Below are positions 1-64,000 of a DNA stretch of 64,000 bases, in pieces. Below the pieces are notes generated by a model, which did not search any database, had not been told where the DNA came from, and saw only the letters and a list, made by a program, of their open reading frames with translations. The stretch's first letter is position 1, and the number at the start of each line of letters is the position of its first letter. The DNA comes from Candidatus Dormiibacterota bacterium. Its GTDB lineage: Bacteria > Chloroflexota > Dormibacteria > Aeolococcales > Aeolococcaceae. The position numbers and the translations under genes are program-made. Where the stretch lies: assembly GCA_963777285.1 (NCBI GenBank), contig CAVZPR010000001.1, positions 589,039 through 653,038 of the forward strand, in the 5' to 3' direction.

Positions 1-1559
1 CGCATTCGCCCGCGTGGGTCGCCGCCGCCTCCATGACGCGCTTTCTCACGGCGCTGGTGTGCAGCCCGCTCAGCGGGCTCGTGTCCGACCGCGTGGAGCG
101 CATCAGGCTGATGATCACGCTCGATCTCCTGGCACTGCTGGTGCAGGGCGGCCTCGCGCTGGTGGCGGCGCTGAATGGTCCGGTGCTCCTGGCTCTCGTG
201 CTGGCGGGGCTCACGGCCGTGACGACGTCGGCGTACGACCCGTCCGCCCGCGCGGCGACGCCCGCTGTCGTCGGTGAGGAGTACCTCGCGGCGGCCAACA
301 GCGTGCAGTCCGCGGTGGAGAACCTGGCGATCATCGTGGGCCCCGCGATCGCGGCGGTGCTGCTGCTCGCTGGTCCACCCGCGCTGGTGTTTGGCATCAA
401 CGCCGCCACGTTCGGCGTCTCTGCGCTGCTGGTCAGCCGCATGCGGACACGCAATCAGCCGGGTGACATCACGCAGGGCGGGACCGCAGGTCCGCTGCAG
501 CAGATGGCCGCAGGCCTGAAGGCCTTCGTCGAGTCGCCCGCCGTGGCGCTCATGTGCGGCTTCAGCATCCTGGCCAGCTTCGTGTACGGCACCGACACCG
601 TGCTCTTCGTGGTCATCAGCAAGACGGTTCTCGGCACCGGCAGCGCGGGATACGGATACATGCTGGCCTCGCTGGGCGTCGGCGGCATCGTCATAGCGGC
701 GTTCATGAACCGCATCGCCAGGGCGCGGCGTCTGGCCGGGATCATCATCCTGGGCATGTCCTGCTATTGCCTGCCGACGGCGCTGCTGACGGTCGTCCAC
801 CAGCCCGAGGCCGTGTTCGCCATCGAGGTGGTGCGCGGCGCCGGCACCATCGTCGTCGACGTGCTGGCCATAACCGCGCTGCAGCGCTCCGCGAAGCCCG
901 ACGTGGTGGCGCGCGTCTTCGGCGTCTTCTTCGCGCTGGTGCTTGCCGCGATATCACTGGGAGCGCTGCTCATGCCGGTGCTTCTCGGCATCGTGGGGCT
1001 CAACGCCACGCTGCTCCTGGTGGCATTCGTGATCCCGGGACTGTCGCTGCTGGCGTACCCCTGGGTGCGCGCCATCAACTCCCGCGGCGCCGGCGAGACC
1101 GCACGCCTGGAGCCGTGGGTCGCTGTCTTCCAGACGCTGGACATCTTCTCGGGCGCGCCACGCCCCGCGCTGGAGAGGATCGCGCGCGCGGCGGCCGAGG
1201 AGAACGTGGCGGCAGGCACCCTGATCATCCGCGAGGCTGCGCGCGCCGACGACTTCTTCGTGCTGCTTGACGGTGGGGTGCAGGTCACAGCGAGCGGCGA
1301 GGACCGCGTGGAGCGGGTGATCAATACGCTGCGCGCGCCGGCGTATTTCGGTGAGATCGGCCTGCTGGAGCACCGGCTTCGCACCGCGACGGTACGAGCC
1401 GCGACTGCGTGCGCGCTGCTGCGCATCGACGGAGCGGCGTTCGTCGACGCGCTCACCGGCGTCACCCTGTCCGCATCCGCGCTGGGCACGGTGCGCATGC
1501 GCCTGGCGCGCACGCACCCCGCCGCGGCGCTCACGTTCGGCCAGACGCCCGCCGAGTGA
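1..1559 (+). CDS. MFS transporter fused to a C-terminal cyclic-nucleotide-binding domain; 5' end runs off the window
   Basis: ORF 33..1559 is multi-TM hydrophobic with an MFS-like loop (SGLVSDRVERIRLM). The frame stays open back to nt 3, so the true start is upstream of the window. The last ~120 aa carry a cNMP-binding signature (DDFFVLLDGGV ... YFGEIGLL ... RTATVRA). Confidence 0.8.
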   Translation, partial: HSPAWVAAASMTRFLTALVCSPLSGLVSDRVERIRLMITLDLLALLVQGGLALVAALNGPVLLALVLAGLTAVTTSAYDPSARAATPAVVGEEYLAAANSVQSAVENLAIIVGPAIAAVLLLAGPPALVFGINAATFGVSALLVSRMRTRNQPGDITQGGTAGPLQQMAAGLKAFVESPAVALMCGFSILASFVYGTDTVLFVVISKTVLGTGSAGYGYMLASLGVGGIVIAAFMNRIARARRLAGIIILGMSCYCLPTALLTVVHQPEAVFAIEVVRGAGTIVVDVLAITALQRSAKPDVVARVFGVFFALVLAAISLGALLMPVLLGIVGLNATLLLVAFVIPGLSLLAYPWVRAINSRGAGETARLEPWVAVFQTLDIFSGAPRPALERIARAAAEENVAAGTLIIREAARADDFFVLLDGGVQVTASGEDRVERVINTLRAPAYFGEIGLLEHRLRTATVRAATACALLRIDGAAFVDALTGVTLSASALGTVRMRLARTHPAAALTFGQTPAE

Positions 1560-1568
1560 AGGCGGCGC

Positions 1569-3044
1569 TCAGGCGCTGATCAGATCCTCGAGCAGCTCGA
1601 GGTACTGGTGCAGGTGTCGTGAGCCGAGGAACTCGGAACGCACGCGTTCCTGCGCCGCGTGTCCCATGGCGTTGGCCGCCTTCGGGTCGTCGAGGAGGCT
1701 CAGCACCGCCGCGCCGAACCCGTCGAGGTCGGTGGGGTCGACGAGCAGTCCTGAGCGCCCGTCCTCGATCTGGTCGCGGATGCCTCCGATGCCGCTGGCC
1801 ACCACGGGGCGCGCCTTCCACATCGCCTCCGCCACCGTGAGCCCGAATCCCTCTGCGAGGCTCTTCTGCGCCACCACGGTGGCGCGCCGCTGCAACGCGT
1901 TGACGATCACCGCGTTCTCTTCGAGGTCTTCCATCGGAAGCGTGGCGAGGTGCACGCGCGCTGCGACCTGTGCCGGCAGGGCGCGCCATGCCTCTCTCAC
2001 GTCCTGGCACACCTGCAGCCCCTCGGGGTCGTCGGAGACATGCGTCACCGAGGGACCGGCGAGGACCAGATGCGCATCGCTGCGACCGTGGACGTGCTCG
2101 ACGAACGCCTGGAGAACGCCGCGCGGATCCTTGAGCCTGTCCCAGCGACTCACCTGCAGCAGCAGCGGTGTGGCCGGCTCGATGCGCGTCGACTCCGTCA
2201 TCTCGGCACGGCGCCGCACGGTGGCGCTCGTGCCGTCGGTGCGCGCGAAGTCCGCTGCGGCTGCCGCACGGCCGTCCTCGATGCCCGCAGCACGGAGCAC
2301 CGCCGCGACCTTGTCCGGCGCCAGCTCGTAATTCTTCACGGCGAACGGATCGACCGACGGCGCGATGACCGCGAGGCGGGTGTCGTCCAGCCCCTGCCAC
2401 ACGAAAGCGCGGCAGGAGAAGACGAACGCTTGGGCGCGCGACACGTAGGGACGCAGGAAGTCCCACGCGCCGCGCACCACGTCGTTGGGCTGGTCGACGC
2501 CGACATGACAGCGCCACACCACGATGCGTCCCGCTTGGCGCAGCGCGGGGATCATCCCCGCCGTCTGCGGGTCGTGCAGGATGACGATGTCCCGCTCTGC
2601 GGTGCGCTCCACCAGACGCTCCGCATTGACCCTGAGGATGTCTTCGTAGTGGGAGCGCGCATTGTCGTCGAGGTCGGCGCCGTCGCCCGGCGAGCCGTGC
2701 AGGCGGTTGTGGATGCGTTTGGTGATTCGAAAGAACCCGTCGTCGCCGGCGATCACGGTCCAGCGCGTGTCGACGCCGGCGCCGCGCGAGTAGCGCACCA
2801 GCGACTGCAGCATCTCGGCCACTCCGCCGCCACTTGCCGTCGAGTTGACGTTCCAGATGGTGCGGCCCCGGAACGCGCGCTCGGCCTGCGCGGCCTCGGC
2901 GATCACACTCTCAGCGGTGGCCGCAGGCAGCACCTCGGCGAAGCGCTGCAGCGACAGCGGGGAGAGATCGACGTCCTGCAGCGGCGGCAGCTGAACGGTG
3001 GCCACCTGTGTCCTCGGGATGCTGTGGTCGACGCCGCGGCTCAC
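1569..3044 (-). CDS. GT4-family glycosyltransferase, trehalose-synthase (TreT)-like
   Basis: 491-aa ORF. N-terminal half has NSTASGGGVAEML (GT-B nucleotide-sugar fold start). C-terminal half has the EGFGLTVAEAMWKARPVVAS GT1/GT4 motif. 4-nt overlap with the upstream GH8 gene. Confidence 0.75.
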   Translation of the reverse strand: MSRGVDHSIPRTQVATVQLPPLQDVDLSPLSLQRFAEVLPAATAESVIAEAAQAERAFRGRTIWNVNSTASGGGVAEMLQSLVRYSRGAGVDTRWTVIAGDDGFFRITKRIHNRLHGSPGDGADLDDNARSHYEDILRVNAERLVERTAERDIVILHDPQTAGMIPALRQAGRIVVWRCHVGVDQPNDVVRGAWDFLRPYVSRAQAFVFSCRAFVWQGLDDTRLAVIAPSVDPFAVKNYELAPDKVAAVLRAAGIEDGRAAAAADFARTDGTSATVRRRAEMTESTRIEPATPLLLQVSRWDRLKDPRGVLQAFVEHVHGRSDAHLVLAGPSVTHVSDDPEGLQVCQDVREAWRALPAQVAARVHLATLPMEDLEENAVIVNALQRRATVVAQKSLAEGFGLTVAEAMWKARPVVASGIGGIRDQIEDGRSGLLVDPTDLDGFGAAVLSLLDDPKAANAMGHAAQERVRSEFLGSRHLHQYLELLEDLISA

Positions 3045-4216
3045 GCGGCGAGGTTGGCCAGGCTCCCCGTGCCGAGGGCGACCCCGAACCAGACCCAGTT
3101 CTGCTCATAGTAGTTGGCGGGGTCACCCCAGTACGAGCGCCCAGCCTCCTGGTGGAACCCGCCGGTCAACCGCTGCAGGATGGCGGCGACGCCCGCGGTG
3201 TCTGTACCCAGGAAGGCCCCGATGTCACCGCCGTACACCGTGAGGTCGTCACCCGAGGCGCGCACCAGGCCGTCGTGGCCGTAGACCGGAGCCAGGGCTG
3301 CGTCCGCATGCCAGCGTGCGCGCAGAAACGCTTGCGTGGCGAGGTACGCGCGGGCGGCGGGTGATCCGCTCCACTGCTCATCGAGGGCGATCCGCCACAT
3401 GACGCGGAATGCGTCGTATCCGTAGTCGTCACCGTCGGGTTTGCTGCTGAACGACCGCATCTGTCCGGTGCTGCGGTCGAGGACGCACCAGTTGGGTGGC
3501 AGCCCCACGCTGCTCCCGGTGTCGAGCGCGGCTCGTGAGCACGCGTTGAGCGCTGCGTAGGAGCTGCCCACCAGCGACATCCAGGGATGCGATCCGTCGA
3601 CGCGGGCGAACACGCGATAGGCATACGGCGCGAAGTACGACGGGTCGAGCACGGCCCCCGCGGGATCGCCGTGCGCCGCCCAGTTGCCGGCCACCACGAA
3701 CGGCGTGCCGCCGACCTGCGCGACATCGTTCTGCCAGATGCCCTGCAGCACGGGTTGCACCTGTTGCATGTAGGAGCCGTCATGCCAGAGATGCGCGGCG
3801 AACACCAGCGCCAGCGCGATGTCCTGGTCGGCGTCGGTGGCACTGTCAGGGCTCAGCAGGCGCCCGCCGGCCCAGATCCAGCCGAACCGTTGCGAAGCCT
3901 GCTGCCAGAGGTTGGCGCGGGTCCAGCTCCACACGGAGTCGAACGCGGTGCGGTCGTCCATCCACGCGGCGCGCAGCATCGCGTACGACTGGCCCTCGGA
4001 CGTGGTGTTGCCGTTGCTGGGGTCAACCACGTGTCCATCGTGGATGAACTGCGTCGCATAGCTCTGCCATGTGCTGCGCAGCATCGACGCCGCGGCGCTG
4101 CTGCGTTGCGCGGGGCCCTTGCTCGTGACGCCGCTGCTCACCGCGGGCGCGGATGCGGCGCAGCCGGCGGTCGTCGCCACGCACGCCGCGCCCGCGAGCG
4201 CACGGCCGAGTCGCAT
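3041..4216 (-). CDS. Glycoside hydrolase family 8 (endoglucanase/chitosanase-like) lipoprotein
   Basis: 391-aa ORF. Signal peptide with lipobox (ACVATTAGC). GH8-type catalytic block TSEGQSYAMLRAAWMDD. Alpha/alpha-barrel-like W/Y-rich repeats. Confidence 0.8.
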   Translation of the reverse strand: MRLGRALAGAACVATTAGCAASAPAVSSGVTSKGPAQRSSAAASMLRSTWQSYATQFIHDGHVVDPSNGNTTSEGQSYAMLRAAWMDDRTAFDSVWSWTRANLWQQASQRFGWIWAGGRLLSPDSATDADQDIALALVFAAHLWHDGSYMQQVQPVLQGIWQNDVAQVGGTPFVVAGNWAAHGDPAGAVLDPSYFAPYAYRVFARVDGSHPWMSLVGSSYAALNACSRAALDTGSSVGLPPNWCVLDRSTGQMRSFSSKPDGDDYGYDAFRVMWRIALDEQWSGSPAARAYLATQAFLRARWHADAALAPVYGHDGLVRASGDDLTVYGGDIGAFLGTDTAGVAAILQRLTGGFHQEAGRSYWGDPANYYEQNWVWFGVALGTGSLANLAA

Positions 4217-4493
4217 CTCGCCACCTGCGCTGCTGCGCTGGAACCTGACATTCGCGCTGTTCGATTATACGGACGCGTACCGGCGTCGCCCGCGAACGCG
4301 GCCGCAGGCAACCGCTGTTGCACACCACTTGCGCACAAGCGATGCGCGTGCGACGTGAACTGCGGCGTGGCGCTTCTCCACAGTGTGCACAACCCGACTT
4401 GTGCACAGGGGCACAGCATCACGGTGCGGACCCGCCCTTGCAGCGCCCCCATTGACACATGTTCGCAGCGCGGTCGTACACTGCCCGTCGCCG

Positions 4494-4805
4494 ATGGAGG
4501 GACCTGGCGACAGCGGTGTGCAGCGTGGCGGTGAGAAGCGCCGCGTGTGTGCACGCCGTGGATGCGGCGCCGTGGTCAACAAGCGCACCGCGAAGTACTG
4601 CAGCGTGCGCTGCTGCGCCATCGACCCGGAGCGGCTGCAGCGCCTGCGCGCGCAGGCACGTCGTTCCAACGCACGTCCCCTGCCGATGGTCCGCCAGCTG
4701 TCCTTGACGCTGCACCCCACGACATACGACCCGGAGGCGCAGCTGGCGGACCTGTGCATCGGACGCGACGACCTGCCCGGGGGGATGTCGCGCCTCGCCG
4801 GTTGA
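4494..4805 (+). CDS. Small zinc-ribbon protein (C-x4-C ... C-x3-CC, FCS-like)
   Basis: ATG at 4494 inside ORF 4383..4805. Motif RVCARRGCGAVVNKRTAKYCSVRCC resembles short Zn-ribbon/FCS-type fingers. Lies upstream of thrS. No family assignment possible by eye. Confidence 0.45.
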   Translation: MEGPGDSGVQRGGEKRRVCARRGCGAVVNKRTAKYCSVRCCAIDPERLQRLRAQARRSNARPLPMVRQLSLTLHPTTYDPEAQLADLCIGRDDLPGGMSRLAG

Positions 4806-4867
4806 GCGGGTTTCGCGCGCCGGTCCCGGGGCTGGCGGGCCGGGCGAGCCCGTAGAATCCGCGGTTC

Positions 4868-6682
4868 ATGGCCGACGACGCCGTCGACGACGCTGCTGAA
4901 GCAGGCCCGCCGCTCGACAGCCCCGCCGAGCCGACGCTCGAGATCCTGCGTCACAGCGCCGCTCACCTGCTCGCCGCCGCGGTGATGCAGCTCTACGAGG
5001 GGACGCAGTACGACGTCGGGCCGCCGATCGAAGATGGGTTCTTCTACAACTTCCGGCTCGGCAGCGGCGAGCACTTCAGCGACGACGACCTGTCCCGCAT
5101 CGAGCAGCGGATGCACGAGATGGCGAGAGCGCGCATCCCGTTCACGAGAGAAACACTCGATCGCGGCGCCGCGCGGCAGATGTTCGACTCGATGGGACAG
5201 GGGTTCAAGGTCGACATCATCGACCGGCTCGACGCCGGCGTCGACACGGTGGGCGTCTACCGCACGGGCGACTTCGTCGACCTCTGCCGCGGCCCGCACG
5301 TGCCCGACACCGGGTGGCTCAACGCGGTCAAGCTGCTCCGCGTTGCCGGGGTGTACTGGCGCGGTGACGAGCGCAACGAACAGCTGCAGCGCGTGTACGG
5401 CACCGCCTGGTTCAGCGCGGAGGACCTCGACGCATACCTGCAGCGGCTCGTCGAGGCGGAACGCCGCGACCACCGCCGCATCGGCCGTGAGCTGGAGCTC
5501 TTCGACTTCGATTCGACGGCCCCGGGCATGCCGTACTGGCTGCCCAACGGTCTCGTCCTCTTCAACGAGCTCCTCGACTACTCACGCGCGGAGCACGCGC
5601 GCCGCGGCTACAAGGAGATCTCCACGCCCGTGGTCAACGAGAAACGCCTCTGGGAGATCTCCGGACACTGGGACCACTACCGGGACAACATCTTCGTCAC
5701 CCCGGTGGACGAGCACACGACGTACGGCACCAAGCCGATGAACTGCCCCAACGCAATGGTCGTCTACAACATGCGCCGGCGCAGCTACCGCGAGCTGCCG
5801 CTGCGCCTGGCGGACTGGGGTGTGCTGCACCGCTTCGAGCGCTCGGGCACGCTGCACGGGCTGCTGCGGGTGCGCAAGTTCCAGCAGGACGACGCGCACA
5901 TCTTCGTCGCGCCGGACGACATCGAAGCCGAGTACGACCGTGTGTTCGACATCGTGAGCCATTTCTACGGGCTCTTCGACCTCAAGTACTCCTTCCGCCT
6001 GGGCACCCGGCCCGACGACTTCATCGGTGACGTCGAAACCTGGGAGCGTGCCGAGGCGGCGCTGCTACGGATCCTCGACGCCCGCGCCGGGGAGGGCGGG
6101 TACGTGGTCGACAAGGGAGAGGGCGCCTTCTACGGGCCCAAGATCGACATCATGATGGAGGACGCGATCGGCCGTTCCTGGCAGCTGGGGACGATCCAGC
6201 TCGACTTCCAGCTGCCGCGCCGCTTCGGCTGCGTCTACATCGACCCGGGCGGCCAGGAGCGCACGCCCGCGGTGATCCACCGCGCGGTGTACGGATCGCT
6301 GGAGCGTTTCATCGGCGTGCTCACGGAGCACTTCGCGGGCCACTTCCCGCTGTGGCTCGCGCCGGTGCAGTGCGAGGTGATCCCGGTGCAGGACGACGTG
6401 GCCGAGGTGATGCGCTTCGTGGAGGATGTGGTGACACGTTTGAGGGAGGCGGGGTTGCGCGCAATGGTCAACGACCGTCCCGGGGAGCGCATGCAGGCCC
6501 GGGTGCGTGACGCCGAGCTGCGGCGCGTCCCGTATGTCGTCGTGGTGGGACGCCGCGACGTGGAGCGTGGCGACGGTGTCGTCCGGGTGCGCGACACGCG
6601 CCGCGACACACAGGTCGACGTTGCGCTCGACTCGCTCGTGGAGCAGCTGCTCGCCGAGGTGCGCCAACGGCGCGCAAGCTGA
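4868..6682 (+). CDS. thrS: Threonyl-tRNA synthetase (short form without the N-terminal TGS domain)
   Basis: 604 aa. Editing-domain motif RHSAAHLLAAAV. Class II core (GPPIEDGFFYNF, FRGEL-like HRFERSG, QDDAHIF). C-terminal anticodon-binding domain. Confidence 0.95.
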   Translation: MADDAVDDAAEAGPPLDSPAEPTLEILRHSAAHLLAAAVMQLYEGTQYDVGPPIEDGFFYNFRLGSGEHFSDDDLSRIEQRMHEMARARIPFTRETLDRGAARQMFDSMGQGFKVDIIDRLDAGVDTVGVYRTGDFVDLCRGPHVPDTGWLNAVKLLRVAGVYWRGDERNEQLQRVYGTAWFSAEDLDAYLQRLVEAERRDHRRIGRELELFDFDSTAPGMPYWLPNGLVLFNELLDYSRAEHARRGYKEISTPVVNEKRLWEISGHWDHYRDNIFVTPVDEHTTYGTKPMNCPNAMVVYNMRRRSYRELPLRLADWGVLHRFERSGTLHGLLRVRKFQQDDAHIFVAPDDIEAEYDRVFDIVSHFYGLFDLKYSFRLGTRPDDFIGDVETWERAEAALLRILDARAGEGGYVVDKGEGAFYGPKIDIMMEDAIGRSWQLGTIQLDFQLPRRFGCVYIDPGGQERTPAVIHRAVYGSLERFIGVLTEHFAGHFPLWLAPVQCEVIPVQDDVAEVMRFVEDVVTRLREAGLRAMVNDRPGERMQARVRDAELRRVPYVVVVGRRDVERGDGVVRVRDTRRDTQVDVALDSLVEQLLAEVRQRRAS

Positions 6683-7275
6683 AGCGACCCGCGGCCGGCG
6701 ACGCGCTCACCCTGCCGCAGCAGCGCGCCCTCCGCGGGGAGGCGAAGCTGCGCGCTGCGCTGCTCGCCTTCGACGTGACGGTGGACGGTCGCGTGGCGCT
6801 CGATGTCGGGGCCGCGGCAGGCGGCTTCACGAAGGTGCTGCTGCAGGGTGGCGCGGCGCGCGTGTATGCCGTGGACGCGGGCCACGGTCAGCTGCTCGGC
6901 TCCCTGCGACAGGAGGCTCGCGTGGTGAACCTCGAGGCCACCAACGTCGCCGCGCTTGACCGGGTGCTCATTCCGGAGCCGATCGACGTAGTCACCGTGG
7001 ACGTCTCGTACCTCGCGCTGGCCGCATGCGTGGCGCAGCTGGGTGCGCTGCGATTCGCGGCCGGGGCGGACCTCATCGGGTTGGTCAAGCCGATGTTCGA
7101 GCTGCGGCTGGCCACCGCGCCGCAGGACGGTCCGCTCGTGGCTGAGGCGGCGGACCGCGCCGCGCGCGGTGTGGGCGATGCCGGCTGGCGAGTCGTCGCC
7201 GTGGTGCCGTCGCCGGTGCACGGCGCCCGTGGCGCCGCCGAGATGCTGCTGCACGCACGCCGCGACAGCCCGTGA
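6679..7275 (+). CDS. tlyA: TlyA/FtsJ-like rRNA 2'-O-methyltransferase lacking the S4 domain; start uncertain
   Basis: SAM motif VALDVGAAAGGFTKVLL, AVDAGHGQL and VKPMFE are as in TlyA. The first canonical start (GTG 6775) would cut the conserved RGEAKLRAAL segment. An in-frame CTG at 6679 overlaps the thrS TGA as CTGA. Confidence 0.7.
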   Translation: MKRPAAGDALTLPQQRALRGEAKLRAALLAFDVTVDGRVALDVGAAAGGFTKVLLQGGAARVYAVDAGHGQLLGSLRQEARVVNLEATNVAALDRVLIPEPIDVVTVDVSYLALAACVAQLGALRFAAGADLIGLVKPMFELRLATAPQDGPLVAEAADRAARGVGDAGWRVVAVVPSPVHGARGAAEMLLHARRDSP

Positions 7276-7339
7276 CGTCCGCGTTTGGCTGCGCGAACCC
7301 CGTGATATGCTGCCGAACCGGACGCCGTGTTGGCGCCGC

Positions 7340-7432
7340 CAAGAAGATGCGTGCGGTCGCATCTCACCTCCCGGGTTCGCCTTGGAGGTCCAGCCACCGA
7401 TCCCTGGATAGCGGACAGCTATCCATTTTTTT
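7340..7432 (+). promoter_or_regulatory. infC-rpmI-rplT leader with attenuator (L20-leader-like)
   Basis: Stem ACCTCC (7366-7371) / GGAGGT (7384-7389). Then hairpin GGATAGC-GGACA-GCTATCC (7406-7424) followed by A-T7 (7425-7432), ending about 10 nt before the infC start. There is no room for a promoter downstream, so it reads as a transcription attenuator. Confidence 0.6.
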
Positions 7433-7441
7433 ATCCGGAGG

Positions 7442-8086
7442 ATTCGCCCCATCGCATTCCGAGAGCTGAGGATCAACGACCAGATCCGGGTTCCGACCGT
7501 CCGACTGTTCGACGACACCACCGGCGAGCCTCTGGGCATCGTCACCATAGAGAAGGCGAGGGAGCTCGCCGGTGCGAGAGAGCTGGACCTGGTCGAGGTG
7601 GCTCCTCAGGCTCAACCCCCCGTCTGCCGTCTGATGGACTATGGGCGCTACAAGTTCGAAGCGCTGAAGAAGGACAAGGAGAGCCGCAGAGAGCACAACA
7701 CCATCAACGTCAAGGAGATGAAGCTCCGGCCCAAGATCTCCGAGCATGACTTTCAGACCAAGTTCGGCTCGGTGCGCAGCTTCCTCCGCGACGGAGACAA
7801 GGTCAAGCTGACGATCATGTTCCGCGGCCGCGAGATGGTGCACCAGGAGTACGGTCGCCGCCTGCTGGACCGCATGGCCGAGGAGCTGAAGGAGCTGGCC
7901 ACGATCGAGCGCAACCCGCTCGTGGAGGGCCGCAACATGATCATGATCCTCAGTCCGCTCAACAAGAAGCACGCCAAGGGCGATCACCGCGAGAACGAGC
8001 GCCAGCCGCGCGAGCAGGCGGCCGCGGCGCATGCCGGCGACGCCGGCGCCACGGGAAACAACAATGCCGAAGATCAGAACGCATAG
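7442..8086 (+). CDS. infC: Translation initiation factor IF-3 with a non-AUG start (ATT 7442 or ATC 7451)
   Basis: Conserved N-terminus [24 protein letters not shown] lies upstream of the first ATG/GTG (7598). SD GGAGGA at 7436-7441. An unusual AUU-type start is the known IF-3 autoregulatory feature. Confidence 0.9.
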
Positions 8087-8261
8087 GGGAGCGAAGAAGC
8101 GCTTTCGCGTCACCTCCACGGGAAAGGTGATGCGGCGCAAGGCATTCCGCTCACACCTTCTGGAGCACAAGAGCGCCAAGCGCAAGCGGCAGTACCGCAA
8201 GCAGCATGAGGTCTCGTCGGCGGAGCGCCGGACGGTGATCCGTCTCGCGCCCTACCTGTAG
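8064..8261 (+). CDS. rpmI: 50S ribosomal protein L35
   Basis: [36 protein letters not shown] at 8064, overlapping the infC 3' end. Confidence 0.93.
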
Positions 8262-8271
8262 GGGAGGAGCC

Positions 8272-8634
8272 ATGGCCAGGGTGAAGCGCGGCGTCACCGG
8301 ACGGGCACGCCACAAGAAGATCCTCGACCTCACGGAGGGAATGCAGGGCGCGCGGCGCCGCCTCTACAAGCCTGCCAATGAGGCTGTGATGCACTCGCTG
8401 GCGTATGCCTATCGCGATCGCAAGCAGCGCAAGGGCGACATGCGCGCGCTGTGGATCGCCCGCATCAACGCCGGGGCGCGGCAGAACGGGCTGGCGTACA
8501 GCCGCTTCATGCACGGCCTCAAGGAGGCGGGCGTGGAGATCGACCGCAAGATGCTCGCCGGTCTGGCGGTCGATGACCCGGCGGCGTTCAGCCGCCTGGT
8601 CGAGGTGGCGCGGGGCACGACCGCCGGCGCGTGA
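8272..8634 (+). CDS. rplT: 50S ribosomal protein L20
   Basis: [23 protein letters not shown] ... [22 protein letters not shown]. Confidence 0.97.
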
Positions 8635-9701
8635 CCACCCGGCGGGGGCGGGCACCGGAGGACCCTGCCCAGCAGCGTACGGGGGACGCGCACGGCGTCG
8701 CTTCGGCGGCGCTCGACGCGATCGCAGCAGCGCCTGACCTGGCAGCCCTCGAGGCCGTCCGCGCCGATTACCTGGGGCGCGCCGACGGCCGGCTCACCGG
8801 ACTGCGCCGCGGCCTGGGCTCGCTGCCCGACCCGGAGGCGCGGCGAGCGCTGGGGCAGCTGCTCAACACGCTGGTGGAGCGGGTCGACGGCGCGCTGACG
8901 GAGCGCCGCGCCGCCCTGGAGGCCGCGGCCGGCGCCGAGCGCCGCGAGGCCGAGGCGCTCGACCTCTCGTGGCCGCCGCCCCCGCTGCGCCGCGGCCGCC
9001 CCAATCCGGTGACGCGCGCGGAGTCCGAGATGCGGCGCATCTTCGGGCACCTCGGCTACTCGGTCGTGTCCGGACCCGAGGTGGAGTACGACCGCTACAA
9101 CTTCACGCTGGTCAACCAGCCGCCGGGGCACCCCGCGCGCGACGCGCACGACACCTTCTACATCGACGATGTGCGCCTGCTGCGCACGCACACGTCACCG
9201 GTGCAAATCCGCAGCATGATCATGCACGGCGCACCGCAGCGCGTCATCGTGCCCGGCAAGTCGTACCGTCGCGACTACGACGCGTCGCACCTGCCGATGT
9301 TCTTCCAGGTCGAGGGGCTATGCATCGACGAGGGCATCGCCGTGTCGGATCTCAAGGGGACGCTGGAGTACTTCGCACGCGCCTTCTTCGGTGAGCACGC
9401 TCGCGTGCAGTGGCGGCCGCACCACTTCCCCTTCACCGAGCCGTCGCTGGAGATGGAGCTGGCCTGTGTCTCATGCGGCGGCTCCGGCTGCTCGCTGTGC
9501 AAGCACAGTGGGTGGCTCGAGCTGCTGGGCTGCGGCATGGTGCATCCCAACGTGCTGCGCAACGGTGGCATCGACCCGGATCGCTTTTCCGGGTTCGCAT
9601 TCGGCATGGGGATCGAGCGCGCGGCGATGCTCGCGTACGGCATCAACGACATGCGGCTGCTGTACGAGAACGATGTGCGCTTCCTGCAACCGGCGACATG
9701 A
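8631..9701 (+). CDS. pheS: Phenylalanyl-tRNA synthetase alpha subunit
   Basis: GTGA overlap with rplT. Class II motifs [43 protein letters not shown]. Confidence 0.96.
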
Positions 9702-12196
9702 AGCTGTCGCTGCGCTGGCTGCGCGACTATGCGGCGCTCGACGCGACCCTCGATCTCCTGGTGCGCACGCTGGTCGAGACCGGTACGGAGGTGGGCGCCA
9801 CCGAGGATTTCGCCGCCGGCATCGTCGTGGCGCGCGTGCTCGCACTCGAACCCATGCCCGGGTCCACCCACGGTCTGCAGATCGCCGACGTCGACGTCGG
9901 ACCGTCGCCGCCGCCGGTGCTCGCGGCCATGGGCATCGCCACCGATCCGCTGCGGGTGGTCACGGGCGCCCCCAACGTGCGCGCCGGCGACCTGGTGCCG
10001 TACGCGCCGCCGGGGACGCGCCCGCCGGCCTTGGACGAACCGCTGGGGGTGCGCACCTACCGCGGCAAGCACCGCTCGCCGGGGATGCTGCTGTCACCCG
10101 CGGAGCTGGGCCTGGGCGACGACGCCGGTGGGCTCATGGTGTTGGAGCGCGGCACACCAGGACAGCCGCTGCGCGACGTCGTCGACCTCGATGTGGTCAT
10201 CGACGCAGAGGTGACGACCAACCGCCCCGACTGCCTCTGCCACCTGGGAATCGCCCGCGAGCTCGCCGCCGCACTGGGCGAGCCGCTCAACGAGCCGGAC
10301 AGGTCGATCCCCGAGTCGCACGCATCCTCCGTGGCCACCGCGCAACGCACCACCGTGGCCGTCGAGGATGCCGGCGCGTGCCCGCGGTTCGCGGTGCGCG
10401 TGGTGGAGAACGTGCGCATCGGTCGCTCACCCGAGTGGATGCAGCGCCGGCTTCGCGCGGTGGGGCTGCGACCGATCAATGGCGTCGTCGACGTCACCAA
10501 CTTCGTGGCCCGCGAGCTGGGCCAGCCGCTGCACGCCTTCGACCTCGACAAGCTGGTCGCGGCGACCGCCGCGACGGACGGCCGGGCCGGTGTGGTGGTG
10601 CGCCGGGCGCGCGCCGGTGAGCGCCTCGTCACGCTGGACGGCGTCGACCGCGAGCTGGCGAGCGGTGACATCGCAGTCTGCGCCGGCTCACGAGTGGTCA
10701 GCCTGGCGGGCGTGATGGGCGGCCTGGACACCGCGGTCGACGACAACACCCGCGCCGTGCTCATCGAGGCCGCCACCTGGGACGGCATCGCCGTGCGCGC
10801 CACCGCGACGCGGCTGGGGCTGCGCACCGACGCGTCGACGCTCTTCGAGAAGGGGCTGAGCGACACGCTGCCGCCCCTGGCGCTGGATCGTGCTGCGCGT
10901 CTCATGGTCGAGGCATCCGGTGGGCACGTTCTCGACGGCGCGGTGGACGTGTGGGCCGGGCCGCTGCCCGAGATCGCCCCGATCGCGCTGTCCGCCGGTC
11001 AGATCGAAGCCACGCTGGGGATGGCGGTGGACGCCACCGACGCGGCGACGATCCTGGCGCACCTCGGCTTCGCCGTCGAGCAGAGCGGCGCCGCGCTGGT
11101 GGTGGCGCCGCCCCACTTCCGCCGCGACGTGCACGTGCGCGAGGACGTGATCGAAGAGGTGGGCCGCATGCTCGGCTATGCGCGGGTGCCGAGCACCCTG
11201 CCGGGACGTCGCGTGCCGCTGGGCCCGCCGCTGCCCCCCGCTCCGGTCGAGGACGCTGTGCGCGAAGCCAGCTACGGGGCGGGGTTCGACGAGGCGATCA
11301 CGTACTCGTTCACCGCCGGGGACGTGGCCGCCGTGCTCCCGGGATTGGGCGCCGGCCGGGAGCCGATCCCGCTGCGCAACCCGTTGACCTCGGACTGGCA
11401 GGTCCTGCGCACCGGCCAGCTGCCGGGCCTGGCTCAGTCCCTGGCGCTGAACCTGAGCCGGGGCGTGGAGGAGGCGGCGCTGTTCGAGCTGGGCCGCGCT
11501 TTCTGGGAGGGCGAGCGGCGCGGGCTCCCCGAGGGGTCGACGGCTGACGGGGCCGACTCGCGCCTGACGCCTTTGCCCGCGGAGCCGCTGCTGCTGAGCG
11601 TGATCGTCCACCGCGAGGGCGGCGCGGGCGAGGCGGCGCACACCCTGCGCCACATCCAAGCGCTGTTCCAAAGCCTGGTCCGGGAGCTGGCCGGTGTGCG
11701 GCTCGACTGGGGCCCGGCCGAGCTGGCGGGAATGATTCCCGGTCGGACCGGCGAGGGGGCCGCCGGGGGCAGGCGCGTGGCCGTCGCCGGTGAGCTCGAC
11801 GCTGCCGCGATGCGGCGCTTCGACCTCCGCGGCCGGATCGTCGCCGGGGAGCTCGACATCGAGGCGCTCACCGCCGGGTTCCAGCGGCCGGTGCGCTACG
11901 CACCCCCGCCGCGGCTTCCCGCCGTGGTCCATGACCTGGCGGTCACGGTGCGGTCGGACGAGCGCGCCGGCGCGGCGCTGGATGTCATCCGCATGGCCGG
12001 CGGCGACCTCCTGGAGCAGGCTGAGCTGTACGACGAGTACCGGGGCGAGGCGGTCGGCGCGGGACGCAAGGGCTGGACCTTCCGCCTGACGTTCCGGGCT
12101 CCGGACCGGACCCTCACCGGCGACGAGGCGGTGGCGGCACAAGCGGCGATCGCGCGCGCCCTGCAGGAGCGCTGCGGCGCGGAGGTGCGCGCATAG
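9698..12196 (+). CDS. pheT: Phenylalanyl-tRNA synthetase beta subunit
   Basis: ATGA overlap with pheS. N-terminus [12 protein letters not shown]3/4 and B5 domains. C-terminal FDX-ACB-like end (WTFRLTFRAPDRTLT). Confidence 0.95.
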   Translation: MKLSLRWLRDYAALDATLDLLVRTLVETGTEVGATEDFAAGIVVARVLALEPMPGSTHGLQIADVDVGPSPPPVLAAMGIATDPLRVVTGAPNVRAGDLVPYAPPGTRPPALDEPLGVRTYRGKHRSPGMLLSPAELGLGDDAGGLMVLERGTPGQPLRDVVDLDVVIDAEVTTNRPDCLCHLGIARELAAALGEPLNEPDRSIPESHASSVATAQRTTVAVEDAGACPRFAVRVVENVRIGRSPEWMQRRLRAVGLRPINGVVDVTNFVARELGQPLHAFDLDKLVAATAATDGRAGVVVRRARAGERLVTLDGVDRELASGDIAVCAGSRVVSLAGVMGGLDTAVDDNTRAVLIEAATWDGIAVRATATRLGLRTDASTLFEKGLSDTLPPLALDRAARLMVEASGGHVLDGAVDVWAGPLPEIAPIALSAGQIEATLGMAVDATDAATILAHLGFAVEQSGAALVVAPPHFRRDVHVREDVIEEVGRMLGYARVPSTLPGRRVPLGPPLPPAPVEDAVREASYGAGFDEAITYSFTAGDVAAVLPGLGAGREPIPLRNPLTSDWQVLRTGQLPGLAQSLALNLSRGVEEAALFELGRAFWEGERRGLPEGSTADGADSRLTPLPAEPLLLSVIVHREGGAGEAAHTLRHIQALFQSLVRELAGVRLDWGPAELAGMIPGRTGEGAAGGRRVAVAGELDAAAMRRFDLRGRIVAGELDIEALTAGFQRPVRYAPPPRLPAVVHDLAVTVRSDERAGAALDVIRMAGGDLLEQAELYDEYRGEAVGAGRKGWTFRLTFRAPDRTLTGDEAVAAQAAIARALQERCGAEVRA

Positions 12197-12204
12197 CCAC
12201 GACC

Positions 12205-12810
12205 CTGGAGCGCGACTGGTTCGCGCGGCCCGCGGCGACGGTGGCGCGCGGCCTCGTGGGCTGCACGCTGCTGGTCGACGGGGACACCGCGGACGCGGTC
12301 TGCGCACGCATCGTCGAGGTGGAGGCGTACGAGGGCCTCCGCGACCCGGCGTCGCACGCGCACCGCGGTCCGACGCCGCGCGCCGCCATCATGTTCGGTG
12401 CCGCCGGCTTTCTCTACGTGTACTTCTCGTACGGCGTGCACCACTGCGCCAACATCGTCAGCGACGTGGACGGGACGGCCGGTGCGGTGCTGCTGCGCGC
12501 TGCGTCGGTGGAGCAAGGCGCAGACGTCGTCGCTCGCCGCCGCGGTGTGCGGGATCACGACGCGCTGCTGCGCGGGCCAGGAAACCTGTGTCGCGGCTTG
12601 GGAATCTCACTCGCGGACAATGGGATGGACCTCTGCGCGCCGGGGGCGCGGCTGACGGTGCGGTCGCGCGACGCCGAGCCACCCATCGCCGTCTCGCGCC
12701 GCGTCGGCATCAGCGCCGCAGCCGACCGCGAGCTGCGCTTCACGTGGCGCGATCATCCTGCGGTGTCGGGACGGCGGCCACGGCCGCGCGTCAGCGCATC
12801 TGCGATGTGA
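12205..12810 (+). CDS. mpg: DNA-3-methyladenine glycosylase (MPG/AAG family); probable CTG start
   Basis: VEVEAYEG..DPASHAHRGPTPRAAIMFG.AG.LYVYFSYGVHHC is the MPG family core. The conserved N-terminal LERDWFARPAATVA lies upstream of the first canonical start (GTG 12241). Confidence 0.85.
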   Translation: MERDWFARPAATVARGLVGCTLLVDGDTADAVCARIVEVEAYEGLRDPASHAHRGPTPRAAIMFGAAGFLYVYFSYGVHHCANIVSDVDGTAGAVLLRAASVEQGADVVARRRGVRDHDALLRGPGNLCRGLGISLADNGMDLCAPGARLTVRSRDAEPPIAVSRRVGISAAADRELRFTWRDHPAVSGRRPRPRVSASAM

Positions 12811-12833
12811 CGCGAAGCCGCTGCGGGCGGGGC

Positions 12834-12863
12834 AAAAAAGAAGGGACCGGCTGAGCCGGTCCC
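12834..12863 (-). terminator. Intrinsic terminator, strong on the minus strand and possibly bidirectional
   Basis: GGGACCGGC-TGA-GCCGGTCCC (12843-12863) preceded on the plus strand by AAAAAAGAA. This reads on the minus strand as stem-loop + TTCTTTTTT. On the plus strand it sits 33 nt after the mpg stop with a weaker T-rich tail. Confidence 0.8.
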
Positions 12864-13071
12864 TGTGTATCTGTTGCGCCGTTTCTAAGCGGCAGCCCGG
12901 TAGACATTCCCGGGCCTGATTGTGTTGTGAGGCCGTTGGCCTCAGCGGTACTCGCCCGGTCCCGCGGCGCAGCCGCGACCCCGGGCCTCAGACCTCCGCT
13001 CGGCCGTGCCTCAGTCGTTCCCAGACGGTGCTTGCGATCGTGATCACCTCCGTCTGAAGGGTGTGTACCTT
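12834..13071 (-). ncRNA. Candidate stand-alone structured sRNA (~235 nt), family unknown
   Basis: Minus-strand promoter TTGGAA (13105-13100) - 17 nt - TATCAT (13082-13077). The intrinsic terminator lies ~235 nt downstream. No credible ORF. Many local GC hairpins. CUGAGGC occurs three times. GGAGGUGAUC at 13051-13042. Confidence 0.5.
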
Positions 13072-13143
13072 CCTCGATGATAGACCGAATCCGCGCCGCT
13101 TCCAACACCCAAACCGCGCCCGTGTGGCTGACGAGCGGAGCCG

Positions 13144-13188
13144 TAGAACTCGGAGCAGATCGGAGCCTACAATTCCGAACACTCGTTC
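13144..13188 (+). promoter_or_regulatory. yebC-ruvCAB promoter with LexA (Cheo-type) box
   Basis: -10 TACAAT at 13168-13173. Perfect GAAC-ACTC-GTTC at 13177-13188, just downstream of the -10 and 16 nt before the yebC ATG (SD GGAGG at 13196-13200). Confidence 0.65.
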
Positions 13189-13204
13189 GCTTCCTGGAGG
13201 TCCC

Positions 13205-13963
13205 ATGTCCGGCCACAGCAAATGGGCTGGCATCAAGCACAAGAAGGCGGTCGTCGACGCCCGCCGCGGCCAGGTGTTCACCAAGGTGGCGCGTGAGCTG
13301 GCGGTCTCGGCGCGCGAGGGTGGCCCCGATCCCGCGGGCAACTTCCGCCTGCGCCTCGCGATCCAGAAGGCCCGCGAGGTCAACATGCCCGCCGACAACA
13401 TCGACCGCGCCATCCAGCGTGGCGCCGGCGGCAAGGAGGGAGCGCAGCTCGAGGAGGTGCGCTACGAGGGCTACGGCCCCAACGGCGTCGCCGTGATGGT
13501 CGACACCGTGACGGACAACCGCAACCGGACGGTGGCGGCCATCCGCAACGTCTTCACTCGAGCCGGCGGGTCGCTCGGAGAGACGAACAGTGTTGCCTGG
13601 ATGTTCACGCAGCAGGGCCTGATCCGCGTCGACGCGCGCGGCCGAGACCCCGAGGAGCTGGCGCTCGAGCTGCTCGACGCCGTCGACGTCGGCGACGACG
13701 GCGACGTCACGGTGGACGGCCGTGAAGTGCAGGTGACCGTGGCGCCGGCGCGCTTCGAGGAGACGCGCCGCACCCTCGAGGAACGCGGCTACACCATCGA
13801 CACCGCCGAGGTGACCATGAATCCCAGCACCTCCGTCGAGCTCGACGCGCGCCAGGCACCTGCCGTGCTGCGCCTGCTCGACGCGCTCGAGGAGCACGAC
13901 GACGTCCAGCAGGTCTATGCCAACGCCGAGATACCGGACGACGTCCTCGAATCCGTGGGCTGA
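13205..13963 (+). CDS. yebC: YebC/PmpR family DNA-binding regulator
   Basis: MSGHSKWAGIKHKKAVVDARRGQVFTKVARE ... YEGYGPNGVAVMV. Confidence 0.95.
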   Translation: MSGHSKWAGIKHKKAVVDARRGQVFTKVARELAVSAREGGPDPAGNFRLRLAIQKAREVNMPADNIDRAIQRGAGGKEGAQLEEVRYEGYGPNGVAVMVDTVTDNRNRTVAAIRNVFTRAGGSLGETNSVAWMFTQQGLIRVDARGRDPEELALELLDAVDVGDDGDVTVDGREVQVTVAPARFEETRRTLEERGYTIDTAEVTMNPSTSVELDARQAPAVLRLLDALEEHDDVQQVYANAEIPDDVLESVG

Positions 13964-14005
13964 CGCCCGCCCGGCCCGCCGAAGCCGTGTCGAGGTGAAA
14001 GAGCC

Positions 14006-14132
14006 GTCGCGGGTCCTGCCGCCTTCGGGTGCCCCCCGCGCGGCTCCTCGGGAATCGCCGCGCGGGTTCCTCCCCTCCGGCGTCACCCGCGACGGCACAT
14101 CGATGGTCTTCCCCTCCGGCAGGACCCGCGAC
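14006..14132. repeat. 127-nt GC-rich long-hairpin intergenic element
   Basis: 16-bp closing stem GTCGCGGGTCCTGCCG (14006-14021) / CGGCAGGACCCGCGAC (14117-14132) around ~95 nt. The interior contains an internal 10-bp hairpin CCCGCGCGGC/GCCGCGCGGG and a C(UUCG)G-type loop. Size and build match the elements at 21043 and 22660. Confidence 0.6.
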
Positions 14133-14161
14133 GAGATAGCCGACTCGCCGGACGCGATGGC

Positions 14162-14722
14162 ATGACGCGGGTGCTCGGCGTCGATCCTGGGTTGGGCCGC
14201 ACGGGCATCGCGCTGGTGGACGGCGCGCCCGGGGCGCTGGAGCTGGTCAGCGCGGCGCGGCTGGACACCGTGCCGCAGACGAGCGAGGCGGCGCGCCTGG
14301 CGAACCTGTTCGCCCTGGTGCTGGATGCGATGGAGACGCTGCGTCCCGAGGTGGTCGCCGTGGAGCAGCTTTTCCTGTCGACGAACCGGCGCACCGCCAT
14401 GCGCGTGAGCGAGGCGCGCGGCGTCATCCTCTGCGCGGCGGGCCGGCTCGGTCTGCCCGTCGCCGAGTACACGCCCAATCAGGTGAAGGAGGCGGTGTGC
14501 GGCCACGGCGGCGCGTCAAAGCCGCAGGTGGGCCGCATGACGCGGCAGCTGCTCGGGCTCGACACCGCCTCGGACGACGTCGCCGACGCCTGCGCCGTCG
14601 CCGTCTGCCACCACCACCGCGCGGGTCTCAGCACGCTGCTTCGGGCGGCGCCCCGTGTCATGCCCGCGCGCCTGGAGGCTGCGGTCGCGCGGGCTCGGGC
14701 CAGGCTCGGGGTGGTGCGGTGA
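14162..14722 (+). CDS. ruvC: Holliday junction resolvase RuvC
   Basis: VLGVDPGLGRTGIALVD ... AVEQLF ... DVADACAVAVCH. Confidence 0.95.
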   Translation: MTRVLGVDPGLGRTGIALVDGAPGALELVSAARLDTVPQTSEAARLANLFALVLDAMETLRPEVVAVEQLFLSTNRRTAMRVSEARGVILCAAGRLGLPVAEYTPNQVKEAVCGHGGASKPQVGRMTRQLLGLDTASDDVADACAVAVCHHHRAGLSTLLRAAPRVMPARLEAAVARARARLGVVR

Positions 14723-14727
14723 TCGGG

Positions 14728-15327
14728 ATGATCCGCGGGCGCGTCGCCGCAGCGGCGACGGACCACGTGATCGTCGACGCGGGTGGCGTGGGGTACCTGG
14801 TGTACTGCCACCTGCGCACCCTGGCGGCGCTGCGCGGCTCCGACCGCGACGAGGTGGTCCTGCACGTGCACACCAGCGTCAGCGAGGACGCAATCCGGCT
14901 CTTCGGCTTTCTCAGCGCCGAGGAGCTGCGGCTGTTCCAGCTGCTGATCGGCGTGGAGCGCATCGGCCCCAAGGCGGCGCTGAGCATCCTCGGCCGCGCC
15001 GAGCTGCCGGCGATGGTTCGCGCCATCCGCTCGGGCGACGCCGCGCTCGTGGCGACGGTACCCGGCGTCGGTCCCAAGACCGCGGAGCGCGTGATCCTCG
15101 AGCTGCGCGACAAGCTCGACGGCCTGGCGCTCCCCGGCCAGCCCGCGGCAACCAGGACCGCCCACGAGGAGGCGGTGAGCGCCGCCATCGCCGGGCTCGT
15201 CGGTCTGGGTTTCCGCGAGCCGGAGGCGCGCGCGGCGATCTCGTCGGCCGCCGACGGTGAGGACCTCGACGTCGCGAGCCTGGTGGGACGCGCGCTGCGA
15301 ACGCTCGACGCGGCGGCGGCGCGGTGA
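14728..15327 (+). CDS. ruvA: Holliday junction branch-migration protein RuvA
   Basis: MIRGRVAAAATDHVIVDAGGVGYLVYC ... FGF ... LF..LIGV.RIGPK.AL. An alternative GTG at 14719 overlaps the ruvC stop. Confidence 0.93.
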   Translation: MIRGRVAAAATDHVIVDAGGVGYLVYCHLRTLAALRGSDRDEVVLHVHTSVSEDAIRLFGFLSAEELRLFQLLIGVERIGPKAALSILGRAELPAMVRAIRSGDAALVATVPGVGPKTAERVILELRDKLDGLALPGQPAATRTAHEEAVSAAIAGLVGLGFREPEARAAISSAADGEDLDVASLVGRALRTLDAAAAR

Positions 15328-16373
15328 GCGACGAGCGCGCCGTGGCCGCGGGCGTGCTGGAAGAGGAGCAGGCGAGCGACGTCGCGCTGCGACCCAAGCG
15401 GCTGAGCGAGTTCGTCGGCCAGCCGGCCGTGCACGAGCAGGTGCGCATCCTCGTCGAGGCGGCGACGCAGCGCGGCGAGGCGCTCGACCACGTCCTCCTG
15501 CACGGACCTCCAGGTCTGGGCAAGACGACGCTGGCGCAGATCATCGCCAACGAGATGGGGGTCAATGCGCGGCTCACCAGCGGCCCCGCGCTGGAGCACC
15601 AGGGGATGCTCGCCTCCATCCTCACCAGCCTCGACGACCGCGACGTCTTCTTCATCGACGAGGTGCACCGCCTCAACCGCGCCGTGGAGGAGGCGCTGTA
15701 TCCCGCGATGGAGGACCTGGCCTTCGACTTCGTCGCCGGCAAGGGCGCGGGAGCGCAGACGCTGCGACTGTCGCTCAACCGCTTCACGGTCATCGCCGCG
15801 ACGACGCGCGCGGGCGCGCTGGGCGGTCCGCTGCGCGACCGGTTCGGCGTGACGTTCCGTCTCGACTTCTACGGCGTCGACGAGCTGGTCGCGATCATCA
15901 ACCGCTCGGCGGCGCTGCTGGGCGTCGACGTCGACGCGGCGGGAGCGGCATTCCTGGCGCGGCGCGCGCGAGGCACGCCGCGCATCGCCAACCGGCTGCT
16001 GCGCCGCGCGCGCGACTTCGCGCAGGTGCGCGCCGCCGGGCACGTGGATGAGGCGGTGGCGGCCGCGGCGCTCGACGTGCTCGGCGTCGACGCGCTGGGG
16101 CTCGACGACCTGGACAGGCGTGTGCTCGCCGTGCTCACCGGATCGCTGCGAGGCCACCCCATGGGCGCGCACACCATCGCCGTGAGCGTGCAGGAGGATC
16201 CCGACACCATCGAGGACATCGTCGAGCCGTTCCTCATCCGCATCGGACTTCTGGCGCGCACCCCGCGCGGCCGCCTGGCGACGGCCGCGGCCTACCGCCA
16301 CCTCGGACTGCCGGCGCCGGCGAGCGCGCCTGGAGCGGACCAACCCTCCCAGGCCTCGCTCTTCACGTCGTGA
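15324..16373 (+). CDS. ruvB: Holliday junction DNA helicase RuvB
   Basis: LRPKRLSEFVGQ, Walker A GPPGLGKTTLA, FIDEVHRL, RTPRGR. Confidence 0.97.
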   Translation: MSDERAVAAGVLEEEQASDVALRPKRLSEFVGQPAVHEQVRILVEAATQRGEALDHVLLHGPPGLGKTTLAQIIANEMGVNARLTSGPALEHQGMLASILTSLDDRDVFFIDEVHRLNRAVEEALYPAMEDLAFDFVAGKGAGAQTLRLSLNRFTVIAATTRAGALGGPLRDRFGVTFRLDFYGVDELVAIINRSAALLGVDVDAAGAAFLARRARGTPRIANRLLRRARDFAQVRAAGHVDEAVAAAALDVLGVDALGLDDLDRRVLAVLTGSLRGHPMGAHTIAVSVQEDPDTIEDIVEPFLIRIGLLARTPRGRLATAAAYRHLGLPAPASAPGADQPSQASLFTS

Positions 16374-17434
16374 TCGCCACCCGCAGCAGGAGCGCCACGG
16401 AGCGCACCGGCTGGTACGACTACAGCCTGCCCGCGGATCGCATCGCGCAGGAACCACTTGCCGATCGGGACGCGTCGTTGTTGCTGCACGCCCATCGCGA
16501 CGGCCGGCTCGACGACCGCCGCTTCCGCGAGCTGCCGCAGCTGCTGCGCGAGGGCGACCTGCTGGTGGTCAACGACACGCGCGTGCGACGTGCACGGGTG
16601 CGCGGCCGGTCGGCGGGCGGCCACGACGTGGAGCTGCTGGTGCTGCACGCCCGCGGCGACGGAAGCTTCCTCTGCCTCACCAGGCCGGCGCGTCACGCGC
16701 GCCCGGGGACGCGCATCAGCGTTGCCGCAGACGTCGACGCGGCCGTGCTCGCGATCGACGCGTCGCATCCCGGCGCGCGCGTGATCCGCTTCGACTGCGA
16801 TGACCCCGAAGCGATGCTCGAACGCCACGGCGAGGCCCCGCTGCCGCCGTACATCCGCGCATCGCCGCGCGACGCGGAGCGATACCAGACGCGGTTCGCC
16901 ACAGGACCGCCGGCGTCGGCAGCCGCGCCGACAGCAGGGCTGCACTTCACCGACTCGGTGATGAACGACCTGCAGGCCCACGGCGTGGGCTGGACGGCTG
17001 TGCGGCTCGACGTCGGCCTCGCGACGTTCGCGCCCATCCGCGCGGAGAGCCTGGACGAGCACCGCATGCACGAGGAGCATTTCGAGCTTCCCGGTGAGGC
17101 CGCGGCCGCGATCGATGGAACACGTGCGCGCGGCGGCCGCGTGGTCGCCGTCGGCACCACCGTCGTGCGCGTGCTGGAGACGTGCGCGCAGCGTGACGGC
17201 AGGGTCGAGCCACGCGCCGGCGTCACGGCGCTGTTCCTCCGCCCGGGGCACAGGTTCAGGGTCGTGGACGCCCTGCTCACCAACTTCCACCAGCCGCGGT
17301 CGTCGCTGCTGGTGCTGCTCAGCGCCTTCGCCGGTGACGCGGTCTGGCGCGCGGCGTATGCGCACGCCCTCGCCGGGTCGTACCGATTCCTGTCGTTCGG
17401 CGACTGCATGCTCTGCTGGAACGCCGCAGCGTGA
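16370..17434 (+). CDS. queA: S-adenosylmethionine:tRNA ribosyltransferase-isomerase
   Basis: YDYSLPADRIAQEP, LLVVNDTRV, LPPYI, TAGLHFT, VGTTVVR, NFHQPRSSLLVL. Confidence 0.95.
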   Translation: MIATRSRSATERTGWYDYSLPADRIAQEPLADRDASLLLHAHRDGRLDDRRFRELPQLLREGDLLVVNDTRVRRARVRGRSAGGHDVELLVLHARGDGSFLCLTRPARHARPGTRISVAADVDAAVLAIDASHPGARVIRFDCDDPEAMLERHGEAPLPPYIRASPRDAERYQTRFATGPPASAAAPTAGLHFTDSVMNDLQAHGVGWTAVRLDVGLATFAPIRAESLDEHRMHEEHFELPGEAAAAIDGTRARGGRVVAVGTTVVRVLETCAQRDGRVEPRAGVTALFLRPGHRFRVVDALLTNFHQPRSSLLVLLSAFAGDAVWRAAYAHALAGSYRFLSFGDCMLCWNAAA

Positions 17435-18552
17435 CGGCCCTGACGATCGAGGCGCGCGACGGCGCGGCCCGCACCGGCGTGCTCATGACGCGGCACGGTC
17501 CGTGCCGGGTTCCCGCGTTCATGCCGGTGGGCACGCACGCCACGGTGAAGGCGATGCACCCCGACGAGGTACGCGACTGCGGCGTCGACGTCCTGCTCTG
17601 CAACGCGTATCACCTCGCTCTGCGGCCCGGCGTCGACGTGGTCGAGCGCGCCGGGGGACTGCATCGCTTCATGGGTTGGAGCGGACCGATACTCACGGAC
17701 AGCGGCGGGTACCAGCTCGTCACCCTGGACGGCGCCGCGGCCGTCGATGCGGACGGCGCGACGTTCGTCTCGCCCTATGACGGCTCGCGCATGCGCGTCA
17801 CGCCTGAGGCAGCCGTGAGCCTGCAGACGCATCTTGGCGCCGACGTCCTCATGTGCCTCGATCACCCCGTGGCCTGGGGAACGGCCGATGCGCACGCGGA
17901 GGCGGCGACAGAGCGCACGCATCGCTGGGCTGAGCGGTGCCGGCGCGCGCATCCAGGCGAAGGGCGGCTGCTGTTCGGCATCGTCCAGGGCGGCTTCAAC
18001 CCGAGCACGCGACGTGAGTCGGCGGCACGAGTTGCGGAGCTCGACTTCGACGGCAACGCCGTGGGCGGGTTGTCGGTGGGCGAGCCACTCGAGCTGATGC
18101 TCGACCTGGCCGCGGCCGTCGTCGACGAGCTGCCGCACGACCGGCCGCGCTACTTCATGGGTCTGGGCACCGACTCCGAGCTGCTGGCCATGGTGGCGCT
18201 CGGCATCGACATGTTCGACTGCGTGGTGCCCACCCGGCTGGCCCGCAACGGCACAGCGCTGACCCCGCGCGGCCGCGTCAGCCTGCGCAACGCGGTGTAC
18301 CGCGACGACGCGACACCCATCGACGCCGATTGCTCCTGCCCGGCCTGCGAGCGGTTCTCACGCGCCTATCTGCGTCACCTCTTCCAGGCGCACGAGATCC
18401 TTGCGCATCGCCTGGTCAGCATCCACAACGTCACCCACCTGTCCCGGCTCATGGACGCTGCACGCGTGGCCATCGGCAACGGGACGCTCACGGCACTCCG
18501 CGCCGACGTCGCCGCGCGGTTGGAAGGCCAGGTGCCACCGGACCCCGGCTAA
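17431..18552 (+). CDS. tgt: tRNA-guanine transglycosylase
   Basis: ARTGVL.T.HG...P.FMPVGT, TDSGGYQ, GIVQGG, GLSVGE, C-x-C-x2-C Zn site (CSCPAC), HN. Confidence 0.96.
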   Translation: MTALTIEARDGAARTGVLMTRHGPCRVPAFMPVGTHATVKAMHPDEVRDCGVDVLLCNAYHLALRPGVDVVERAGGLHRFMGWSGPILTDSGGYQLVTLDGAAAVDADGATFVSPYDGSRMRVTPEAAVSLQTHLGADVLMCLDHPVAWGTADAHAEAATERTHRWAERCRRAHPGEGRLLFGIVQGGFNPSTRRESAARVAELDFDGNAVGGLSVGEPLELMLDLAAAVVDELPHDRPRYFMGLGTDSELLAMVALGIDMFDCVVPTRLARNGTALTPRGRVSLRNAVYRDDATPIDADCSCPACERFSRAYLRHLFQAHEILAHRLVSIHNVTHLSRLMDAARVAIGNGTLTALRADVAARLEGQVPPDPG

Positions 18553-18561
18553 ACTGGCGTC

Positions 18562-20205
18562 GTGTTCCGGATCACCGGTTTTCGGCTGGCCATCGTCGGC
18601 CTCGTGGTCTTGGGCGCGCTCTTCGTCGACGGCTTCAGCCTCGTCCCCAACGCCAACATCGCGGGCCGGGCGATCACGGTGCACAAGGGCCTCGACCTGC
18701 AGGGCGGCACCGAGCTGGTCCTCGCCGTCTGCAGGGGGCCGAACGATCCGCCGGGCGCGGACTGCCGCAACGGTCCGCCCAACGGCGCATCGGTGAGCAG
18801 CGCGCAGCAGTCGACGCTGCCGATCATCCAGCAGCGCGTCAACGCGCTGGGTGTGTCCGAAGCGGTGGTGCAGGCGCAGGGAGACGATCAGATCCTGGTG
18901 CAGCTGCCGGGTGTCAGCCTGGACGAGGCCAAGGCGGCGGTGGGCACGACCGCGAAGCTGTATTTCGCGACGCCGGTTGCCGGTGCGCCGCCAACCGCGC
19001 AGCAGCTGGCCCACCCCGACCAGGCGACGCGCAACTTCATCGCCGACCAGCAGAACCACTACAACCCGGCGCAGTTCGGTGACACGCTCTACTACCCCGC
19101 GGACTACCACTGGAAGATCGACAACAACATCGACGCCAGTGACGTGCAGTCGGCCGACGTGGGCACCGACAGCCTCGGCAACATCGCCGTCGACATCACC
19201 TTCAACGGACACGGTGCCTCCGAGTGGGAAAAGATCACCAACGCTGCCTTCGCGGCGTACGAGACCAACACGACCAATCCGCCGCCGCAGGCATTCATCG
19301 CCATCTTCCTGGACAACGACGTGCTCACCGCACCGGTGGTGCAGCAGGGAGGTCAGAGCAACCAGACGCAGATCACCGGCGGATTCAGCACCACCAGCGC
19401 GCAGCAGCTGGCCAACGACATCAACGCAGGCGCGCTGCCCGCCGAGATCGGCACCGTGCAGACCACGGAGGTGAGCGCGACGCTGGGCAGCCAGACGGTG
19501 CAGTCGAGCATCGTCGCCGGCGCGGTGGGGCTGCTGATCGTGATCATCTTCATGATCGGCTACTACCGGTTCCCCGGCCTGCTGGCCACGCTCGCGCTGC
19601 TCATCTACGCGGCGATCGTCTTCGCGCTCTTCATGCTCATCCCGGTCACGCTCAGCCTCGCCGGTCTGGCTGGCTTCGTGCTCAGCGTGGGCATGGCGGT
19701 CGACGCCAACGTGCTCATATTCGAGCGAACGCGCGATGAGCTTCGCCACGGCCGCGGTGTCGCGCTGGCGGTGGAGACCGGATTCCGCCGTGCGTTTCCG
19801 GCCATTCGTGACAGCAACATCTCGACGATCATCGCCTGCCTGGTGCTGTTCGCTTTCGGCACCAGCGTGGTGCGCGGATTCGCACTCACCCTGGGCATCG
19901 GCGTCATCGTGTCGTTCTTCACGGCGATCACCGTCACCCGGTCGCTGTTCGCCTGGGTGCTGCGCTGGCGAATCGGGCGCAACCCGACCCTCTACACGCA
20001 GATCCACGAGGAGTACGAGGAGCGTCCCCCCGGGGACGGTTCGACATCGTGCGCGCGCGCAACTGGTACTTCGCCGGGTCTCTGGCGATCATCATCCCCG
20101 GGATCCTGGCGATCATCGTCTGGGGCTTCAACCTGGGGATCGACTTCCGCGGCGGCAACCGCCTCGACGTGCACCTGGCCAATCCGGCCACGCAGGCGCA
20201 GGTGA
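18562..20205 (+). CDS. secD: Protein translocase subunit SecD; 3' end abnormal and possibly a SecDF fusion
   Basis: LDLQGGTELVL, periplasmic P1 domain, six C-terminal TMs (GIGVIVSFFTAITVTRSLF). After ...HEEYEERPP the frame runs 157 nt into secF as low-complexity S/R/G-rich sequence before its stop. Confidence 0.85.
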   Translation: MFRITGFRLAIVGLVVLGALFVDGFSLVPNANIAGRAITVHKGLDLQGGTELVLAVCRGPNDPPGADCRNGPPNGASVSSAQQSTLPIIQQRVNALGVSEAVVQAQGDDQILVQLPGVSLDEAKAAVGTTAKLYFATPVAGAPPTAQQLAHPDQATRNFIADQQNHYNPAQFGDTLYYPADYHWKIDNNIDASDVQSADVGTDSLGNIAVDITFNGHGASEWEKITNAAFAAYETNTTNPPPQAFIAIFLDNDVLTAPVVQQGGQSNQTQITGGFSTTSAQQLANDINAGALPAEIGTVQTTEVSATLGSQTVQSSIVAGAVGLLIVIIFMIGYYRFPGLLATLALLIYAAIVFALFMLIPVTLSLAGLAGFVLSVGMAVDANVLIFERTRDELRHGRGVALAVETGFRRAFPAIRDSNISTIIACLVLFAFGTSVVRGFALTLGIGVIVSFFTAITVTRSLFAWVLRWRIGRNPTLYTQIHEEYEERPPGDGSTSCARATGTSPGLWRSSSPGSWRSSSGASTWGSTSAAATASTCTWPIRPRRRR

Positions 20206-20996
20206 TCGCGGCGGTGGAATCGGTCGCCGGAGACCTGCGCCCGCAGGTCGAGGCGGAGGCCGGCAACCACTGGGCCATCTCCACGCTTCCCTCCGACGTC
20301 GGCCGCATCGACCAGATCGACGCCGCGCTGCAGAAGCCGCCGCTCGGCATCGCCACCAAGAACGGTCAACCAGACGTGCAGGTGCAGCAGGTGGGGCCGA
20401 CGATCGCCGCCAACCTCGTGTCCACCGCGATCATCCTCATCCTGGTCAGCGCGGCTCTGATCGCGATCTATCTCGCGTTCGCGTTCCGACGGCAGCGCAG
20501 CATCTCGCCGTGGCGCTTCTCCGCGTGCACCTTCTTGAAGTTGCTGCACGACGTGTTCGTGCTGGCCGGGATCTGGGCGATCCTGGGCCACTTCAGCGAC
20601 CTGGGGCAGGTCGACGAGCTCTTCGTCACCGCGGTGCTGACCTCGGTCGCGTTCTCCATCCACGACACGATCGTGGTGTTCGACCGCGTGCGCGAGAACC
20701 TGCGCGTGGGGCCGCGTCTCACCTTCGACCAGGTGATCAACCTCTCGACGGTGCAGACCATGACGCGCTCGCTGAACACGTCGCTCACCGTCATCTTCGT
20801 GCTGCTGGCGCTGGTGATCTTCGGCGGCGTCACCATCCGCGGCTTCGTGCTCGCCCTGCTGATCGGCATCGCCACCGGCACCTACAGCTCGATCTTCAAC
20901 GCGTCGACGCTGCTCGTCGCCTGGCAGAAGGCCCGCGGCGAGACGCAACACCCGTCGAAGTCGGGCCCGCGTCGCGTGCAGGTGAGAACGGCGTAG
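20049..20996 (+). CDS. secF: Protein translocase subunit SecF
   Basis: RARNWYFAGSLAII...GFNLGIDFRGG ... FDRVRENL ... TGTYSSIFNASTLL. The conserved FDIV lead-in lies upstream of the GTG at 20049 in the same frame. Confidence 0.9.
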   Translation: MRARNWYFAGSLAIIIPGILAIIVWGFNLGIDFRGGNRLDVHLANPATQAQVIAAVESVAGDLRPQVEAEAGNHWAISTLPSDVGRIDQIDAALQKPPLGIATKNGQPDVQVQQVGPTIAANLVSTAIILILVSAALIAIYLAFAFRRQRSISPWRFSACTFLKLLHDVFVLAGIWAILGHFSDLGQVDELFVTAVLTSVAFSIHDTIVVFDRVRENLRVGPRLTFDQVINLSTVQTMTRSLNTSLTVIFVLLALVIFGGVTIRGFVLALLIGIATGTYSSIFNASTLLVAWQKARGETQHPSKSGPRRVQVRTA

Positions 20997-21042
20997 GTTT
21001 CTCCCGCCAGGGAGGATGCGCGGTGTCGTCGGTGGCATGAAC

Positions 21043-21160
21043 GGAGGAGGTGAGGCCCCGAAGGGGGCGTCTCGGAGCCGCGGTGGTCCCCGCGGCGCGA
21101 GCCGAAGGCGAGACCGCGAAGCGGTCGAGACGTGTCCCCCAGAGGGGCCTCACCTCCTCC
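21043..21160 (+). repeat. 118-nt structured hairpin element in the rimP-nusA leader (copy A)
   Basis: 17-bp closing stem GGAGGAGGTGAGGCCCC (21043-21059) / GGGGCCTCACCTCCTCC (21144-21160). Internal hairpins GCCGCGG-TGGTCC-CCGCGGC, GACCGC-GAA-GCGGTC and CCCC-CAGA-GGGG. About 80% identical to the reverse complement of 22679-22774. Confidence 0.75.
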
Positions 21161-21212
21161 GTCGGGCCACACGCCGAGCGCTCCTCCTCCGGACGATACC
21201 GACCCCGTGCAT

Positions 21213-21680
21213 ATGAACAGCGACACGCCGCCTGACTTCGACGCCCTGCTGCGACCGGCGCTGAGCCATCTGGGTGTCGAGCTGCTCGACGTGCAGTGGT
21301 CGGGCAGGGGCAAGGGCGCGGTGCTGCGGCTGACGATCGATCGCGAGGGAGGCGTGACGCTCGACGACTGCGAGCGTGCCTCCAACACGGCGTCGGCGGT
21401 GCTCGACGCCTACGACCCGATACAGAGCGCGTACCGGCTCGAAGTGTCGTCCCCCGGGGCGGAGCGTCCGCTGCGCTCACTGCCGGAGTGGCGGGCGGCG
21501 CTGGGGAGGCGGGTCAACGTGCGCGCCGGCGGACCGGACGGCGAGGTGGTCGTCGAGGGTCGCCTGATCGCCGTGAGCGAGCTTGCGGTGGAGCTCGAGG
21601 TGCGCGACCGGCGCACCGCCCGCGTCCGCTCGGTGCCCCTGGCAGACGTTCTCGCGGCGCGCATCGTGGTCGACATCTGA
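21213..21680 (+). CDS. rimP: Ribosome maturation factor RimP
   Basis: ATG 21213. LLRPALSHLGVELLDVQWSGRGKGAVLRLTIDREGGVTLDDCE ... YRLEVSSPGAERPL. Confidence 0.9.
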   Translation: MNSDTPPDFDALLRPALSHLGVELLDVQWSGRGKGAVLRLTIDREGGVTLDDCERASNTASAVLDAYDPIQSAYRLEVSSPGAERPLRSLPEWRAALGRRVNVRAGGPDGEVVVEGRLIAVSELAVELEVRDRRTARVRSVPLADVLAARIVVDI

Positions 21681-22643
21681 TGAGCGCGGACGCGGACGCC
21701 GAGCCGCTGGCGGCGCTGCACGACGCCGCCCTCGAGACGCACCTCGACGCCGCCGAGATCGCCCGCGCGGTGGAGGCGGCGGTCGCGACCACGTACCGCC
21801 GCCTGGTGGACGACGACCCCGCGATCCGCGCTCGGGTGGACCTCGCCAGCGGCCGCTGGGCCGTGTACCGCACCGGCGAGACCGGGGAGGAGCAGGTCAC
21901 CGTGGCCCTCGCCGACTTTCCCCGGCAGGCGGCCGCGGCGGCGCGGCAGGCGGTGGCGGAGCGGCTCTCGGTCGCGACCAACCGCCGGGTCCTCGCCGAG
22001 GCCGCCGAGCACCACGGCCAGCTGATCGACGCCATCGTGGAGCGCCCGGCCGGCCGCTCCTGGTACGTCGACGCGGCCGGCGTCCCCGGCTACCTGCCCC
22101 CGGAGGAGCAGATCCCGGGCGAGCGGCTGCAGCGCCGGCAGCATCTGAAAGTGGTCGTGCTCGAAGGCCGCCGCCGGGTGCACGACGCGGTGGTCGTAGT
22201 GTCGCGGACCCATCCCATCCTGCTGCAGCGCCTGCTGGAGCAGGAGGTGCCCGAGCTGCATGAGCGGGCAAGTGGTGATCCGCGGCATCGCCCGCGAGCC
22301 GGGGCGCCGCACCAAGGTCGCGGTCGAGGCGCCAGCCGAGGACATCGACCCCCAGGGCGCGTGCATCGGCCCGCGGGGCGTGCGCCAGCGGGCGGTGACC
22401 TCCGAGCTCGGCGAGGAGCAGGTGCAGATCATCGCCTGGTCCGCCGACCCGGCCACGCTCGTGGCGAACTCCCTGAGCCCCGCCTCGGTCGTCGCCGTCA
22501 CGCTCGACGACGTGACCGGCACCGCCCGCGTCCAGGTGCCGGCCGATCAGCTCTCGCTCGCCATCGGCCGCGCCGGCGAGAACGCCAGGCTGGCAGCTCG
22601 CCTGAGCGGCTGGCGGATCGACATCCACGCCGCGCCGGAGTGA
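21680..22643 (+). CDS. nusA: Transcription termination/antitermination factor NusA; reading frame broken (one extra nt near 22265)
   Basis: NTD+S1 in the frame of ORF 21296..22789 up to ...LLEQEVPELHE. KH1-KH2 follow in ORF 22260..22643 (GQVVIRGIAREPGRRTKVAV ... ACIGPRGVR ... LSLAIGRAGENARLAARLSGWRIDI). Total length 964 nt is not a multiple of 3. Confidence 0.85.
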
Positions 22644-22659
22644 GCGAAGCGCTTGATCT

Positions 22660-22793
22660 TCAGTCACAAGGCGGCCGGACACCCCTTCCGGGGACAGGTC
22701 TCGACGGCTTGGCCGTCTCGCCTTCCGCCTCGCCGCCGGGGCCGCGGCGGCTGCGACACGCCCCGTGCGGAGTGCCGGCCGCCTCGTGACTGA
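22660..22793 (-). repeat. 134-nt structured hairpin element (copy B, inverted relative to copy A)
   Basis: 19-bp closing stem TCAGTCACAAGGCGGCCGG (22660-22678) / CCGGCCGCCTCGTGACTGA (22775-22793) with 1 mismatch. The interior reverse-complement aligns to 21060-21143. Its right arm covers the ylxR start region. Confidence 0.75.
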
Positions 22794-23106
22794 GGATTCG
22801 AAGCCGAGCCACCCGCAGCGCACGTGCGTGGGATGCCGGCGCATCCGCCCCAAGGGCGAGCTGCTCAGGCTGGCGGTCGAGGCCGGCGGCGGTCGCGTTA
22901 CGATTGACGTGAGCGGCCGGCTTCCTGGTCGCGGCGCGTACGTGTGCCGGGACACGCCGGCCGAGTGCTTGCGTCAAGCGTTGCGGAAGCGTCAGGTTTC
23001 ACGCCCGCTCCGCGTGGGCCATGATGTAATCGACAACTCCGCGCTGGGCGTCCAGCTCAGCCGGCTGCACGAGGAGACGCCCCCATCGCCACCGTCAAGA
23101 AGCTGA
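22786..23106 (+). CDS. ylxR: YlxR/RnpM (DUF448) RNA-binding protein
   Basis: RTCVGCRRIRPKGELLRL ... GRGAYVC. Start is GTG 22786 or GTG 22765. Canonical position between nusA and infB. Confidence 0.85.
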   Translation: MTEDSKPSHPQRTCVGCRRIRPKGELLRLAVEAGGGRVTIDVSGRLPGRGAYVCRDTPAECLRQALRKRQVSRPLRVGHDVIDNSALGVQLSRLHEETPPSPPSRS

Positions 23107-24887
23107 CGCTGCCCGCCACGCTCACCGTCGCTGAGCTGGCCGAGCGCGTCGGCGTGTCCGCGCCGCAGGTCATCAAGTACCTGATGGCCAACGGCGTCAT
23201 GGCCGCGCAGAACCAGCCCGTCGACTTCGAGACGGCGGCACTGGTCGCCGACGAGTTCGGCTTCGAGGCCGAGAGCGAGGATGCGGCTGCCGCTGCCGCA
23301 GCGGCGCAGGCGCCCGGCGCCGACGGGGCACGCCGGCGCCACCCGCTCCTCGATCTGAGCAGCGAGGACCCGGCGGCGCTCGTGTCCCGGCCGCCGGTGG
23401 CGGCGGTGCTGGGCCACGTCGACCACGGCAAGACGTCGCTCCTCGACCGCATCCGCGAGACGCGGGTCGCCGCGGGCGAGGCCGGGGGCATCACCCAGAC
23501 GATCGGTGCCTACCAGGTGGACCGCAGCGGCCGGCCGATCACGTTCATCGACACCCCGGGCCACGAGGCCTTCACCGCGATGCGTGCGCGCGGCGCAGAC
23601 GTCACCGACGTCGCGATACTCGTCGTCGCCGCAGACGACGGGGTCATGCCGCAGACGGACGAGGCGTTGCAGCACGCGCGCAGCGCCGGGGTGCCGATCG
23701 TGGTGGCGGTGAACAAGGTGGACAAGGACGGGGCCAATCCCGACCGCGTCCTGCAACAGCTGGCCGACCGCGGCCTCGTGGCCGAGCAGTTCGGCGGCGA
23801 CACCCCGGTGGTGCGCACCAGCGCCAAGACGGGGGAGGGGATCGACGACCTGCTCAAGACACTGCTCGCGACGTCCGAGGTCTACGTCGACCCCAAAGCC
23901 AACCCCAAGCGCCCAGCCGTGGGCACGGTGATCGACTCGCACCTCGAGCGTGGCCGCGGCGCGATCGCCACGGTGCTGGTGCAGAACGGCACGCTGCGCG
24001 TCGGCGACATCGTCGTCGCGGGGCCGGTGTTCGGCAAGGTCCGGGCGCTCGTCGACGACACCGGCAAGCGCGTCAGCGAGGCCGGACCGAGCACGCCGTC
24101 GGTGCTGATCGGACTGCCCGACATCGTGTCGGCGGGCGAGGTCTTCCAGGTCGTGGACACGGAGCGTGCGGCGCGCGGCCTCGCGGAGCAGCGCGCCCTC
24201 GCCGAGCGGCAGCGCGCCGAGCAGCCGGTGCGGCGCATCACCCTGGCCGACCTCGCCTCGCAGGTCACCGAGGGCAAGACCAAGGCACTCAACCTGGTTC
24301 TCAAGGCGGAAGCGAACGGCTCCCTCGAGGCGCTGCGCGGCCAGATCACGAAGATCGAGGACCCCAGCGTCAAGATCAAGATCGTCGGCGAGGGGGTCGG
24401 GGCGGTGAGCGAGTCCGACGTGAACCTGGCGGCGGTGACGGACGCGATCGTCATCGGCTTCAACGTGCGCCCCGACGACCGGGCGCGTGCCGCCGCCGAA
24501 GACCAGGGCGTCGACGTGCGCTTCTATGAGGTCGTGTACCAGGCGACCGACGACATCGACAAGGCCATCAAGGGGATGTACGAGCCCACGATGGTGGAGA
24601 TCTTCCAGGGTCGCGCCGAGGTGCGCCGTGTGTACACGGTCGACGGCCGCCCGGCGATCGCGGGGTCGCACGTCGTCGACGGACGGATCATCCGCAACGC
24701 CGTGTGTCGCGTGCTGCGCGACGGCAGGGAGATCGCGCGCAGCCGGATCGCGGACCTCAAGCGTTTCAAGGACGACGTCCGCGAGGTGGCGCACGGATAC
24801 GACTGCGGCATCACGCTCGCCGACTTCAGCGAGTTCCAGGAAGGAGACATCCTCGAGGCTTATTCCGTCGAGCAGCAGAACGCCTGA
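23085..24887 (+). CDS. infB: Translation initiation factor IF-2 (short form); start codon uncertain and non-canonical
   Basis: G-domain [28 protein letters not shown]-terminal domains complete. The IF2_N helix [22 protein letters not shown] begins upstream of the first canonical start (GTG 23154). ATC 23085 sits 9 nt after GAGGAG. Confidence 0.9.
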
Positions 24888-24905
24888 GCACCGACTTGAT
24901 CTTGC

Positions 24906-25334
24906 ATGCCCCACAGACCACGCGCGACCGCACTTCCCGACGCGCTGCGCCCGCAGCGAAGCCCGCGCCGCGAGCGGGTGGCCGAGCTGCTGCGCGAGGA
25001 GATATCGCACCTGATGATGCGTGACATGAAGGACCCACGCGTTCGTCTCGCGTCGGTCAGCGACGTGCGCGTGTCGCCGGACCTGCGCGAGGCGCGAGTC
25101 ATGATCAGCGCGCTCGGCGACGACGCGCAGCGGCGCGATGTCGTGACCGCGATGCGCCATGCGGAGGGCTTCGTGCGGGCTGAGCTCGGTGACCGCCTGG
25201 AGAGCCTTCGCAGCGTGCCGCACCTGCGCTTCGAGCTCGACGAATCGATCGAGTACAGCGTGCGTGTCAGCTCGCTGCTGCGCGATCTTGGAGAAGGCCC
25301 CGGCGCAGCAAGCACCGTGGGCGGCACGGAATGA
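24906..25334 (+). CDS. rbfA: Ribosome-binding factor A
   Basis: RVAELLREEISHLMMRDMKDPRV..ASVSDVRVSPDLREARV. Confidence 0.92.
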   Translation: MPHRPRATALPDALRPQRSPRRERVAELLREEISHLMMRDMKDPRVRLASVSDVRVSPDLREARVMISALGDDAQRRDVVTAMRHAEGFVRAELGDRLESLRSVPHLRFELDESIEYSVRVSSLLRDLGEGPGAASTVGGTE

Positions 25335-26326
25335 GCGTCGCCGTCGTGGACTGGCCCCGCCTCGAAGATGTCTTCGAGGACATTCAGCGTGTCATCCTCG
25401 ACGCGGACGACATCGCGTGCCTGGCGCACAAGGACGCCGACGCGGACAGCCTCGGATCCGCGCTCGGCTTCGCCATCGCCGTTCGTGGATTGGGCAAGCG
25501 CGTGCAGGCGATGGCGCCGGCGCCGGTGCCGCGGCTGCTGGACTATCTGCCCGGATTCGACACGCTGGTCGACAACGCGGGAGACGCGCAGGCGCTGTTC
25601 ACCTTCGACTGCGCCACGCTCAACCGCTTCGGCGAGAAGCAGGCACTGGTGGAGCGCACGCCTGTCGTCGTCAACGTGGACCACCACGTGAGCAACGAGG
25701 GCTTCGGCACCATCAACCTGGTGGAGCCGACGGCCAGCGCCACGGGCGAGGTCGTGTTCCGCCTGCTGCGTGCCCTGGGAGCGCCCATCAACGCCGACGT
25801 GGCCACCAACTTGTACGCGGCGCTGTTCACGGACACCGGCGGGTTCCGTCACGAGAACACCACCGAGGCAGTCCTGCGCCTCGGCGCGGACCTGGTCGCG
25901 CTGGGCGCGAACCCTGGCTGGGTGGCGCTGAAGAGCTACAAGTCGAAGTCGGTGTCGCGGACCAGGCTGGAGGGCATGGCGATCGCGCGCATGCACACGG
26001 AGCTCGAGGGACGGCTGGTGTGGTCCGAGATCACGCAGGCGATGCTCACCGAGGCGGGCGCCCGCATGGAGGAGTCGGAGGGCGTCATCGACCAGCTGCA
26101 GAGCATCGACACCATGCGCATCGCGGTGCTGCTCAAGGAGAACGGAACCGGCAGCACCAAGGTCAGCGTTCGCTCCCGCGATCCATACGACGCGACCGAC
26201 GTCTGCAGCCCATTCGGCGGCGGCGGCCACCACCGCGCGGCCGGCGCCGAGATCAGCGCGCCGCTGGCGGTGACGCGCGAGCGCGTGCTGGAGGTCGCTC
26301 GCAACCTGCTCAACCGGCATCAGTGA
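25331..26326 (+). CDS. nrnA: DHH/DHHA1 phosphoesterase (NrnA-like oligoribonuclease/pAp phosphatase)
   Basis: HKDADADSLGSALG, NVDHHVSN, DTGGFRHENT, GGGGHHRAAGA. Confidence 0.88.
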   Translation: MSVAVVDWPRLEDVFEDIQRVILDADDIACLAHKDADADSLGSALGFAIAVRGLGKRVQAMAPAPVPRLLDYLPGFDTLVDNAGDAQALFTFDCATLNRFGEKQALVERTPVVVNVDHHVSNEGFGTINLVEPTASATGEVVFRLLRALGAPINADVATNLYAALFTDTGGFRHENTTEAVLRLGADLVALGANPGWVALKSYKSKSVSRTRLEGMAIARMHTELEGRLVWSEITQAMLTEAGARMEESEGVIDQLQSIDTMRIAVLLKENGTGSTKVSVRSRDPYDATDVCSPFGGGGHHRAAGAEISAPLAVTRERVLEVARNLLNRHQ

Positions 26327-27255
26327 CCGCGGGCATCGCCGACGGCGCGCCGCCGCGCGCACGCGTTCGCGGCGCGGGCGTGCTGGCCCTGGACAAGCCC
26401 GCGGGCATCACGTCGTTCGACGCGGTTCGCGAGGTGCGCCGTGTGGTGGGGGAGCGGCGAGTGGGCCACGCGGGAACCCTCGACCCGACGGCGTCCGGTC
26501 TGCTGCCCATCTGCATCGGTCGCGCCACGCGCCTCGTCGACTACTTCCACGCGCAGCCCAAGACGTACCACTGCGTCGTCCGTCTCGGCGAGCGCAGCGA
26601 CACGTTCGACGTCGAAGGCACCGTCACGCCGGGCGGCGACGCGAGCTCGCTGACCGAGGATCAGGTCGCGCAGGCGCTGGATCGCTTTCGCGGTGACATC
26701 CTGCAGCTGCCGCCGATGCATTCCGCGGTGCGCCATGAGGGGCGGCACCTGTACGAGCTGGCCCGCGCGGGTCAGGAGGTGGAGCGCCGGCCGCGCCCGG
26801 CGACCATCCACGCGATCGAGCTCGTGGCCTTCCGCCCGGGCCGGGCGGCGGAGGCCGAGATCGTGGTCACGTCGGGCAAAGGCGCCTACATGCGCGTCCT
26901 GGCCGCCGACCTGGGTGAAGCGCTGGGCACGGGCGGGCTGCTCGGCTGGCTCAGCCGCACCCGGTACGGGACGCTGCGCCTCGAGGACGCGATCACACTC
27001 GACCGGCTGCTGGCGCTCGACGACCCCTGGTCCGCCGTGGGTGACATGGACGTCGCCGTGGCCCACCTGCCGCGGGTGGATGTCGCGCCGGCTCTCGCGC
27101 AGCAGCTGCGCCGCGGCCAGCCCGTGTGGCTGCCCCGGTCGCTGCAGCCCGAGGTGAGCGGTGAGTGCCGCGCTCATGCGGTGGACGGCGAGCTGATCGC
27201 CGTCGGCTCGGTGCAGGGGGGGCTGCTGCGACCCACCAAGGTGCTGGCGGCCTGA
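26323..27255 (+). CDS. truB: tRNA pseudouridine-55 synthase
   Basis: GTGA overlap with nrnA. GVLALDKPAGITSFD, GHAGTLDPTASGLLPI, LPPMHSAV. Confidence 0.95.
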   Translation: MTAGIADGAPPRARVRGAGVLALDKPAGITSFDAVREVRRVVGERRVGHAGTLDPTASGLLPICIGRATRLVDYFHAQPKTYHCVVRLGERSDTFDVEGTVTPGGDASSLTEDQVAQALDRFRGDILQLPPMHSAVRHEGRHLYELARAGQEVERRPRPATIHAIELVAFRPGRAAEAEIVVTSGKGAYMRVLAADLGEALGTGGLLGWLSRTRYGTLRLEDAITLDRLLALDDPWSAVGDMDVAVAHLPRVDVAPALAQQLRRGQPVWLPRSLQPEVSGECRAHAVDGELIAVGSVQGGLLRPTKVLAA

Positions 27256-27271
27256 GGCTCGTCGCCCGACG

Positions 27272-28198
27272 ATGGACGCGCAAGGGGCAGGCGGGGGCGG
27301 CGGCTCCGCGCTGACCGTCGGCACCTTCGACGGCGTGCACCGCGGTCACATGGCGCTGCTGGGACGCCTCATGGCCGTTTCCGCCCCGGCCGGCGCCAGG
27401 ACGGTGGCGGTCACGTTCGACCCGCACCCCCGCTGCGTCGTCGACCCGGCCGGGTGCCCGCCCCTGCTCTGCAGCGTGCCCGAGCGGGTCGACCTGCTGC
27501 GCCGGGCCGGTGTGGACGAGGTTGCGGTGCTCGACTTCACCCCGCAGCTCGCGGCGATGAGCGCCGAGGACTTCTGCGACCTGCTGGTGGAGCGCTTCCG
27601 CCCGGTCGCCCTGGTGGAGGGGGGCGGCTTCGCCCTGGGGCAGGGACGGGCCGGCGACCTCGAGTTCCTGCGGGACTATGGGTCGGCGCACGGCTTCATC
27701 GTGGCCGAGGTCGTGATCGGGACCCACAGCGGGTCACCGGTCTCCTCGCGCCGCATCCGCGAGGAGATCGCCGCCGGCCGCATGCGCGAGGCGAACGAGA
27801 TGCTGGGCCGCCACTACTCCCTCAGCGCCCCGGTGGTCGCCGGGCGCAAGGTGGGCGCCCGGCTGGGCTTCCCCACCGCCAACCTTGCGGTCCCGCCGGA
27901 TCGGTGCGTGCCGGGGCCGGGCGTGTACGCCACCTGGCTCGAGGTGGAAGGCCGCTGGCTCCCAGCGGCCACCAGCATCGGCCCCCACCCCACGTTCTCG
28001 GACAACCCGGAGGCCACCATCGAGGCGCACGTGCTCGACTTCGAGGGCGACGTCTACGGCCAGGACGTCCGCCTGGCCTTCGCGCGCAGGCTGCGGGGGC
28101 AGAAGCGCTTCGGTTCGGAGGCGGCGCTGGCCGAGGCGATCCGCCGCGACGTCGAGCGGGTGCGCCAGGTGCTGTCCGGAGCAAGGCCGTACCTGTGA
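27272..28198 (+). CDS. ribF: Bifunctional riboflavin kinase / FAD synthetase
   Basis: LTVGTFDGVHRGH, GFPTANL, GVYA, PTF, EAHVLDF.GD.YG. Confidence 0.95.
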   Translation: MDAQGAGGGGGSALTVGTFDGVHRGHMALLGRLMAVSAPAGARTVAVTFDPHPRCVVDPAGCPPLLCSVPERVDLLRRAGVDEVAVLDFTPQLAAMSAEDFCDLLVERFRPVALVEGGGFALGQGRAGDLEFLRDYGSAHGFIVAEVVIGTHSGSPVSSRRIREEIAAGRMREANEMLGRHYSLSAPVVAGRKVGARLGFPTANLAVPPDRCVPGPGVYATWLEVEGRWLPAATSIGPHPTFSDNPEATIEAHVLDFEGDVYGQDVRLAFARRLRGQKRFGSEAALAEAIRRDVERVRQVLSGARPYL

Positions 28199-29142
28199 TC
28201 TCCGACACGCTGGTCGTGGTCAACCCGGCGAGCGCCGGGGGCCGGACCTTCCAGCGGTGGCCCGAGACCGCGGCGCTCCTGCTGGCCGCCGGCGTCGACT
28301 ACGAGGCGCAGCTCACGCGCGGGTCCGGCGACGCGACCGACCTCGTGCGCGCGGCGCTGTCCGGCGGCTGCCGGCGCGTGGTGGTGGTCGGCGGTGACGG
28401 CACGCTCAACGAAGCGGTGAACGGCTTCTTCGACGCCGCGGGTGCGCCGCTCGGTCGCGACGCCTGCCTTGCGCTGATCCCCAGCGGCACCGGCGGCGAC
28501 TTCCGCAGGAGCGCCGGCATCCCCGTCCGGCCGGCGGCGGCGGTGCGGCTGGTGGCTGCGGGCGAGACGCGGCGGATCGACGGCGGCCGCATCGAGTACG
28601 GGGACGGCAGCCGCCGCCATTTCATCAACATCGCCGACTGCGGTCTCGGGGGTGAGGTGGTGGCTCGCGTCAACCGCAGCCCGCACAAGGGCGGCGGGGT
28701 ACGCGGCACCGCGGTGTTCCTGGGCCAATCGCTGGCGGCGCTGTGGAGCTACGGCGCGCGCCGCGTGACCGTGACCGTCGACGACAGGGACAGCCTCGAG
28801 GCCGACGTGCAGAGCGTCGTCGTCGCCAACGGCGGCTACTTCGGCGGCGGCATGCACATCGCACCGCACGCGTCGCTCGACGACGGTCTGTTCGACGTGA
28901 TCGTGGTCGAATCGCGCGGTCGCATCGCATCCTTGCGCGGGCTGCCGCAGCTGTATCGCGGCAAACACATGGCGCAGCCCGGCGTCACCGCCATGCAGGC
29001 GAGAAAGGTGCGCATCGAGACGATGGATCAGCCGCTGCTGTTCGACGTCGAGGGCGAGCAGATCGGCTGCACGCCGGCCACGCTGACGTGCCTGCCGGGC
29101 GCCATCGCGCTCTGCGCGCCCGCTGCTGACCCGTCGCTGTGA
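28195..29142 (+). CDS. Diacylglycerol-kinase-family lipid kinase (YegS/DagK-like)
   Basis: GTGA overlap with ribF. VVVNPASAGG, VVVVGGDGTLNEAVNG, IPSGTGGDF. Confidence 0.85.
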   Translation: MISDTLVVVNPASAGGRTFQRWPETAALLLAAGVDYEAQLTRGSGDATDLVRAALSGGCRRVVVVGGDGTLNEAVNGFFDAAGAPLGRDACLALIPSGTGGDFRRSAGIPVRPAAAVRLVAAGETRRIDGGRIEYGDGSRRHFINIADCGLGGEVVARVNRSPHKGGGVRGTAVFLGQSLAALWSYGARRVTVTVDDRDSLEADVQSVVVANGGYFGGGMHIAPHASLDDGLFDVIVVESRGRIASLRGLPQLYRGKHMAQPGVTAMQARKVRIETMDQPLLFDVEGEQIGCTPATLTCLPGAIALCAPAADPSL

Positions 29143-29181
29143 GGCCGCGGTTCCCGGGCGCCTGCTAGACTGCAGCGAAAC

Positions 29182-29448
29182 GTGCCAATCGTCAGACCCA
29201 AGTCCGAGATCATCGCCGAGCACCGCCGGCACGAGACAGACACCGGCTCCGCGGAGGTCCAGGTCGCAGTTCTCACCGAGCGCATCAGCGCGCTCACGGA
29301 ACACCTGCGCGACCATCCCAAAGACCACGCGTCGCGCCGGGGACTGCTCAAGTTGGTGGGGCAGCGGCGCAGGCTGCTCGACTACCTGTCGCGCCTCGAC
29401 GTCGAGCGCTACCGCGCGTTGATCAGCCGTCTCGGCCTGCGCCGCTGA
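29182..29448 (+). CDS. rpsO: 30S ribosomal protein S15
   Basis: [48 protein letters not shown]. Confidence 0.97.
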
Positions 29449-29740
29449 TGCGGCGCAGCTCAGCCAGGTCTGGCACAGCGGAGGAGACGGGCTCGCGCTG
29501 ACGCCGAGCCGACACTGACAAAGCGACGACACATCGACCACTCACCGACGCAACCCGGTGCTGGCGCTCTCGCCCACCACGCGCTGTTGGTGAGACGTTG
29601 GGGACCGGGTGTCGCCCGGGACTCGCAGCGACAGCATGTCGCGCGGCCCGGCTCGAGCCCAGCCTCCAACACCTCACCGCTCGCATGCGCGACAGGCAAC
29701 GCCACCACCGGGTCTCATCACATCTGAGGAGATCCAACCT
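29449..29740 (+). promoter_or_regulatory. rpsO-pnp intergenic leader (long structured 5' UTR of pnp)
   Basis: 292 nt without an ORF. Several hairpins (GGCTCG-N9-CGAGCC, CCGGG-TGTCG-CCCGG, GCGACA-GCA-TGTCGC). SD GAGGAG 8 nt before ATG 29741. pnp leaders are known autoregulatory RNase III/PNPase targets. Confidence 0.5.
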
Positions 29741-31879
<2,139 letters not shown>

Positions 31880-31898
31880 GGCCAGCGCGGCGAGCCGC

Positions 31899-32915
31899 AT
31901 GGCGCACGCCGGTGCCGCGAGCGGTCCGCGGGTGGCCGTCGTCGGCGCCACCGGCGCCGCCGGCGGCACGCTGCTGCGCGTGCTGCACGAGCGCCGGTTT
32001 CCGCTCTCGGAGCTACGCGTTCTGGCCAGTGAGCGGAGCGCCGGCAGCGCGGTGCGCTACGCCGGCGGCGAGCTGATCGTGCGCGCCATCGACGAGGACG
32101 CGCTCCACGACGCCGACATCGTCTTCTTCGCCGCGGGGTCATCGACATCGCGCCGGCACGCGCCGCACGTGGCCGCGGCGGGCGGCGTCGCTGTGGACAA
32201 GTCGAGCGCGTTCCGCCTCGACGACGCCGTTCCCCTGGTGGTGCCGGAGGTCAACGCGAGCGCACTGCAGGCGCACCGCGGGATCGTGGCAAACCCGAAC
32301 TGCGTCGCCATTCCGCTGAGCGTCACCCTGGCCCCGCTGCAGCACGCGTTCGGCCTGCGCCAGGTGACGCTGGCGACGTACCAGGCGGCGAGCGGCGCCG
32401 GCCGCGACCTGGTGCGCGAGCTCGCCGAGCAGGAGCGCGACGACGCAGAGGGAAAGGTGCCGCGGGCGAATGTCTATCCGCATGTGCTGCACGGCAACGT
32501 CGTGCCGGGTGGCTGGGCGATGCACGGCGACGACACCGAGGAGGAGCTGAAGATCGTCGCCGAGACGCGGCGGGTCCTCGGCGCGCCGGCGCTGCCCATC
32601 AGCGTCACGTCGGTGCGCGTTCCCGTGGCGGTGGGGCACAGCGCCGCGGTGTTCGTCGAGCTGGAGCAGCCCGTGACCGCGGACCAGGCGCGTGGCGTGC
32701 TGCGCGACGCACCCGGCGTTGCGCTGGTGGACGAACCCGGCTCGCAACGCTATCCGACACCGCGCGCCGCAGCCGGCGGCGACGATGTGCTCGTCGGCCG
32801 GGTGCGCCTCGACGCCGGCCGCGACCGCGGCCTGGCGTACTTCTTCAGCGCCGACAACCTGCGCAAAGGCGCCGCGACCAACGCGGTGCAGATCGCCGAG
32901 CTGCTGCTGGGGTGA
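31899..32915 (+). CDS. asd: Aspartate-semialdehyde dehydrogenase
   Basis: VAVVGATGAAG, IVANPNC, VHGNV, SVRVPV..GHS. Confidence 0.93.
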   Translation: MAHAGAASGPRVAVVGATGAAGGTLLRVLHERRFPLSELRVLASERSAGSAVRYAGGELIVRAIDEDALHDADIVFFAAGSSTSRRHAPHVAAAGGVAVDKSSAFRLDDAVPLVVPEVNASALQAHRGIVANPNCVAIPLSVTLAPLQHAFGLRQVTLATYQAASGAGRDLVRELAEQERDDAEGKVPRANVYPHVLHGNVVPGGWAMHGDDTEEELKIVAETRRVLGAPALPISVTSVRVPVAVGHSAAVFVELEQPVTADQARGVLRDAPGVALVDEPGSQRYPTPRAAAGGDDVLVGRVRLDAGRDRGLAYFFSADNLRKGAATNAVQIAELLLG

Positions 32916-33562
32916 TCCCCGGAGCCGCGCCGCCGCCAGCCCTACAATCCGGCGCGATGCAGGCCACCACGGACCAGCTGCTGGAGCTGCACGGCCGTGT
33001 CCGCGGTTGCGTGGCCTGTCCGCTGCACCTGACGCGCATCCAGGCGGTGCCGGGGTACGGCCCGGTCACGGCGCGGATCATGGCCGTCGGGGAGGCGCCG
33101 GGAGAGACCGAGGACCGCGAGGGCAAGCCGTTCGTCGGCGCCGCGGGACAGCTGCTCACCCGGCTGCTCGAGGGCGTCGGCCTCAGCCGGCGCGACATCT
33201 ACATCACCAACGTGATCAAGTGCCGGCCACCCGGCAATCGAGACCCCGAGCAGCCCGAGGTGGACGCCTGCAGCCACTTCCTGGACGAGCAGGTCGGCAT
33301 GCTGCGGCCCGCGGTGATCCTGCTGCTGGGCCGCCATGCACTGTCGCGCCTGCTGCCAGGCGCCGGCAGCATCACCCGCCTGCACGGGGAACGCATCCGC
33401 CGCGGGGACCGCGTGTACGTGCCGCTGTACCACCCGGCGGCCGCCCTGTACAACGCCAATCTCCTCGAGACCCTGCAAGCTGACATGGCGCGCGTGCGGC
33501 GCTACCTCGACGATGCAATTGGCCCCGCCGAACCCTCCATGCAGATGGCCCTCTTTGAGTAG
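32912..33562 (+). CDS. udg: Family 4 uracil-DNA glycosylase
   Basis: C..CPL, GEAPGETEDREGKPFVGAAGQLL, ITNVIKCRPPGNRDP, HPAA. GTGA overlap with asd; an alternative ATG is at 32957. Confidence 0.88.
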   Translation: MIPGAAPPPALQSGAMQATTDQLLELHGRVRGCVACPLHLTRIQAVPGYGPVTARIMAVGEAPGETEDREGKPFVGAAGQLLTRLLEGVGLSRRDIYITNVIKCRPPGNRDPEQPEVDACSHFLDEQVGMLRPAVILLLGRHALSRLLPGAGSITRLHGERIRRGDRVYVPLYHPAAALYNANLLETLQADMARVRRYLDDAIGPAEPSMQMALFE

Positions 33563-35213
33563 CGACCGCACGCTCCGTATCGTGCCGCTCGGCGGTCTCG
33601 GGGAGATCGGCCGCAACATGATGGCCGTCTGCTGCGGCGACGACATCGTGGTCATCGATTCCGGGCTGATGTTCCCCGAGCAGGAGATGCTGGGCGTCGA
33701 CCTGGTCATCCCGGACGTGACCTGGCTCGTCGAGCGCAAGGCACAGGTGCGCGGCATCGTGCTGACGCACGGACACGAGGACCACATCGGTGCACTGCCG
33801 TACGTGCTGCCGCGTGTCGACGTGCCGGTGTTCGGCACCGCGCTGACGCTGGGCTTCCTGCGCAACAAGCTGCGCGATCACCACCTCACGGAGTCGACCG
33901 CGCTGCACACGGTGCACGCCGGAGACACGCGGACACTCGGCTGCTTCGACGTCGAGTGGGTGCACACCACGCATTCGATCCCCGATGCATGCGCGCTGGT
34001 GATCCGCACGCCGGTGGGCACGATCGTGCACAGCGGTGACTTCAAGATCGACTCCACGCCGGTGCAGGGTGAGCCCCCGGACCTGGCCCGGCTCGCCCGT
34101 CTCGGCGACGAGGGCGTGCTGCTGCTGCTCAGCGACAGCACCAACGCGGAGCACGACGGCACGACGCCCAGCGAACGGTCGGTGGGCGAGGGACTGGCGC
34201 CGATCTTCGCACAGGCGCCGGGGCGCATCGTGATGGCCACGTTCGCCTCGAACATCAGCCGTCTGCAGCAGGCGATCAACGCCGCGCGCGACACCGGCCG
34301 CAAGGTGTTCATCGTCGGCCGCTCGATGCTGAAGAACGTGCGCGTGGCCGAGGAGCTCGGCTACCTGCAGGCTCCGGCGTCGATCTTCGTGTCACCCAAG
34401 GAGCACGAGTCGGTGCCCGACTCGGAGCTGGGGATCCTCTGCACCGGCGCCCAGGGCGAGCCGCTGTCGGCGCTGACGCGCATCGCCGCGGGCGAGCACC
34501 CCATGGTGCGCATGCACGCCGACGACACGGTGATCATCAGCGCCAATCCCATCCCCGGCAACGAGGAAGCGGTGCACCGCACCATCAACAACCTCTACCG
34601 CCGCGGCGCCCGCGTGTTCAACTCCTCGCGCCACCGCGTGCACGCCTCGGGTCACGCCAGCCGGGAGGAGCTGAAGCTGCTGCTGACGCTGACGAGGCCA
34701 CGCTACTTCGTGCCGGTGCACGGCGAGTACCGCCACCTGGCGCTGCACTCGGAGCTGGCCCGGTCCGTGGGCATCGCCAGCGATCGCGTCGTGGCCATCG
34801 ACAACGGCACCGTGCTGCAGATCGACGACGACGGCGTCCGGCGCAGCGAGGTGCGTGTGCCGGCGGGCTACGTCTACGTCGACGGCCTCACCATCGAGGA
34901 GGCGGACGACGTGGTCTTCCGCGACCGCCAGCAGCTGGCCAAGGACGGCGTGATCATCGTCGTGCTGACGGTGGAGCGGTCCGGCGGCACGGTGGTGCAG
35001 GGCCCGGAGCTGGTTTCGCGCGGCTTCATCGAGGACGGCGCCGGACGCCTCTTCGACGACGCGCGCGAGCACATCGTGTCGCTGCAGTCCCGGCTCGCGC
35101 CGGAGGCCGACTGGAGCGTCTGGCAGGCGACGATCCACGAGGAGCTGGCGCGCTTCCTCTACCGGAGGACCCGGCGCCGGCCGCTGATCCTGCCGCTGGT
35201 CACGGAGGTCTGA
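33555..35213 (+). CDS. rnj: Ribonuclease J
   Basis: LRIVPLGGLGEIGRNMM, metallo-beta-lactamase HGHEDHIGA, beta-CASP, HASGHAS. Start is TTG 33555 or ATG 33513. Confidence 0.93.
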   Translation: MSSDRTLRIVPLGGLGEIGRNMMAVCCGDDIVVIDSGLMFPEQEMLGVDLVIPDVTWLVERKAQVRGIVLTHGHEDHIGALPYVLPRVDVPVFGTALTLGFLRNKLRDHHLTESTALHTVHAGDTRTLGCFDVEWVHTTHSIPDACALVIRTPVGTIVHSGDFKIDSTPVQGEPPDLARLARLGDEGVLLLLSDSTNAEHDGTTPSERSVGEGLAPIFAQAPGRIVMATFASNISRLQQAINAARDTGRKVFIVGRSMLKNVRVAEELGYLQAPASIFVSPKEHESVPDSELGILCTGAQGEPLSALTRIAAGEHPMVRMHADDTVIISANPIPGNEEAVHRTINNLYRRGARVFNSSRHRVHASGHASREELKLLLTLTRPRYFVPVHGEYRHLALHSELARSVGIASDRVVAIDNGTVLQIDDDGVRRSEVRVPAGYVYVDGLTIEEADDVVFRDRQQLAKDGVIIVVLTVERSGGTVVQGPELVSRGFIEDGAGRLFDDAREHIVSLQSRLAPEADWSVWQATIHEELARFLYRRTRRRPLILPLVTEV

Positions 35214-35296
35214 AGCCCGGCGCGAACGGGGGTTTGCTGATACGATCGCCGCGATCTCACAGGCGTTTCCGCCAACGTCGACGCAGGGTTTCACGC

Positions 35297-37597
35297 ATGG
35301 CTCGTAGCGCATCCTCGCGGCGCCCCCCCGCGCGGCGCCGACCCGCTTCGCGCGGCCGCGCCACGACCGCGCGTGGACGCGCCTCCAAAGCACCGAGGGC
35401 GCCGCTGCTCAGCCTGGACCTGCAGCGCGAGCTGATCGGCGTGGGGGCGATCGGCCTGGGGCTGGTGGTGGGGGCGGTGCTCCTACTCCCGGGGACAGGC
35501 TCGGTGGCACGCCCGGTGCACGACGCGCTCTACGCGTTCTTCGGGGTGGGCGCCTGGCTGGCCGTCGGCGGGCTCGTGGTCACCGGGATCCGCCTCTGCG
35601 CCAGCCACGCGTGGCGCGCCGGCGAGGTCGCGGCGGCGGGGTGCGTGCTCACCGTGCTGGCGGTCCTCGGCCTCGTGGGCTTGGCGGCTCCAGGTTCAGC
35701 GGGGGACCTCGGCCGCTGGCTCGGGCCCGGCATCGCCCGCGGTCTCGGCGGAGCGGGCGCGGCCGCGGCGCTGGTGGTGGTCGCGGTGTTGGGCCTGGTC
35801 CTGGCCACCGACCTGCGCACCGGGCCGCTGGTGGCGGCGGCGGCCGGGTGGCTGCACCGCATGCGCGAATCCCCGGCACCCGAGACACGCCGGCCGCAGC
35901 GCTTCACCGCGACCGGTGGTGGCGTGGCGGAGCTCGCGGGTACGCCCGTCCCGTTGCCGTTCCAGGCACCGCTCGACAGCCAGGCGCCCGACGCGTTCTT
36001 CCCCGACCTCGACACCCCGCCCGTTGCGCCGAAGGAGCCTGCCGACGGCGAGGACGCGGGCTTCCACCGCGAGTTCGAGGGCATCCCGGCGCCGCCGCCA
36101 CTGGGCCCGGTGCCCGAGGTGACCGCTGCGCATGCGGCGGAGGACGCCGCGACCGACGAGCCCGAGAAGGTGTGGCTGCTTCCCAGCGCCGACCTGCTCG
36201 ACACCATCACCGGCAAGCGCGAGCGCCTCCAGGCCGAGGTGCGCGCCACCGGCGAGAAGATCGTCGCGACCCTGGCCTCCTTCGGCATCGAGACGCGGAT
36301 CGTCGGCGCCAACAGCGGCCCCACCGTGACGCAGTACGAGCTGCAGCCGGCGGTCGGCGTCCCGGTGCGCAAGATCCTCGGCTATCAAACGGACCTCGCC
36401 CTCGCTCTGGCCGCCCCGATCCGCATCCAGCCGTTCATCCCGGGCAAGTCCGCGATCGGCGTCGAAGTGCCCAACAAGGCCGCGCAGCTGGTGAGCCTCA
36501 AGGAGATCGTCGAGTCGCAGCCCTTCAACGACTCGCACAAGCGGCTGAGCGTCGCGCTCGGCGCGGACGTGAGCGGACATCCTGTGGTCGGCGATCTCAC
36601 GCGCATGCCGCACCTGCTCATCGCGGGCGCGACCGGAAGCGGCAAGTCGGTGTCGATCAACGCGCTGCTCGGCGGGTTCCTGCTGCAGGCAACGCCGGCG
36701 CAGCTGAAGATGATCCTGATCGACCCCAAGCGCGTGGAGCTGTCCAACTTCGCAGACCTGCCCCACCTGCTGGTGCCGGTGGTGGTAGAGCCCGAGGCCG
36801 CCGTGGCATCGCTGCGCTGGGCGGTACGCGAGATGGAGGAGCGGTACAAGCTCTTCGCCACGCACGGGGCGCGCAACATCGCCGTCTTCAACGAGCGCTC
36901 GGCGAGCCTCGGCCTGGCGGCGCTGCCGTACATCGTGATCGTGATCGACGAGCTCGCCGACCTGATGATGGTCGCGGCGGGGGAGATCGAGGACCTCATC
37001 TGCCGCGTCGCGCAGCTGGCGCGCGCCGTCGGCATACATCTCATCGTGGCGACGCAGCGCCCGTCGGCGGACATCATCACCGGGCTGATCAAGGCGAACA
37101 TCCCCAGCCGCGTCGCGTTCGCCGTGTCCAGTGGCGTCGACTCGCGCGTGATCCTCGACGAGATGGGCGCGGAAAAGCTGCTGGGCCGTGGCGACATGCT
37201 CTACCTGCCGATCGACGAGGGCAAGCCGCGCCGCCTGCAGGGCGCGTACGTCAGCGATCGCGAGCTCGATTCGCTTATCGCGCACTGGAAGGCGCAGGGA
37301 TTGCCCGAGTACCAGGAGGAGATCTTCACCGTCGAGGCAACGGTGTCGTGGGCGCGCGACGCGATGAAGCGCGATTCGCTCTTCGCCAAGGCGGCGCACA
37401 CCGTCGCCGCCGAGGGACGCGCCGCCGCATCCCTGCTGCAGCGCAAGCTCAACGTCGGCTACACGCGCGCCGCGCGCCTCATCGACCAGCTCGCCGAGCA
37501 CGGTGTCGTCGGTCCGTACGAGGGCAGCAAATCGCGCGAGGTGCGGATGGACGTGTTCCAGGTGGACGAGCTGCTCGAGTCGCTGGGCGAGGAGTAG
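35297..37597 (+). CDS. ftsK: DNA translocase FtsK
   Basis: N-terminal TM helices, P/A-rich linker, motor domain GATGSGKSV, IVIDELADLMM, C-terminal gamma winged helix (LLQRKLNVGYTRAARLIDQLE). Confidence 0.96.
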   Translation: MARSASSRRPPARRRPASRGRATTARGRASKAPRAPLLSLDLQRELIGVGAIGLGLVVGAVLLLPGTGSVARPVHDALYAFFGVGAWLAVGGLVVTGIRLCASHAWRAGEVAAAGCVLTVLAVLGLVGLAAPGSAGDLGRWLGPGIARGLGGAGAAAALVVVAVLGLVLATDLRTGPLVAAAAGWLHRMRESPAPETRRPQRFTATGGGVAELAGTPVPLPFQAPLDSQAPDAFFPDLDTPPVAPKEPADGEDAGFHREFEGIPAPPPLGPVPEVTAAHAAEDAATDEPEKVWLLPSADLLDTITGKRERLQAEVRATGEKIVATLASFGIETRIVGANSGPTVTQYELQPAVGVPVRKILGYQTDLALALAAPIRIQPFIPGKSAIGVEVPNKAAQLVSLKEIVESQPFNDSHKRLSVALGADVSGHPVVGDLTRMPHLLIAGATGSGKSVSINALLGGFLLQATPAQLKMILIDPKRVELSNFADLPHLLVPVVVEPEAAVASLRWAVREMEERYKLFATHGARNIAVFNERSASLGLAALPYIVIVIDELADLMMVAAGEIEDLICRVAQLARAVGIHLIVATQRPSADIITGLIKANIPSRVAFAVSSGVDSRVILDEMGAEKLLGRGDMLYLPIDEGKPRRLQGAYVSDRELDSLIAHWKAQGLPEYQEEIFTVEATVSWARDAMKRDSLFAKAAHTVAAEGRAAASLLQRKLNVGYTRAARLIDQLAEHGVVGPYEGSKSREVRMDVFQVDELLESLGEE

Positions 37598-37702
37598 CCG
37601 GCGGCGCGGGATCGCGGCGCCGTGCGCCACGTGGGGGCGGAGCAGCAGCGCAGCGGGAACCGCCGGCCGCCCCGGCCGGTACGGCAGCCGATACTGGTCG
37701 GC

Positions 37703-38341
37703 ATGCCGGCTCGCGAGCGGTTTCGCGGCGCAGCACGGTTCGTTCCGCCTGACGCCGGGCTGGACACGATGCGGGCGGCGGCGCAGTCGTGCGAGGGCTG
37801 CGACCTCTATCGCAATGCGACGCAGGCCGTGTTCGGCGAGGGCGAGGCACGTGCTGTCGTGATGCTCGTGGGGGAGCAGCCCGGTGACCGCGAGGACGTC
37901 GAGGGCCACCCGTTCGTCGGGCCGGCCGGCCGGCTCCTCGACGCGGCCCTGCTCGAGGCGCGCATCGACCGGCGCGCCGTGTACATCACCAACGCGGTGA
38001 AGCACTTCAAATGGGAGCCACGAGGCAAGCGGCGCATCCACAAGAAGCCGAGCGCCGGTGAGGTCGACGCGTGCAGGCCCTGGCTCGAAGCGGAGATCGC
38101 CGCCGTCGATCCGCGGATCGTCGTGTGCCTGGGCGCCACAGCCGCCCAGGCGCTGCTCGGTTCGGGCTTCCGTGTGTCGCGTCAGCGTGGGCAGCTGCTC
38201 GCGCGGCCGGATGGACGGCGAATCCTGGCCACGGTCCATCCCTCGTCGATCCTGCGCGCACCGGACGACGCGGCGCGGCAGCTGGCCCGTGCCGAGTTCG
38301 TCGATGACCTCGCCGTCGTCGCCGCGACGCTGCACGGCTGA
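37703..38341 (+). CDS. udgX: UdgX-type family-4-like uracil-DNA glycosylase (KRRIH loop)
   Basis: C.GC.L, GEQPGDREDVEGHPFVGPAGRLL, ITNAVKHFKWEPRGKRRIHKKPS, VHPSS. The KRRIH insertion is the hallmark of covalent-trapping UdgX. Confidence 0.8.
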   Translation: MPARERFRGAARFVPPDAGLDTMRAAAQSCEGCDLYRNATQAVFGEGEARAVVMLVGEQPGDREDVEGHPFVGPAGRLLDAALLEARIDRRAVYITNAVKHFKWEPRGKRRIHKKPSAGEVDACRPWLEAEIAAVDPRIVVCLGATAAQALLGSGFRVSRQRGQLLARPDGRRILATVHPSSILRAPDDAARQLARAEFVDDLAVVAATLHG

Positions 38342-38364
38342 GCCGGGTATTCTCAGCCGGATCC

Positions 38365-38856
38365 ATGGCCCAGGACCACTCCTTCGACGTCGTCAGCGAC
38401 TTCGACCGCCAGGAGTTGGTCAACGCCGTGGACCAGGCTCGGCGCGAGATCACCACGCGGTACGACTTCAAGGGCGTGCCGGTGCAGATCGAGCTGGACG
38501 CCGCGACGATCACCGTGACGTCTGCAAGCGACGGGCAGCTCAAGTCGATCCTGGACGTGCTGCAGAGCAAGGTGCACCGTCGCGGCATCGACCTCAAGGT
38601 CCTCGACGCGCAGAAGCCGGAGCCGGCGGCGAAGGGCAACGTGCGCCAGGTGATCAAGCTGCGCAAGGGAATCGACGAGGAGCTGGCGCGCAGCCTGACC
38701 AAGCGCGTGCGCGCGGTGCATCCCAAGGCGCAGGTGCGCACCCAGGGTGATCAGCTCCGCGTCAGCGCCCGGGACAAGGACGAGCTTCAGGCTGTGATTC
38801 AGCAGCTGAAGGAGCTCGACCTCGAGGTGCCCCTGCAGTTCACCAACTATCGGTGA
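38365..38856 (+). CDS. yajQ: YajQ family nucleotide-binding protein (UPF0234)
   Basis: SFDVVSDFDRQELVNAVDQARREITTRYDFKG. Confidence 0.92.
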   Translation: MAQDHSFDVVSDFDRQELVNAVDQARREITTRYDFKGVPVQIELDAATITVTSASDGQLKSILDVLQSKVHRRGIDLKVLDAQKPEPAAKGNVRQVIKLRKGIDEELARSLTKRVRAVHPKAQVRTQGDQLRVSARDKDELQAVIQQLKELDLEVPLQFTNYR

Positions 38857-38909
38857 GCCGGCCCGCGAAGGTCGCCACGGCACGTAGAAAAGCTGTTTGG
38901 GGCGCCGGC

Positions 38910-39449
38910 ATGACGCGGCACCTCACGCTTCCCAACCAGCTCACCATCCTCCGCCTGCTGCTGGTGCCGGTGATCGGCTACACGCTGAGCGCGTCGTGGG
39001 CGTACCACGACCAGGTGAGCGTGGCGGTCTACGCGTCCGCGGCCGCCACCGACACGCTCGACGGCCGCATCGCGCGCAGCCGCCAGCTCGTCAGCGAGCT
39101 GGGCAAGTTCCTCGATCCGCTGGCGGACAAGATCCTCGTCGTCACGGTGCTGGCCATACTGCTCGGCGAAAATCTGGTTCCGTTCTGGGTGGTCGTGGTG
39201 ATCTTCGCCCGTGAGTTCGTGATCACGGGCATCAGGTTCGTTGCCGCCGGCCAGGGCGTGGTGGTGGGATCAACCCCGTGGGGCAAGTCGAAGACCGTGA
39301 CGCAGAACTTCATGATCGCGTTGCTCATGCTGCAGCCGGCGTACCCGGCGCTCAAGCCGGTTGCGTTCGGTTTCACCCTGCTCGCGGTGGTGGCCACCGT
39401 GGCGAGTGGGCTCGACTATCTCTGGCGCTACCGCCGCTTCGTGATCTGA
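38910..39449 (+). CDS. pgsA: CDP-diacylglycerol--glycerol-3-phosphate 3-phosphatidyltransferase
   Basis: LPNQLTILRL, CDP-alcohol motif DTLDGRIAR....SELGKFLDPLADK. Confidence 0.92.
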   Translation: MTRHLTLPNQLTILRLLLVPVIGYTLSASWAYHDQVSVAVYASAAATDTLDGRIARSRQLVSELGKFLDPLADKILVVTVLAILLGENLVPFWVVVVIFAREFVITGIRFVAAGQGVVVGSTPWGKSKTVTQNFMIALLMLQPAYPALKPVAFGFTLLAVVATVASGLDYLWRYRRFVI

Positions 39450-39452
39450 CGA

Positions 39453-39965
39453 ATGCGGCCGATCAGCGCGCCGATGCTGGCTGAGGATTTTCCAGATGCG
39501 GCCGTTCTTGGCCAGAACCTGCGCGAGGCGGGATGGACCATCGCCGTGGCCGAGTCCTGCACGGGCGGGCTGCTCGGCGCCGTCCTGACGGCGGTGCCCG
39601 GTGCCTCCGACTACGTGCGCGGCGGCGTCATCGCCTACGCGGACGACGTCAAGCAAGAGCTGGTCGGCGTCGACCAGGAGATCCTGGCCGGCGCCGGCGC
39701 CGTCAGCGAACCGGTGAGCGCGCAGATGGCCGAGGGCGCACGCCGCCGCCTGCAGGCGGACGTGGGGGTTGGGATCACCGGTGTCGCGGGCCCCGGGCAG
39801 CCCGGGGAAGCCAAGCCGGCGGGGCTCGTGTTCGTGGCGGTTGCCTCGCCCGTGGGTCTCGAGGTGAGCCGGCTGCAGGGCGATGCGGGCCGCGAAACCA
39901 ACCGCGCCGCCGCGGTTCGCGAGGCGCTCCGTGTTTGCATCGCGCACACCGGCCGGCGACCATGA
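39453..39965 (+). CDS. pncC: CinA C-terminal-domain protein / nicotinamide-nucleotide amidase PncC
   Basis: IAVAESCTGGLLG, GGVIAY....K..LLGV, VGITGVAGP. Confidence 0.9.
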   Translation: MRPISAPMLAEDFPDAAVLGQNLREAGWTIAVAESCTGGLLGAVLTAVPGASDYVRGGVIAYADDVKQELVGVDQEILAGAGAVSEPVSAQMAEGARRRLQADVGVGITGVAGPGQPGEAKPAGLVFVAVASPVGLEVSRLQGDAGRETNRAAAVREALRVCIAHTGRRP

Positions 39966-39988
39966 CGGCCCCGATGTGCCGCAACCCG

Positions 39989-40027
39989 TTGTCAGTCCCG
40001 CCCGCATCGTATACAGTACATATGTTC
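39989..40027 (+). promoter_or_regulatory. recA distal promoter with overlapping LexA box
   Basis: TTGTCA (39989-39994) - 17 nt - TACAGT (40012-40017). GTAC-ATAT-GTTC at 40016-40027 has one mismatch to GAAC-N4-GTTC. Confidence 0.55.
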
Positions 40028-40130
40028 GCCCCCGGACGAGCCCGGATTGCCCCGCCCGCAGCGGCGCGTCACCCTCGCAGCAGCTTCGCAGCAGTGCGCG
40101 ACGTCACCACGTCGCCGTTGGAGTACGGTC

Positions 40131-40159
40131 TTGACAAACACACTAGACAGTCGTACCAT
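40131..40159 (+). promoter_or_regulatory. recA proximal sigma70-like promoter
   Basis: TTGACA (40131-40136) - 17 nt - TACCAT (40154-40159), about 60 nt upstream of the recA GTG. Confidence 0.5.
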
Positions 40160-40220
40160 CGAGCCCGTCGTGGATGTGATCGGCAGGCGCTCGACGCCGT
40201 CCAAAGAGAGGAGCGAGCCT

Positions 40221-41267
40221 GTGGCAACAACTGAACGTGACCGAGCGCTGCAGACGGCCCTCGGGCAGATCGAGAGGGCGCACGGAAAGGGCGCGATCAT
40301 GCGCCTGGGCGAGGCTCAGACGCAGAGGGTCGAGGTGATCCCCACGGGCGCGCTCACGCTGGACATCGCCCTCGGCGTCGGCGGCATCCCGCGCGGTCGC
40401 GTGGTCGAGGTGTACGGACCGGAGTTGTCGGGCAAGACCACGCTCACGCTGCACGTCATCGCAGAGGCACAGCGTCGCGGTGGGGTCGCCGCCTTCATCG
40501 ACGCGGAGCACGCGCTCGATCCGCAGTACGCGGCGCGCATCGGTGTGCGCACCGAGGAGCTCCTCATCTCGCAACCGGACACCGGCGAACAGGCCCTCGA
40601 GATCGTCGAGGTGCTGGTTCGCAGCGGTGCGGTCGACGTCGTCGTGATCAACTCCGTCGCGGCGCTGGTGCCCAAGGCGGAGATCGACGGCGAGATGGGG
40701 GACACCCACGTGGGCCTGCAGGCGCGGCTGATGTCGCAGGCCATGCGGAAGCTCACCGCCGCCATCAGCCGGTCCAACACCTCGGTGATCTTCATCAACC
40801 AGCTGCGCGAGAAGGTGGGGATCATGTTCGGCAACCCCGAGGTCACGACCGGTGGCCGCGCGCTCAAGTTCTATGCGTCCGTACGCATGGACATCCGCAA
40901 GATCGACTCCATCAAGCAGGGCCTCGACGTCATCGGCAGCCGGGTCAAGGTCAAGGTTGTCAAAAACAAGGTGGCGCCCCCCTTCAGGGCCGCGGAGTTC
41001 GACATCCTCTACAACGAGGGCATCTCGTACGCCGGCAGCGTTCTCGACATGGCCATCGACGCGCGGATCATCGACAAGAGCGGAGCCTGGTTCTCCTACG
41101 GCGACATGCGCCTCGGTCAGGGCCGCGAGAACGTGCGCGACTACCTGCGCCAGAATCCGTCGTTGCTCGAGGAGGTCGCCGGTAAGGTGCGGCTGGCGGC
41201 TCTCCCCGAGGCCACGCCGGCGCCGGCGGCGGAGAACGGCGCGTCGCCGCCGGTTCCGGTGGGCTGA
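40221..41267 (+). CDS. recA: Recombinase RecA
   Basis: GTG 40221 after [56 protein letters not shown]. Confidence 0.97.
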
Positions 41268-41770
41268 GCACGCGAAGCGCTCCGGCGCGGCAGCACAGGG
41301 AGACCCCCGACCGCGACGACGCGGCCGCCGCCGAGTCCGCCGCGCTGCGCATCCTCGGCGGTGCGGCGCAGTCCGGCGCCGCGCTGCAGCGGCGGCTGGA
41401 GCGACGCGGGTTCTCCGCTGAAGCGGCCGCGGCTGCCGTGGAGCGCTGCCGCGAGCTGGGCTACGTCGACGACGTGTCGCTTGCTGCGTCGGTCGCCGCC
41501 CGCCATCGCCGCGATCTGCACGGCCGCGCGCGCATCGTCGCCGATCTGCGCGCCCGCGGCGTCACCGCGGACGCCATCGCCAGCGCCACATCAGGGCTGA
41601 CCGAGGACGAGCAGGACGCCGCGGTCGCCGCGGCGCACCTGCTTCACGCGCGCCGCCACGACACCTCCCAGCCGCTCGACCAGGGCGCACGGCGGCGCAT
41701 CGGCGCGGCCCTGCAGCGTCGCGGCTTCAGCGGCGACGTCATCGTGAGGGCACTGCGCTCGCTCGACTGA
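41264..41770 (+). CDS. recX: RecA regulator RecX; probable CTG start overlapping the recA stop
   Basis: Three-helix RecX repeats ([25 protein letters not shown] ... ELGYVDD ... LRARGV ... LQRRGF). The first canonical start (GTG 41438) would delete the first repeat. CTG 41264 forms CTGA with the recA TGA. Confidence 0.8.
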
Positions 41771-41840
41771 TGCTCGCGGCGTGTGGGCGAAGTGAACGCA
41801 CGTCATCGCCCTCACGATGTCATCGGAGGGCGCGTGGCCT

Positions 41841-43205
41841 TCAGCCGGCCGTGGCGGTGGCGGTGCCGGGAGGTCGCCGCCGATCCTGCCGGGTGGCGAC
41901 CAGCAGCAGACCGAACGTCGTCAGCGACAGGATCAGACCGAGTCCGATCAGCCCGTCCGCCTGGAAGAGATGGGTCGAGACGCCTCCGAGGACCGCGCCG
42001 ATGGCGCTTCCCCCGGCGAGGGCCACCGTGTAGAAGGACATCAGAGCGGCGCGATCGGCGACCAGCGCCTCGCTGCAGTCGGCCAGGTACGTGACCGCCG
42101 CCGGGCCGAAGCCCGCCAGCCAGAGAATCCCCAGGATCAGGAACGGCAGCCAGATGGGCCCCAGCCCGAGCGGCGTGTGGTTGATGGCGAGCAGCGCCGC
42201 GAGGATGAGCCAGGTTCCCGGGACGGCCCGCCGCATGACCCGCAGCGGGTGCGAACGGGCCAGCACGGGGGTCCAGAGGATGATCCCGATCAGGAACGCC
42301 ACGATCCAGCCGACCAGGATGCCGCCGATCAGGCGCTCGTCGAAGTGGTGCATGAGCGTCTGACCCGGCACCCGGGCGTGGCGCAGCAGCGCTGCCAGGT
42401 TGGCCAGGAACGCCCCCAGCAGGGCGAAGCCACACATCCATGCGGGCAGGAAGCTGCGCAGGGGGCCGGGGCCGAGCACCGTCCGCAACACGGTGCGCAG
42501 CGGGCTCACCCGCATCGGCGCGATCCGCGGCACGAACACCACGCACACCAGCGCGGAGGCTACGTAGAGGCCCGCCAGCGCCACGAACGCGAAGCGGTGG
42601 ATGCCCACCCAGATGAACGAGCCCAGGGCGAAGCCGCCGGCGTAGCCCGCCAGCGTGGCACCCTCGAAGGCGCCGCTGGCGCGCGAGCGCACGGCGCGGT
42701 TGCTCACCGTCGCCGCGGCGATGATTCCCAGCGCCACAGGAACGAACGCAGCGGCCCCGATGCCCTCCACCAGCCGTGCGCCGGCGAGCTGCGCCGCGTT
42801 GACCCCGCCCGCGACCAGGAGCACCCCGAGGACCCCGATGAGGGGGCCTGCCACCAGCAGCCGTGACCTGCCGACGCGGTCCGCGTAGCGAGCCAGGAAC
42901 GGCGCGAAGATCATCTCGGTCAGCGCCTGCGACGCGCCCACGAGCCCGATCGCCAGACCGTTGGGCCGCGCATGGGCCAGGTCGCTGAGGTCGAACTGGA
43001 CGGCCACGCCGGTCCCCACGGTGGCCACGCGAAGCAGGGCGGTGGCCAGCAGCAGCGCTCCCAGCGCGGCGGGACGATGCCGCTGCAGCTCGTCGTCCAG
43101 GTTGGCGACCCAGGCAGCTTCCGCGTCGGAGCCGCCTTCGGGTACGCCGGCGGGTATCGCGAGCGGCTCGATGACGCCCGCCGACTGCTGATCTCCCTCT
43201 GCCAC
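41841..43205 (-). CDS. MFS transporter
   Basis: 12-TM-like. FAPFLARYADRVGRSRLL (MFS loop 2-3). Start chosen at GTG 43205; upstream ORF residues are Arg/Pro-rich and non-membrane. Confidence 0.8.
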   Translation of the reverse strand: MAEGDQQSAGVIEPLAIPAGVPEGGSDAEAAWVANLDDELQRHRPAALGALLLATALLRVATVGTGVAVQFDLSDLAHARPNGLAIGLVGASQALTEMIFAPFLARYADRVGRSRLLVAGPLIGVLGVLLVAGGVNAAQLAGARLVEGIGAAAFVPVALGIIAAATVSNRAVRSRASGAFEGATLAGYAGGFALGSFIWVGIHRFAFVALAGLYVASALVCVVFVPRIAPMRVSPLRTVLRTVLGPGPLRSFLPAWMCGFALLGAFLANLAALLRHARVPGQTLMHHFDERLIGGILVGWIVAFLIGIILWTPVLARSHPLRVMRRAVPGTWLILAALLAINHTPLGLGPIWLPFLILGILWLAGFGPAAVTYLADCSEALVADRAALMSFYTVALAGGSAIGAVLGGVSTHLFQADGLIGLGLILSLTTFGLLLVATRQDRRRPPGTATATAG

Positions 43206-43368
43206 GGGGCACAGCGTATAGCGCCCCGCGGCTTGGCGGGAACGAGGCGCGCACTCGGTCTGCGTGCCCTTACAATCGCGGGGTCGGACGCGTCGACCGA
43301 CCGGCGCCACCAGGCCCGGCCCGCGCCGGAGAGCAAACGAAGCTGGCTTCGCCCTCCGGCCCTTGTCG

Positions 43369-44959
43369 ATGCGCCCGGCACGCACACGGGCACCTGGGTG
43401 CCCCTACGGAGTTCCTGACATCATCATCGAAATAGCCGCCCTTGCCGGGCTGGTTGTCGCGGTCGCGTTCGCGATCTGGGCGCTCGTGTACGCACGCGGC
43501 AGCGTGGCACGCGCCCGCGCCGAGCACGCCGCCGCCGACCAACGCAGCGGCGACGCCCGCGCCGCTGCCGAGCAGGACGCCAAGGCGGCGCTCCTCGCCG
43601 CCAAGGAGGAAGCCGCTCGGCGCCGCGACGAGGTGGAGTCCGAGCTGCGTGAGCGCCGTGCTGAGGTTGCGCGGCTGGAGCAGCGCGCTTCGCAGCGCGA
43701 AGAAGCGATCGAGCGGCGCATGCGTGAGCTGGAGTTCGAACGAGGCCCGTCTGGGCAGACGGGAGACCGAGCTCGAGGAGCTGCGCCAGACGATCGAGCA
43801 GGAGCGGGCCGCGGTCGACAAGGAGCTGCAGCGCGTGTCCTCCCTCTCCCAGGAGGAGGCGCGAGCCGAGCTGCTCCAGGCAGTCGAGGCGGAGCTCACG
43901 GGCGAGATCGCGGAGCGCATCCGCAGCGCCGAGCAGCGCGTGCGCGAGGAGGCGAGCGAGAAGAGCCGCGAGATCCTGATCGGCGCCATGCAGCGTCAGG
44001 CGTCGGAGGAGACGGGCGACGCGGCGGTGACGGTGGTCCAGCTTCCCTCTGACGAGCTCAAGGGCCGGATCATCGGTCGCGAAGGCCGCAACATCCGTGC
44101 CCTCGAGGCGGCGACGGGCGTCGATGTCATCGTCGACGACACCCCGGAAGCGATCGTGCTGAGCGCCTTCGACCCGGTGCGCCGCGAGGTCGCGCGGGCG
44201 GCGCTGGAGCGCCTCTTCGCCGACGGCCGGATCCACCCGGCGCGGATCGAGGAGATGGTCACCAAGAGCCGCAACGAGCTGGCGCAGCGGATCAGGCAGG
44301 ACGGCGAGCAGGCCTGCCAGGAGGTCGGCATGACCGGTGTTCATCCGGAGCTTACCCGTCTCCTGGGGACGCTGCGCTTCCGCAGCACCTACGGCCAGAA
44401 CGTGCTGGCTCACGCGGTGGACTCGGCGGGCATCGCCGGCCTGATCGCGGCGGAGATCGGCTACGACGAGCAGGCGGCCAAGGAGGCGGCGCTGTTCCAC
44501 GACATCGGCAAGGCTGTCGAGCACGACATCGAGGGGTCGCACGCGATCATCGGCGGCGAGATCCTGGCCCGGCTGGGGCGCAAGCCGGCGGTGGTGCACG
44601 CCGTGCGCACCCATCACTACGACGAGGAGCCCCGCTCCACCCTCGCCTTCATCGTGATGACCGCGGATGCCATCAGCGCGGCGCGCAGCGGCGGCCGCCG
44701 CGAGGGTCTGGCCGCATCGATCAAGCGCCTGGAGCGTATCGAGGCCATCGCCAACGACTTCCCCGGCGTGGAGCGCAGCTTCGCCGTGCAGGCGGGCAAG
44801 GAGCTCCGGGTGATGGTCAAGCCCGAGGAGGTCGACGACGACGCGGCGCAGGTGATGGCGCGGCAGATCGCCAAGCGACTGCACGGCGAGGGCAGCTACA
44901 GCGGCCGGATCAAGGTGGTGGTGCTGCGCGAGACCCGGAGCGTCGAGTACGCCAAATAG
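43369..44959 (+). CDS. rny: Ribonuclease Y; reading frame broken (one extra nt near 43741)
   Basis: N-terminal TM + coiled coil in the frame of ORF 43264..44052. From ...EARLGRRETELEEL onward it is in ORF 43442..44959 (KH: LKGRIIGREGRNIRALE; HD: LFHDIGKAVEH; C-terminus RETRSVEYAK). Length 1591 nt is not a multiple of 3. Confidence 0.88.
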
Positions 44960-45028
44960 GGGACGGCGGTAACGATCGCATCGCGGTGGCGGGTCTCATT
45001 CCCACCAAGGGCACAATCGACCGGGATA

Positions 45029-45343
45029 ATGTCCACAACCACGCACGCGATCCCGCAGGGCCCTGAGGGGGCCGCAACTCCATTGGAAATTCTCAAAGTC
45101 TCCGCAACAAGCAAGCCGGTGGCAGTCGCCGGCGCCATCGCCGGCGTCGTGCGCAGCCAGCAGAGGGTGGAGGTCCAGGCGATCGGCGCCGGGGCCATCA
45201 ACCAGGCGGTCAAGGCGATCGCCATCTCCCGCGGCTACGTCGCGCCGGGCGGCCTCGACCTGGTGTGCATCCCTTCGTTCATCGACATCAGCATCGACGG
45301 CGAGGAGCGCACCGGCATCCGGCTCGTGGTCGAGGTGCGGTAA
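45029..45343 (+). CDS. spoVS: SpoVS family protein
   Basis: LKVSATSKPVAVAGAIAGVVR....VEVQAIGAGAINQAVKAIAISRGY. Confidence 0.9.
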   Translation: MSTTTHAIPQGPEGAATPLEILKVSATSKPVAVAGAIAGVVRSQQRVEVQAIGAGAINQAVKAIAISRGYVAPGGLDLVCIPSFIDISIDGEERTGIRLVVEVR

Positions 45344-45536
45344 GGAGCCGACCTCGGTCCGGCCGCCCTCAGGGCCGGCTGATTCCGGCGGGACCGGGCC
45401 GCCGGCCGCTGCTACGCTTCCGGCGATGCCGCTCCCTACGCTCAGCGTGGCCGCCCGCGGCTTTTCGCCGCTGCCGCTGCTGCAGCGGCCGGCGCGCCGG
45501 CAGCCCATCGTTCCCGTGCTTGGCCGGGCGCCGCGC

Positions 45537-46808
45537 GTGCACCTGTGGCACATCGGCTGCCAGATGAACCAGGCGGATCGCGAGCAGCTGGCGGAGCAGC
45601 TCGCCGACATCGGCTGCATCCCCGAGGTGCCGCTCGATGACGCCGACGTCGCGGTGCTGATCACGTGCACCGTTCGCGCCAACGCGGAGCAGAAGGTGTA
45701 CGGACGCTTCCGCGAGCTGATCCCGTGGAAGCGCCGCCGCCCCGGCCGGGCCATCGCCATCACGGGGTGCATGGCGGTGGAGCACGGCGAGGCGCTGCTC
45801 GATCAGCTGCCCGAGCTCGACTACGTGTTCGACGTGCGCGACCCGGACGGTTTCCTGGCCAAGCTCCAGAGCCTGCTCGCCGCCGACCTCGACAGCCCCG
45901 TCGCCCTGCCGGCCTCCGACCGGCTCAGCGCGTACGTTCCGGTCATGGGTGGCTGCAACGAGATGTGCACGTACTGCATCGTGCCCTTCGTGAGGGGCCG
46001 CGAGACAGGTCGCAGCGCGCGCGAGATCGTTGAGCACGTGACGCGCCTGGTCGACCGAGGTGTGCGCGACGTGACGCTGCTCGGCCAGAACGTGAACTCG
46101 TACCGCGATCCGGAGAGCGGCGGGCGGTTGCCGGAGCTGCTGCGGCTGGTGGACGCGGTGCCCGGCCTGTGGCGCCTGCGGTTTCTGACGTCGCATCCGC
46201 GCAATGCGGTGCCTGCGCTCTTCACAGCCATGCGCGATCTCTCCACCGTGTGCGAGCAGCTGCACCTTCCCGTCCAAGCGGGCGCCGACACGCTGCTGCG
46301 CCGCATGCGCCGCCTCTACACGGTGGCCGAATACCGCGAGAAGATCGACTCTGCGCGCGCCACGGTGGGACCGCGACTCGCGGTGACGACCGACGTCATC
46401 GTCGGCTTCTGCGGTGAGACCGACGCCGAGTTCGCGGCCACCGAGCAGCTGCTTCGCGACGTGCGCTTCGACACGGTCCACCTCGCCGCATACTCGGTGC
46501 GCCCCGGCACGGCAGCGGCGCGACGCGCCGACGACGTACCGCTGCAGGAGAAGAAGCGCCGCCTCAACCACCTGCTCGAGGTGCAGCGGGCGATCGCGGC
46601 GGAGCGCAACGCCGCGCTCGTCGGCAGTGAGGTCGAGGTGCTCGTCGAGGGAGCCGCCGCGAACGGACGGCTGTTCGGGCGCACGCGAGAGAACAAGGTC
46701 GCGTGGCTGCCGCCCGGCGCCGCCAGGATCGGCGCGCGCCGCCGCGGCACCGTGGTCGACGCCACCGCGTGGCAGCTCCAGGTCCAGGCACTCGATCCAG
46801 CGGCGTGA
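45537..46808 (+). CDS. miaB: tRNA (N6-isopentenyladenosine-37) methylthiotransferase MiaB
   Basis: HIGCQMNQADRE, TCTVR, radical-SAM GGCNEMCTYCIVP, TRAM domain at the C-terminus. Start GTG 45537; the ORF is open from 45426. Confidence 0.9.
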   Translation: MHLWHIGCQMNQADREQLAEQLADIGCIPEVPLDDADVAVLITCTVRANAEQKVYGRFRELIPWKRRRPGRAIAITGCMAVEHGEALLDQLPELDYVFDVRDPDGFLAKLQSLLAADLDSPVALPASDRLSAYVPVMGGCNEMCTYCIVPFVRGRETGRSAREIVEHVTRLVDRGVRDVTLLGQNVNSYRDPESGGRLPELLRLVDAVPGLWRLRFLTSHPRNAVPALFTAMRDLSTVCEQLHLPVQAGADTLLRRMRRLYTVAEYREKIDSARATVGPRLAVTTDVIVGFCGETDAEFAATEQLLRDVRFDTVHLAAYSVRPGTAAARRADDVPLQEKKRRLNHLLEVQRAIAAERNAALVGSEVEVLVEGAAANGRLFGRTRENKVAWLPPGAARIGARRRGTVVDATAWQLQVQALDPAA

Positions 46809-46825
46809 CCACGAGAGGGAAGGGG

Positions 46826-49459
46826 ATGGCGCCCCACCTCGCCGCGGGCGCGCATCCGTCGGCGACCGCGACCATCGCCATCGAAGACGCCGGGGACACT
46901 CCAATCCTTCGCGAGTACCGCGCGGTCAAGGAGCAGCACCCGGACGCGATCCTGATGGCGCGCCTGGGCGATTTCTTCGAGATGTTCGGCAACGACGCGG
47001 AAGCGGCGGCGCCGCTCCTCGGCGTCACCCTGACCGGCAGGCGCTTCGGCAACGCCGGGCGGTTGCCGATGTGCGGCGTGCCGTACCAGGCGGCACCGCA
47101 ATACATCCGGCGCCTCCTCGGCGCGGGGCATCGCGTCGCCCTGTGGGACCAGGTGGGCGACGTCGTCGACGGACGCCTGGTGCGGCGAGAGGTCACGCGC
47201 GTGCTCAGCGCCGGCACGGCGGTCGATGGCGAGTTCCTGGATCCCGTCACGATCTCGCGCTGCGTCGCGCTCGCCACCGGCGCCGCACAGCGCGTGGGCA
47301 TCGCCGCACTCGACGCCAGCACCGGTGAGCTCCGCGTCCTGGAGGTGGAGGGCGGTGTGGATTCGGCGGCCTGTCTGGAGGAGCTGCTCCGGCTGGACGT
47401 GGGGGAGCTCATCTTCGCCGACGGCCAGGCCGAGCCGCCACCCACGTTGCTGCCAGGCGTGGCCAGAACCCGCTTGGCCGATTCGCTCTTCGACCCGGGG
47501 CGAGCCGCAGACAGGCTGCGCAGCGCCACGGGCGGGTCGCTCGCGGTGCTCGATCTCGAGGACCTGCCGCTGGCGACGCGCGCTGCCGGTGCCGTCCTGG
47601 CGTACTGCGAGCGGGCACGCGTGAGCATCGCTCCGGAGCTGCTGCGCGTGGCCGTGCAGCATCCCGGCGCCACGATGCGCCTCGACGCTCAGACGCGGCG
47701 CAACCTCGAGCTGTTCGCGCCGCTCGGGGATGCGGGCATGTCGCTCTATGCCCTGCTCGACCGCACCCAGACGCCGATGGGTGCACGGCTGCTGCGCTCC
47801 TGGCTGCAGGCGCCGCTGCTCGACGCCGCCGCCATCGACGTGCGTGCCGGCGGCGTCGAGGCGCTGGTGCGCGACCGTGCCTCGCTGAGAGCGCTGACCA
47901 CCGCGCTTGGCGCAGCGCGCGACCTGGAGCGGTTGGCGGCGCGCGCCGTGCAGGGCACCGCCTCGCCGCGCGACCTGGCGGGGATCCGCGAGACCTGCGC
48001 GGGTCTCGAGGGCGTGCGCCGAGCCGTCGCGTCGATCACGGCGCCGGGCGTGGCCGAGGCCGCTGCCGGGTGCACCGCGCCGGAGGCACTGCTGCGCCGC
48101 CTGCACGAGGAGCTGGCCGAGGACCCACCGGCCGGCCGCGCCGAAGGAGGCGCCATCCGTCCCGGCGCGGACGCGGAGCTCGATGCGCTCCGGGCCGCGG
48201 GTGCCGACGCACGCACGTATCTGACGATGTTGGAGGAAACCGAGCGAAGCCGTACGGGCATCCGTGGTCTGCGTGTCGGCTACAACCGCGTTTTCGGCTA
48301 CTACATCGAGGTGCCCAGCTCGCAGCAGTCGCACGCTCCCCCGGAGTACGTGCGCAAGCAGACCCTCGCCGCCGCGGAGCGATACGTGACCGCCGAGTTG
48401 AAGGAGCATGAGAACGTCGTCCTCAACGCCCGCGAGCGCGCCGTGGCTCGCGAGGGCGAGCTGCTCGCAGCGCTCTGTGCCGCGGTGGCCGATCAGGCCG
48501 CACAGCTGATGACCGCGGCAACGGCGCTGGCCACCCTGGACGCTCTGCAGTCCCTCGCCCGGGTCGCCGGCGAGGACGGCTGGGTGCGCCCCGCGGTCGA
48601 CGCATCAGAGGTGGTGGACGTCGAAGCAGGCCGGCACCCATTGGTGGCACGCGCGTTGGGCCCGGGACGATTCGTGGCCAACGACTGCAGCCTCGACGCC
48701 GCGGAACGGATCGTCGTGCTCACCGGGCCCAACATGGCGGGCAAGTCCACGTACCTCCGTCAGGTTGCGGTCATCGTCCTGCTGGCGCAGATCGGATCGT
48801 TCGTGCCCGCGGCGCGCGCGCGGATCGGGCTGTGCGACCGCATCTTCACGCGCCTCGGCGCACACGACGACCTGAGCGGCGGCATGTCGACGTTCATGGT
48901 CGAGATGTCGGAGACGGCCGCGATTCTGCGCCAGGCGACGCGGCGCAGCCTGGTCATCCTCGACGAGATCGGCCGGGGCACGTCCACGTATGACGGTCTG
49001 AGCATCGCCCAGGCGGTCATCGAGCACCTGCACGATGCGCCGCATCTCGACTGCCGCACCGTCTTCGCCACGCACTACCACGAGCTCACGGCGCTGGCGT
49101 CGACCCTGGCCCGGGTGCGCAACGCACGCCTCGAGGTGGTGGAGGAGGGTGACCGCGTCACGTTCCTGCACCGCATCGTGCCCGGAGGCGCCGACCGCTC
49201 CTACGGCATCCACGTGGCCAAGCTCGCGGGCGTTCCCGCCGGCGTGCTCGCGCGAGCCCGCGCCATCCTCGACGGCCTGGAGCGCTCCCGGCCCCTCGCC
49301 GACCGTGCCGAGGACGCCGTTCCAGGTCAGCTGACGCTCGCGATCCCGGCGCCGGCGCACCCCGTCGTGAGCGAGCTGGCGGAGCTGGACATCGAAACCC
49401 TCTCGCCTCTGGCGGCGCTCAACAAGCTGGCCGAGCTGCGGCAGCGGGCGGCGAGGTGA
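46826..49459 (+). CDS. mutS: DNA mismatch repair protein MutS
   Basis: TPILREYRAVKEQHPDAILMARLGDFFEMF, GPNMAGKSTYLRQ, DEIGRGTSTYDG, HVA. Confidence 0.96.
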   Translation: MAPHLAAGAHPSATATIAIEDAGDTPILREYRAVKEQHPDAILMARLGDFFEMFGNDAEAAAPLLGVTLTGRRFGNAGRLPMCGVPYQAAPQYIRRLLGAGHRVALWDQVGDVVDGRLVRREVTRVLSAGTAVDGEFLDPVTISRCVALATGAAQRVGIAALDASTGELRVLEVEGGVDSAACLEELLRLDVGELIFADGQAEPPPTLLPGVARTRLADSLFDPGRAADRLRSATGGSLAVLDLEDLPLATRAAGAVLAYCERARVSIAPELLRVAVQHPGATMRLDAQTRRNLELFAPLGDAGMSLYALLDRTQTPMGARLLRSWLQAPLLDAAAIDVRAGGVEALVRDRASLRALTTALGAARDLERLAARAVQGTASPRDLAGIRETCAGLEGVRRAVASITAPGVAEAAAGCTAPEALLRRLHEELAEDPPAGRAEGGAIRPGADAELDALRAAGADARTYLTMLEETERSRTGIRGLRVGYNRVFGYYIEVPSSQQSHAPPEYVRKQTLAAAERYVTAELKEHENVVLNARERAVAREGELLAALCAAVADQAAQLMTAATALATLDALQSLARVAGEDGWVRPAVDASEVVDVEAGRHPLVARALGPGRFVANDCSLDAAERIVVLTGPNMAGKSTYLRQVAVIVLLAQIGSFVPAARARIGLCDRIFTRLGAHDDLSGGMSTFMVEMSETAAILRQATRRSLVILDEIGRGTSTYDGLSIAQAVIEHLHDAPHLDCRTVFATHYHELTALASTLARVRNARLEVVEEGDRVTFLHRIVPGGADRSYGIHVAKLAGVPAGVLARARAILDGLERSRPLADRAEDAVPGQLTLAIPAPAHPVVSELAELDIETLSPLAALNKLAELRQRAAR

Positions 49460-51222
49460 TCACCGCCGCTCGCATCCAGCGGCTGCCCCAGGTGCTCGCC
49501 GACGCCATCGCCGCCGGCGAGGTCATCGAGCGTCCCGCGTCGGTGGTCAAGGAGCTGGTGGAGAACGCGCTCGACGCGGGGGCACGCCGCGTCGACGTCG
49601 ACGTGGACGGGGGCGGGCTGGTGCGCATCCAGGTTGTGGACGACGGTGGCGGGATCTCGAGCGATGACCTCGAGCTTGCGGTCACGCGCCACGCCACGTC
49701 GAAGATCGCCTCGAGCGACGACCTGGCGGCGATACGCACCCTAGGCTTCCGCGGCGAAGCGCTGGCCAGCGTGGCGGCGGTGTCAGACCTGCGCATCGTG
49801 TCGCGCACCGTCGCCGACGAGGACGCGCACAGCATCCGGGTGCGCGGCGGAGAGGTGCTGGAGCGGTCGAGCGCGGCGGCGGGGCCGGGCACGTGTGTGG
49901 AGGTGTGCGAGCTCTTTGCAGCCACGCCTGCCCGGCTGCGCTTCCTGCGTGCCACCGCCACCGAGGCCGCGGCCGCGGTGCGCGTCGCGGCGGACCTCGC
50001 GCTGAGCCGCCCCGAGATCGCGCTCACGTGCCACACGGACGGGCGCACCACGCTGCGCTCGCCGGGTGGAACGCTGCGCGACGCGCTGGCTGCGGTGTTC
50101 GGCGCCCGCACCGAGCGCGACCTGGTGGACGTGCACGCAGCCGGCGAACTCGCGGTGGCGGGCGCGATCAGCGCACCGCACGCGCACCGCGCCGCGAGGT
50201 CGGGGATCGTCCTCGTGGTCAACGGCCGCCGCGTCCACAACCGCTCGCTGACAGTCGCGGTGGAGGAGGCGTACCGGGGTCTCCTGCCGCAGGGACGCCA
50301 TCCCTTCGGTGTCATCGCGCTGTCGCTCGATCTGGCCAGTATTGACGTAAACGTGCACCCGACCAAGCGCGAGGTGCGCTTCCGCGACGAGCGCGCCGTG
50401 TTCGCTGCGGTGCAGCGCGCCTGCTGGGAGGCCGTGCGGGCCGCACCCGTGGCATCGTTCCCCGTCCTGGCGACGCGCGGCTGGCTGCAGGCGCCGGCGC
50501 CGCGCGGGCTGAGCCTGGCGGACCGCGAGGACGAGCCGCTGCCGCCTCACGCCCGGGAGGACGATGGCGACGGCGAGGCCGAACGATCGCTGCCGGGTCA
50601 GGCCTCGCCCCCGGCCGGGTCGAGCCTCACCCTGCCCGACCTGGCGCCGCTCCGCGCCCTGGGGCAGAGCGACGCCTCCTGGATGGTGGCCAGCGGCGGC
50701 GGTTCCGTGGTCCTGGTCGACCCGCACGCGGCGCACGAGAAAGTGCTGTACACGGAGATCCTGCAGGCCTGGGCGTCGCCCGCGGCCGCTGACACCCAGC
50801 TCCTCCTGGTGCCCGCGCTCGTGGAATGCGACGCGCGGCGCATGGACACCTGGGAGCGGCACGCCGGTCTCCTGGCCGGCTGCGGGTTCGAGGTGGAGCA
50901 GTTCGGTCCGTCGCTGCTGCGCTGCACCGGGGTGCCGTCGCTGGGCGGCCCCGCAGACGCGGCGGCGGTCGTCGCCGATCTTCTCGACGCGCTGGCGGAC
51001 GGTGACGCGACGGTGGACGGACGCAGCCATCGCATGGCCGCCGTAGTCGCCTGCCACAGCGCCGTGCGATTCGGTGACCGCCTCGACCCCGCCGCACAGC
51101 AGCGGCTGCTCGACCGCCTGGTGGCCACCCCGGGCGGCATGACGTGCCCGCACGGGCGTCCCACGGTGCTCGTGCTCGGCGACGCCGACCTGCGGAGGGC
51201 GTTCAGGCGGCCGCTCGGGTGA
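49456..51222 (+). CDS. mutL: DNA mismatch repair protein MutL
   Basis: IQRLPQVLADAIAAGEVIERPASVVKELVENALDAG, GFRGEAL, CPHGRP. Confidence 0.95.
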   Translation: MITAARIQRLPQVLADAIAAGEVIERPASVVKELVENALDAGARRVDVDVDGGGLVRIQVVDDGGGISSDDLELAVTRHATSKIASSDDLAAIRTLGFRGEALASVAAVSDLRIVSRTVADEDAHSIRVRGGEVLERSSAAAGPGTCVEVCELFAATPARLRFLRATATEAAAAVRVAADLALSRPEIALTCHTDGRTTLRSPGGTLRDALAAVFGARTERDLVDVHAAGELAVAGAISAPHAHRAARSGIVLVVNGRRVHNRSLTVAVEEAYRGLLPQGRHPFGVIALSLDLASIDVNVHPTKREVRFRDERAVFAAVQRACWEAVRAAPVASFPVLATRGWLQAPAPRGLSLADREDEPLPPHAREDDGDGEAERSLPGQASPPAGSSLTLPDLAPLRALGQSDASWMVASGGGSVVLVDPHAAHEKVLYTEILQAWASPAAADTQLLLVPALVECDARRMDTWERHAGLLAGCGFEVEQFGPSLLRCTGVPSLGGPADAAAVVADLLDALADGDATVDGRSHRMAAVVACHSAVRFGDRLDPAAQQRLLDRLVATPGGMTCPHGRPTVLVLGDADLRRAFRRPLG

Positions 51223-52133
51223 CCGAGCCGCTGATCGCGATCGTCGGCCCCACCTGCACCGGCAAGACCGCGGCCGCCGTGGCGCTGGCGCGCAGCCTGG
51301 GCCGAGCCGAGCTGATCAACGCCGATTCGCGCCAGGTGCGACGCGGGCTGCACGTGGGCACCTGCGCCCCGACGGAGCGCGAGCTGCAGGGGGTGCGCTG
51401 CCACCTCACCGGCGTCGCCGCGCCGGGAACGCCCTACTCCGTCGCCGACTGGCTGGCCGCGGCCCGAGGCGTCCTGGCGGACACCGCCGCTCGGAGTGCG
51501 CGGCCGATCCTCGTCGGCGGCACCGGGCTCTATGTTTCCGCGCTGGTCGACGGGTTCGAGCTCGGCGGTGCACCGGACCCGGCTGCGCGCCGGCGGCGCG
51601 AGGTCCAGGCGGCGACGGCGCCGGGGCGCGAGGCGCTGGTGGCGGAGCTGGTGCGACGCGACCCGGAGGCCGCGGTCCAGGTCGACGTCCGCAACCCGCG
51701 CCGGGTGACCCGCGCCCTCGAGGTGCTCGACGCGTCGGGTTCGCTGACGGCCATGCGCCGCCGCGGCGCCGCTGTGCCTTCCGTACTGGTGGGGCTGGAC
51801 CTGCCCGCGGCCGTGCATCGCGGCTGGATCGAGCGGCGCACGGCCGCGATGTTCGAAGGCCCGCTCCAGGACGAGGTGCGAGGCGCGCTCGGCGCTGGGG
51901 TCGAGGCGGCGGCCCTCGCGGCTTGCGGCATCGGGTATTCGGAGGCGATCGCGGTCGTTGCGGGCCGCATGGGTGTCGCAGACGCGATCGCCACCGTGGT
52001 GGCACGGACGGTGCGCTACGCCAGAGCCCAGCGGACGTGGTTCCGCCGCGACCGCCGCGTCCAGTGGCTGGGCGCCGACGAGGGTTCACCCAGCGAGCTC
52101 ACGGCGCGAATCCGGGGCGCCGCCGGCGTCTGA
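51219..52133 (+). CDS. miaA: tRNA dimethylallyltransferase
   Basis: GTGA overlap with mutL. IVGPTCTGKTA, INADSRQV, LVGGTGLY. Confidence 0.92.
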   Translation: MTEPLIAIVGPTCTGKTAAAVALARSLGRAELINADSRQVRRGLHVGTCAPTERELQGVRCHLTGVAAPGTPYSVADWLAAARGVLADTAARSARPILVGGTGLYVSALVDGFELGGAPDPAARRRREVQAATAPGREALVAELVRRDPEAAVQVDVRNPRRVTRALEVLDASGSLTAMRRRGAAVPSVLVGLDLPAAVHRGWIERRTAAMFEGPLQDEVRGALGAGVEAAALAACGIGYSEAIAVVAGRMGVADAIATVVARTVRYARAQRTWFRRDRRVQWLGADEGSPSELTARIRGAAGV

Positions 52134-52176
52134 GCGGCACAGTCCGGCGGCCCCGACGATTGCAGTCGTCGCGGGG

Positions 52177-52215
52177 GAACAAACGTTTGCACATTTGCTC
52201 CAGCCGTGTTACAGT
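52177..52215 (+). promoter_or_regulatory. lexA promoter with LexA box (autoregulation)
   Basis: GAAC-AAAC-GTTT at 52177-52188 (one mismatch) overlaps -35 TTGCAC (52187-52192). 17-nt spacer, then -10 TACAGT (52210-52215), the same -10 hexamer as the recA distal promoter. Confidence 0.55.
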
Positions 52216-52250
52216 CCCCAGCACCCACTCGGTTGGAGGAAAACCATCCA

Positions 52251-52895
52251 ATGCCGAACACTCTGAACGCACGTCAGCGGCAGATCCTCGACTTCCTTCG
52301 CAGCCACGCCCGGGAGCACGCCTACCCGCCCACGGTGCGGGAGATCGGCCAGGCGGTGGGGTTGAGCTCCTCGTCGACCGTGCAAAACCACCTGAACACG
52401 CTGGAGACGCGTGGCTACATCCGCCGCGACCCCTCCAAGTCCCGCACCGTCGAGATCGTCGAGCAGGATGCGGTGGCGGCGGCCCCGCGGCGGGACAACA
52501 TCATCCATCTGCCGCTCGTCGGCCGGGTGGCGGCCGGCACGCCCGTGCTCGCGACGCAGAACATCGAGGACACGCTGGCGGTGGGTCCCGAGATCGCCGG
52601 GGGCGACGACGCGTACGCGCTCACCGTGCACGGCGACAGCATGATCGGCGCCGGCATCAACGACGGCGACATCGTGGTGGTCAAGCCACGGCGGGACGCG
52701 CCCGCCAACGGCACGATCGTGGTGGCACGGGTGGAGAACGACACCACGGGTGAGAGCGAGGTCACCGTCAAGCGCTTTTTCCGCGAATCCGACCGGGTGC
52801 GCCTGCAGCCGGAGAACCCGAGCCTGCAGCCGATCTACTCGCGCGACCTGCAGCTCGAAGGCGTGGTCACGGCGGTCATCCGCATCCTGGCGTAG
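52251..52895 (+). CDS. lexA: SOS repressor LexA
   Basis: LNARQRQILDFL, PPTVREIGQAVGLSSSSTVQNHL, cleavage/peptidase S24 domain (VAAG, GDSM, DGD.VVV, KRF). Confidence 0.96.
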   Translation: MPNTLNARQRQILDFLRSHAREHAYPPTVREIGQAVGLSSSSTVQNHLNTLETRGYIRRDPSKSRTVEIVEQDAVAAAPRRDNIIHLPLVGRVAAGTPVLATQNIEDTLAVGPEIAGGDDAYALTVHGDSMIGAGINDGDIVVVKPRRDAPANGTIVVARVENDTTGESEVTVKRFFRESDRVRLQPENPSLQPIYSRDLQLEGVVTAVIRILA

Positions 52896-52909
52896 CGGCG
52901 AGCGGGGCG

Positions 52910-53428
52910 TCAGCCCACCGCGGCGACGGCGGGCTCGACGTAGCGCGGCAGCGAGCCGAGGTAGGCGTCGAGCGCGGCGGCCAGCTCGGGCGTGGCCAGC
53001 CCGTGCACGGTGACCCTGGTGCCGCCCTCGTCATCGTCGGAGACGGCGCTGATGGCCAGATCCGGCCGGTGGTCGAGCAGGATCGGGATCGCGGGCAGCA
53101 GCGCCACCGGAAGCAGCGCGATGAAGACGACCGAGATGGCCGTGAGGATGAGGACGGCCAGCACGATCACGATCCCCAGCAGCACCGCGACGTCTCCGCC
53201 GTAGCGGTTGCGTTTCTGCGGCCTGAGGATGAGGTAGTTGGTGCCTCGTTCCGCGACGGAGATGCCGGGGAGGCGGCGCTCGGCGAACTCGCGGAGCACG
53301 TCCGCCGCCGGGCGGCTGGTCCGCAGCGAGAACTGGTACGAGCGCGCGAGTCGGCGTGCTCGCCGACCTGGAATCTGCACCACCGGCAGTTGTACCGCGT
53401 CGCGCGGGGGTTCTGCCAGATTCGCCAC
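52910..53428 (-). CDS. Hypothetical membrane protein (one or two TM segments)
   Basis: C-terminal part of ORF 52910..54235. Hydrophobic stretch VAVLLGIVIVLAVLILTAISVVFIALLPVALLPAIPILL. GTG at 53428 is the most upstream plausible start. No recognisable family. Confidence 0.4.
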   Translation of the reverse strand: MANLAEPPRDAVQLPVVQIPGRRARRLARSYQFSLRTSRPAADVLREFAERRLPGISVAERGTNYLILRPQKRNRYGGDVAVLLGIVIVLAVLILTAISVVFIALLPVALLPAIPILLDHRPDLAISAVSDDDEGGTRVTVHGLATPELAAALDAYLGSLPRYVEPAVAAVG

Positions 53429-53494
53429 CGATCGTGACGCGCGCGTCCAGCAGGGCCCTGGAGCCGCGGCGACACATGCGCTAGGGTTCTGTGA

Positions 53495-54433
53495 ATGGGG
53501 CTCCCCCCGCCCGCCGCGTTCAACCCGGATCCCGTCCTGGTGGCGGCGGTGTGCCTCACCGGAGCGCTCGGGGGCGGCCTCCTGGCGGCGCGCCGGCACG
53601 CGGAGCGCCTCCGGGGTCGCTGGCTGGCGCTGGCCGCGGCGCTGCTGCTCCTCGTGGGCGTGTGGCTGTCGCCGCTGGGCACCGACGCGCAGCACTATCT
53701 GCTGACGGCGCACCTGCTGCAGATCACGATCCTCATGGGCGCCGTGCCGCCGCTGCTGCTCGTGGCCCTGCCCCGACAGAGCCCTGTGCAGCCACCGTCC
53801 GCGGTGCGCGCCATCCTGCGCGCGGTGACGCACCCGGTTTTCGCCATTCTGGCTGTGAACGCGGCGTTCTTCGGCTGGCACACCACGGCGGCGTACGGAG
53901 CGGCGATGCAGTCCGGCTGGCTGTATGGCCTGGAGCAGCTCACGTTGCTGCTGACATCGATCTGCTTCTGGTGGCCGATCGTCTCGCCGTTCTCGCCGCC
54001 GCTGCGTCCCATGAGCCCGCTGCTCAAGATGGGCTACATCCTGCTGGCGACGATCCCGCAGACCTTTGGCGGCCTGGTGGTGGCGCTGGCACACCACCTC
54101 CTCTTTCCCGTGTACGCCGCGGCGCCACGCCTGCTCGGCCTCGACCCGCTGACGGACCAGCAGATCGCGGGGGCGTCGATCGCCCTGGTGAGCAAGATCG
54201 CGCTGTTCGCGGCCTTCATCGTCATCTTCATGCACGCGCTTGGAAGCGAGAGCGCGGAGAGCGACGACGGCGGTGGCGACGGGGGCATCCGACCGGTGAT
54301 CGAGCCACAGCCGCTGCCTTCGGGCACGCCACGCTGGCTGATCGACGTGGCCCGCGACCGCACCGTCGCGGAACCTCCCGCTCGCAGGCCGCGGGTCAGG
54401 GTGCCGGCAGGGTCAGGATCTGACCGGGGCTGA
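53495..54433 (+). CDS. ctaG: Cytochrome c oxidase assembly factor CtaG (caa3 type, COG3336-like)
   Basis: Polytopic. HLLQITILMGAVPPLLL, FFGWH, CFWWPIVSP, LATIPQTFGG, LTDQQIAG. Confidence 0.75.
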   Translation: MGLPPPAAFNPDPVLVAAVCLTGALGGGLLAARRHAERLRGRWLALAAALLLLVGVWLSPLGTDAQHYLLTAHLLQITILMGAVPPLLLVALPRQSPVQPPSAVRAILRAVTHPVFAILAVNAAFFGWHTTAAYGAAMQSGWLYGLEQLTLLLTSICFWWPIVSPFSPPLRPMSPLLKMGYILLATIPQTFGGLVVALAHHLLFPVYAAAPRLLGLDPLTDQQIAGASIALVSKIALFAAFIVIFMHALGSESAESDDGGGDGGIRPVIEPQPLPSGTPRWLIDVARDRTVAEPPARRPRVRVPAGSGSDRG

Positions 54434-54734
54434 TCAGCCCGCCGTGGAGGTGGTTCGCCGCCTCGACCTCGGCGACGCGCTGCTGGATGTCGTCGCCCGG
54501 GTAGTGGGCGCGAGTGATGCCCCAGATGGTGTCGCCGGCGTGGACGACGATGTGCTGCACGCCGTTCGACGAGCCGCCGTAGGCGACGCCTCCGAGCAGG
54601 AGCAGCGCGCTCACGGCGACACCGGCGGCTGCCGCCCAGGCGCGAGGGCGCCGGCCCAGGGGAGCGCGACGGTGGTAGCGGTGCGGCGCTCCGGCGTCCC
54701 GAACCAGCGTTCCTGCACCGAACACATGTTCCAT
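54396..54734 (-). CDS. Small TM + LysM protein, YneA-like SOS-regulated candidate division inhibitor
   Basis: 112 aa. Single TM (AAAAGVAVSALLLLGGVAY) then a LysM domain (VVHAGDTIWGITRAHY ... LISPGQILTLP). Three perfect LexA boxes lie at its 5' end. Confidence 0.8.
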   Translation of the reverse strand: MEHVFGAGTLVRDAGAPHRYHRRAPLGRRPRAWAAAAGVAVSALLLLGGVAYGGSSNGVQHIVVHAGDTIWGITRAHYPGDDIQQRVAEVEAANHLHGGLISPGQILTLPAP

Positions 54735-54771
54735 GGAAGCGACGGTAGCAGGGAACGTATGTTCGAGTCAA
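54701..54771 (-). promoter_or_regulatory. Triple LexA operator and promoter of the LysM gene
   Basis: Perfect GAAC-N4-GTTC at 54701-54712, 54720-54731 and 54753-54764. Minus-strand -35 TTGACT (54771-54766). The third box fills the spacer. A weak -10 (TACCGT) ends 7 nt before the ATG, so the mRNA may be leaderless. Confidence 0.7.
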
Positions 54772-54780
54772 GCGTCCGTC

Positions 54781-55245
54781 GTGGCTGACCGGGGGGTCCG
54801 CGTCCGCGTCGCGGTCTGCCTCTGCGACGGCGAGCGGATCCTGCTGGTGCAGCACGAGAAGCACGGGCGCCGCTACTGGCTGATCCCCGGCGGCGGCGTG
54901 GAGCGGGGCGAGACCCTGCTGCAGGCGGCGGCGCGGGAGGTGGAGGAGGAGACCGGGCTTCGGGCCAGCGTGGGCCGCCTGGTGCTCCTCTGCGAGGCGA
55001 TCGAGCCCCAGGGCCGCCACATCGTCAACCTCTTCTTCGCGGGGGAGGTGTCGGACGGCACCCTGCGGGTCGGCGATGACACGGCGCTGCGAGACGCGCG
55101 CTGGCAGCCGCGGAGCGCCCTGCGCAGCCTCGAGATGTACCCGCCGGTGGGTGCCGAGCTCGACGAGTGCTGGGCCGAGGGATTCGCCGGGCCGGTCCGC
55201 TACCTCGGCAACGTCTGGCGCGCTGCCGCGCCGGTGGAGCCCTGA
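54781..55245 (+). CDS. NUDIX hydrolase
   Basis: Nudix box GGGVERGETLLQAAAREVEEETGL. Start GTG 54781 preferred over ATG 54733. Confidence 0.85.
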   Translation: MADRGVRVRVAVCLCDGERILLVQHEKHGRRYWLIPGGGVERGETLLQAAAREVEEETGLRASVGRLVLLCEAIEPQGRHIVNLFFAGEVSDGTLRVGDDTALRDARWQPRSALRSLEMYPPVGAELDECWAEGFAGPVRYLGNVWRAAAPVEP

Positions 55246-55252
55246 CCGGCAC

Positions 55253-56305
55253 TCAAGCCGGAGCGGCCGCCACCTTTTCGAGATACTCGCCGAGGCGGCG
55301 GTAGGCGTCGCGCTTGCGCCGGTCGGTGATCTCGGTGTAGACGCGGAGCGTCTCCAGGGTGGCGTGCCCGAGCACCTCCTGCACCAGGCGCACGTCTCCG
55401 TCGGTCGCCTCGAGCAGCGTGGTCGCGGCCGTGTGCCGGGCGACGTGCGGGCTGCGCAAACCGCGGACCAGCTCGTGGGTCGCCGGATCCCCGCCGAGGC
55501 GGCGGCGCAGCGACGCCAGCGCCCGGCGCGCGCCGTCCGGGGTCAGCCGGTTGCCGGCCACCGCCCGGCCGCGGTGCAGATCGGCGCGCGCAACGCTGAT
55601 GAAGAGCGCGTCGCTGTCGTCGGCGCCGCGGGCCGACAGGTATTCGCGCACCGCCGCCAGCGCGGCGTCGGTGCAGTACACGGTGCGGTGCTTGCCACCC
55701 TTGCCCAGCACACGAAATCCCTCGGCGCGCACGTCACCGCGGTCCAGGGCGCAGGCCTCAGAGATGCGGCAGCCGGTGCTGAGCAGGAAGTGCACCAGGG
55801 CACGGTCGCGGAGGTCACGGAGGCCCGCTCCCGGCAGCGCAGCCAGCAGGCGGGGCACGTCTGCTGTGGGGATCGGATGCGGATCGCCCAGCACGTAGCG
55901 GGGCACCGTCACCTGCCGGCTCAGCTCAGGCGCGATCCAGCCCTCGTCGTACGCGTAGGCGAGAAAGCGGCGCAGCGCCACCAGCGCCCGGGCGCGCGTG
56001 CGAGGGTGCGGCAGCACCTCGGCGAGCTCGATCTGGTAGCGGCGCAGCGTGGCCCGGTCGACGCCGGCGCAGAACCGCTCGGCGAGGGGCCGGGTGCGCA
56101 TGTATGCGACAAACTTGGCCAGATCCTGGCGGTATGCGCGGGCTGTGGTGGCAGGCCGGTTGCGCTGCACGCGCAGCCAGTCGAGGAACTGCTCGACCTC
56201 CTCAGGCAGATCGTCACGGGGTCCGGGGACGCTGTGCGCCCAGCGGGGCACGCGGCGCTGGTGCGGAGCGGTGCGGCGCCGCGGTGGCACGCCACGGGTG
56301 GCCAT
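55253..56305 (-). CDS. Tyrosine site-specific recombinase (XerC/XerD-like integrase)
   Basis: N-terminal SAM-like core-binding domain (FLDWLRVQRNRPATTARAYRQDL). Catalytic R...HxxR...Y (STGCRISEA, RHTAATTLL, LGHATLETLRVYT). Start is ATG 56305 or upstream at 56353. Confidence 0.85.
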   Translation of the reverse strand: MATRGVPPRRRTAPHQRRVPRWAHSVPGPRDDLPEEVEQFLDWLRVQRNRPATTARAYRQDLAKFVAYMRTRPLAERFCAGVDRATLRRYQIELAEVLPHPRTRARALVALRRFLAYAYDEGWIAPELSRQVTVPRYVLGDPHPIPTADVPRLLAALPGAGLRDLRDRALVHFLLSTGCRISEACALDRGDVRAEGFRVLGKGGKHRTVYCTDAALAAVREYLSARGADDSDALFISVARADLHRGRAVAGNRLTPDGARRALASLRRRLGGDPATHELVRGLRSPHVARHTAATTLLEATDGDVRLVQEVLGHATLETLRVYTEITDRRKRDAYRRLGEYLEKVAAAPA

Positions 56306-56368
56306 GCGCGCATTATCGGCGCGGCTGCGCGCAGCGCACGGGTTTGCGCGCACCGCAGCGCCGCGCGC

Positions 56369-56680
56369 TCAGCCGAGGCGCACCTCGGTGACGGCGCCGC
56401 CGGCGACGGTGAGCGGTCTTGGCGCCGCGCCGCCCGGCGGCCAGAGCCAGTACTCGCCCGCGCTGAGCTCAGGAAAGAGCGCCGCGTACACCGGCGCATC
56501 GCCTGCGGCGCGCCGGCGCACCACGTTGTGCACCCTTTCCGCGTGCGGCACGCCCGGGCTGAGCTCGATCTCACGATCTTGCTGCGACGCGTCGGTGAGA
56601 ATGAGGAGGGCGCCAACCCCGTCGCCGATGTCCACGATCACGTGGCTCTGCCGGTCGGTGTCGGCGTGGGCCTCGCTCAT
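56369..56680 (-). CDS. Hypothetical 103-aa protein (predicted beta-rich), last gene of the DUF4331 operon
   Basis: ORF starts 23 nt after the DUF4331 stop. VIVDIGDGVGALLILT...EIELSP...VHNVVRRR...AALFPELSAGEYWLW. No family recognised. Confidence 0.55.
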   Translation of the reverse strand: MSEAHADTDRQSHVIVDIGDGVGALLILTDASQQDREIELSPGVPHAERVHNVVRRRAAGDAPVYAALFPELSAGEYWLWPPGGAAPRPLTVAGGAVTEVRLG

Positions 56681-56703
56681 CCCACCAACTTCATCGATGC
56701 CCG

Positions 56704-58095
56704 CTACTTCGACGGCGTGTGGAATCCGTCGTGCGGCAGGCCGAGATACGGGAAGCTCGACTGGTAGCGGCTCGATCCGCCGGCAGGGCCGGTGAGGTCG
56801 TAGATCGCTCCTGCCGCGCCGTCCGGCGTGTACGAGGCCACCAGCGGATACGTGAGCCCCGCGATGGCGCGCAGCTCGATGGTGACGACATCGTCAAAAA
56901 CGCGCCGTCCGTTGGGATACCCGGCCAGGTCTCCACCGAGGATGCCGTACTGGTTCTGCTTCGACGACGACGCCGGCGGGATGGCCAGGTTGAGGCGCAG
57001 CATGTCGGCGAGCGTGCTCCCGGTGTAGTTCTGGAAGCCGCTGATGATCCCTGACGGGATGCCTGTGAGCAGGATCGCCTCGAGGTCGGCGCGCGGCGCA
57101 TGCGATGCGTTCAGCGCTGCGAGGTTCTTGAAGGTGTTGCCCGGGTAGAGGATGGGCAGCAGCGTCGCCACCTCTGGATGGCGGTAGTGGGACACGAACT
57201 GGCTGTCGCCGTTGACCGGCTCGGCGTTCCAGTAGTCCTTCCTGCCCATGGGGATGACGACTTCATTGATGAGCGGATGCCCCAGGCGCGACACCTGCAC
57301 CCACGGGCCCATCTCGTCGGTGTCGGCTTCCGCGTGGCGCACCTCGACGCGGCGCCGGCTGGCGGTGGTCCAGATGCCCAGCACCGACCGCGGGTCGTTG
57401 ACGTCATCCGGATCAGGCGTGAAGCCATCGCGGGTCAGGCTGTTGATCGGCACCTGGATGGCGATCGTGTGCACGTTGGCCGTCTTCAGCGTGTCGACGC
57501 CGGGTGCGGCGGGGGAGGGGATGAGATGAAGCTCCTGGAAGGGGCGGAGGTCCGCCAGGTCGAAGACCGAGCCGAGGTCGACGAAGAATCCATCCTTGCG
57601 CTGACCCGCGAAGATCTTGAAGTCCCTGGAGAATTCGTGCACGGCCTCGCCGGCCAAGGTTGCGTAGTCGGGCGTGGAGCGCGGCCCGATGTTGCACGGC
57701 GGGCAGGCCAGGTTGTCGGCGGACCAGGTGACGTTGCCGTGCTCGTCGAGGCGGCGCACGGAGTAGGACTGCCGCCGGTTCCACGTCGAGTCGCTGATGT
57801 GGTTGATGGGCCCGGTGTTGTAGAGAAACGTCTTGGGGTTGAGCACCTCCGTGCGGAAGTGGAACTGCCAGGTGACGTCGGAGTCGGCGTCGCCGTCGTT
57901 GTCGACGTGGATCTCGTAGAGCACGTCGTCGCCGAACTCGTAGAAGTTGGGTCCGCCGGCGGGCGCCTCGGTGGGCACGTAGTTGGCCACGATGACCACC
58001 GTGTCCTGGTTGTCGGCCGGCCGGAACGCGTACAGATCGGCGCTGTCCGCCACCGGATCCTTGGAGATCGCAGGCGCCTCTCGATGCGAAGACAT
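56704..58095 (-). CDS. DUF4331 domain protein without a signal peptide
   Basis: Starts MSSHREAPAISKDPVADSADLYAFRP, the DUF4331 N-terminal signature as I recall it. 463 aa. SD GAGGG 9 nt upstream. Confidence 0.8.
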   Translation of the reverse strand: MSSHREAPAISKDPVADSADLYAFRPADNQDTVVIVANYVPTEAPAGGPNFYEFGDDVLYEIHVDNDGDADSDVTWQFHFRTEVLNPKTFLYNTGPINHISDSTWNRRQSYSVRRLDEHGNVTWSADNLACPPCNIGPRSTPDYATLAGEAVHEFSRDFKIFAGQRKDGFFVDLGSVFDLADLRPFQELHLIPSPAAPGVDTLKTANVHTIAIQVPINSLTRDGFTPDPDDVNDPRSVLGIWTTASRRRVEVRHAEADTDEMGPWVQVSRLGHPLINEVVIPMGRKDYWNAEPVNGDSQFVSHYRHPEVATLLPILYPGNTFKNLAALNASHAPRADLEAILLTGIPSGIISGFQNYTGSTLADMLRLNLAIPPASSSKQNQYGILGGDLAGYPNGRRVFDDVVTIELRAIAGLTYPLVASYTPDGAAGAIYDLTGPAGGSSRYQSSFPYLGLPHDGFHTPSK

Positions 58096-58139
58096 GGTTG
58101 CTTACCCTCTGTGTGTGCTTCGGTTCTGGAGCGCCGGCG

Positions 58140-58415
58140 CTAGTGCGCGGCGCGGAGCAGCCGGCCCACGAGCTCGGGATCGCGCACGGCGATCTCTCTC
58201 GCGCCCACGACGATCGACAGCTCGCCACGTCGCGGATCGCGCACGTACGCGACGAGCGGCTCGCCGTTGGACTTGGCCAGCACGTCCGTCGCGGTCACGC
58301 CGGCCGCGGCGAGTGCTGCGGCGGCGATGCCGGATCCGAGTGTCAGCGTGCCGATCGACGCCGCGCCGGTGGCCACGCCGGTCTGCAGGAAGCGCCGTCG
58401 AGTGAGGTCGGGCAT
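58140..58415 (-). CDS. Twin-arginine (Tat) signal miniprotein, 91 aa
   Basis: MPDLTRRRFLQTGVATGAASIGTLTLGSGIAAAALAAAG is a canonical Tat signal (S/T-RRxFLx + h-region + AxA). The mature part is only ~50 aa. Confidence 0.65.
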   Translation of the reverse strand: MPDLTRRRFLQTGVATGAASIGTLTLGSGIAAAALAAAGVTATDVLAKSNGEPLVAYVRDPRRGELSIVVGAREIAVRDPELVGRLLRAAH

Positions 58416-58725
58416 GTGTCACCCCTCGCAAGCGGACCGCCGTGCCAGGCGACGGCCCCGTTGTCCCCGCCACCCCGTGGCCGGTGTGCTGCTTTCGCTG
58501 GCACCTACGGATACGAGGCCGGCGCCCCCGCGGATCAGCACCCGGACGCGGGCCTGGCGGGACCGGTGACGACCCGGCTACGAAGCCCCGACCGTCACCT
58601 GGATTTGCCTCGCCGTCGAGTACCCATTGCGTGCTGTGCACGGCAAGTCGAACGACGCTGGCGCTCGCGCTGCGGACGGGCACGGGCGGGCCGGGTTCCG
58701 GTGGCGGCGAGACCGTCGGACCACG

Positions 58726-59880
58726 GTGATCCCGCTCCGTGTCGCCGCGTTTCTGGCGTGCCTGGGGATCGCCGGGGCGCTGGCGCCGGCGTCCGCCGCC
58801 AATGCAGCACCTGGCCCGACTCCGACACCGACCGCAGCGGCGAGCCCCAGCCCGAGCCCGACTGCCCCGCCCACGCCGGCCGAGACACATCTGCAGGCGG
58901 AAGTGACCGCGCTCGAGCAGCAGATCCTCGCGCTGCAGCTGCAGAGTGCGCCGTTTCAGCTGCAGGCGGTGCAGGCGCAACAGCGGGTTGCGACCCTGCA
59001 ACAGCAGCTCGCGGCGGCTCAGCTGGAGCTGGCCGGCGCGAACGTGCGCGTAGCCGAGACGACCGGCCGCCTGCAAGCGCTGCAGCCAGTCCTCGCGGCG
59101 GACCGGGAGCAGCTCGGGGCCCTGATCCTCGGCTCATACAAGATCACGACCGACGGCACCGCGCTCACGGCGGTGCTCAGCAGTCAGAGCCTTGCGCAGG
59201 GCCTCGACCGGCTGCTGTCCTACCAGCAAGTCACTGACGGCATGGAGACGCTGCTGCTCCGCGTGCGCGGCGAGGTGCAGGAGCTGGCGGACCTGCAGCT
59301 GCAGCAACATCAGCAGCAGCAGCAGATCACCGCCCAGGTGAGCTCGGTGCAGGCGCTGCAGGCCCAGGCGACGCAGGACGAGGCCACATATCAACGCAAG
59401 GCGGTCCGGCTGACCGGAAGAGCTGCGGCCCTGACGCAGCAGCTGGATGTTCTGTTGCGGCAGCTGGCGGCGTTGGAGGGCGTGCAGATCGCCAACGTCG
59501 ACGTCAGCGGGGGCAACGTCGGCTCAGTGGCCGGGGGGCTGCCGGCATTCGCGTTCGGTCCCCGCCTCGACGACTTTCCCTGGGGTCAGTGCACCTGGTA
59601 TGTGGCGTCGCTGCGCGACGTCACGTGGAGCGGCAACGCCTGGGAATGGGCGGCTGCCGCTGCGGCCGCGGGCGAGGCGGAGGGTCTGGTGCCCAAGCCG
59701 GGCGCGATCGTCGTCTTCGGGCGCGGCAACGGATACAGCGACATCGGGCACGTCGCATACGTGGAAACCGTGACGGGTCCGACCAGCTTCGTCGTCGACG
59801 AGGCCAACGTGTACGGGCTCGGCGTCGTCGACAGGCGCGCTGTGGCCTCGCTCAACGACGTCGAGGCCTTTATCTACTGA
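58726..59880 (+). CDS. Secreted coiled-coil + CHAP-domain peptidoglycan hydrolase (PcsB-like architecture)
   Basis: Signal peptide (VAAFLACLGIAGALAPASA), P/T/A linker, Q/L-rich heptad region of about 230 aa, C-terminal CHAP (GQCTWYVA ... GHVAYVE). Confidence 0.8.
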   Translation: MIPLRVAAFLACLGIAGALAPASAANAAPGPTPTPTAAASPSPSPTAPPTPAETHLQAEVTALEQQILALQLQSAPFQLQAVQAQQRVATLQQQLAAAQLELAGANVRVAETTGRLQALQPVLAADREQLGALILGSYKITTDGTALTAVLSSQSLAQGLDRLLSYQQVTDGMETLLLRVRGEVQELADLQLQQHQQQQQITAQVSSVQALQAQATQDEATYQRKAVRLTGRAAALTQQLDVLLRQLAALEGVQIANVDVSGGNVGSVAGGLPAFAFGPRLDDFPWGQCTWYVASLRDVTWSGNAWEWAAAAAAAGEAEGLVPKPGAIVVFGRGNGYSDIGHVAYVETVTGPTSFVVDEANVYGLGVVDRRAVASLNDVEAFIY

Positions 59881-59981
59881 GGGCGCCCCGGGGCAGGGCT
59901 CTCGGATCTGGCATGTGGTCGAATTCCTGAGAATATGCATTATCAGGAGCTTTAGTCGCACCGCTCCAAGCCCGTCTGCGG

Positions 59982-60458
59982 TCATCCCCCACGAGCCTGA
60001 CCAGCCTCCTCGCCGATGGCGGTGAGCGCAGCCACGAGGTTGCCGATCGGGCGCGTGGCGTCCAGCTCGTGGGTGCAGGTGGAACGCAGCCGCGGCTCGA
60101 CCTCGGCGATGTGCTTCAGGATCAGGTCGCGTTCCGCCGCCCGCTTGCCGTACGGGTTGGTCGTCCTGATGTCGATCCGCCGTAGCAGCACGTCAGCAGG
60201 CGCGCTGAGCAGGACGATGGCATCGAACCGTGGGTAGAAGCGGCCCTGGTTGGAGACCGTCCCGGAGAGATAGAGCGTCGCGTCACGCTCGCGGGTGAGC
60301 AGCTCTGCGATTCGATCTTCCTGCCACACGTAGCCGTCCTCTTCCTCTGACCACCGGCTCCAGCCGGGCTCGTCGGTGTCCACGACCTCGAAGCCCCGCC
60401 GCCCCAGCGCTTCCAGGACCGTCGACTTGCCGGTGCCGGACATCCCGGTCACGAGCAC
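59982..60458 (-). CDS. P-loop NTPase / kinase-like AAA-domain protein
   Basis: Walker A LVTGMSGTGKST near the N-terminus. Start is GTG 60458, or CTG 60491 overlapping the MBL stop. Confidence 0.7.
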   Translation of the reverse strand: MLVTGMSGTGKSTVLEALGRRGFEVVDTDEPGWSRWSEEEDGYVWQEDRIAELLTRERDATLYLSGTVSNQGRFYPRFDAIVLLSAPADVLLRRIDIRTTNPYGKRAAERDLILKHIAEVEPRLRSTCTHELDATRPIGNLVAALTAIGEEAGQARGG

Positions 60459-60487
60459 GGCGGCGGGCCGTCCGCGAGGGACGCCCG

Positions 60488-61213
60488 TCAGCTGCGACCG
60501 GCGGCGCGGGCGGCCTCGACCGCGGTGTCGACGCCGCCGCTCCATGGATCGCCGTGACCGGGCCAGACGGTGCCGGCACCGGTGCGCTGCAGCCCGCCGA
60601 GCGACGACAGGGCCTGTGACGAGTCGACGTTCAATCCCGCGGGCATGATCTGCGGGCCGCGGCGACCGGTCAGCGGATTGCGCGTGACCAGCGCGTCGCC
60701 GGTGCACAGCGCCGACGCCTCCTCGATCCACAGCGCACAGCTTCCCGCCGTGTGTCCCGGCACGTGCACGGCGCGCGGCCGCCCCGGAACCTCGATCGGC
60801 TCACCGTCTCCGAACGTGACAACCTCCGCCACCGGCACGATCCGCGTGCCCCCGCCACGCATGAGGCCGAAGAGCGTCCGGTACAACTCGGCGTGCACCA
60901 GGTACCGCGCCAGGCCGGTCTCGTGCTTGCCCAGCGGGCCGCCGCGCGCTGCCGCCGCGTCCGCTTCGTGCACGCGCACGGTGGATCCGGCCTCGGTCCG
61001 CGCCCGCTCCGCGAATCCCGTGTGGTCGCTGTGCGCGTGCGTCAGCAGCACGCAGTCCACTGCGTCGAGGCCGAGCCCGCGCGACCGCAGCGCACCCAGC
61101 AGCAGCTTCCAGTCAGCCGGGACGCCGGCGTCGATCAGCGTCACCTTGGACCCCTCCTCCACCAGATACCAATTGGAGATCCCCGACGTCAGCCGCGTGA
61201 CCTGCACCGTCAT
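60488..61213 (-). CDS. MBL-fold metallo-hydrolase
   Basis: LLTHAHSDHTGF (HxHxDH), PGHTAG, GDAL, GHG. ATG 61213 overlaps the upstream stop as ATGA. Confidence 0.88.
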   Translation of the reverse strand: MTVQVTRLTSGISNWYLVEEGSKVTLIDAGVPADWKLLLGALRSRGLGLDAVDCVLLTHAHSDHTGFAERARTEAGSTVRVHEADAAAARGGPLGKHETGLARYLVHAELYRTLFGLMRGGGTRIVPVAEVVTFGDGEPIEVPGRPRAVHVPGHTAGSCALWIEEASALCTGDALVTRNPLTGRRGPQIMPAGLNVDSSQALSSLGGLQRTGAGTVWPGHGDPWSGGVDTAVEAARAAGRS

Positions 61214-61488
61214 CTGGAGAACCGCCGCGCCATCGCTCCCCTGTATCCCGGGAAGTAGCGTTCGATGTCGGGCAGGTCGAAGCTGGCCAGTATGGCCTCC
61301 GGCGGCTCGCGCTCCAGCAGGAAGCAGAACGACTCGCGCACGAGGTCGGCCGCCCGCACCTCCGGTCCCAGGCCGGCGACGTCGGTGTCGAGCACCCCGA
61401 CGTCGAAGCTGCGCCCGTCCACACGCACCGTGTACCGCGTCACCGCGCCGTTGCGTCGCGCACCGCCCACCTCCACCGTCCACGGCAT
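61210..61488 (-). CDS. Hypothetical 92-aa protein
   Basis: MPWTVEVGG...TRYTVRVDGRSFDV. Tightly packed between the esterase (2-nt gap) and the MBL gene (4-nt overlap). Confidence 0.5.
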   Translation of the reverse strand: MPWTVEVGGARRNGAVTRYTVRVDGRSFDVGVLDTDVAGLGPEVRAADLVRESFCFLLEREPPEAILASFDLPDIERYFPGYRGAMARRFSR

Positions 61489-61490
61489 CG

Positions 61491-62222
61491 TCAGCCCCCC
61501 GTCAGCTCGGTGAGGTACTGCGGCAGCATCCGCCACCACGTGGGCCAGTCATGGTCGTACTCGGCAGACCACGCGTCGACCCGGTTTGGGACACCTTTGG
61601 CACCAAGTACCTCCGCCATGCGCCATGACTCCCCCGCGTTCTCCCACCGGCCCTGTCCCGTCGCCAGGATGGCGAAACGCGTGCGCAACGTCTCGAGGAG
61701 AGCACCGTTGAGCCCGGGCAGGAAGTACAGCGGCGTGGCGAAGTACAGCTCCTCCCCCGCTCCATCGCCGATGAAACGCGCCAAATCGTACGTACCACTC
61801 ATACCGACCGCGGCGCTCACCACGTCGGGGAAGCGGCACATCAGCGCCACGGCGTTGAAGGCGCCGACGGACGCGCCCGCCGCGATCACCTCGATGTCGG
61901 GATCGACGCAGTCCGCGCGAATGGCCGGCACCATCTCGTAGCGCACGAACTCCTGGTACGCCTTGAGCAGCGCGCCGCGATAGGCGGGCGAGCCCTCGTT
62001 GAGCATCATCGCCGAGCCGGCGACGCTGTCACACGAGTACACCTTGATGCGTCCGGCGTCGAGCAAGCCCTCGAGCGAGCCGACCAGGTGGCGTCGCTCG
62101 ACCTCCTCGGCGTCACCACCCGCGGTGGGAAAGACGATCACCGGCCGGCCGTAGTGGCCCCAGCGGACCACGTTCACGTCGCGGTAGATCCGGCCGGAGT
62201 ACCAGCGCTCCATCAATTTCAC
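61491..62222 (-). CDS. Esterase-family alpha/beta hydrolase
   Basis: 243 aa. VIVFPTAGGD, nucleophile elbow GASVGA, WPTW near the C-terminus. Putative-esterase (ferri-siderophore/PHB esterase-like) fold. Confidence 0.75.
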   Translation of the reverse strand: MKLMERWYSGRIYRDVNVVRWGHYGRPVIVFPTAGGDAEEVERRHLVGSLEGLLDAGRIKVYSCDSVAGSAMMLNEGSPAYRGALLKAYQEFVRYEMVPAIRADCVDPDIEVIAAGASVGAFNAVALMCRFPDVVSAAVGMSGTYDLARFIGDGAGEELYFATPLYFLPGLNGALLETLRTRFAILATGQGRWENAGESWRMAEVLGAKGVPNRVDAWSAEYDHDWPTWWRMLPQYLTELTGG

Positions 62223-62248
62223 GGGGCGAGTCTCCCGGAAAGCACTGC

Positions 62249-63409
62249 CTAGGGGAAGACCAGGCGGGCGTCGCCGGGGAGCAGCCAGCCGAGGCCGTCC
62301 AGCAGGCGGTCGCGCCAGCTGATCCAGTTGTGCCCGTCGAGCCCCTCCACCAGGCGGAACTCGGCGGCCATGGCCTGCAGGGTTGCGGCCATGCCCCGGT
62401 TGTGGTCGGCCGAAGGCTCGAACGCCCCGACGCTGAGGAAGATGCGCTCGGCGACCAGCCGCGGCGCGGCGCGGATGCCGTTGACGAAGCGCAGCACCGG
62501 TTCCAGCGGCCCCTCGCGGCGGGAGCGCCCCGCCACCCGGTAGTAGAAGGTGCCCGACTGAAGCAGGAGCCCGCCGTAAAAGCCAGGGGCTCGCACGGCG
62601 GCGGCCAAAGACGCGATGGCGCCCATGCTGGCTCCGGCGAGCACGCGACCCGCGGGGTCGGCGCGCAGCGGCATGGTTCGCTCCAGGCGCGGCACCAGCT
62701 CCGCCGTGAGAAACCGGCTGTGCGCAGGGCTGGCCGCGTACTCGCTCAAGCGCTCGCCCGGATGCGTCAGCGCCACCAGCGTGTCGGCCACGAGGCGGTG
62801 GTGCATCAAGTTGTCCAGGACGGTGGCCACTCCGGAGAAGTTGAGGAAGTCGCCGCCGTCGTGCATGACCAGCAGCGGCAGTCGGTCGCGACGGCGCATC
62901 CGCACCGGGAGGTACAGCGTCACCCTGGCCTCACGCTTCAGGTGCCGGCTGGGGATCCGCACCTCGACCAGCTCCCCGGGGACCACCGCAGGGTCGGCGA
63001 CAGCCCACCACGGGGTCTCGTACCCACCGGCCTCGAGCACGGACTTGCTGCCGCTTGGGTCGTGCGCCTGTTTCGGGTTGAGCGGGTCGAGCACGCTCTC
63101 GATGTCGCCGCCGCGGCGCACCAGGATTCGGTACTCGATGCGAGAACCAGGCGGCAGCTCCACCGTGGCGTGCCAGAGGTCCCCGCCGCCGCGAAGCCGG
63201 CGCATGACGACCGGATCGGGCAACCCGGTTACGCGATGCTCCACGCCGACGGCGTCGGCGTCGCCACGCCAGAGAAACGTGCACGACGTCCCCTCGACGA
63301 TGGGAACCGTCGCCTCGCCGAGCAGCGCGTCGAGCGCTGCCGGGTCCGCGGCCGCTGCGCGGAGACGGTCGATCGTCCGCCCGGGACGTCGCTCGCGGTT
63401 GAGGATCAC
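62249..63409 (-). CDS. Esterase-family alpha/beta hydrolase with an N-terminal beta-sandwich domain (enterochelin-esterase-like)
   Basis: N-terminal TFLWRGDADAVGVEH...WHATVELPPGSRIEYRI. LLVMHDGGDF. GASMGA elbow. GHNW. GTGA overlap with the upstream gene. Confidence 0.78.
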   Translation of the reverse strand: MILNRERRPGRTIDRLRAAAADPAALDALLGEATVPIVEGTSCTFLWRGDADAVGVEHRVTGLPDPVVMRRLRGGGDLWHATVELPPGSRIEYRILVRRGGDIESVLDPLNPKQAHDPSGSKSVLEAGGYETPWWAVADPAVVPGELVEVRIPSRHLKREARVTLYLPVRMRRRDRLPLLVMHDGGDFLNFSGVATVLDNLMHHRLVADTLVALTHPGERLSEYAASPAHSRFLTAELVPRLERTMPLRADPAGRVLAGASMGAIASLAAAVRAPGFYGGLLLQSGTFYYRVAGRSRREGPLEPVLRFVNGIRAAPRLVAERIFLSVGAFEPSADHNRGMAATLQAMAAEFRLVEGLDGHNWISWRDRLLDGLGWLLPGDARLVFP

Positions 63410-64000
63410 GCGGCCTCCGCCGCTCCGCGCACGCCGCCGTCGGGTCCGACCACCCTGGCGGTGCGCAGGTCGGGCGCGGCGCCCTCGTCGCACTGAATGC
63501 GATCACCGTCGTCGAGCAGGACGCACGCGTCCGGCGCGCATCGCCGTGCCAGCAGCGCCATCGCGTCGGCGTCGTCCGAGTCCAGGCGCGCCGCCGCAGC
63601 CGGAATCGGCACGATGCCGCTGAGCACCTGCAGTCCAACATCCGCCAGCTCGGCGGGCCGGCGCGCCAAGTCGTGGTCATCGATGACCAGAACTCGCGAC
63701 CCCACGGCCATGCAGCCCGAGGACCATGCCAGCAACGGCAGCGAGGCCGCGTCGACGACGCCGCAGAGTCGCATGCACTCGAGCAGGACGCTGACGTGGC
63801 CGCCCGCGATTGCGATGGCGGCGCACCCGTCGAGCACCTCGCGCACCGCCGCACGGTGCGCCACGACGATGTCGCTGGCTTCGGGGGGATGCGCCTCCGC
63901 AAACGCGGCACGCGAATCACGCACCGCCGCGAGATGGTCCGCGTCGAGCCGCCGCACGTCTTGGATCGCCTGGTCGAGCTCGGTGCCGATGCGGCGGCGC
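63406..64000 (-). CDS. Peptidase-E/cyanophycinase-like (type 1 glutamine amidotransferase-like) protein; 5' end beyond the window
   Basis: AIAIAGGHVSVLL, AWSSGCMAVG. The frame remains open from 63957 to the window edge. Confidence 0.5.
   Translation of the reverse strand, partial: RRRIGTELDQAIQDVRRLDADHLAAVRDSRAAFAEAHPPEASDIVVAHRAAVREVLDGCAAIAIAGGHVSVLLECMRLCGVVDAASLPLLAWSSGCMAVGSRVLVIDDHDLARRPAELADVGLQVLSGIVPIPAAAARLDSDDADAMALLARRCAPDACVLLDDGDRIQCDEGAAPDLRTARVVGPDGGVRGAAEAA

Follow-up and report, generated by a model that had tools for sequence, protein, structure and literature searches.

The window analysed here is a 64,000-nucleotide stretch of DNA from Candidatus Dormibacterota, a phylum that is abundant in soils, peat and permafrost, is uncultured, and is known almost entirely from metagenome-assembled genomes (MAGs). 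Between mpg and yebC, two genes read on the plus strand, lies a spacer whose minus strand carries the signals of a complete small transcription unit: a promoter, a short open reading frame (sORF) behind a Shine-Dalgarno (SD) sequence, a series of hairpins and an intrinsic terminator. The features of the locus are given below, those of the minus-strand unit in the order of its predicted transcription.

12241-12810, plus strand: mpg (Pfam Pur_DNA_glyco)
13168-13173, plus strand: -10 element TACAAT of the yebC promoter, read in the sequence
13176-13189, plus strand: Cheo-type LexA box CGAACACTCGTTCG, directly after the yebC -10 element TACAAT
13196-13200, plus strand: SD GGAGG of yebC, read in the sequence
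13205-13963, plus strand: yebC (Pfam; ruvC was also assigned by Pfam)
13100-13105, minus strand: -35 hexamer TTGGAA, with the -10 hexamer the sole promoter-like match
13077-13082, minus strand: -10 hexamer TATCAT, at a 17-nt spacer from TTGGAA
~13070, minus strand: predicted transcription start, placed by promoter spacing
12834-13070, minus strand: whole predicted transcript of ~237 nt, a short form of the family
13039-13070, minus strand: 5' UTR, containing the 5' arm of hairpin P1 and the SD
13056-13050, minus strand: 5' arm of P1, CAGACGG, in the 5' UTR
13051-13047, minus strand: SD GGAGG, in the 5' UTR
13051-13042, minus strand: GGAGGTGATC, the 10-nt extended SD of the window, read in the sequence
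13047-13045, minus strand: in-frame GTG, an alternative start for the sORF
12988-13038, minus strand: sORF, opened by ATC (13038-13036) and ended by TGA (12990-12988)
13028-13022, minus strand: 3' arm of P1, CCGTCTG, within the sORF codons Thr-Val-Trp
12954-12987, minus strand: post-stop GC-rich hairpin GGCCCGGGGTCGCGGC-TGC-GCCGCGGGACCGGGC, directly after the stop codon
12929-12943, minus strand: hairpin Hx, GAGGCC-AAC-GGCCTC (covariance model R1)
12895-12915, minus strand: hairpin Hy, GCCCGG-GAATGTCTA-CCGGGC (covariance model R1)
12878-12893, minus strand: hairpin Hz, GCCG-CTTAGAAA-CGGC (covariance model R1)
12877-12865, minus strand: A-rich linker upstream of the terminator hairpin
12864-12842, minus strand: terminator hairpin AGGGACCGGC-TCA-GCCGGTCCCT, with a 10-bp stem, read in the sequence
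12841-12834, minus strand: terminator U-run TCTTTTTT, after the terminator hairpin
12791-14506, minus strand: 571-aa open frame, antisense to yebC and ruvC, which crosses the RNA region

An earlier note on this DNA had read the spacer as a stand-alone minus-strand unit encoding a strongly structured RNA of no known family, placed back-to-back with the SOS-controlled promoter of yebC. The elements on which it relied, namely the promoter, the terminator, the hairpins, the GCCTCAG copies, GGAGGTGATC and the ATC frame, are all present at the coordinates that it gave, and each part of this description held. TTGGAA-17 nt-TATCAT is the only promoter-like match between 12000 and 14000, compared with 0.1 expected from shuffles. 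The minus-strand RNA (242 nt) folds with an energy of -115.7 kcal/mol and a z-score of -5.1 against dinucleotide shuffles, while the plus strand of the same region reaches -3.3 against such shuffles; the window hairpin at 12986-12954 includes a nested GCGGC-TGC-GCCGC. Searches against Rfam 15 (6S, tmRNA, RNase P, SRP, raiA, riboswitches and others) returned no gathering-score match in the 64-kb window and none in 15 related long-form loci, and in E-value mode the window and its relatives gave chance-level matches only (at most 17 bits, E of 0.49 or above). A literature search found no report of an sRNA, another non-coding RNA or a small protein in Dormibacterota. As to the placement, a LexA-type box is indeed present in front of yebC; its core, CGAAC-N4-GTTCG, is kept in all 15 aligned relatives, which supports SOS control of yebC-ruvCAB. 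The RNA's own promoter carries no LexA-type box.

We then asked how far the unit is kept in relatives. These were 80 loci collected via YebC, with proteins from Candidatus Dormibacterota MAGs that are at most 86% identical over their full length; YebC thus assigns the window to this phylum. BLASTN and an alignment of the spacers showed that the mpg-yebC spacer is conserved on the minus strand of the window, and a nucleotide profile built from it found one site per locus in 31 relatives. In all 31 of these loci, which the nucleotide profile had found by itself, the frame of the sORF is intact. The parts of the unit are, in order: promoter, SD within a 5' hairpin, sORF, post-stop hairpin, an optional central domain, Hx, Hy and Hz, and terminator. 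Counting genome and metagenome members together, the family comprises at least 145 Dormibacterota loci.

The genome members and the metagenome members listed fall into two length classes, of ~240 nt and of 310-350 nt, with most relatives showing the long form (~335 nt). Long forms carry a central domain of ~95 nt inserted at the post-stop hairpin; it is absent from the window and from L069, which with L031-33, L037 and L038 make up the short forms. The predicted transcription signals are kept as well. A promoter of the type TTGnnn, 16-19 nt, TAnnnT, often with a perfect TTGACA, stands at the equivalent site, ~35-45 nt ahead of the SD, in 31 of the 33 genome relatives. An intrinsic terminator follows the stop codon at a distance of 125-290 nt in 33 of the 34 genome members (26 recognised by script and 7 more by eye; the remaining one, L036, ends at the contig edge), and a terminator is present in 100 of 111 metagenome members among the matches listed. 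The spacer is conserved in sequence in relatives, and its 3' hairpins covary, as described below. With the whole unit kept in relatives, its occurrence goes beyond chance, and on these sequence comparisons we regard the locus as a real, conserved feature that had gone unannotated. The RNA gene is probably strongly expressed.

The spacer had been said to contain no credible ORF, and on this point the relatives tell otherwise: the 16-codon frame is the best-conserved segment of the unit, with an identity of 0.91 within the closest clade, and shows a protein-coding pattern of substitutions. Across the family the sORF has 14-16 codons and the consensus M-R-T-V-[W/F/Y]-x-x-L-R-H-[T/G]-R-A-E-(x)-stop; the window version reads (AUC) I-A-S-T-V-W-E-R-L-R-H-G-R-A-E-V-stop. 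Searched with a regular expression for the peptide, 34 of 81 sources gave a match, in every case a single sORF that runs opposite to yebC and has a GGAGG upstream. Synonymous codon differences amount to 43.5% in the frame of the sORF, against 12.6% and 8.9% in the two shifted frames. Arginine codons change between CGN and AGR, the codons for Thr, Val, Gly and Ala vary at their third position, and any of TGA, TAG and TAA can serve as the stop; altogether the members have 87 distinct ORF sequences, which encode 65 distinct peptides. These substitutions indicate that the amino-acid sequence of the predicted peptide is under purifying selection.

For metagenomes we used a degenerate DNA pattern made up of the SD, a gap and 14 partly specified codons, with the stop left unspecified. 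It matched once in each of 32 genome loci, had no second match in any of the 80, matched at least 120 loci in the JGI metagenomes and had no match in the viral collection. The metagenome set carries an ascertainment bias, since the pattern allows no change at Arg9, Ala13 or Glu14 and limits the choice at Val4 and Arg12; the set is informative for the stop and for residues 3, 5, 10 and 11. The stop falls exactly 0 or 1 codon after Glu14 in 111 of the 120 metagenome loci listed, residue 3 is mostly Thr, and residue 5 is always Trp, Phe or Tyr, though the pattern would have allowed Leu, Cys or a stop. Four Arg, one His and one Glu make the peptide basic and hydrophilic, and it contains no hydrophobic stretch. 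Compared with PDB sequences, its profile gave a single 7-residue chance match (E 0.47) and no ribosomal or known small protein.

Translation signals accompany the frame. GGAGG stands 6-14 nt upstream of an ATG, GTG or TTG start in 32 of 33 relatives, and therefore reads as an ordinary ribosome-binding site. The window differs at the start codon: where the relatives have ATG, GTG or TTG (GTG in the nearest one, L069), it has ATC followed by GCA, so the window copy may be weakly translated. Its frame and its conserved residues are intact despite the ATC, and this copy is either weakly translated, from the AUC or from the in-frame GUG at 13047-13045, or drifting, as far as its sequence tells.

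Through pairing of the 5' UTR with codons 3-5 of the sORF, the SD and the start codon become enclosed. The helix joins CAGACGG with CCGTCTG in the window and GGTACACG with CGTGTACC in a member with Tyr at residue 5. The expected number of pairs between UTR and codons 3-5 is 5.4 when each member is combined with its own UTR, 3.4 with the UTR of another member and 2.7 with a shuffled UTR, which shows covariation of the UTR with these codons. For the GGAGG, the unpaired probability averages 0.31 over 133 members. On the other side of the frame a GC-rich hairpin begins 0-5 nt past the stop in 129 of 133 members, which is weak evidence in a genome that is itself GC-rich. A candidate anti-SD, CCNCCGU in the central domain, was considered and rejected: the base opposite the A of the SD is never U, and the window has no such domain.

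Beyond the sORF, the last 135 nt, with Hx, Hy, Hz and the terminator, were described by a covariance model, R1. It gave one match in each of 100 sources, that of the window at 12833-12969 (74 bits, E 3e-14). In the R1 alignment 93.6% of the cells are paired, compared with 34-49% in slid-register controls; 23 of 27 pairs show double-sided changes, and the compensatory cells number 226 against 55 in shuffles. All 6 pairs of Hx are changed on both sides (most relatives have GGCACC...GGTGCC), Hy is 98% paired with compensatory changes in 3 of its 6 pairs, Hz has such changes in 4 of 5 pairs, and all 9 pairs of the terminator helix covary. Since the alignment was fitted to the model, these figures lean towards structure, but covariation between clades is clear for the terminator, Hx and Hz in the aligned sequences. 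The conserved stems are mostly invariant and GC-rich, and part of the structure signal is thus plain sequence conservation.

Within the closest clade, identity is 0.76 for the 5' UTR, 0.76 for the central domain, 0.80 for the 3' hairpins and 0.79 for the linker and terminator. For comparison, identity in these genomes is 0.57 at the four-fold degenerate sites of the neighbouring yebC, where 0.42 would be expected at random. The non-coding 3' part evolves much more slowly than the synonymous sites of yebC, which indicates that it, too, is under purifying selection, and Hx, Hy and Hz are kept across clades whose YebC proteins are only ~60-65% identical. No second SD-preceded ORF common to the members was found in the 3' domain. 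Neither was a conserved single-stranded seed for base pairing in trans, the loops and linkers varying between clades. The members contain repeated complementary segments, GCCCGG and CCGGGC. We could establish neither a long-range helix in which the post-stop GGCCCGG pairs with the conserved CCGGGC upstream of Hx nor a switch in the style of 1:2/2:3/3:4 pairing; these segments are nearly invariant, so that covariation has no power for such a helix, and the long-range pairs proposed by RNAalifold are inconsistent across clades.

The unit is closely tied to mpg. The two genes are convergent, tail to tail, in 32 of 33 genome loci and in 87 of the 96 listed metagenome loci with enough flanking sequence, and the pairing holds even where the unit no longer adjoins yebC. 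The distance from the mpg stop codon to the RNA 3' end has a median of -6 nt. The terminator of the RNA contains the mpg stop in many genomes, as in ...KKKGPD-TGA in the terminator loop, and the mpg frame crosses the A-run into the terminator hairpin in L009, L021, L129 and ~50 other loci; in the window it stops 23 nt short of the RNA 3' end (window 12808-12864). The A-rich linker of the RNA is U-rich on the mpg strand and the mpg stop is close or overlapping, so the terminator is probably bidirectional and ends the mpg transcript as well. With a shared terminator of this kind, the RNA and mpg transcripts would overlap in antisense at their 3' ends.

The exceptions to this pairing have unrelated neighbours, an alpha/beta hydrolase in one case, and in two the terminator has been lost. 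The two latter are the metagenome members L124 (~258-700) and L177 (~176-600), numbered with the sORF oriented on the plus strand. Their 3' hairpins run into a co-directional gene, which encodes a secreted protein in L124 and is an unrelated ORF in L177; they could be rearrangements or insertions that truncate the RNA.

We interpret the locus as an independent gene for a coding (dual-function) small RNA specific to Candidatus Dormibacterota, and give this reading a probability of roughly 0.55. The predicted transcript of 240-350 nt would have two constrained parts, a mini-mRNA at the 5' end and an RNA domain at the 3' end. In the mini-mRNA, the GGAGG ribosome-binding site would drive synthesis of a basic, non-hydrophobic peptide of 14-16 residues. 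With the SD and the start held within the helix that the UTR forms with codons 3-5, initiation may be gated by structure; with the GC-rich hairpin right after the stop, a terminating ribosome would have to open the first helix of the downstream domain. The remaining 125-230 nt would consist of the optional central domain, Hx, Hy, Hz and the terminator shared tail to tail with mpg. This 3' part may act as RNA, as a stabilising or regulatory domain, possibly via its unavoidable antisense overlap with the 3' end of the mpg mRNA. We infer that the sORF is translated and that the RNA part is active.

The main rival is a plain small-protein gene, in which the peptide would be the sole product and the 3' region a protective, structured 3' UTR with an mpg-shared terminator. 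The strong coding signature favours it, with an identity of 0.91 in the sORF against 0.76-0.80 elsewhere, and the missing conserved unpaired seed and the dispensability of the central domain, which the short forms do without, point the same way; a structured 3' UTR that stabilises the mRNA would suit most of the data equally well. Generic stabilising structure, however, needs no conserved stem sequences, whereas here the 3' region is kept at 0.76-0.80 against 0.57 at synonymous sites and three specific hairpins persist across clades with YebC ~60-65% identical, and we hold this simpler reading to be rather unlikely, though to be taken seriously. At the other extreme, the earlier note had proposed a purely non-coding sRNA that titrates a protein or ribosomes through its repeated CUGAGGC and an exposed anti-16S sequence. 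The strong fold (z-score as above), the local enrichment of the motif in the window (GCCTCAG at 12939, 12985 and 13008 accounts for 3 of the 9 copies in the entire 64-kb window, both strands counted) and the window's 10-nt match to the complement of the 16S 3' tail all speak for it. In the closest long-form relatives, however, copies 1 and 3 read TTCCGGC and CCCGGCA; copy 1 is made of the codons Leu-Arg-His, copy 2 of the stop codon and the start of the post-stop hairpin, and copy 3 of a stem found only in the window. Likewise, what had been called a super-SD shrinks to GGAGG(T) in the family, the 10-nt form and the CUGAGGC triplet being limited to the window and its nearest relatives. That neither is conserved contradicts a titrating non-coding RNA, as do the conservation at the amino-acid level, the fixed stop position and the canonical starts of the relatives, and we consider this explanation highly improbable.

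A tiny leader-peptide gene, also raised in the earlier note, comes closest of its ideas as far as the coding part is concerned. The unit is unlikely to serve as a classical leader or attenuator, however, since what lies past the terminator is a convergent gene and not a co-directional one. In its cis-acting form, a leader or arrest peptide would remodel the hairpin that abuts the stop and thereby influence RNA folding or terminator read-through, sending antisense RNA into mpg. The layout resembles an attenuator (strong SD, ORF of 14-16 codons, GC hairpin 0-5 nt past the stop), with complementary GCCCGG/CCGGGC repeats and an intrinsic terminator behind them; mpg is convergent at the frequencies given above, with its stop within the terminator in many genomes; and the invariant R-A-E by the stop, with an aromatic residue seven positions upstream of Arg12, may be a lead towards an arrest peptide in these sequences. 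Against this, there is no co-directional downstream gene, regulatory codons do not occur in runs in the ORF, 125-230 nt with independent hairpins separate the stop from the terminator, no conserved antiterminator pairing was found, and short and long forms differ exactly in the would-be switch region, which leaves such a peptide improbable. Also improbable is a self-contained system of RNA and peptide. In one version, translation of the arginine-rich 15-mer would switch the downstream fold, making the RNA a translation sensor; in the other, the peptide would bind a conserved hairpin of its own transcript to form a small RNA-protein complex. The output of either version would act on mpg, a DNA-repair gene convergent with the unit, or on other genomic targets; if true, such a system would be a regulatory RNA gated by its own mini-ORF and confined to an uncultured phylum.

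For the dual-function sRNA reading, the closest known kind is the group of coding sRNAs that includes SgrS/SgrT, to which we would assign the family by its predicted transcription, its coding signature and its constrained RNA domain; it is probably a new family within this kind. A precedent for an sRNA-encoded protein of 15 residues is SpfP, encoded by Spot 42 of E. coli (PMC8916003). Like Spot 42 and SgrS, the unit is a short, stand-alone transcript with its own promoter and intrinsic terminator, both predicted here, and like Spot 42 it combines a protein of ~15 aa, here a predicted one, with conserved non-coding structure. Unlike them, it is confined to Dormibacterota and has its sORF right at the start of the transcript, preceded by a strong SD; the family showed no base-pairing seed, and there is no sequence or structural similarity to either and no homology to Spot 42. 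At 240-350 nt the transcript is also two to three times longer than Spot 42.

RNAIII/hld of Staphylococcus aureus, of 514 nt, encodes a 26-aa amphipathic toxin, and it pairs with SD sequences through the C-rich loops of its 3' hairpins. The Dormibacterota unit is similar in having a small 5' ORF followed by a large multi-hairpin 3' domain that ends in a terminator, but its peptide is basic and hydrophilic, it has no conserved C-rich loops, and the two are not homologous. The leader-peptide attenuators and arrest peptides trpL, TnaC and SecM share several elements with it: a strong SD, an ORF of 14-16 codons whose C-terminal region is conserved, a GC hairpin directly at the stop codon and, further downstream, an intrinsic terminator. 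They differ in what follows: the Dormibacterota unit has a convergent next gene, no runs of regulatory codons and a distant terminator, and the family loci showed no co-directional genes past the terminator, no runs of sensed codons and no conserved antiterminator. Lastly, the type I toxin-antitoxin locus bsrG/SR4 is a convergent cis-antisense pair overlapping at the 3' ends. Here, too, a peptide-coding RNA and its neighbour converge on a shared or overlapping terminator sequence; unlike BsrG, however, the peptide is neither hydrophobic nor transmembrane in character, its partner is a gene for a housekeeping DNA glycosylase and not an antitoxin RNA, and the overlap may merely reflect a shared bidirectional terminator. 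Thus the family loci encode no hydrophobic toxin, and their sole antisense partner is the 3' end of the mpg mRNA.

Standard annotation misses this family, as the ORF is under the length threshold of every gene caller and the RNA is in no RNA database. It combines a peptide conserved across much of the phylum, a covarying scaffold of 240-350 nt and a strong predicted promoter. Confirmation would enlarge the short list of dual-function RNAs by a family of at least 145 loci with 65 distinct peptides, and would offer a concrete handle on post-transcriptional regulation in Dormibacterota.

We do not regard the 571-codon minus-strand ORF that crosses the RNA region as a gene: Pfam gives it no match, and its position antisense to yebC and ruvC is typical of a shadow ORF in a genome of ~68% GC. 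It warrants no annotation. In one Dormibacterota relative (L028:3754-4000), mpg and yebC are adjacent without the sORF RNA between them, and the spacer holds two ~60-nt direct repeats (GCCGGCTGCCGCACC..CGCCGCACGG..CAGCAACGCGGCA) in its place. We also observed Dormibacterota-like yebC genes on contigs L015, L037, L049, L069, L071, L078 and L079, whose MAGs are labelled Binatia, Micrarchaeaceae archaeon, Verrucomicrobiia, Acidiferrales, Sulfotelmatobacter, Eisenbacteria and Nitrosotalea; these contigs are probably mis-binned. The sORF RNA is present on four contigs with such odd labels as well (L015, L037, L069 and the neighbour group of L036).

Follow-up and report, generated by a model that had tools for sequence, protein, structure and literature searches.

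Two diverged, inverted copies of a palindromic, possibly REPIN/MITE-like element around rimP-nusA in a Dormibacterota genome

Two long, GC-rich hairpins bracket the rimP-nusA gene pair of an uncultured soil bacterium (Candidatus Dormibacterota), and the question they raise is whether they form a conserved RNA device of the operon or are copies of a repeat that entered it. The window analyzed here, a stretch of 64,000 nt, contains the operon in the order secDF-rimP-nusA-ylxR-infB. The first bracketed gene, rimP (21213-21680, forward strand), carries the Pfam domain RimP_N and is 100% identical to protein P0001, and it is followed by nusA (21680-22643, forward strand; assigned by Pfam scan) and by ylxR (DUF448; 22786-23106, forward strand; Pfam YlxR). 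The nusA frame is interrupted by a 1-nt insertion at ~22259 that is missing from the Logan contig L014, and on this comparison the frameshift was rejected as biology and is regarded as a 1-nt assembly error. Element A (21043-21160, forward strand) is located in the 216-nt spacer between secDF and rimP. Element B (22656-22797, forward strand) takes up the 142-nt nusA-ylxR spacer (22644-22785) and reaches 12 nt into ylxR, slightly more than the limits of 22660-22793 described initially. The 3' 93 nt of A (21068-21160) are identical, base for base, in the separately assembled contig L014 (run ERR11594400).

A previous description of this DNA, the sequence-only reading, had proposed that one structured element is present twice, as inverted and diverged copies; alignment, self-comparison by blastn and folding bear this out at the coordinates it gave: A, read on the forward strand, is homologous to 22660-22793 read on the reverse strand. 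The common core comprises 92 nt in A (21056-21147, forward strand) and 91 nt in B (22682-22772, reverse strand), with 72 of 92 alignment columns identical, and the roughly 80% identity reported for the two interiors stands at 78-80%. An inverted-repeat search recovers the core as two blocks (21101-21147/22682-22728, 47 nt, 83%; 21058-21097/22731-22770, 40 nt, 80%), and A/B is the top repeat when the 64-kb window is compared with itself (80% over 90 nt, E 7.6e-15). The alignment and pair counts are complemented by a covariance model, R1, which scores A at 109.6 bits and B at 92.5 bits; the next match reaches 18.6 bits, leaving no third core copy within the 64-kb window. The copies lie 1.5 kb apart in opposite orientation, with the homologous orientation of B antisense to the operon. 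Their homology ends at CCCC...GGGG, and the outer 13-21 bp are unrelated between the two.

Inverted-repeat search and folding define A as a 118-nt hairpin in which a closing stem of 17 perfect bp (GGAGGAGGTGAGGCCCC / GGGGCCTCACCTCCTCC), as originally counted, surrounds the core; its arms GGAGGAGGTGA / TCACCTCCTCC are indeed SD-like and anti-SD-like. The A core is delimited by imperfect terminal inverted repeats, CCCC-GAA-GGGGG-CGTCTC ... GAGACG-TGT-CCCCC-AGA-GGGG, and these core ends are conserved between the copies (columns 1-18 and 72-92 of the alignment). Inside them are the hairpin H1 (GCCGCGG-TGGTCC-CCGCGGC), a weak 3-bp hairpin and the hairpin H3 (GACCGC-GAA-GCGGTC). B is a 142-nt hairpin with arms at 22656-22678 and 22775-22797 (23 nt, 91% complementary). 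Its closing stem of 19 bp with one mismatch (A.C) was likewise found again, and it extends to 23 nt at 91% when ATCT/GGAT is included; on the reverse strand it amounts to 25 bp plus a bulge. Each core is predicted to adopt alternative folds, either one long hairpin or a three-hairpin 'clover'. Minimum free energies are -91.4 kcal/mol for A on the forward strand (z -8.0) and -89.3 on the reverse strand (z -8.4), and -85.6 (z -5.5) and -95.9 kcal/mol (z -7.1), respectively, for B.

The two compensatory hairpin changes cited in the sequence-only reading are real: the H1 stem is GCCGCGG/CCGCGGC in A and GCCGCCG/CGGCGGC in B, and GACCGC/GCGGTC in A corresponds to GACGGC/GCCGTC in B. A third compensated pair is found at core columns 8/85; all three are G-C/C-G swaps, and three other pairs are broken in B. 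In simulations of random substitution, the probability of at least 3 compensated pairs is 0.02 and that of 3 or fewer broken pairs, given 19 substitutions, is 5e-4; pairing has thus been kept better than expected by chance. Neither G.U counts nor energies reveal a clear strand asymmetry. With about equal folding on the two strands, nothing points to selection that acts on the mRNA strand in particular, and pairing kept beyond chance together with equal folding of both strands is what is expected of a DNA palindrome. The conclusion that selection acted on structure rather than on sequence does not follow from compensatory changes in such a palindrome, because REPINs commonly show these changes (PMC3116915) and template switching produces them in one step (PMC8794818). 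In general, template switching creates and repairs hairpin stems and can introduce multi-base 'compensatory' changes in a single event (PMC8794818, PMC7202029). Similarly, the different closing stems, which had been seen as co-evolved, are better explained as locus-specific flanking sequence, as the comparisons of the ylxR start and of a related rimP leader (see below) indicate.

A direct role of the pair in the transcript would require that A and B find each other. It had been suggested that A pairs with B in one transcript as a long duplex that loops out rimP-nusA, with a geometry like that of the RNase III stems of rRNA precursors; loop-loop kissing is another form that such pairing could take. 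The forward strands of A and B are ~80% complementary over ~90 nt, and the apical H1 loops, UGGUCC and GGGCCG as read from the sequence, could pair with two wobbles. The bimolecular A:B duplex reaches -181.9 kcal/mol vs -177.0 kcal/mol for two separate hairpins, a gain of only ~5 kcal/mol, and the minimum-free-energy structure of the whole transcript (21000-22850) keeps both local hairpins, with 94 positions of A paired within A and 0 with B. Local folding is probably also favored co-transcriptionally: each hairpin would form first during transcription, and some ~90 kcal/mol would have to be melted for a rearrangement. The geometry resembles the stems flanking rRNAs in that complementary sequences lie on both sides of a transcribed block, and the E. 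coli metY-rimP-nusA-infB leader, which belongs to the same operon family, contains RNase III sites. Unlike rRNA processing stems, however, A and B are each self-complementary with predicted local folds, and their arrangement is conserved in no relative. A long-range duplex is therefore unsupported by these energies and by the whole-transcript fold, and pairing of A with B in any form is, of the explanations considered here, the one we find hardest to credit.

The history of the two sites was addressed by comparison with relatives. In all relatives fetched (L006-L013 and L015-L018; RimP 66-74% identical) both insertion sites are empty. Their secDF-rimP spacers measure 17, 22, 27, 36, 45, 54 or 111 nt vs 216 nt here, their nusA-ylxR spacers ~6-15 nt vs 142 nt here, and the distance from the nusA stop to the codons for the conserved RTCVGC motif of ylxR is 8, 41 or 48 nt vs 175 nt here; model R1 has no match in the relatives' loci. 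This presence/absence polymorphism at orthologous sites identifies A and B as lineage-specific insertions, which entered very short spacers once this Dormibacterota lineage had separated from every relative sampled. The relatives compared, although the closest in the databases, share at most 74% identity in RimP, and this distance leaves the timing and the exact boundaries of the insertions coarse. A conserved functional bracket, as initially envisaged, is not supported, both elements being absent from the same positions in all available relatives, an outcome that the sequence-only reading itself had named as refuting it.

The surroundings of A suggest where in the leader the insertion took place. 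The left flank (21017-21042, forward strand) and the right flank (21161-21211, forward strand) are native leader sequences that pair with each other, imperfectly; the former shares homology with the 5' half of the hairpin that the relative L010 has in its leader, and the latter holds CCTCCTCCGG, a near-repeat of the 3' arm of A. With A removed, the spacer of the window is colinear with the 111-nt L010 leader hairpin (z -4.5), and A sits at the apex of that hairpin. By this alignment, A is an insertion at the tip of an ancestral rimP-leader hairpin that is still present in L010.

For B, the outer stem is shared with a gene. The right arm (22775-22797, forward strand) includes the ylxR start GTG at 22786-22788, followed by ACTGAGGAT. 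Both candidate ylxR starts (GTG 22765 and GTG 22786) had been placed within the right arm of B, which is confirmed, and no in-frame ATG, GTG or TTG occurs between B and the RTCVGC codons of ylxR. GTG 22786 lies 33 nt upstream of these codons, and the ATG of the relative L017 is at the identical distance, for which reason the position of the start is probably ancestral. The right arm of B is then probably native and the left arm (22656-22678, forward strand) its inverted copy: TCAGTCAC-A-AGGCGG is the inverted complement of CCGCCTCGTGACTGA, which comprises the spacer end and the ylxR start, with one transition. This left arm is a locus-specific stem outside the common core. Neither ylxR, with either start, nor the small ORFs that cross A and B had an exact match in the protein collection searched. 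Taken as a whole, what survives of the sequence-only reading is the inverted structured pair, the kept pairing, the covered ylxR start and the SD-like and anti-SD-like arms of A; the conserved bracket, the duplex and selection on structure do not.

The buried start codon and the pre-existing leader hairpin bear on the idea that A and B are independently useful cis-regulatory hairpins, A as a leader attenuator, pause site or stability element of rimP-nusA and B as a translational occluder of ylxR, with an incidental common origin and a form kept by selection. Besides the hairpin already present in the L010 leader, this idea draws on the B stem, which sequesters the only usable ylxR start codons, and on the kept pairing. 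In E. coli and B. subtilis, the leader of this operon is known to be processed by RNase III and the operon to be autoregulated by NusA. However, relatives manage without the elements, with spacers of 6-54 nt; the missing strand asymmetry, with B folding better as antisense, also argues against it. In addition, no terminator-like site (a GC-rich hairpin with a U-tract) was detected on either strand of 20500-23500, and no consensus promoter was found around the elements. Rfam 15, which includes the Firmicutes rimP-leader motif, returns 0 matches for the whole window at gathering score. Permissive scans of the two elements, at E up to 10, yield chance matches far below the thresholds, several of them resembling miRNA precursors, with no rimP-leader family and no cis-regulatory family in the region of A; in the region of B, a chance-level partial match to a hepatitis B virus element reaches 8.2 bits vs a gathering score of 82. 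Selected regulatory function as the explanation of both hairpins is accordingly regarded as unlikely.

Further copies of the core were sought within and beyond the window. A third copy had been proposed at 14006-14132; this region shows no core similarity and no covariance-model match. It is instead an unrelated insertion, hairpin C (14005-14133, 129 nt), of similar architecture, which fills the yebC-ruvC spacer (199 nt here vs 33 nt in the relative L018) and whose right arm is duplicated; the genome thus carries more than one kind of such element. A degenerate 21-base core pattern, GGCGAGACN{7,11}GTCGAGACNTGTCC, which works by exact match and is insensitive to copies that are 20% diverged, had 2 matches in GTDB representative genomes and 3 in JGI metagenomes, neither of which includes the source genome; all were chance hits in unrelated coding-like or unstructured sequence. 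Queries with A against plasmids and with B against phages (blastn) retrieved nothing, and neither did a search of a six-frame peptide concatenate of both cores, intended for copies in miscalled ORFs, against 5.8 billion proteins at E up to 10. Other classes were considered as well: ARAGORN found nothing that would indicate a tRNA-like origin, the R''/R' core sites of an integron attC (RYYYAAC ... GTTRRRY) are missing by inspection and the context is a conserved housekeeping operon, and a retron or a ribozyme was rejected for want of the characteristic motifs or partner genes and of any Rfam signal.

A family with only two known members 1.5 kb apart invites the explanation that B (or A) is simply the reverse-complement copy of its neighbor, made by one replication template switch. 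A stalled fork that changed strands over about the length of an Okazaki fragment would have created a two-member family, and later switches would have extended or repaired the stems. Exactly two inverted copies exist in 64 kb, with nothing similar in the searched collections, and whatever the genome-wide copy number, it would be unlikely (≤~2% by our estimate) for two randomly placed copies to fall so near each other while the remaining 62 kb contain none. Template switching is known to yield reverse-complement copies of nearby sequence as well as perfect stems (PMC8794818, PMC7202029), and hairpins with an arm in native or coding sequence (the right arm of B, the recX end at 41734-41825) or with a duplicated arm (C) occur in the window. 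This likeness to quasi-palindrome mutation extends to the perfect stems that are specific to each locus, of which one probably contains native coding sequence of ylxR; yet template switching is a mutational process rather than an element family, and the events described are mostly much shorter and of shorter range than 92 nt over 1.5 kb, usually copying tens of bases over tens to hundreds. Further, the 20-22% divergence means that both copies have persisted for long, the terminal inverted repeats and the size of the core are typical of mobile palindromic repeats, and a second, unrelated hairpin insertion (C) is easier to explain by families of insertions. Local duplication is consequently a possible, if doubtful, account of the pair.

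The explanation that we favor, by a narrow balance of judgment, is that A and B are copies of a REPIN/MITE-like palindrome, a GC-rich repeat of ~92 nt, which have diverged and point in opposite directions; the repeat would form a previously undescribed family. REPINs are hairpin-forming inverted doublets of REP sequences, in which compensatory changes and alternative hairpin/clover folds are common (PMC3116915); REPs also occur as head-to-head heterodimers with CGTC tags (PMC3733652). Like these, A and B represent a symmetric palindromic unit of ~100 nt in extragenic spacers, within operons and in either orientation, in which the inverted ends are better conserved than the middle and which adopts a long-hairpin or clover fold; a REPIN consists of two inverted REP-like palindromes around a spacer that fold into a hairpin of about 70-110 nt, and the core agrees with this. 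A also has outward-facing CGTC motifs, one per end and next to small palindromes that differ from each other, an arrangement reminiscent of the CGTC-tagged heterodimers. These are candidate tags (CGTCTC / GAGACG, one on each strand): they lie 2-5 nt away from the stems, and CGTC is a common tetranucleotide at 71% GC. In contrast to REPINs, the stems of A and B are 6-7 bp long, GC-rich and separate from the tag, there is no CCA tail, both CGTC motifs are altered in the B core (to CGTG and GGTC), none of the 28 described GTAG/CGTC families fits, and the long locus-specific outer stems are no REPIN feature.

REPs and REPINs are mobilized by RAYT Y1 transposases, whose genes the repeats flank, and typically number tens to hundreds of dispersed copies per genome. 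The 64-kb window has two copies of the core, and the 38 of its ORFs compared with Pfam, the main gene map rather than every ORF, include no transposase or RAYT gene, only an Xer-like integrase. Among bacterial MITEs that form mRNA hairpins, ERIC elements, which are enterobacterial and ~127 bp long, and the Correia elements (CREE) of Neisseria share with A/B a size of 100-150 nt, terminal inverted repeats and a conserved core, as well as a location in transcribed spacers, both orientations and a presence that varies between related genomes. In ERIC and Correia elements, however, the terminal repeats are conserved, the target TA is duplicated and copies number from tens to hundreds, whereas A/B show no target duplication and their long outer stems differ between copies. 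RNase III binds and cleaves the hairpins of Correia elements, which can alter the expression of neighboring genes (PMC2649163).

Further points weigh against the REPIN/MITE reading: the two known copies lie 1.5 kb apart with no third in 64 kb; no target-site duplication is seen, the flanks being inverted rather than direct and GGCC flanking the core of A and not that of B; and no direct evidence explains the perfect 17-bp stem of A. Each copy lies at the tip of a longer hairpin with a locus-specific outer stem, which for B consists of the ylxR start region and its inverted copy. Under the REPIN/MITE reading, the core may have spread through a transposition-like mechanism that acts on hairpin or single-stranded DNA and would prefer hairpin tips; alternatively, a template switch during local replication may have copied it. 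Template switching within quasi-palindromes, selection for hairpin stability, or both, could account for the G-C/C-G swaps and for the perfect stems specific to each locus. Once transcribed, A and B would each fold alone (-86 to -91 kcal/mol), and the hairpins might act as exonuclease barriers or RNase III substrates that divide the operon mRNA into segments. B would hide the start codon of ylxR, whose translation would thereby be lowered or uncoupled. Such RNA effects would be by-products and not the reason for the existence of the elements. A more far-reaching proposal, which we consider very unlikely, is that an apex-seeking mobile core and template-switch stem growth build nested hairpins in essential Dormibacterota operons, and that the rimP-nusA pair was co-opted via kissing or long-range pairing and RNase III, separating rimP-nusA expression from secDF and ylxR-infB and gating ylxR translation.

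If the REPIN/MITE reading is correct, A and B represent an undescribed palindromic repeat family in an uncultured phylum and a clear example of such elements entering the 6-17-nt spacers of an essential, tightly coupled operon; no long-standing question is opened by the finding. One arm of a very stable hairpin can probably come from the start region of a gene itself, and 'compensatory' changes in inverted DNA repeats are by themselves no proof of a selected RNA, which calls for caution in automated RNA-motif discovery in GC-rich metagenome-assembled genomes. In practice, the start codon of ylxR (RnpM-type) is likely masked, and the operon mRNA would be segmented. Elsewhere in the window, the inverted repeat at 12237-12390 was rejected as an element since it lies within a coding region (a 3-methyladenine glycosylase-like ORF), and the hairpin at the end of recX has one arm in native or coding sequence.

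The hairpin elements A (21043-21160, in the secDF-rimP spacer) and B (22660-22793, in the nusA-ylxR spacer) lie within a run of genes (yebC, ruvC, ruvB, queA, tgt, secDF, rimP, nusA, ylxR, infB, rbfA, nrnA, truB, ribF, rpsO and pnp) that are all encoded on the + strand of a window with 71% G+C. The coordinates and inverted homology proposed by the sequence-only reading were confirmed: the reverse complement of B aligns to A, an inverted-repeat search detected two adjoining A/B arm pairs (47 nt at 83% and 40 nt at 80%), and a BLAST comparison of the full window with itself puts A/B first (80% over 90 nt, E 7.6e-15). This homology is limited to a 92-nt core with CCCC...GGGG ends (A 21056-21147, + strand; B 22682-22772, - strand), in which 72 of 92 alignment columns are identical. 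Beyond the core, the closing stem continues for 13 more bp in A and 21 more bp in B, with unrelated sequences. As a separate assembly of run ERR11594400 (Logan contig L014) matches window positions 21068-22430 exactly save one nusA base, A is not an assembly artefact.

Both elements fold much more stably than shuffled sequences on either strand (z -5.5 to -8.4 for the four folds). The structure assigned to the core consists of a 4-bp terminal stem, 5+6 bp, the 7-bp internal hairpin H1, a 3-bp hairpin and the 6-bp internal hairpin H3; between A and B, three pairs are G-C/C-G swaps, one is U.G and three are broken in B. A shuffle control on pair preservation (64/500) compares two sequences only and is thus without power. 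Random-substitution simulation put the probability of three or more compensated pairs at P = 0.02 and that of no more than three broken pairs at P = 5e-4; loops (10/30) carry twice the density of differences found in stems (10/62). It follows that the hairpin has been maintained, in agreement with the initial proposal. The + strand of A corresponds to the - strand of B, the core sense being antisense to the operon at B. Since the strands fold about equally (A slightly better in sense, B 6-10 kcal/mol better in antisense), nothing indicates selection on the mRNA strand.

The orthologous region was compared across thirteen loci from about seven different relatives (L006-L013, L015-L018). Their spacers between rimP and secDF, which is fused in all, measure 17, 22, 27, 36, 45, 54 or 111 nt versus 216 nt in the window. 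In the three relatives with a readable operon end (L007, L015 and L017), 8, 41 or 48 nt separate the nusA stop from the conserved ylxR codons RTCVGC, versus 175 nt in the window. R1, a covariance model of the A/B core, matched none of the relatives' loci. Taken together with the longer window spacers, this identifies A and B as insertions specific to the window lineage. Judged by the refutation criterion of the sequence-only reading, the lack of A and B at both sites in these relatives, the closest available for dating the insertions, speaks against an ancient, conserved regulatory bracket. RimP (21213-21680) has a single 100% identical NCBI protein and all further matches are at most 74% identical, so the window lineage is represented by one genome only; where their source is named, these further matches are labelled Candidatus Dormibacterota/Dormibacteraeota.

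With filters off, R1 retrieved just two copies from the 64-kb window, A at 109.6 bits and B at 92.5 bits, the next match (18.6 bits) lying inside a gene. No Rfam family reached its gathering threshold, and a permissive search returned nothing beyond chance look-alikes. When the best conserved blocks were combined into a degenerate 21-base pattern, its matches among 185,579 representative genomes and JGI metagenomes were all at chance level, the source genome not being among them. Plasmid and phage collections contained no A/B match, the DNA collections searched again not including the source genome, and none turned up when 5.8 billion proteins were searched with six-frame peptides. The core resembles REPINs (PMC3116915) in its conserved inverted ends, less conserved middle, alternative hairpin and clover folds, compensatory changes and extragenic location in operons. 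A also carries outward CGTC motifs with a distinct small palindrome after each, as in head-to-head REP heterodimers (PMC3733652). However, no described REP family fits, the CGTC tags are mutated in B, and the target duplication typical of classical MITEs is missing from A/B; the scanned ORFs of the window yielded neither a RAYT nor another transposase. Given this REPIN-like organisation outside the REP families and without target duplication, A/B are filed under the general kind of palindromic intergenic repeats (REPIN/MITE-like), outside any named family. A single local inverted duplication through template switching, the leading alternative, accounts for two inverted copies 1.5 kb apart and for the lack of matches elsewhere, but agrees less well with a divergence of 20% and with core ends resembling those of mobile elements.

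As for the outer stems, the 98-nt window leader that remains when A is taken out shows a colinear alignment with the L010 leader (111 nt), which harbors its own 81-nt hairpin without the A core (4971-5051; 12-bp stem GUCUCCGUCCGG/CCGGACGGAGAC, z -4.5). The insertion point of A falls at the apex of this leader hairpin, and the flanks of A still pair in the window, where the entire spacer folds as a single extended hairpin (-144.7 kcal/mol, z -7.9). As L006, a close relative of L010, has a spacer of only 54 nt, the leader hairpin grows and shrinks fast within the clade. At B, the only two in-frame ylxR starts, GTG 22765 and GTG 22786, lie inside the right arm. GTG 22786 sits exactly 33 nt 5' of RTCVGC, as does the ATG of a single relative, L017; in L007 the start directly adjoins RTCVGC, and N-terminal tails vary among relatives. 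The right arm of B (CCGCCTC-GTGACTGA) is likely largely native sequence, in which case the left arm (TCAGTCAC-A-AGGCGG) would be an inverted copy with one transition. The 8-15-nt arm match is not due to chance; it calls for either selection favouring a stem over the start codon or mutation that templates one arm on the other. The latter is what replication template switching achieves in quasi-palindromes, where it also generates "compensatory" changes in one step (PMC8794818; PMC7202029).

An arm-copy signature recurs at the recX end (41734-41825) and in hairpin C. At recX, an 18-nt inverted repeat (41734-41751/41808-41825, 89% complementary) has its left arm within the last recX codons and its right arm in the downstream spacer, and resembles coding sequence duplicated in inverted orientation. 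C (14005-14133) is a 129-nt hairpin in the 199-nt yebC-ruvC spacer (13964-14162), which measures 33 nt in the relative L018. Its right arm exists as a perfect new copy and an older, diverged internal copy (14078-14096) with which the left arm can also pair, making the hairpins nested or alternative. C had been proposed as a third family copy (14006-14132); its architecture is alike (perfect 17-bp stem, 95-nt interior), but its sequence is unrelated to A/B and it gives no R1 match.

At the RNA level, A(+) and B(+) are complementary and their bimolecular duplex gains 5 kcal/mol over the two hairpins (-181.9 vs -177.0). The MFE structure of the 1.85-kb transcript keeps both local hairpins with zero A-B pairs, and each hairpin would form co-transcriptionally. 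The maintained structure and the covered ylxR start of the sequence-only reading stand, while its rRNA-like RNase III bracket through A:B pairing and a conserved function are unsupported. Neither a U-tract after A or B nor a consensus promoter was found. The very stable duplexes of 17-25 bp that A and B would form in the mRNA may impede 3' exonucleases or serve as RNase III substrates, as in the case of Correia elements (PMC2649163), and B would likely mask the ylxR start.

Further observations concern the surrounding genes. The nusA frame breaks at 22255-22262 (frame 2 to frame 0), where the window reads GAGCTGCATGAGC and L014 reads GAGCTGATGAGC, encoding an intact NusA (...EVPELMSGQVVIRGIAREPG...); the frameshift is a 1-nt insertion error at ~22259. 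SecDF has 815-830 aa in all relatives, and the tblastn match in the window changes from frame 1 to frame 3 near 20030 (~20028-20031), probably a second indel error; scattered 1-nt errors seem to occur in the assembly. Intact ylxR (DUF448) ORFs are uncalled in the nusA-infB gap of the relatives' records (L007-L009, L015, L017, L018), and both candidate ylxR products of the window are absent from a 15-billion-protein collection. At the ylxR/infB junction (window 23082-23153; L007 7702-7749), a 15-residue peptide shared by the window and L007 with synonymous differences only lies upstream of the first ATG/GTG/TTG in the infB frame. Translation of IF2 thus appears to begin at ATC (window 23085) or ATA (L007 7705), a possible non-canonical start codon overlapping the ylxR end. 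Finally, a direct repeat (37867-38002/33085-33220; 74% identical, 139 nt, E 2.7e-14) has one copy in the region of a uracil-DNA-glycosylase-family gene and the other immediately 5' of RNase J.
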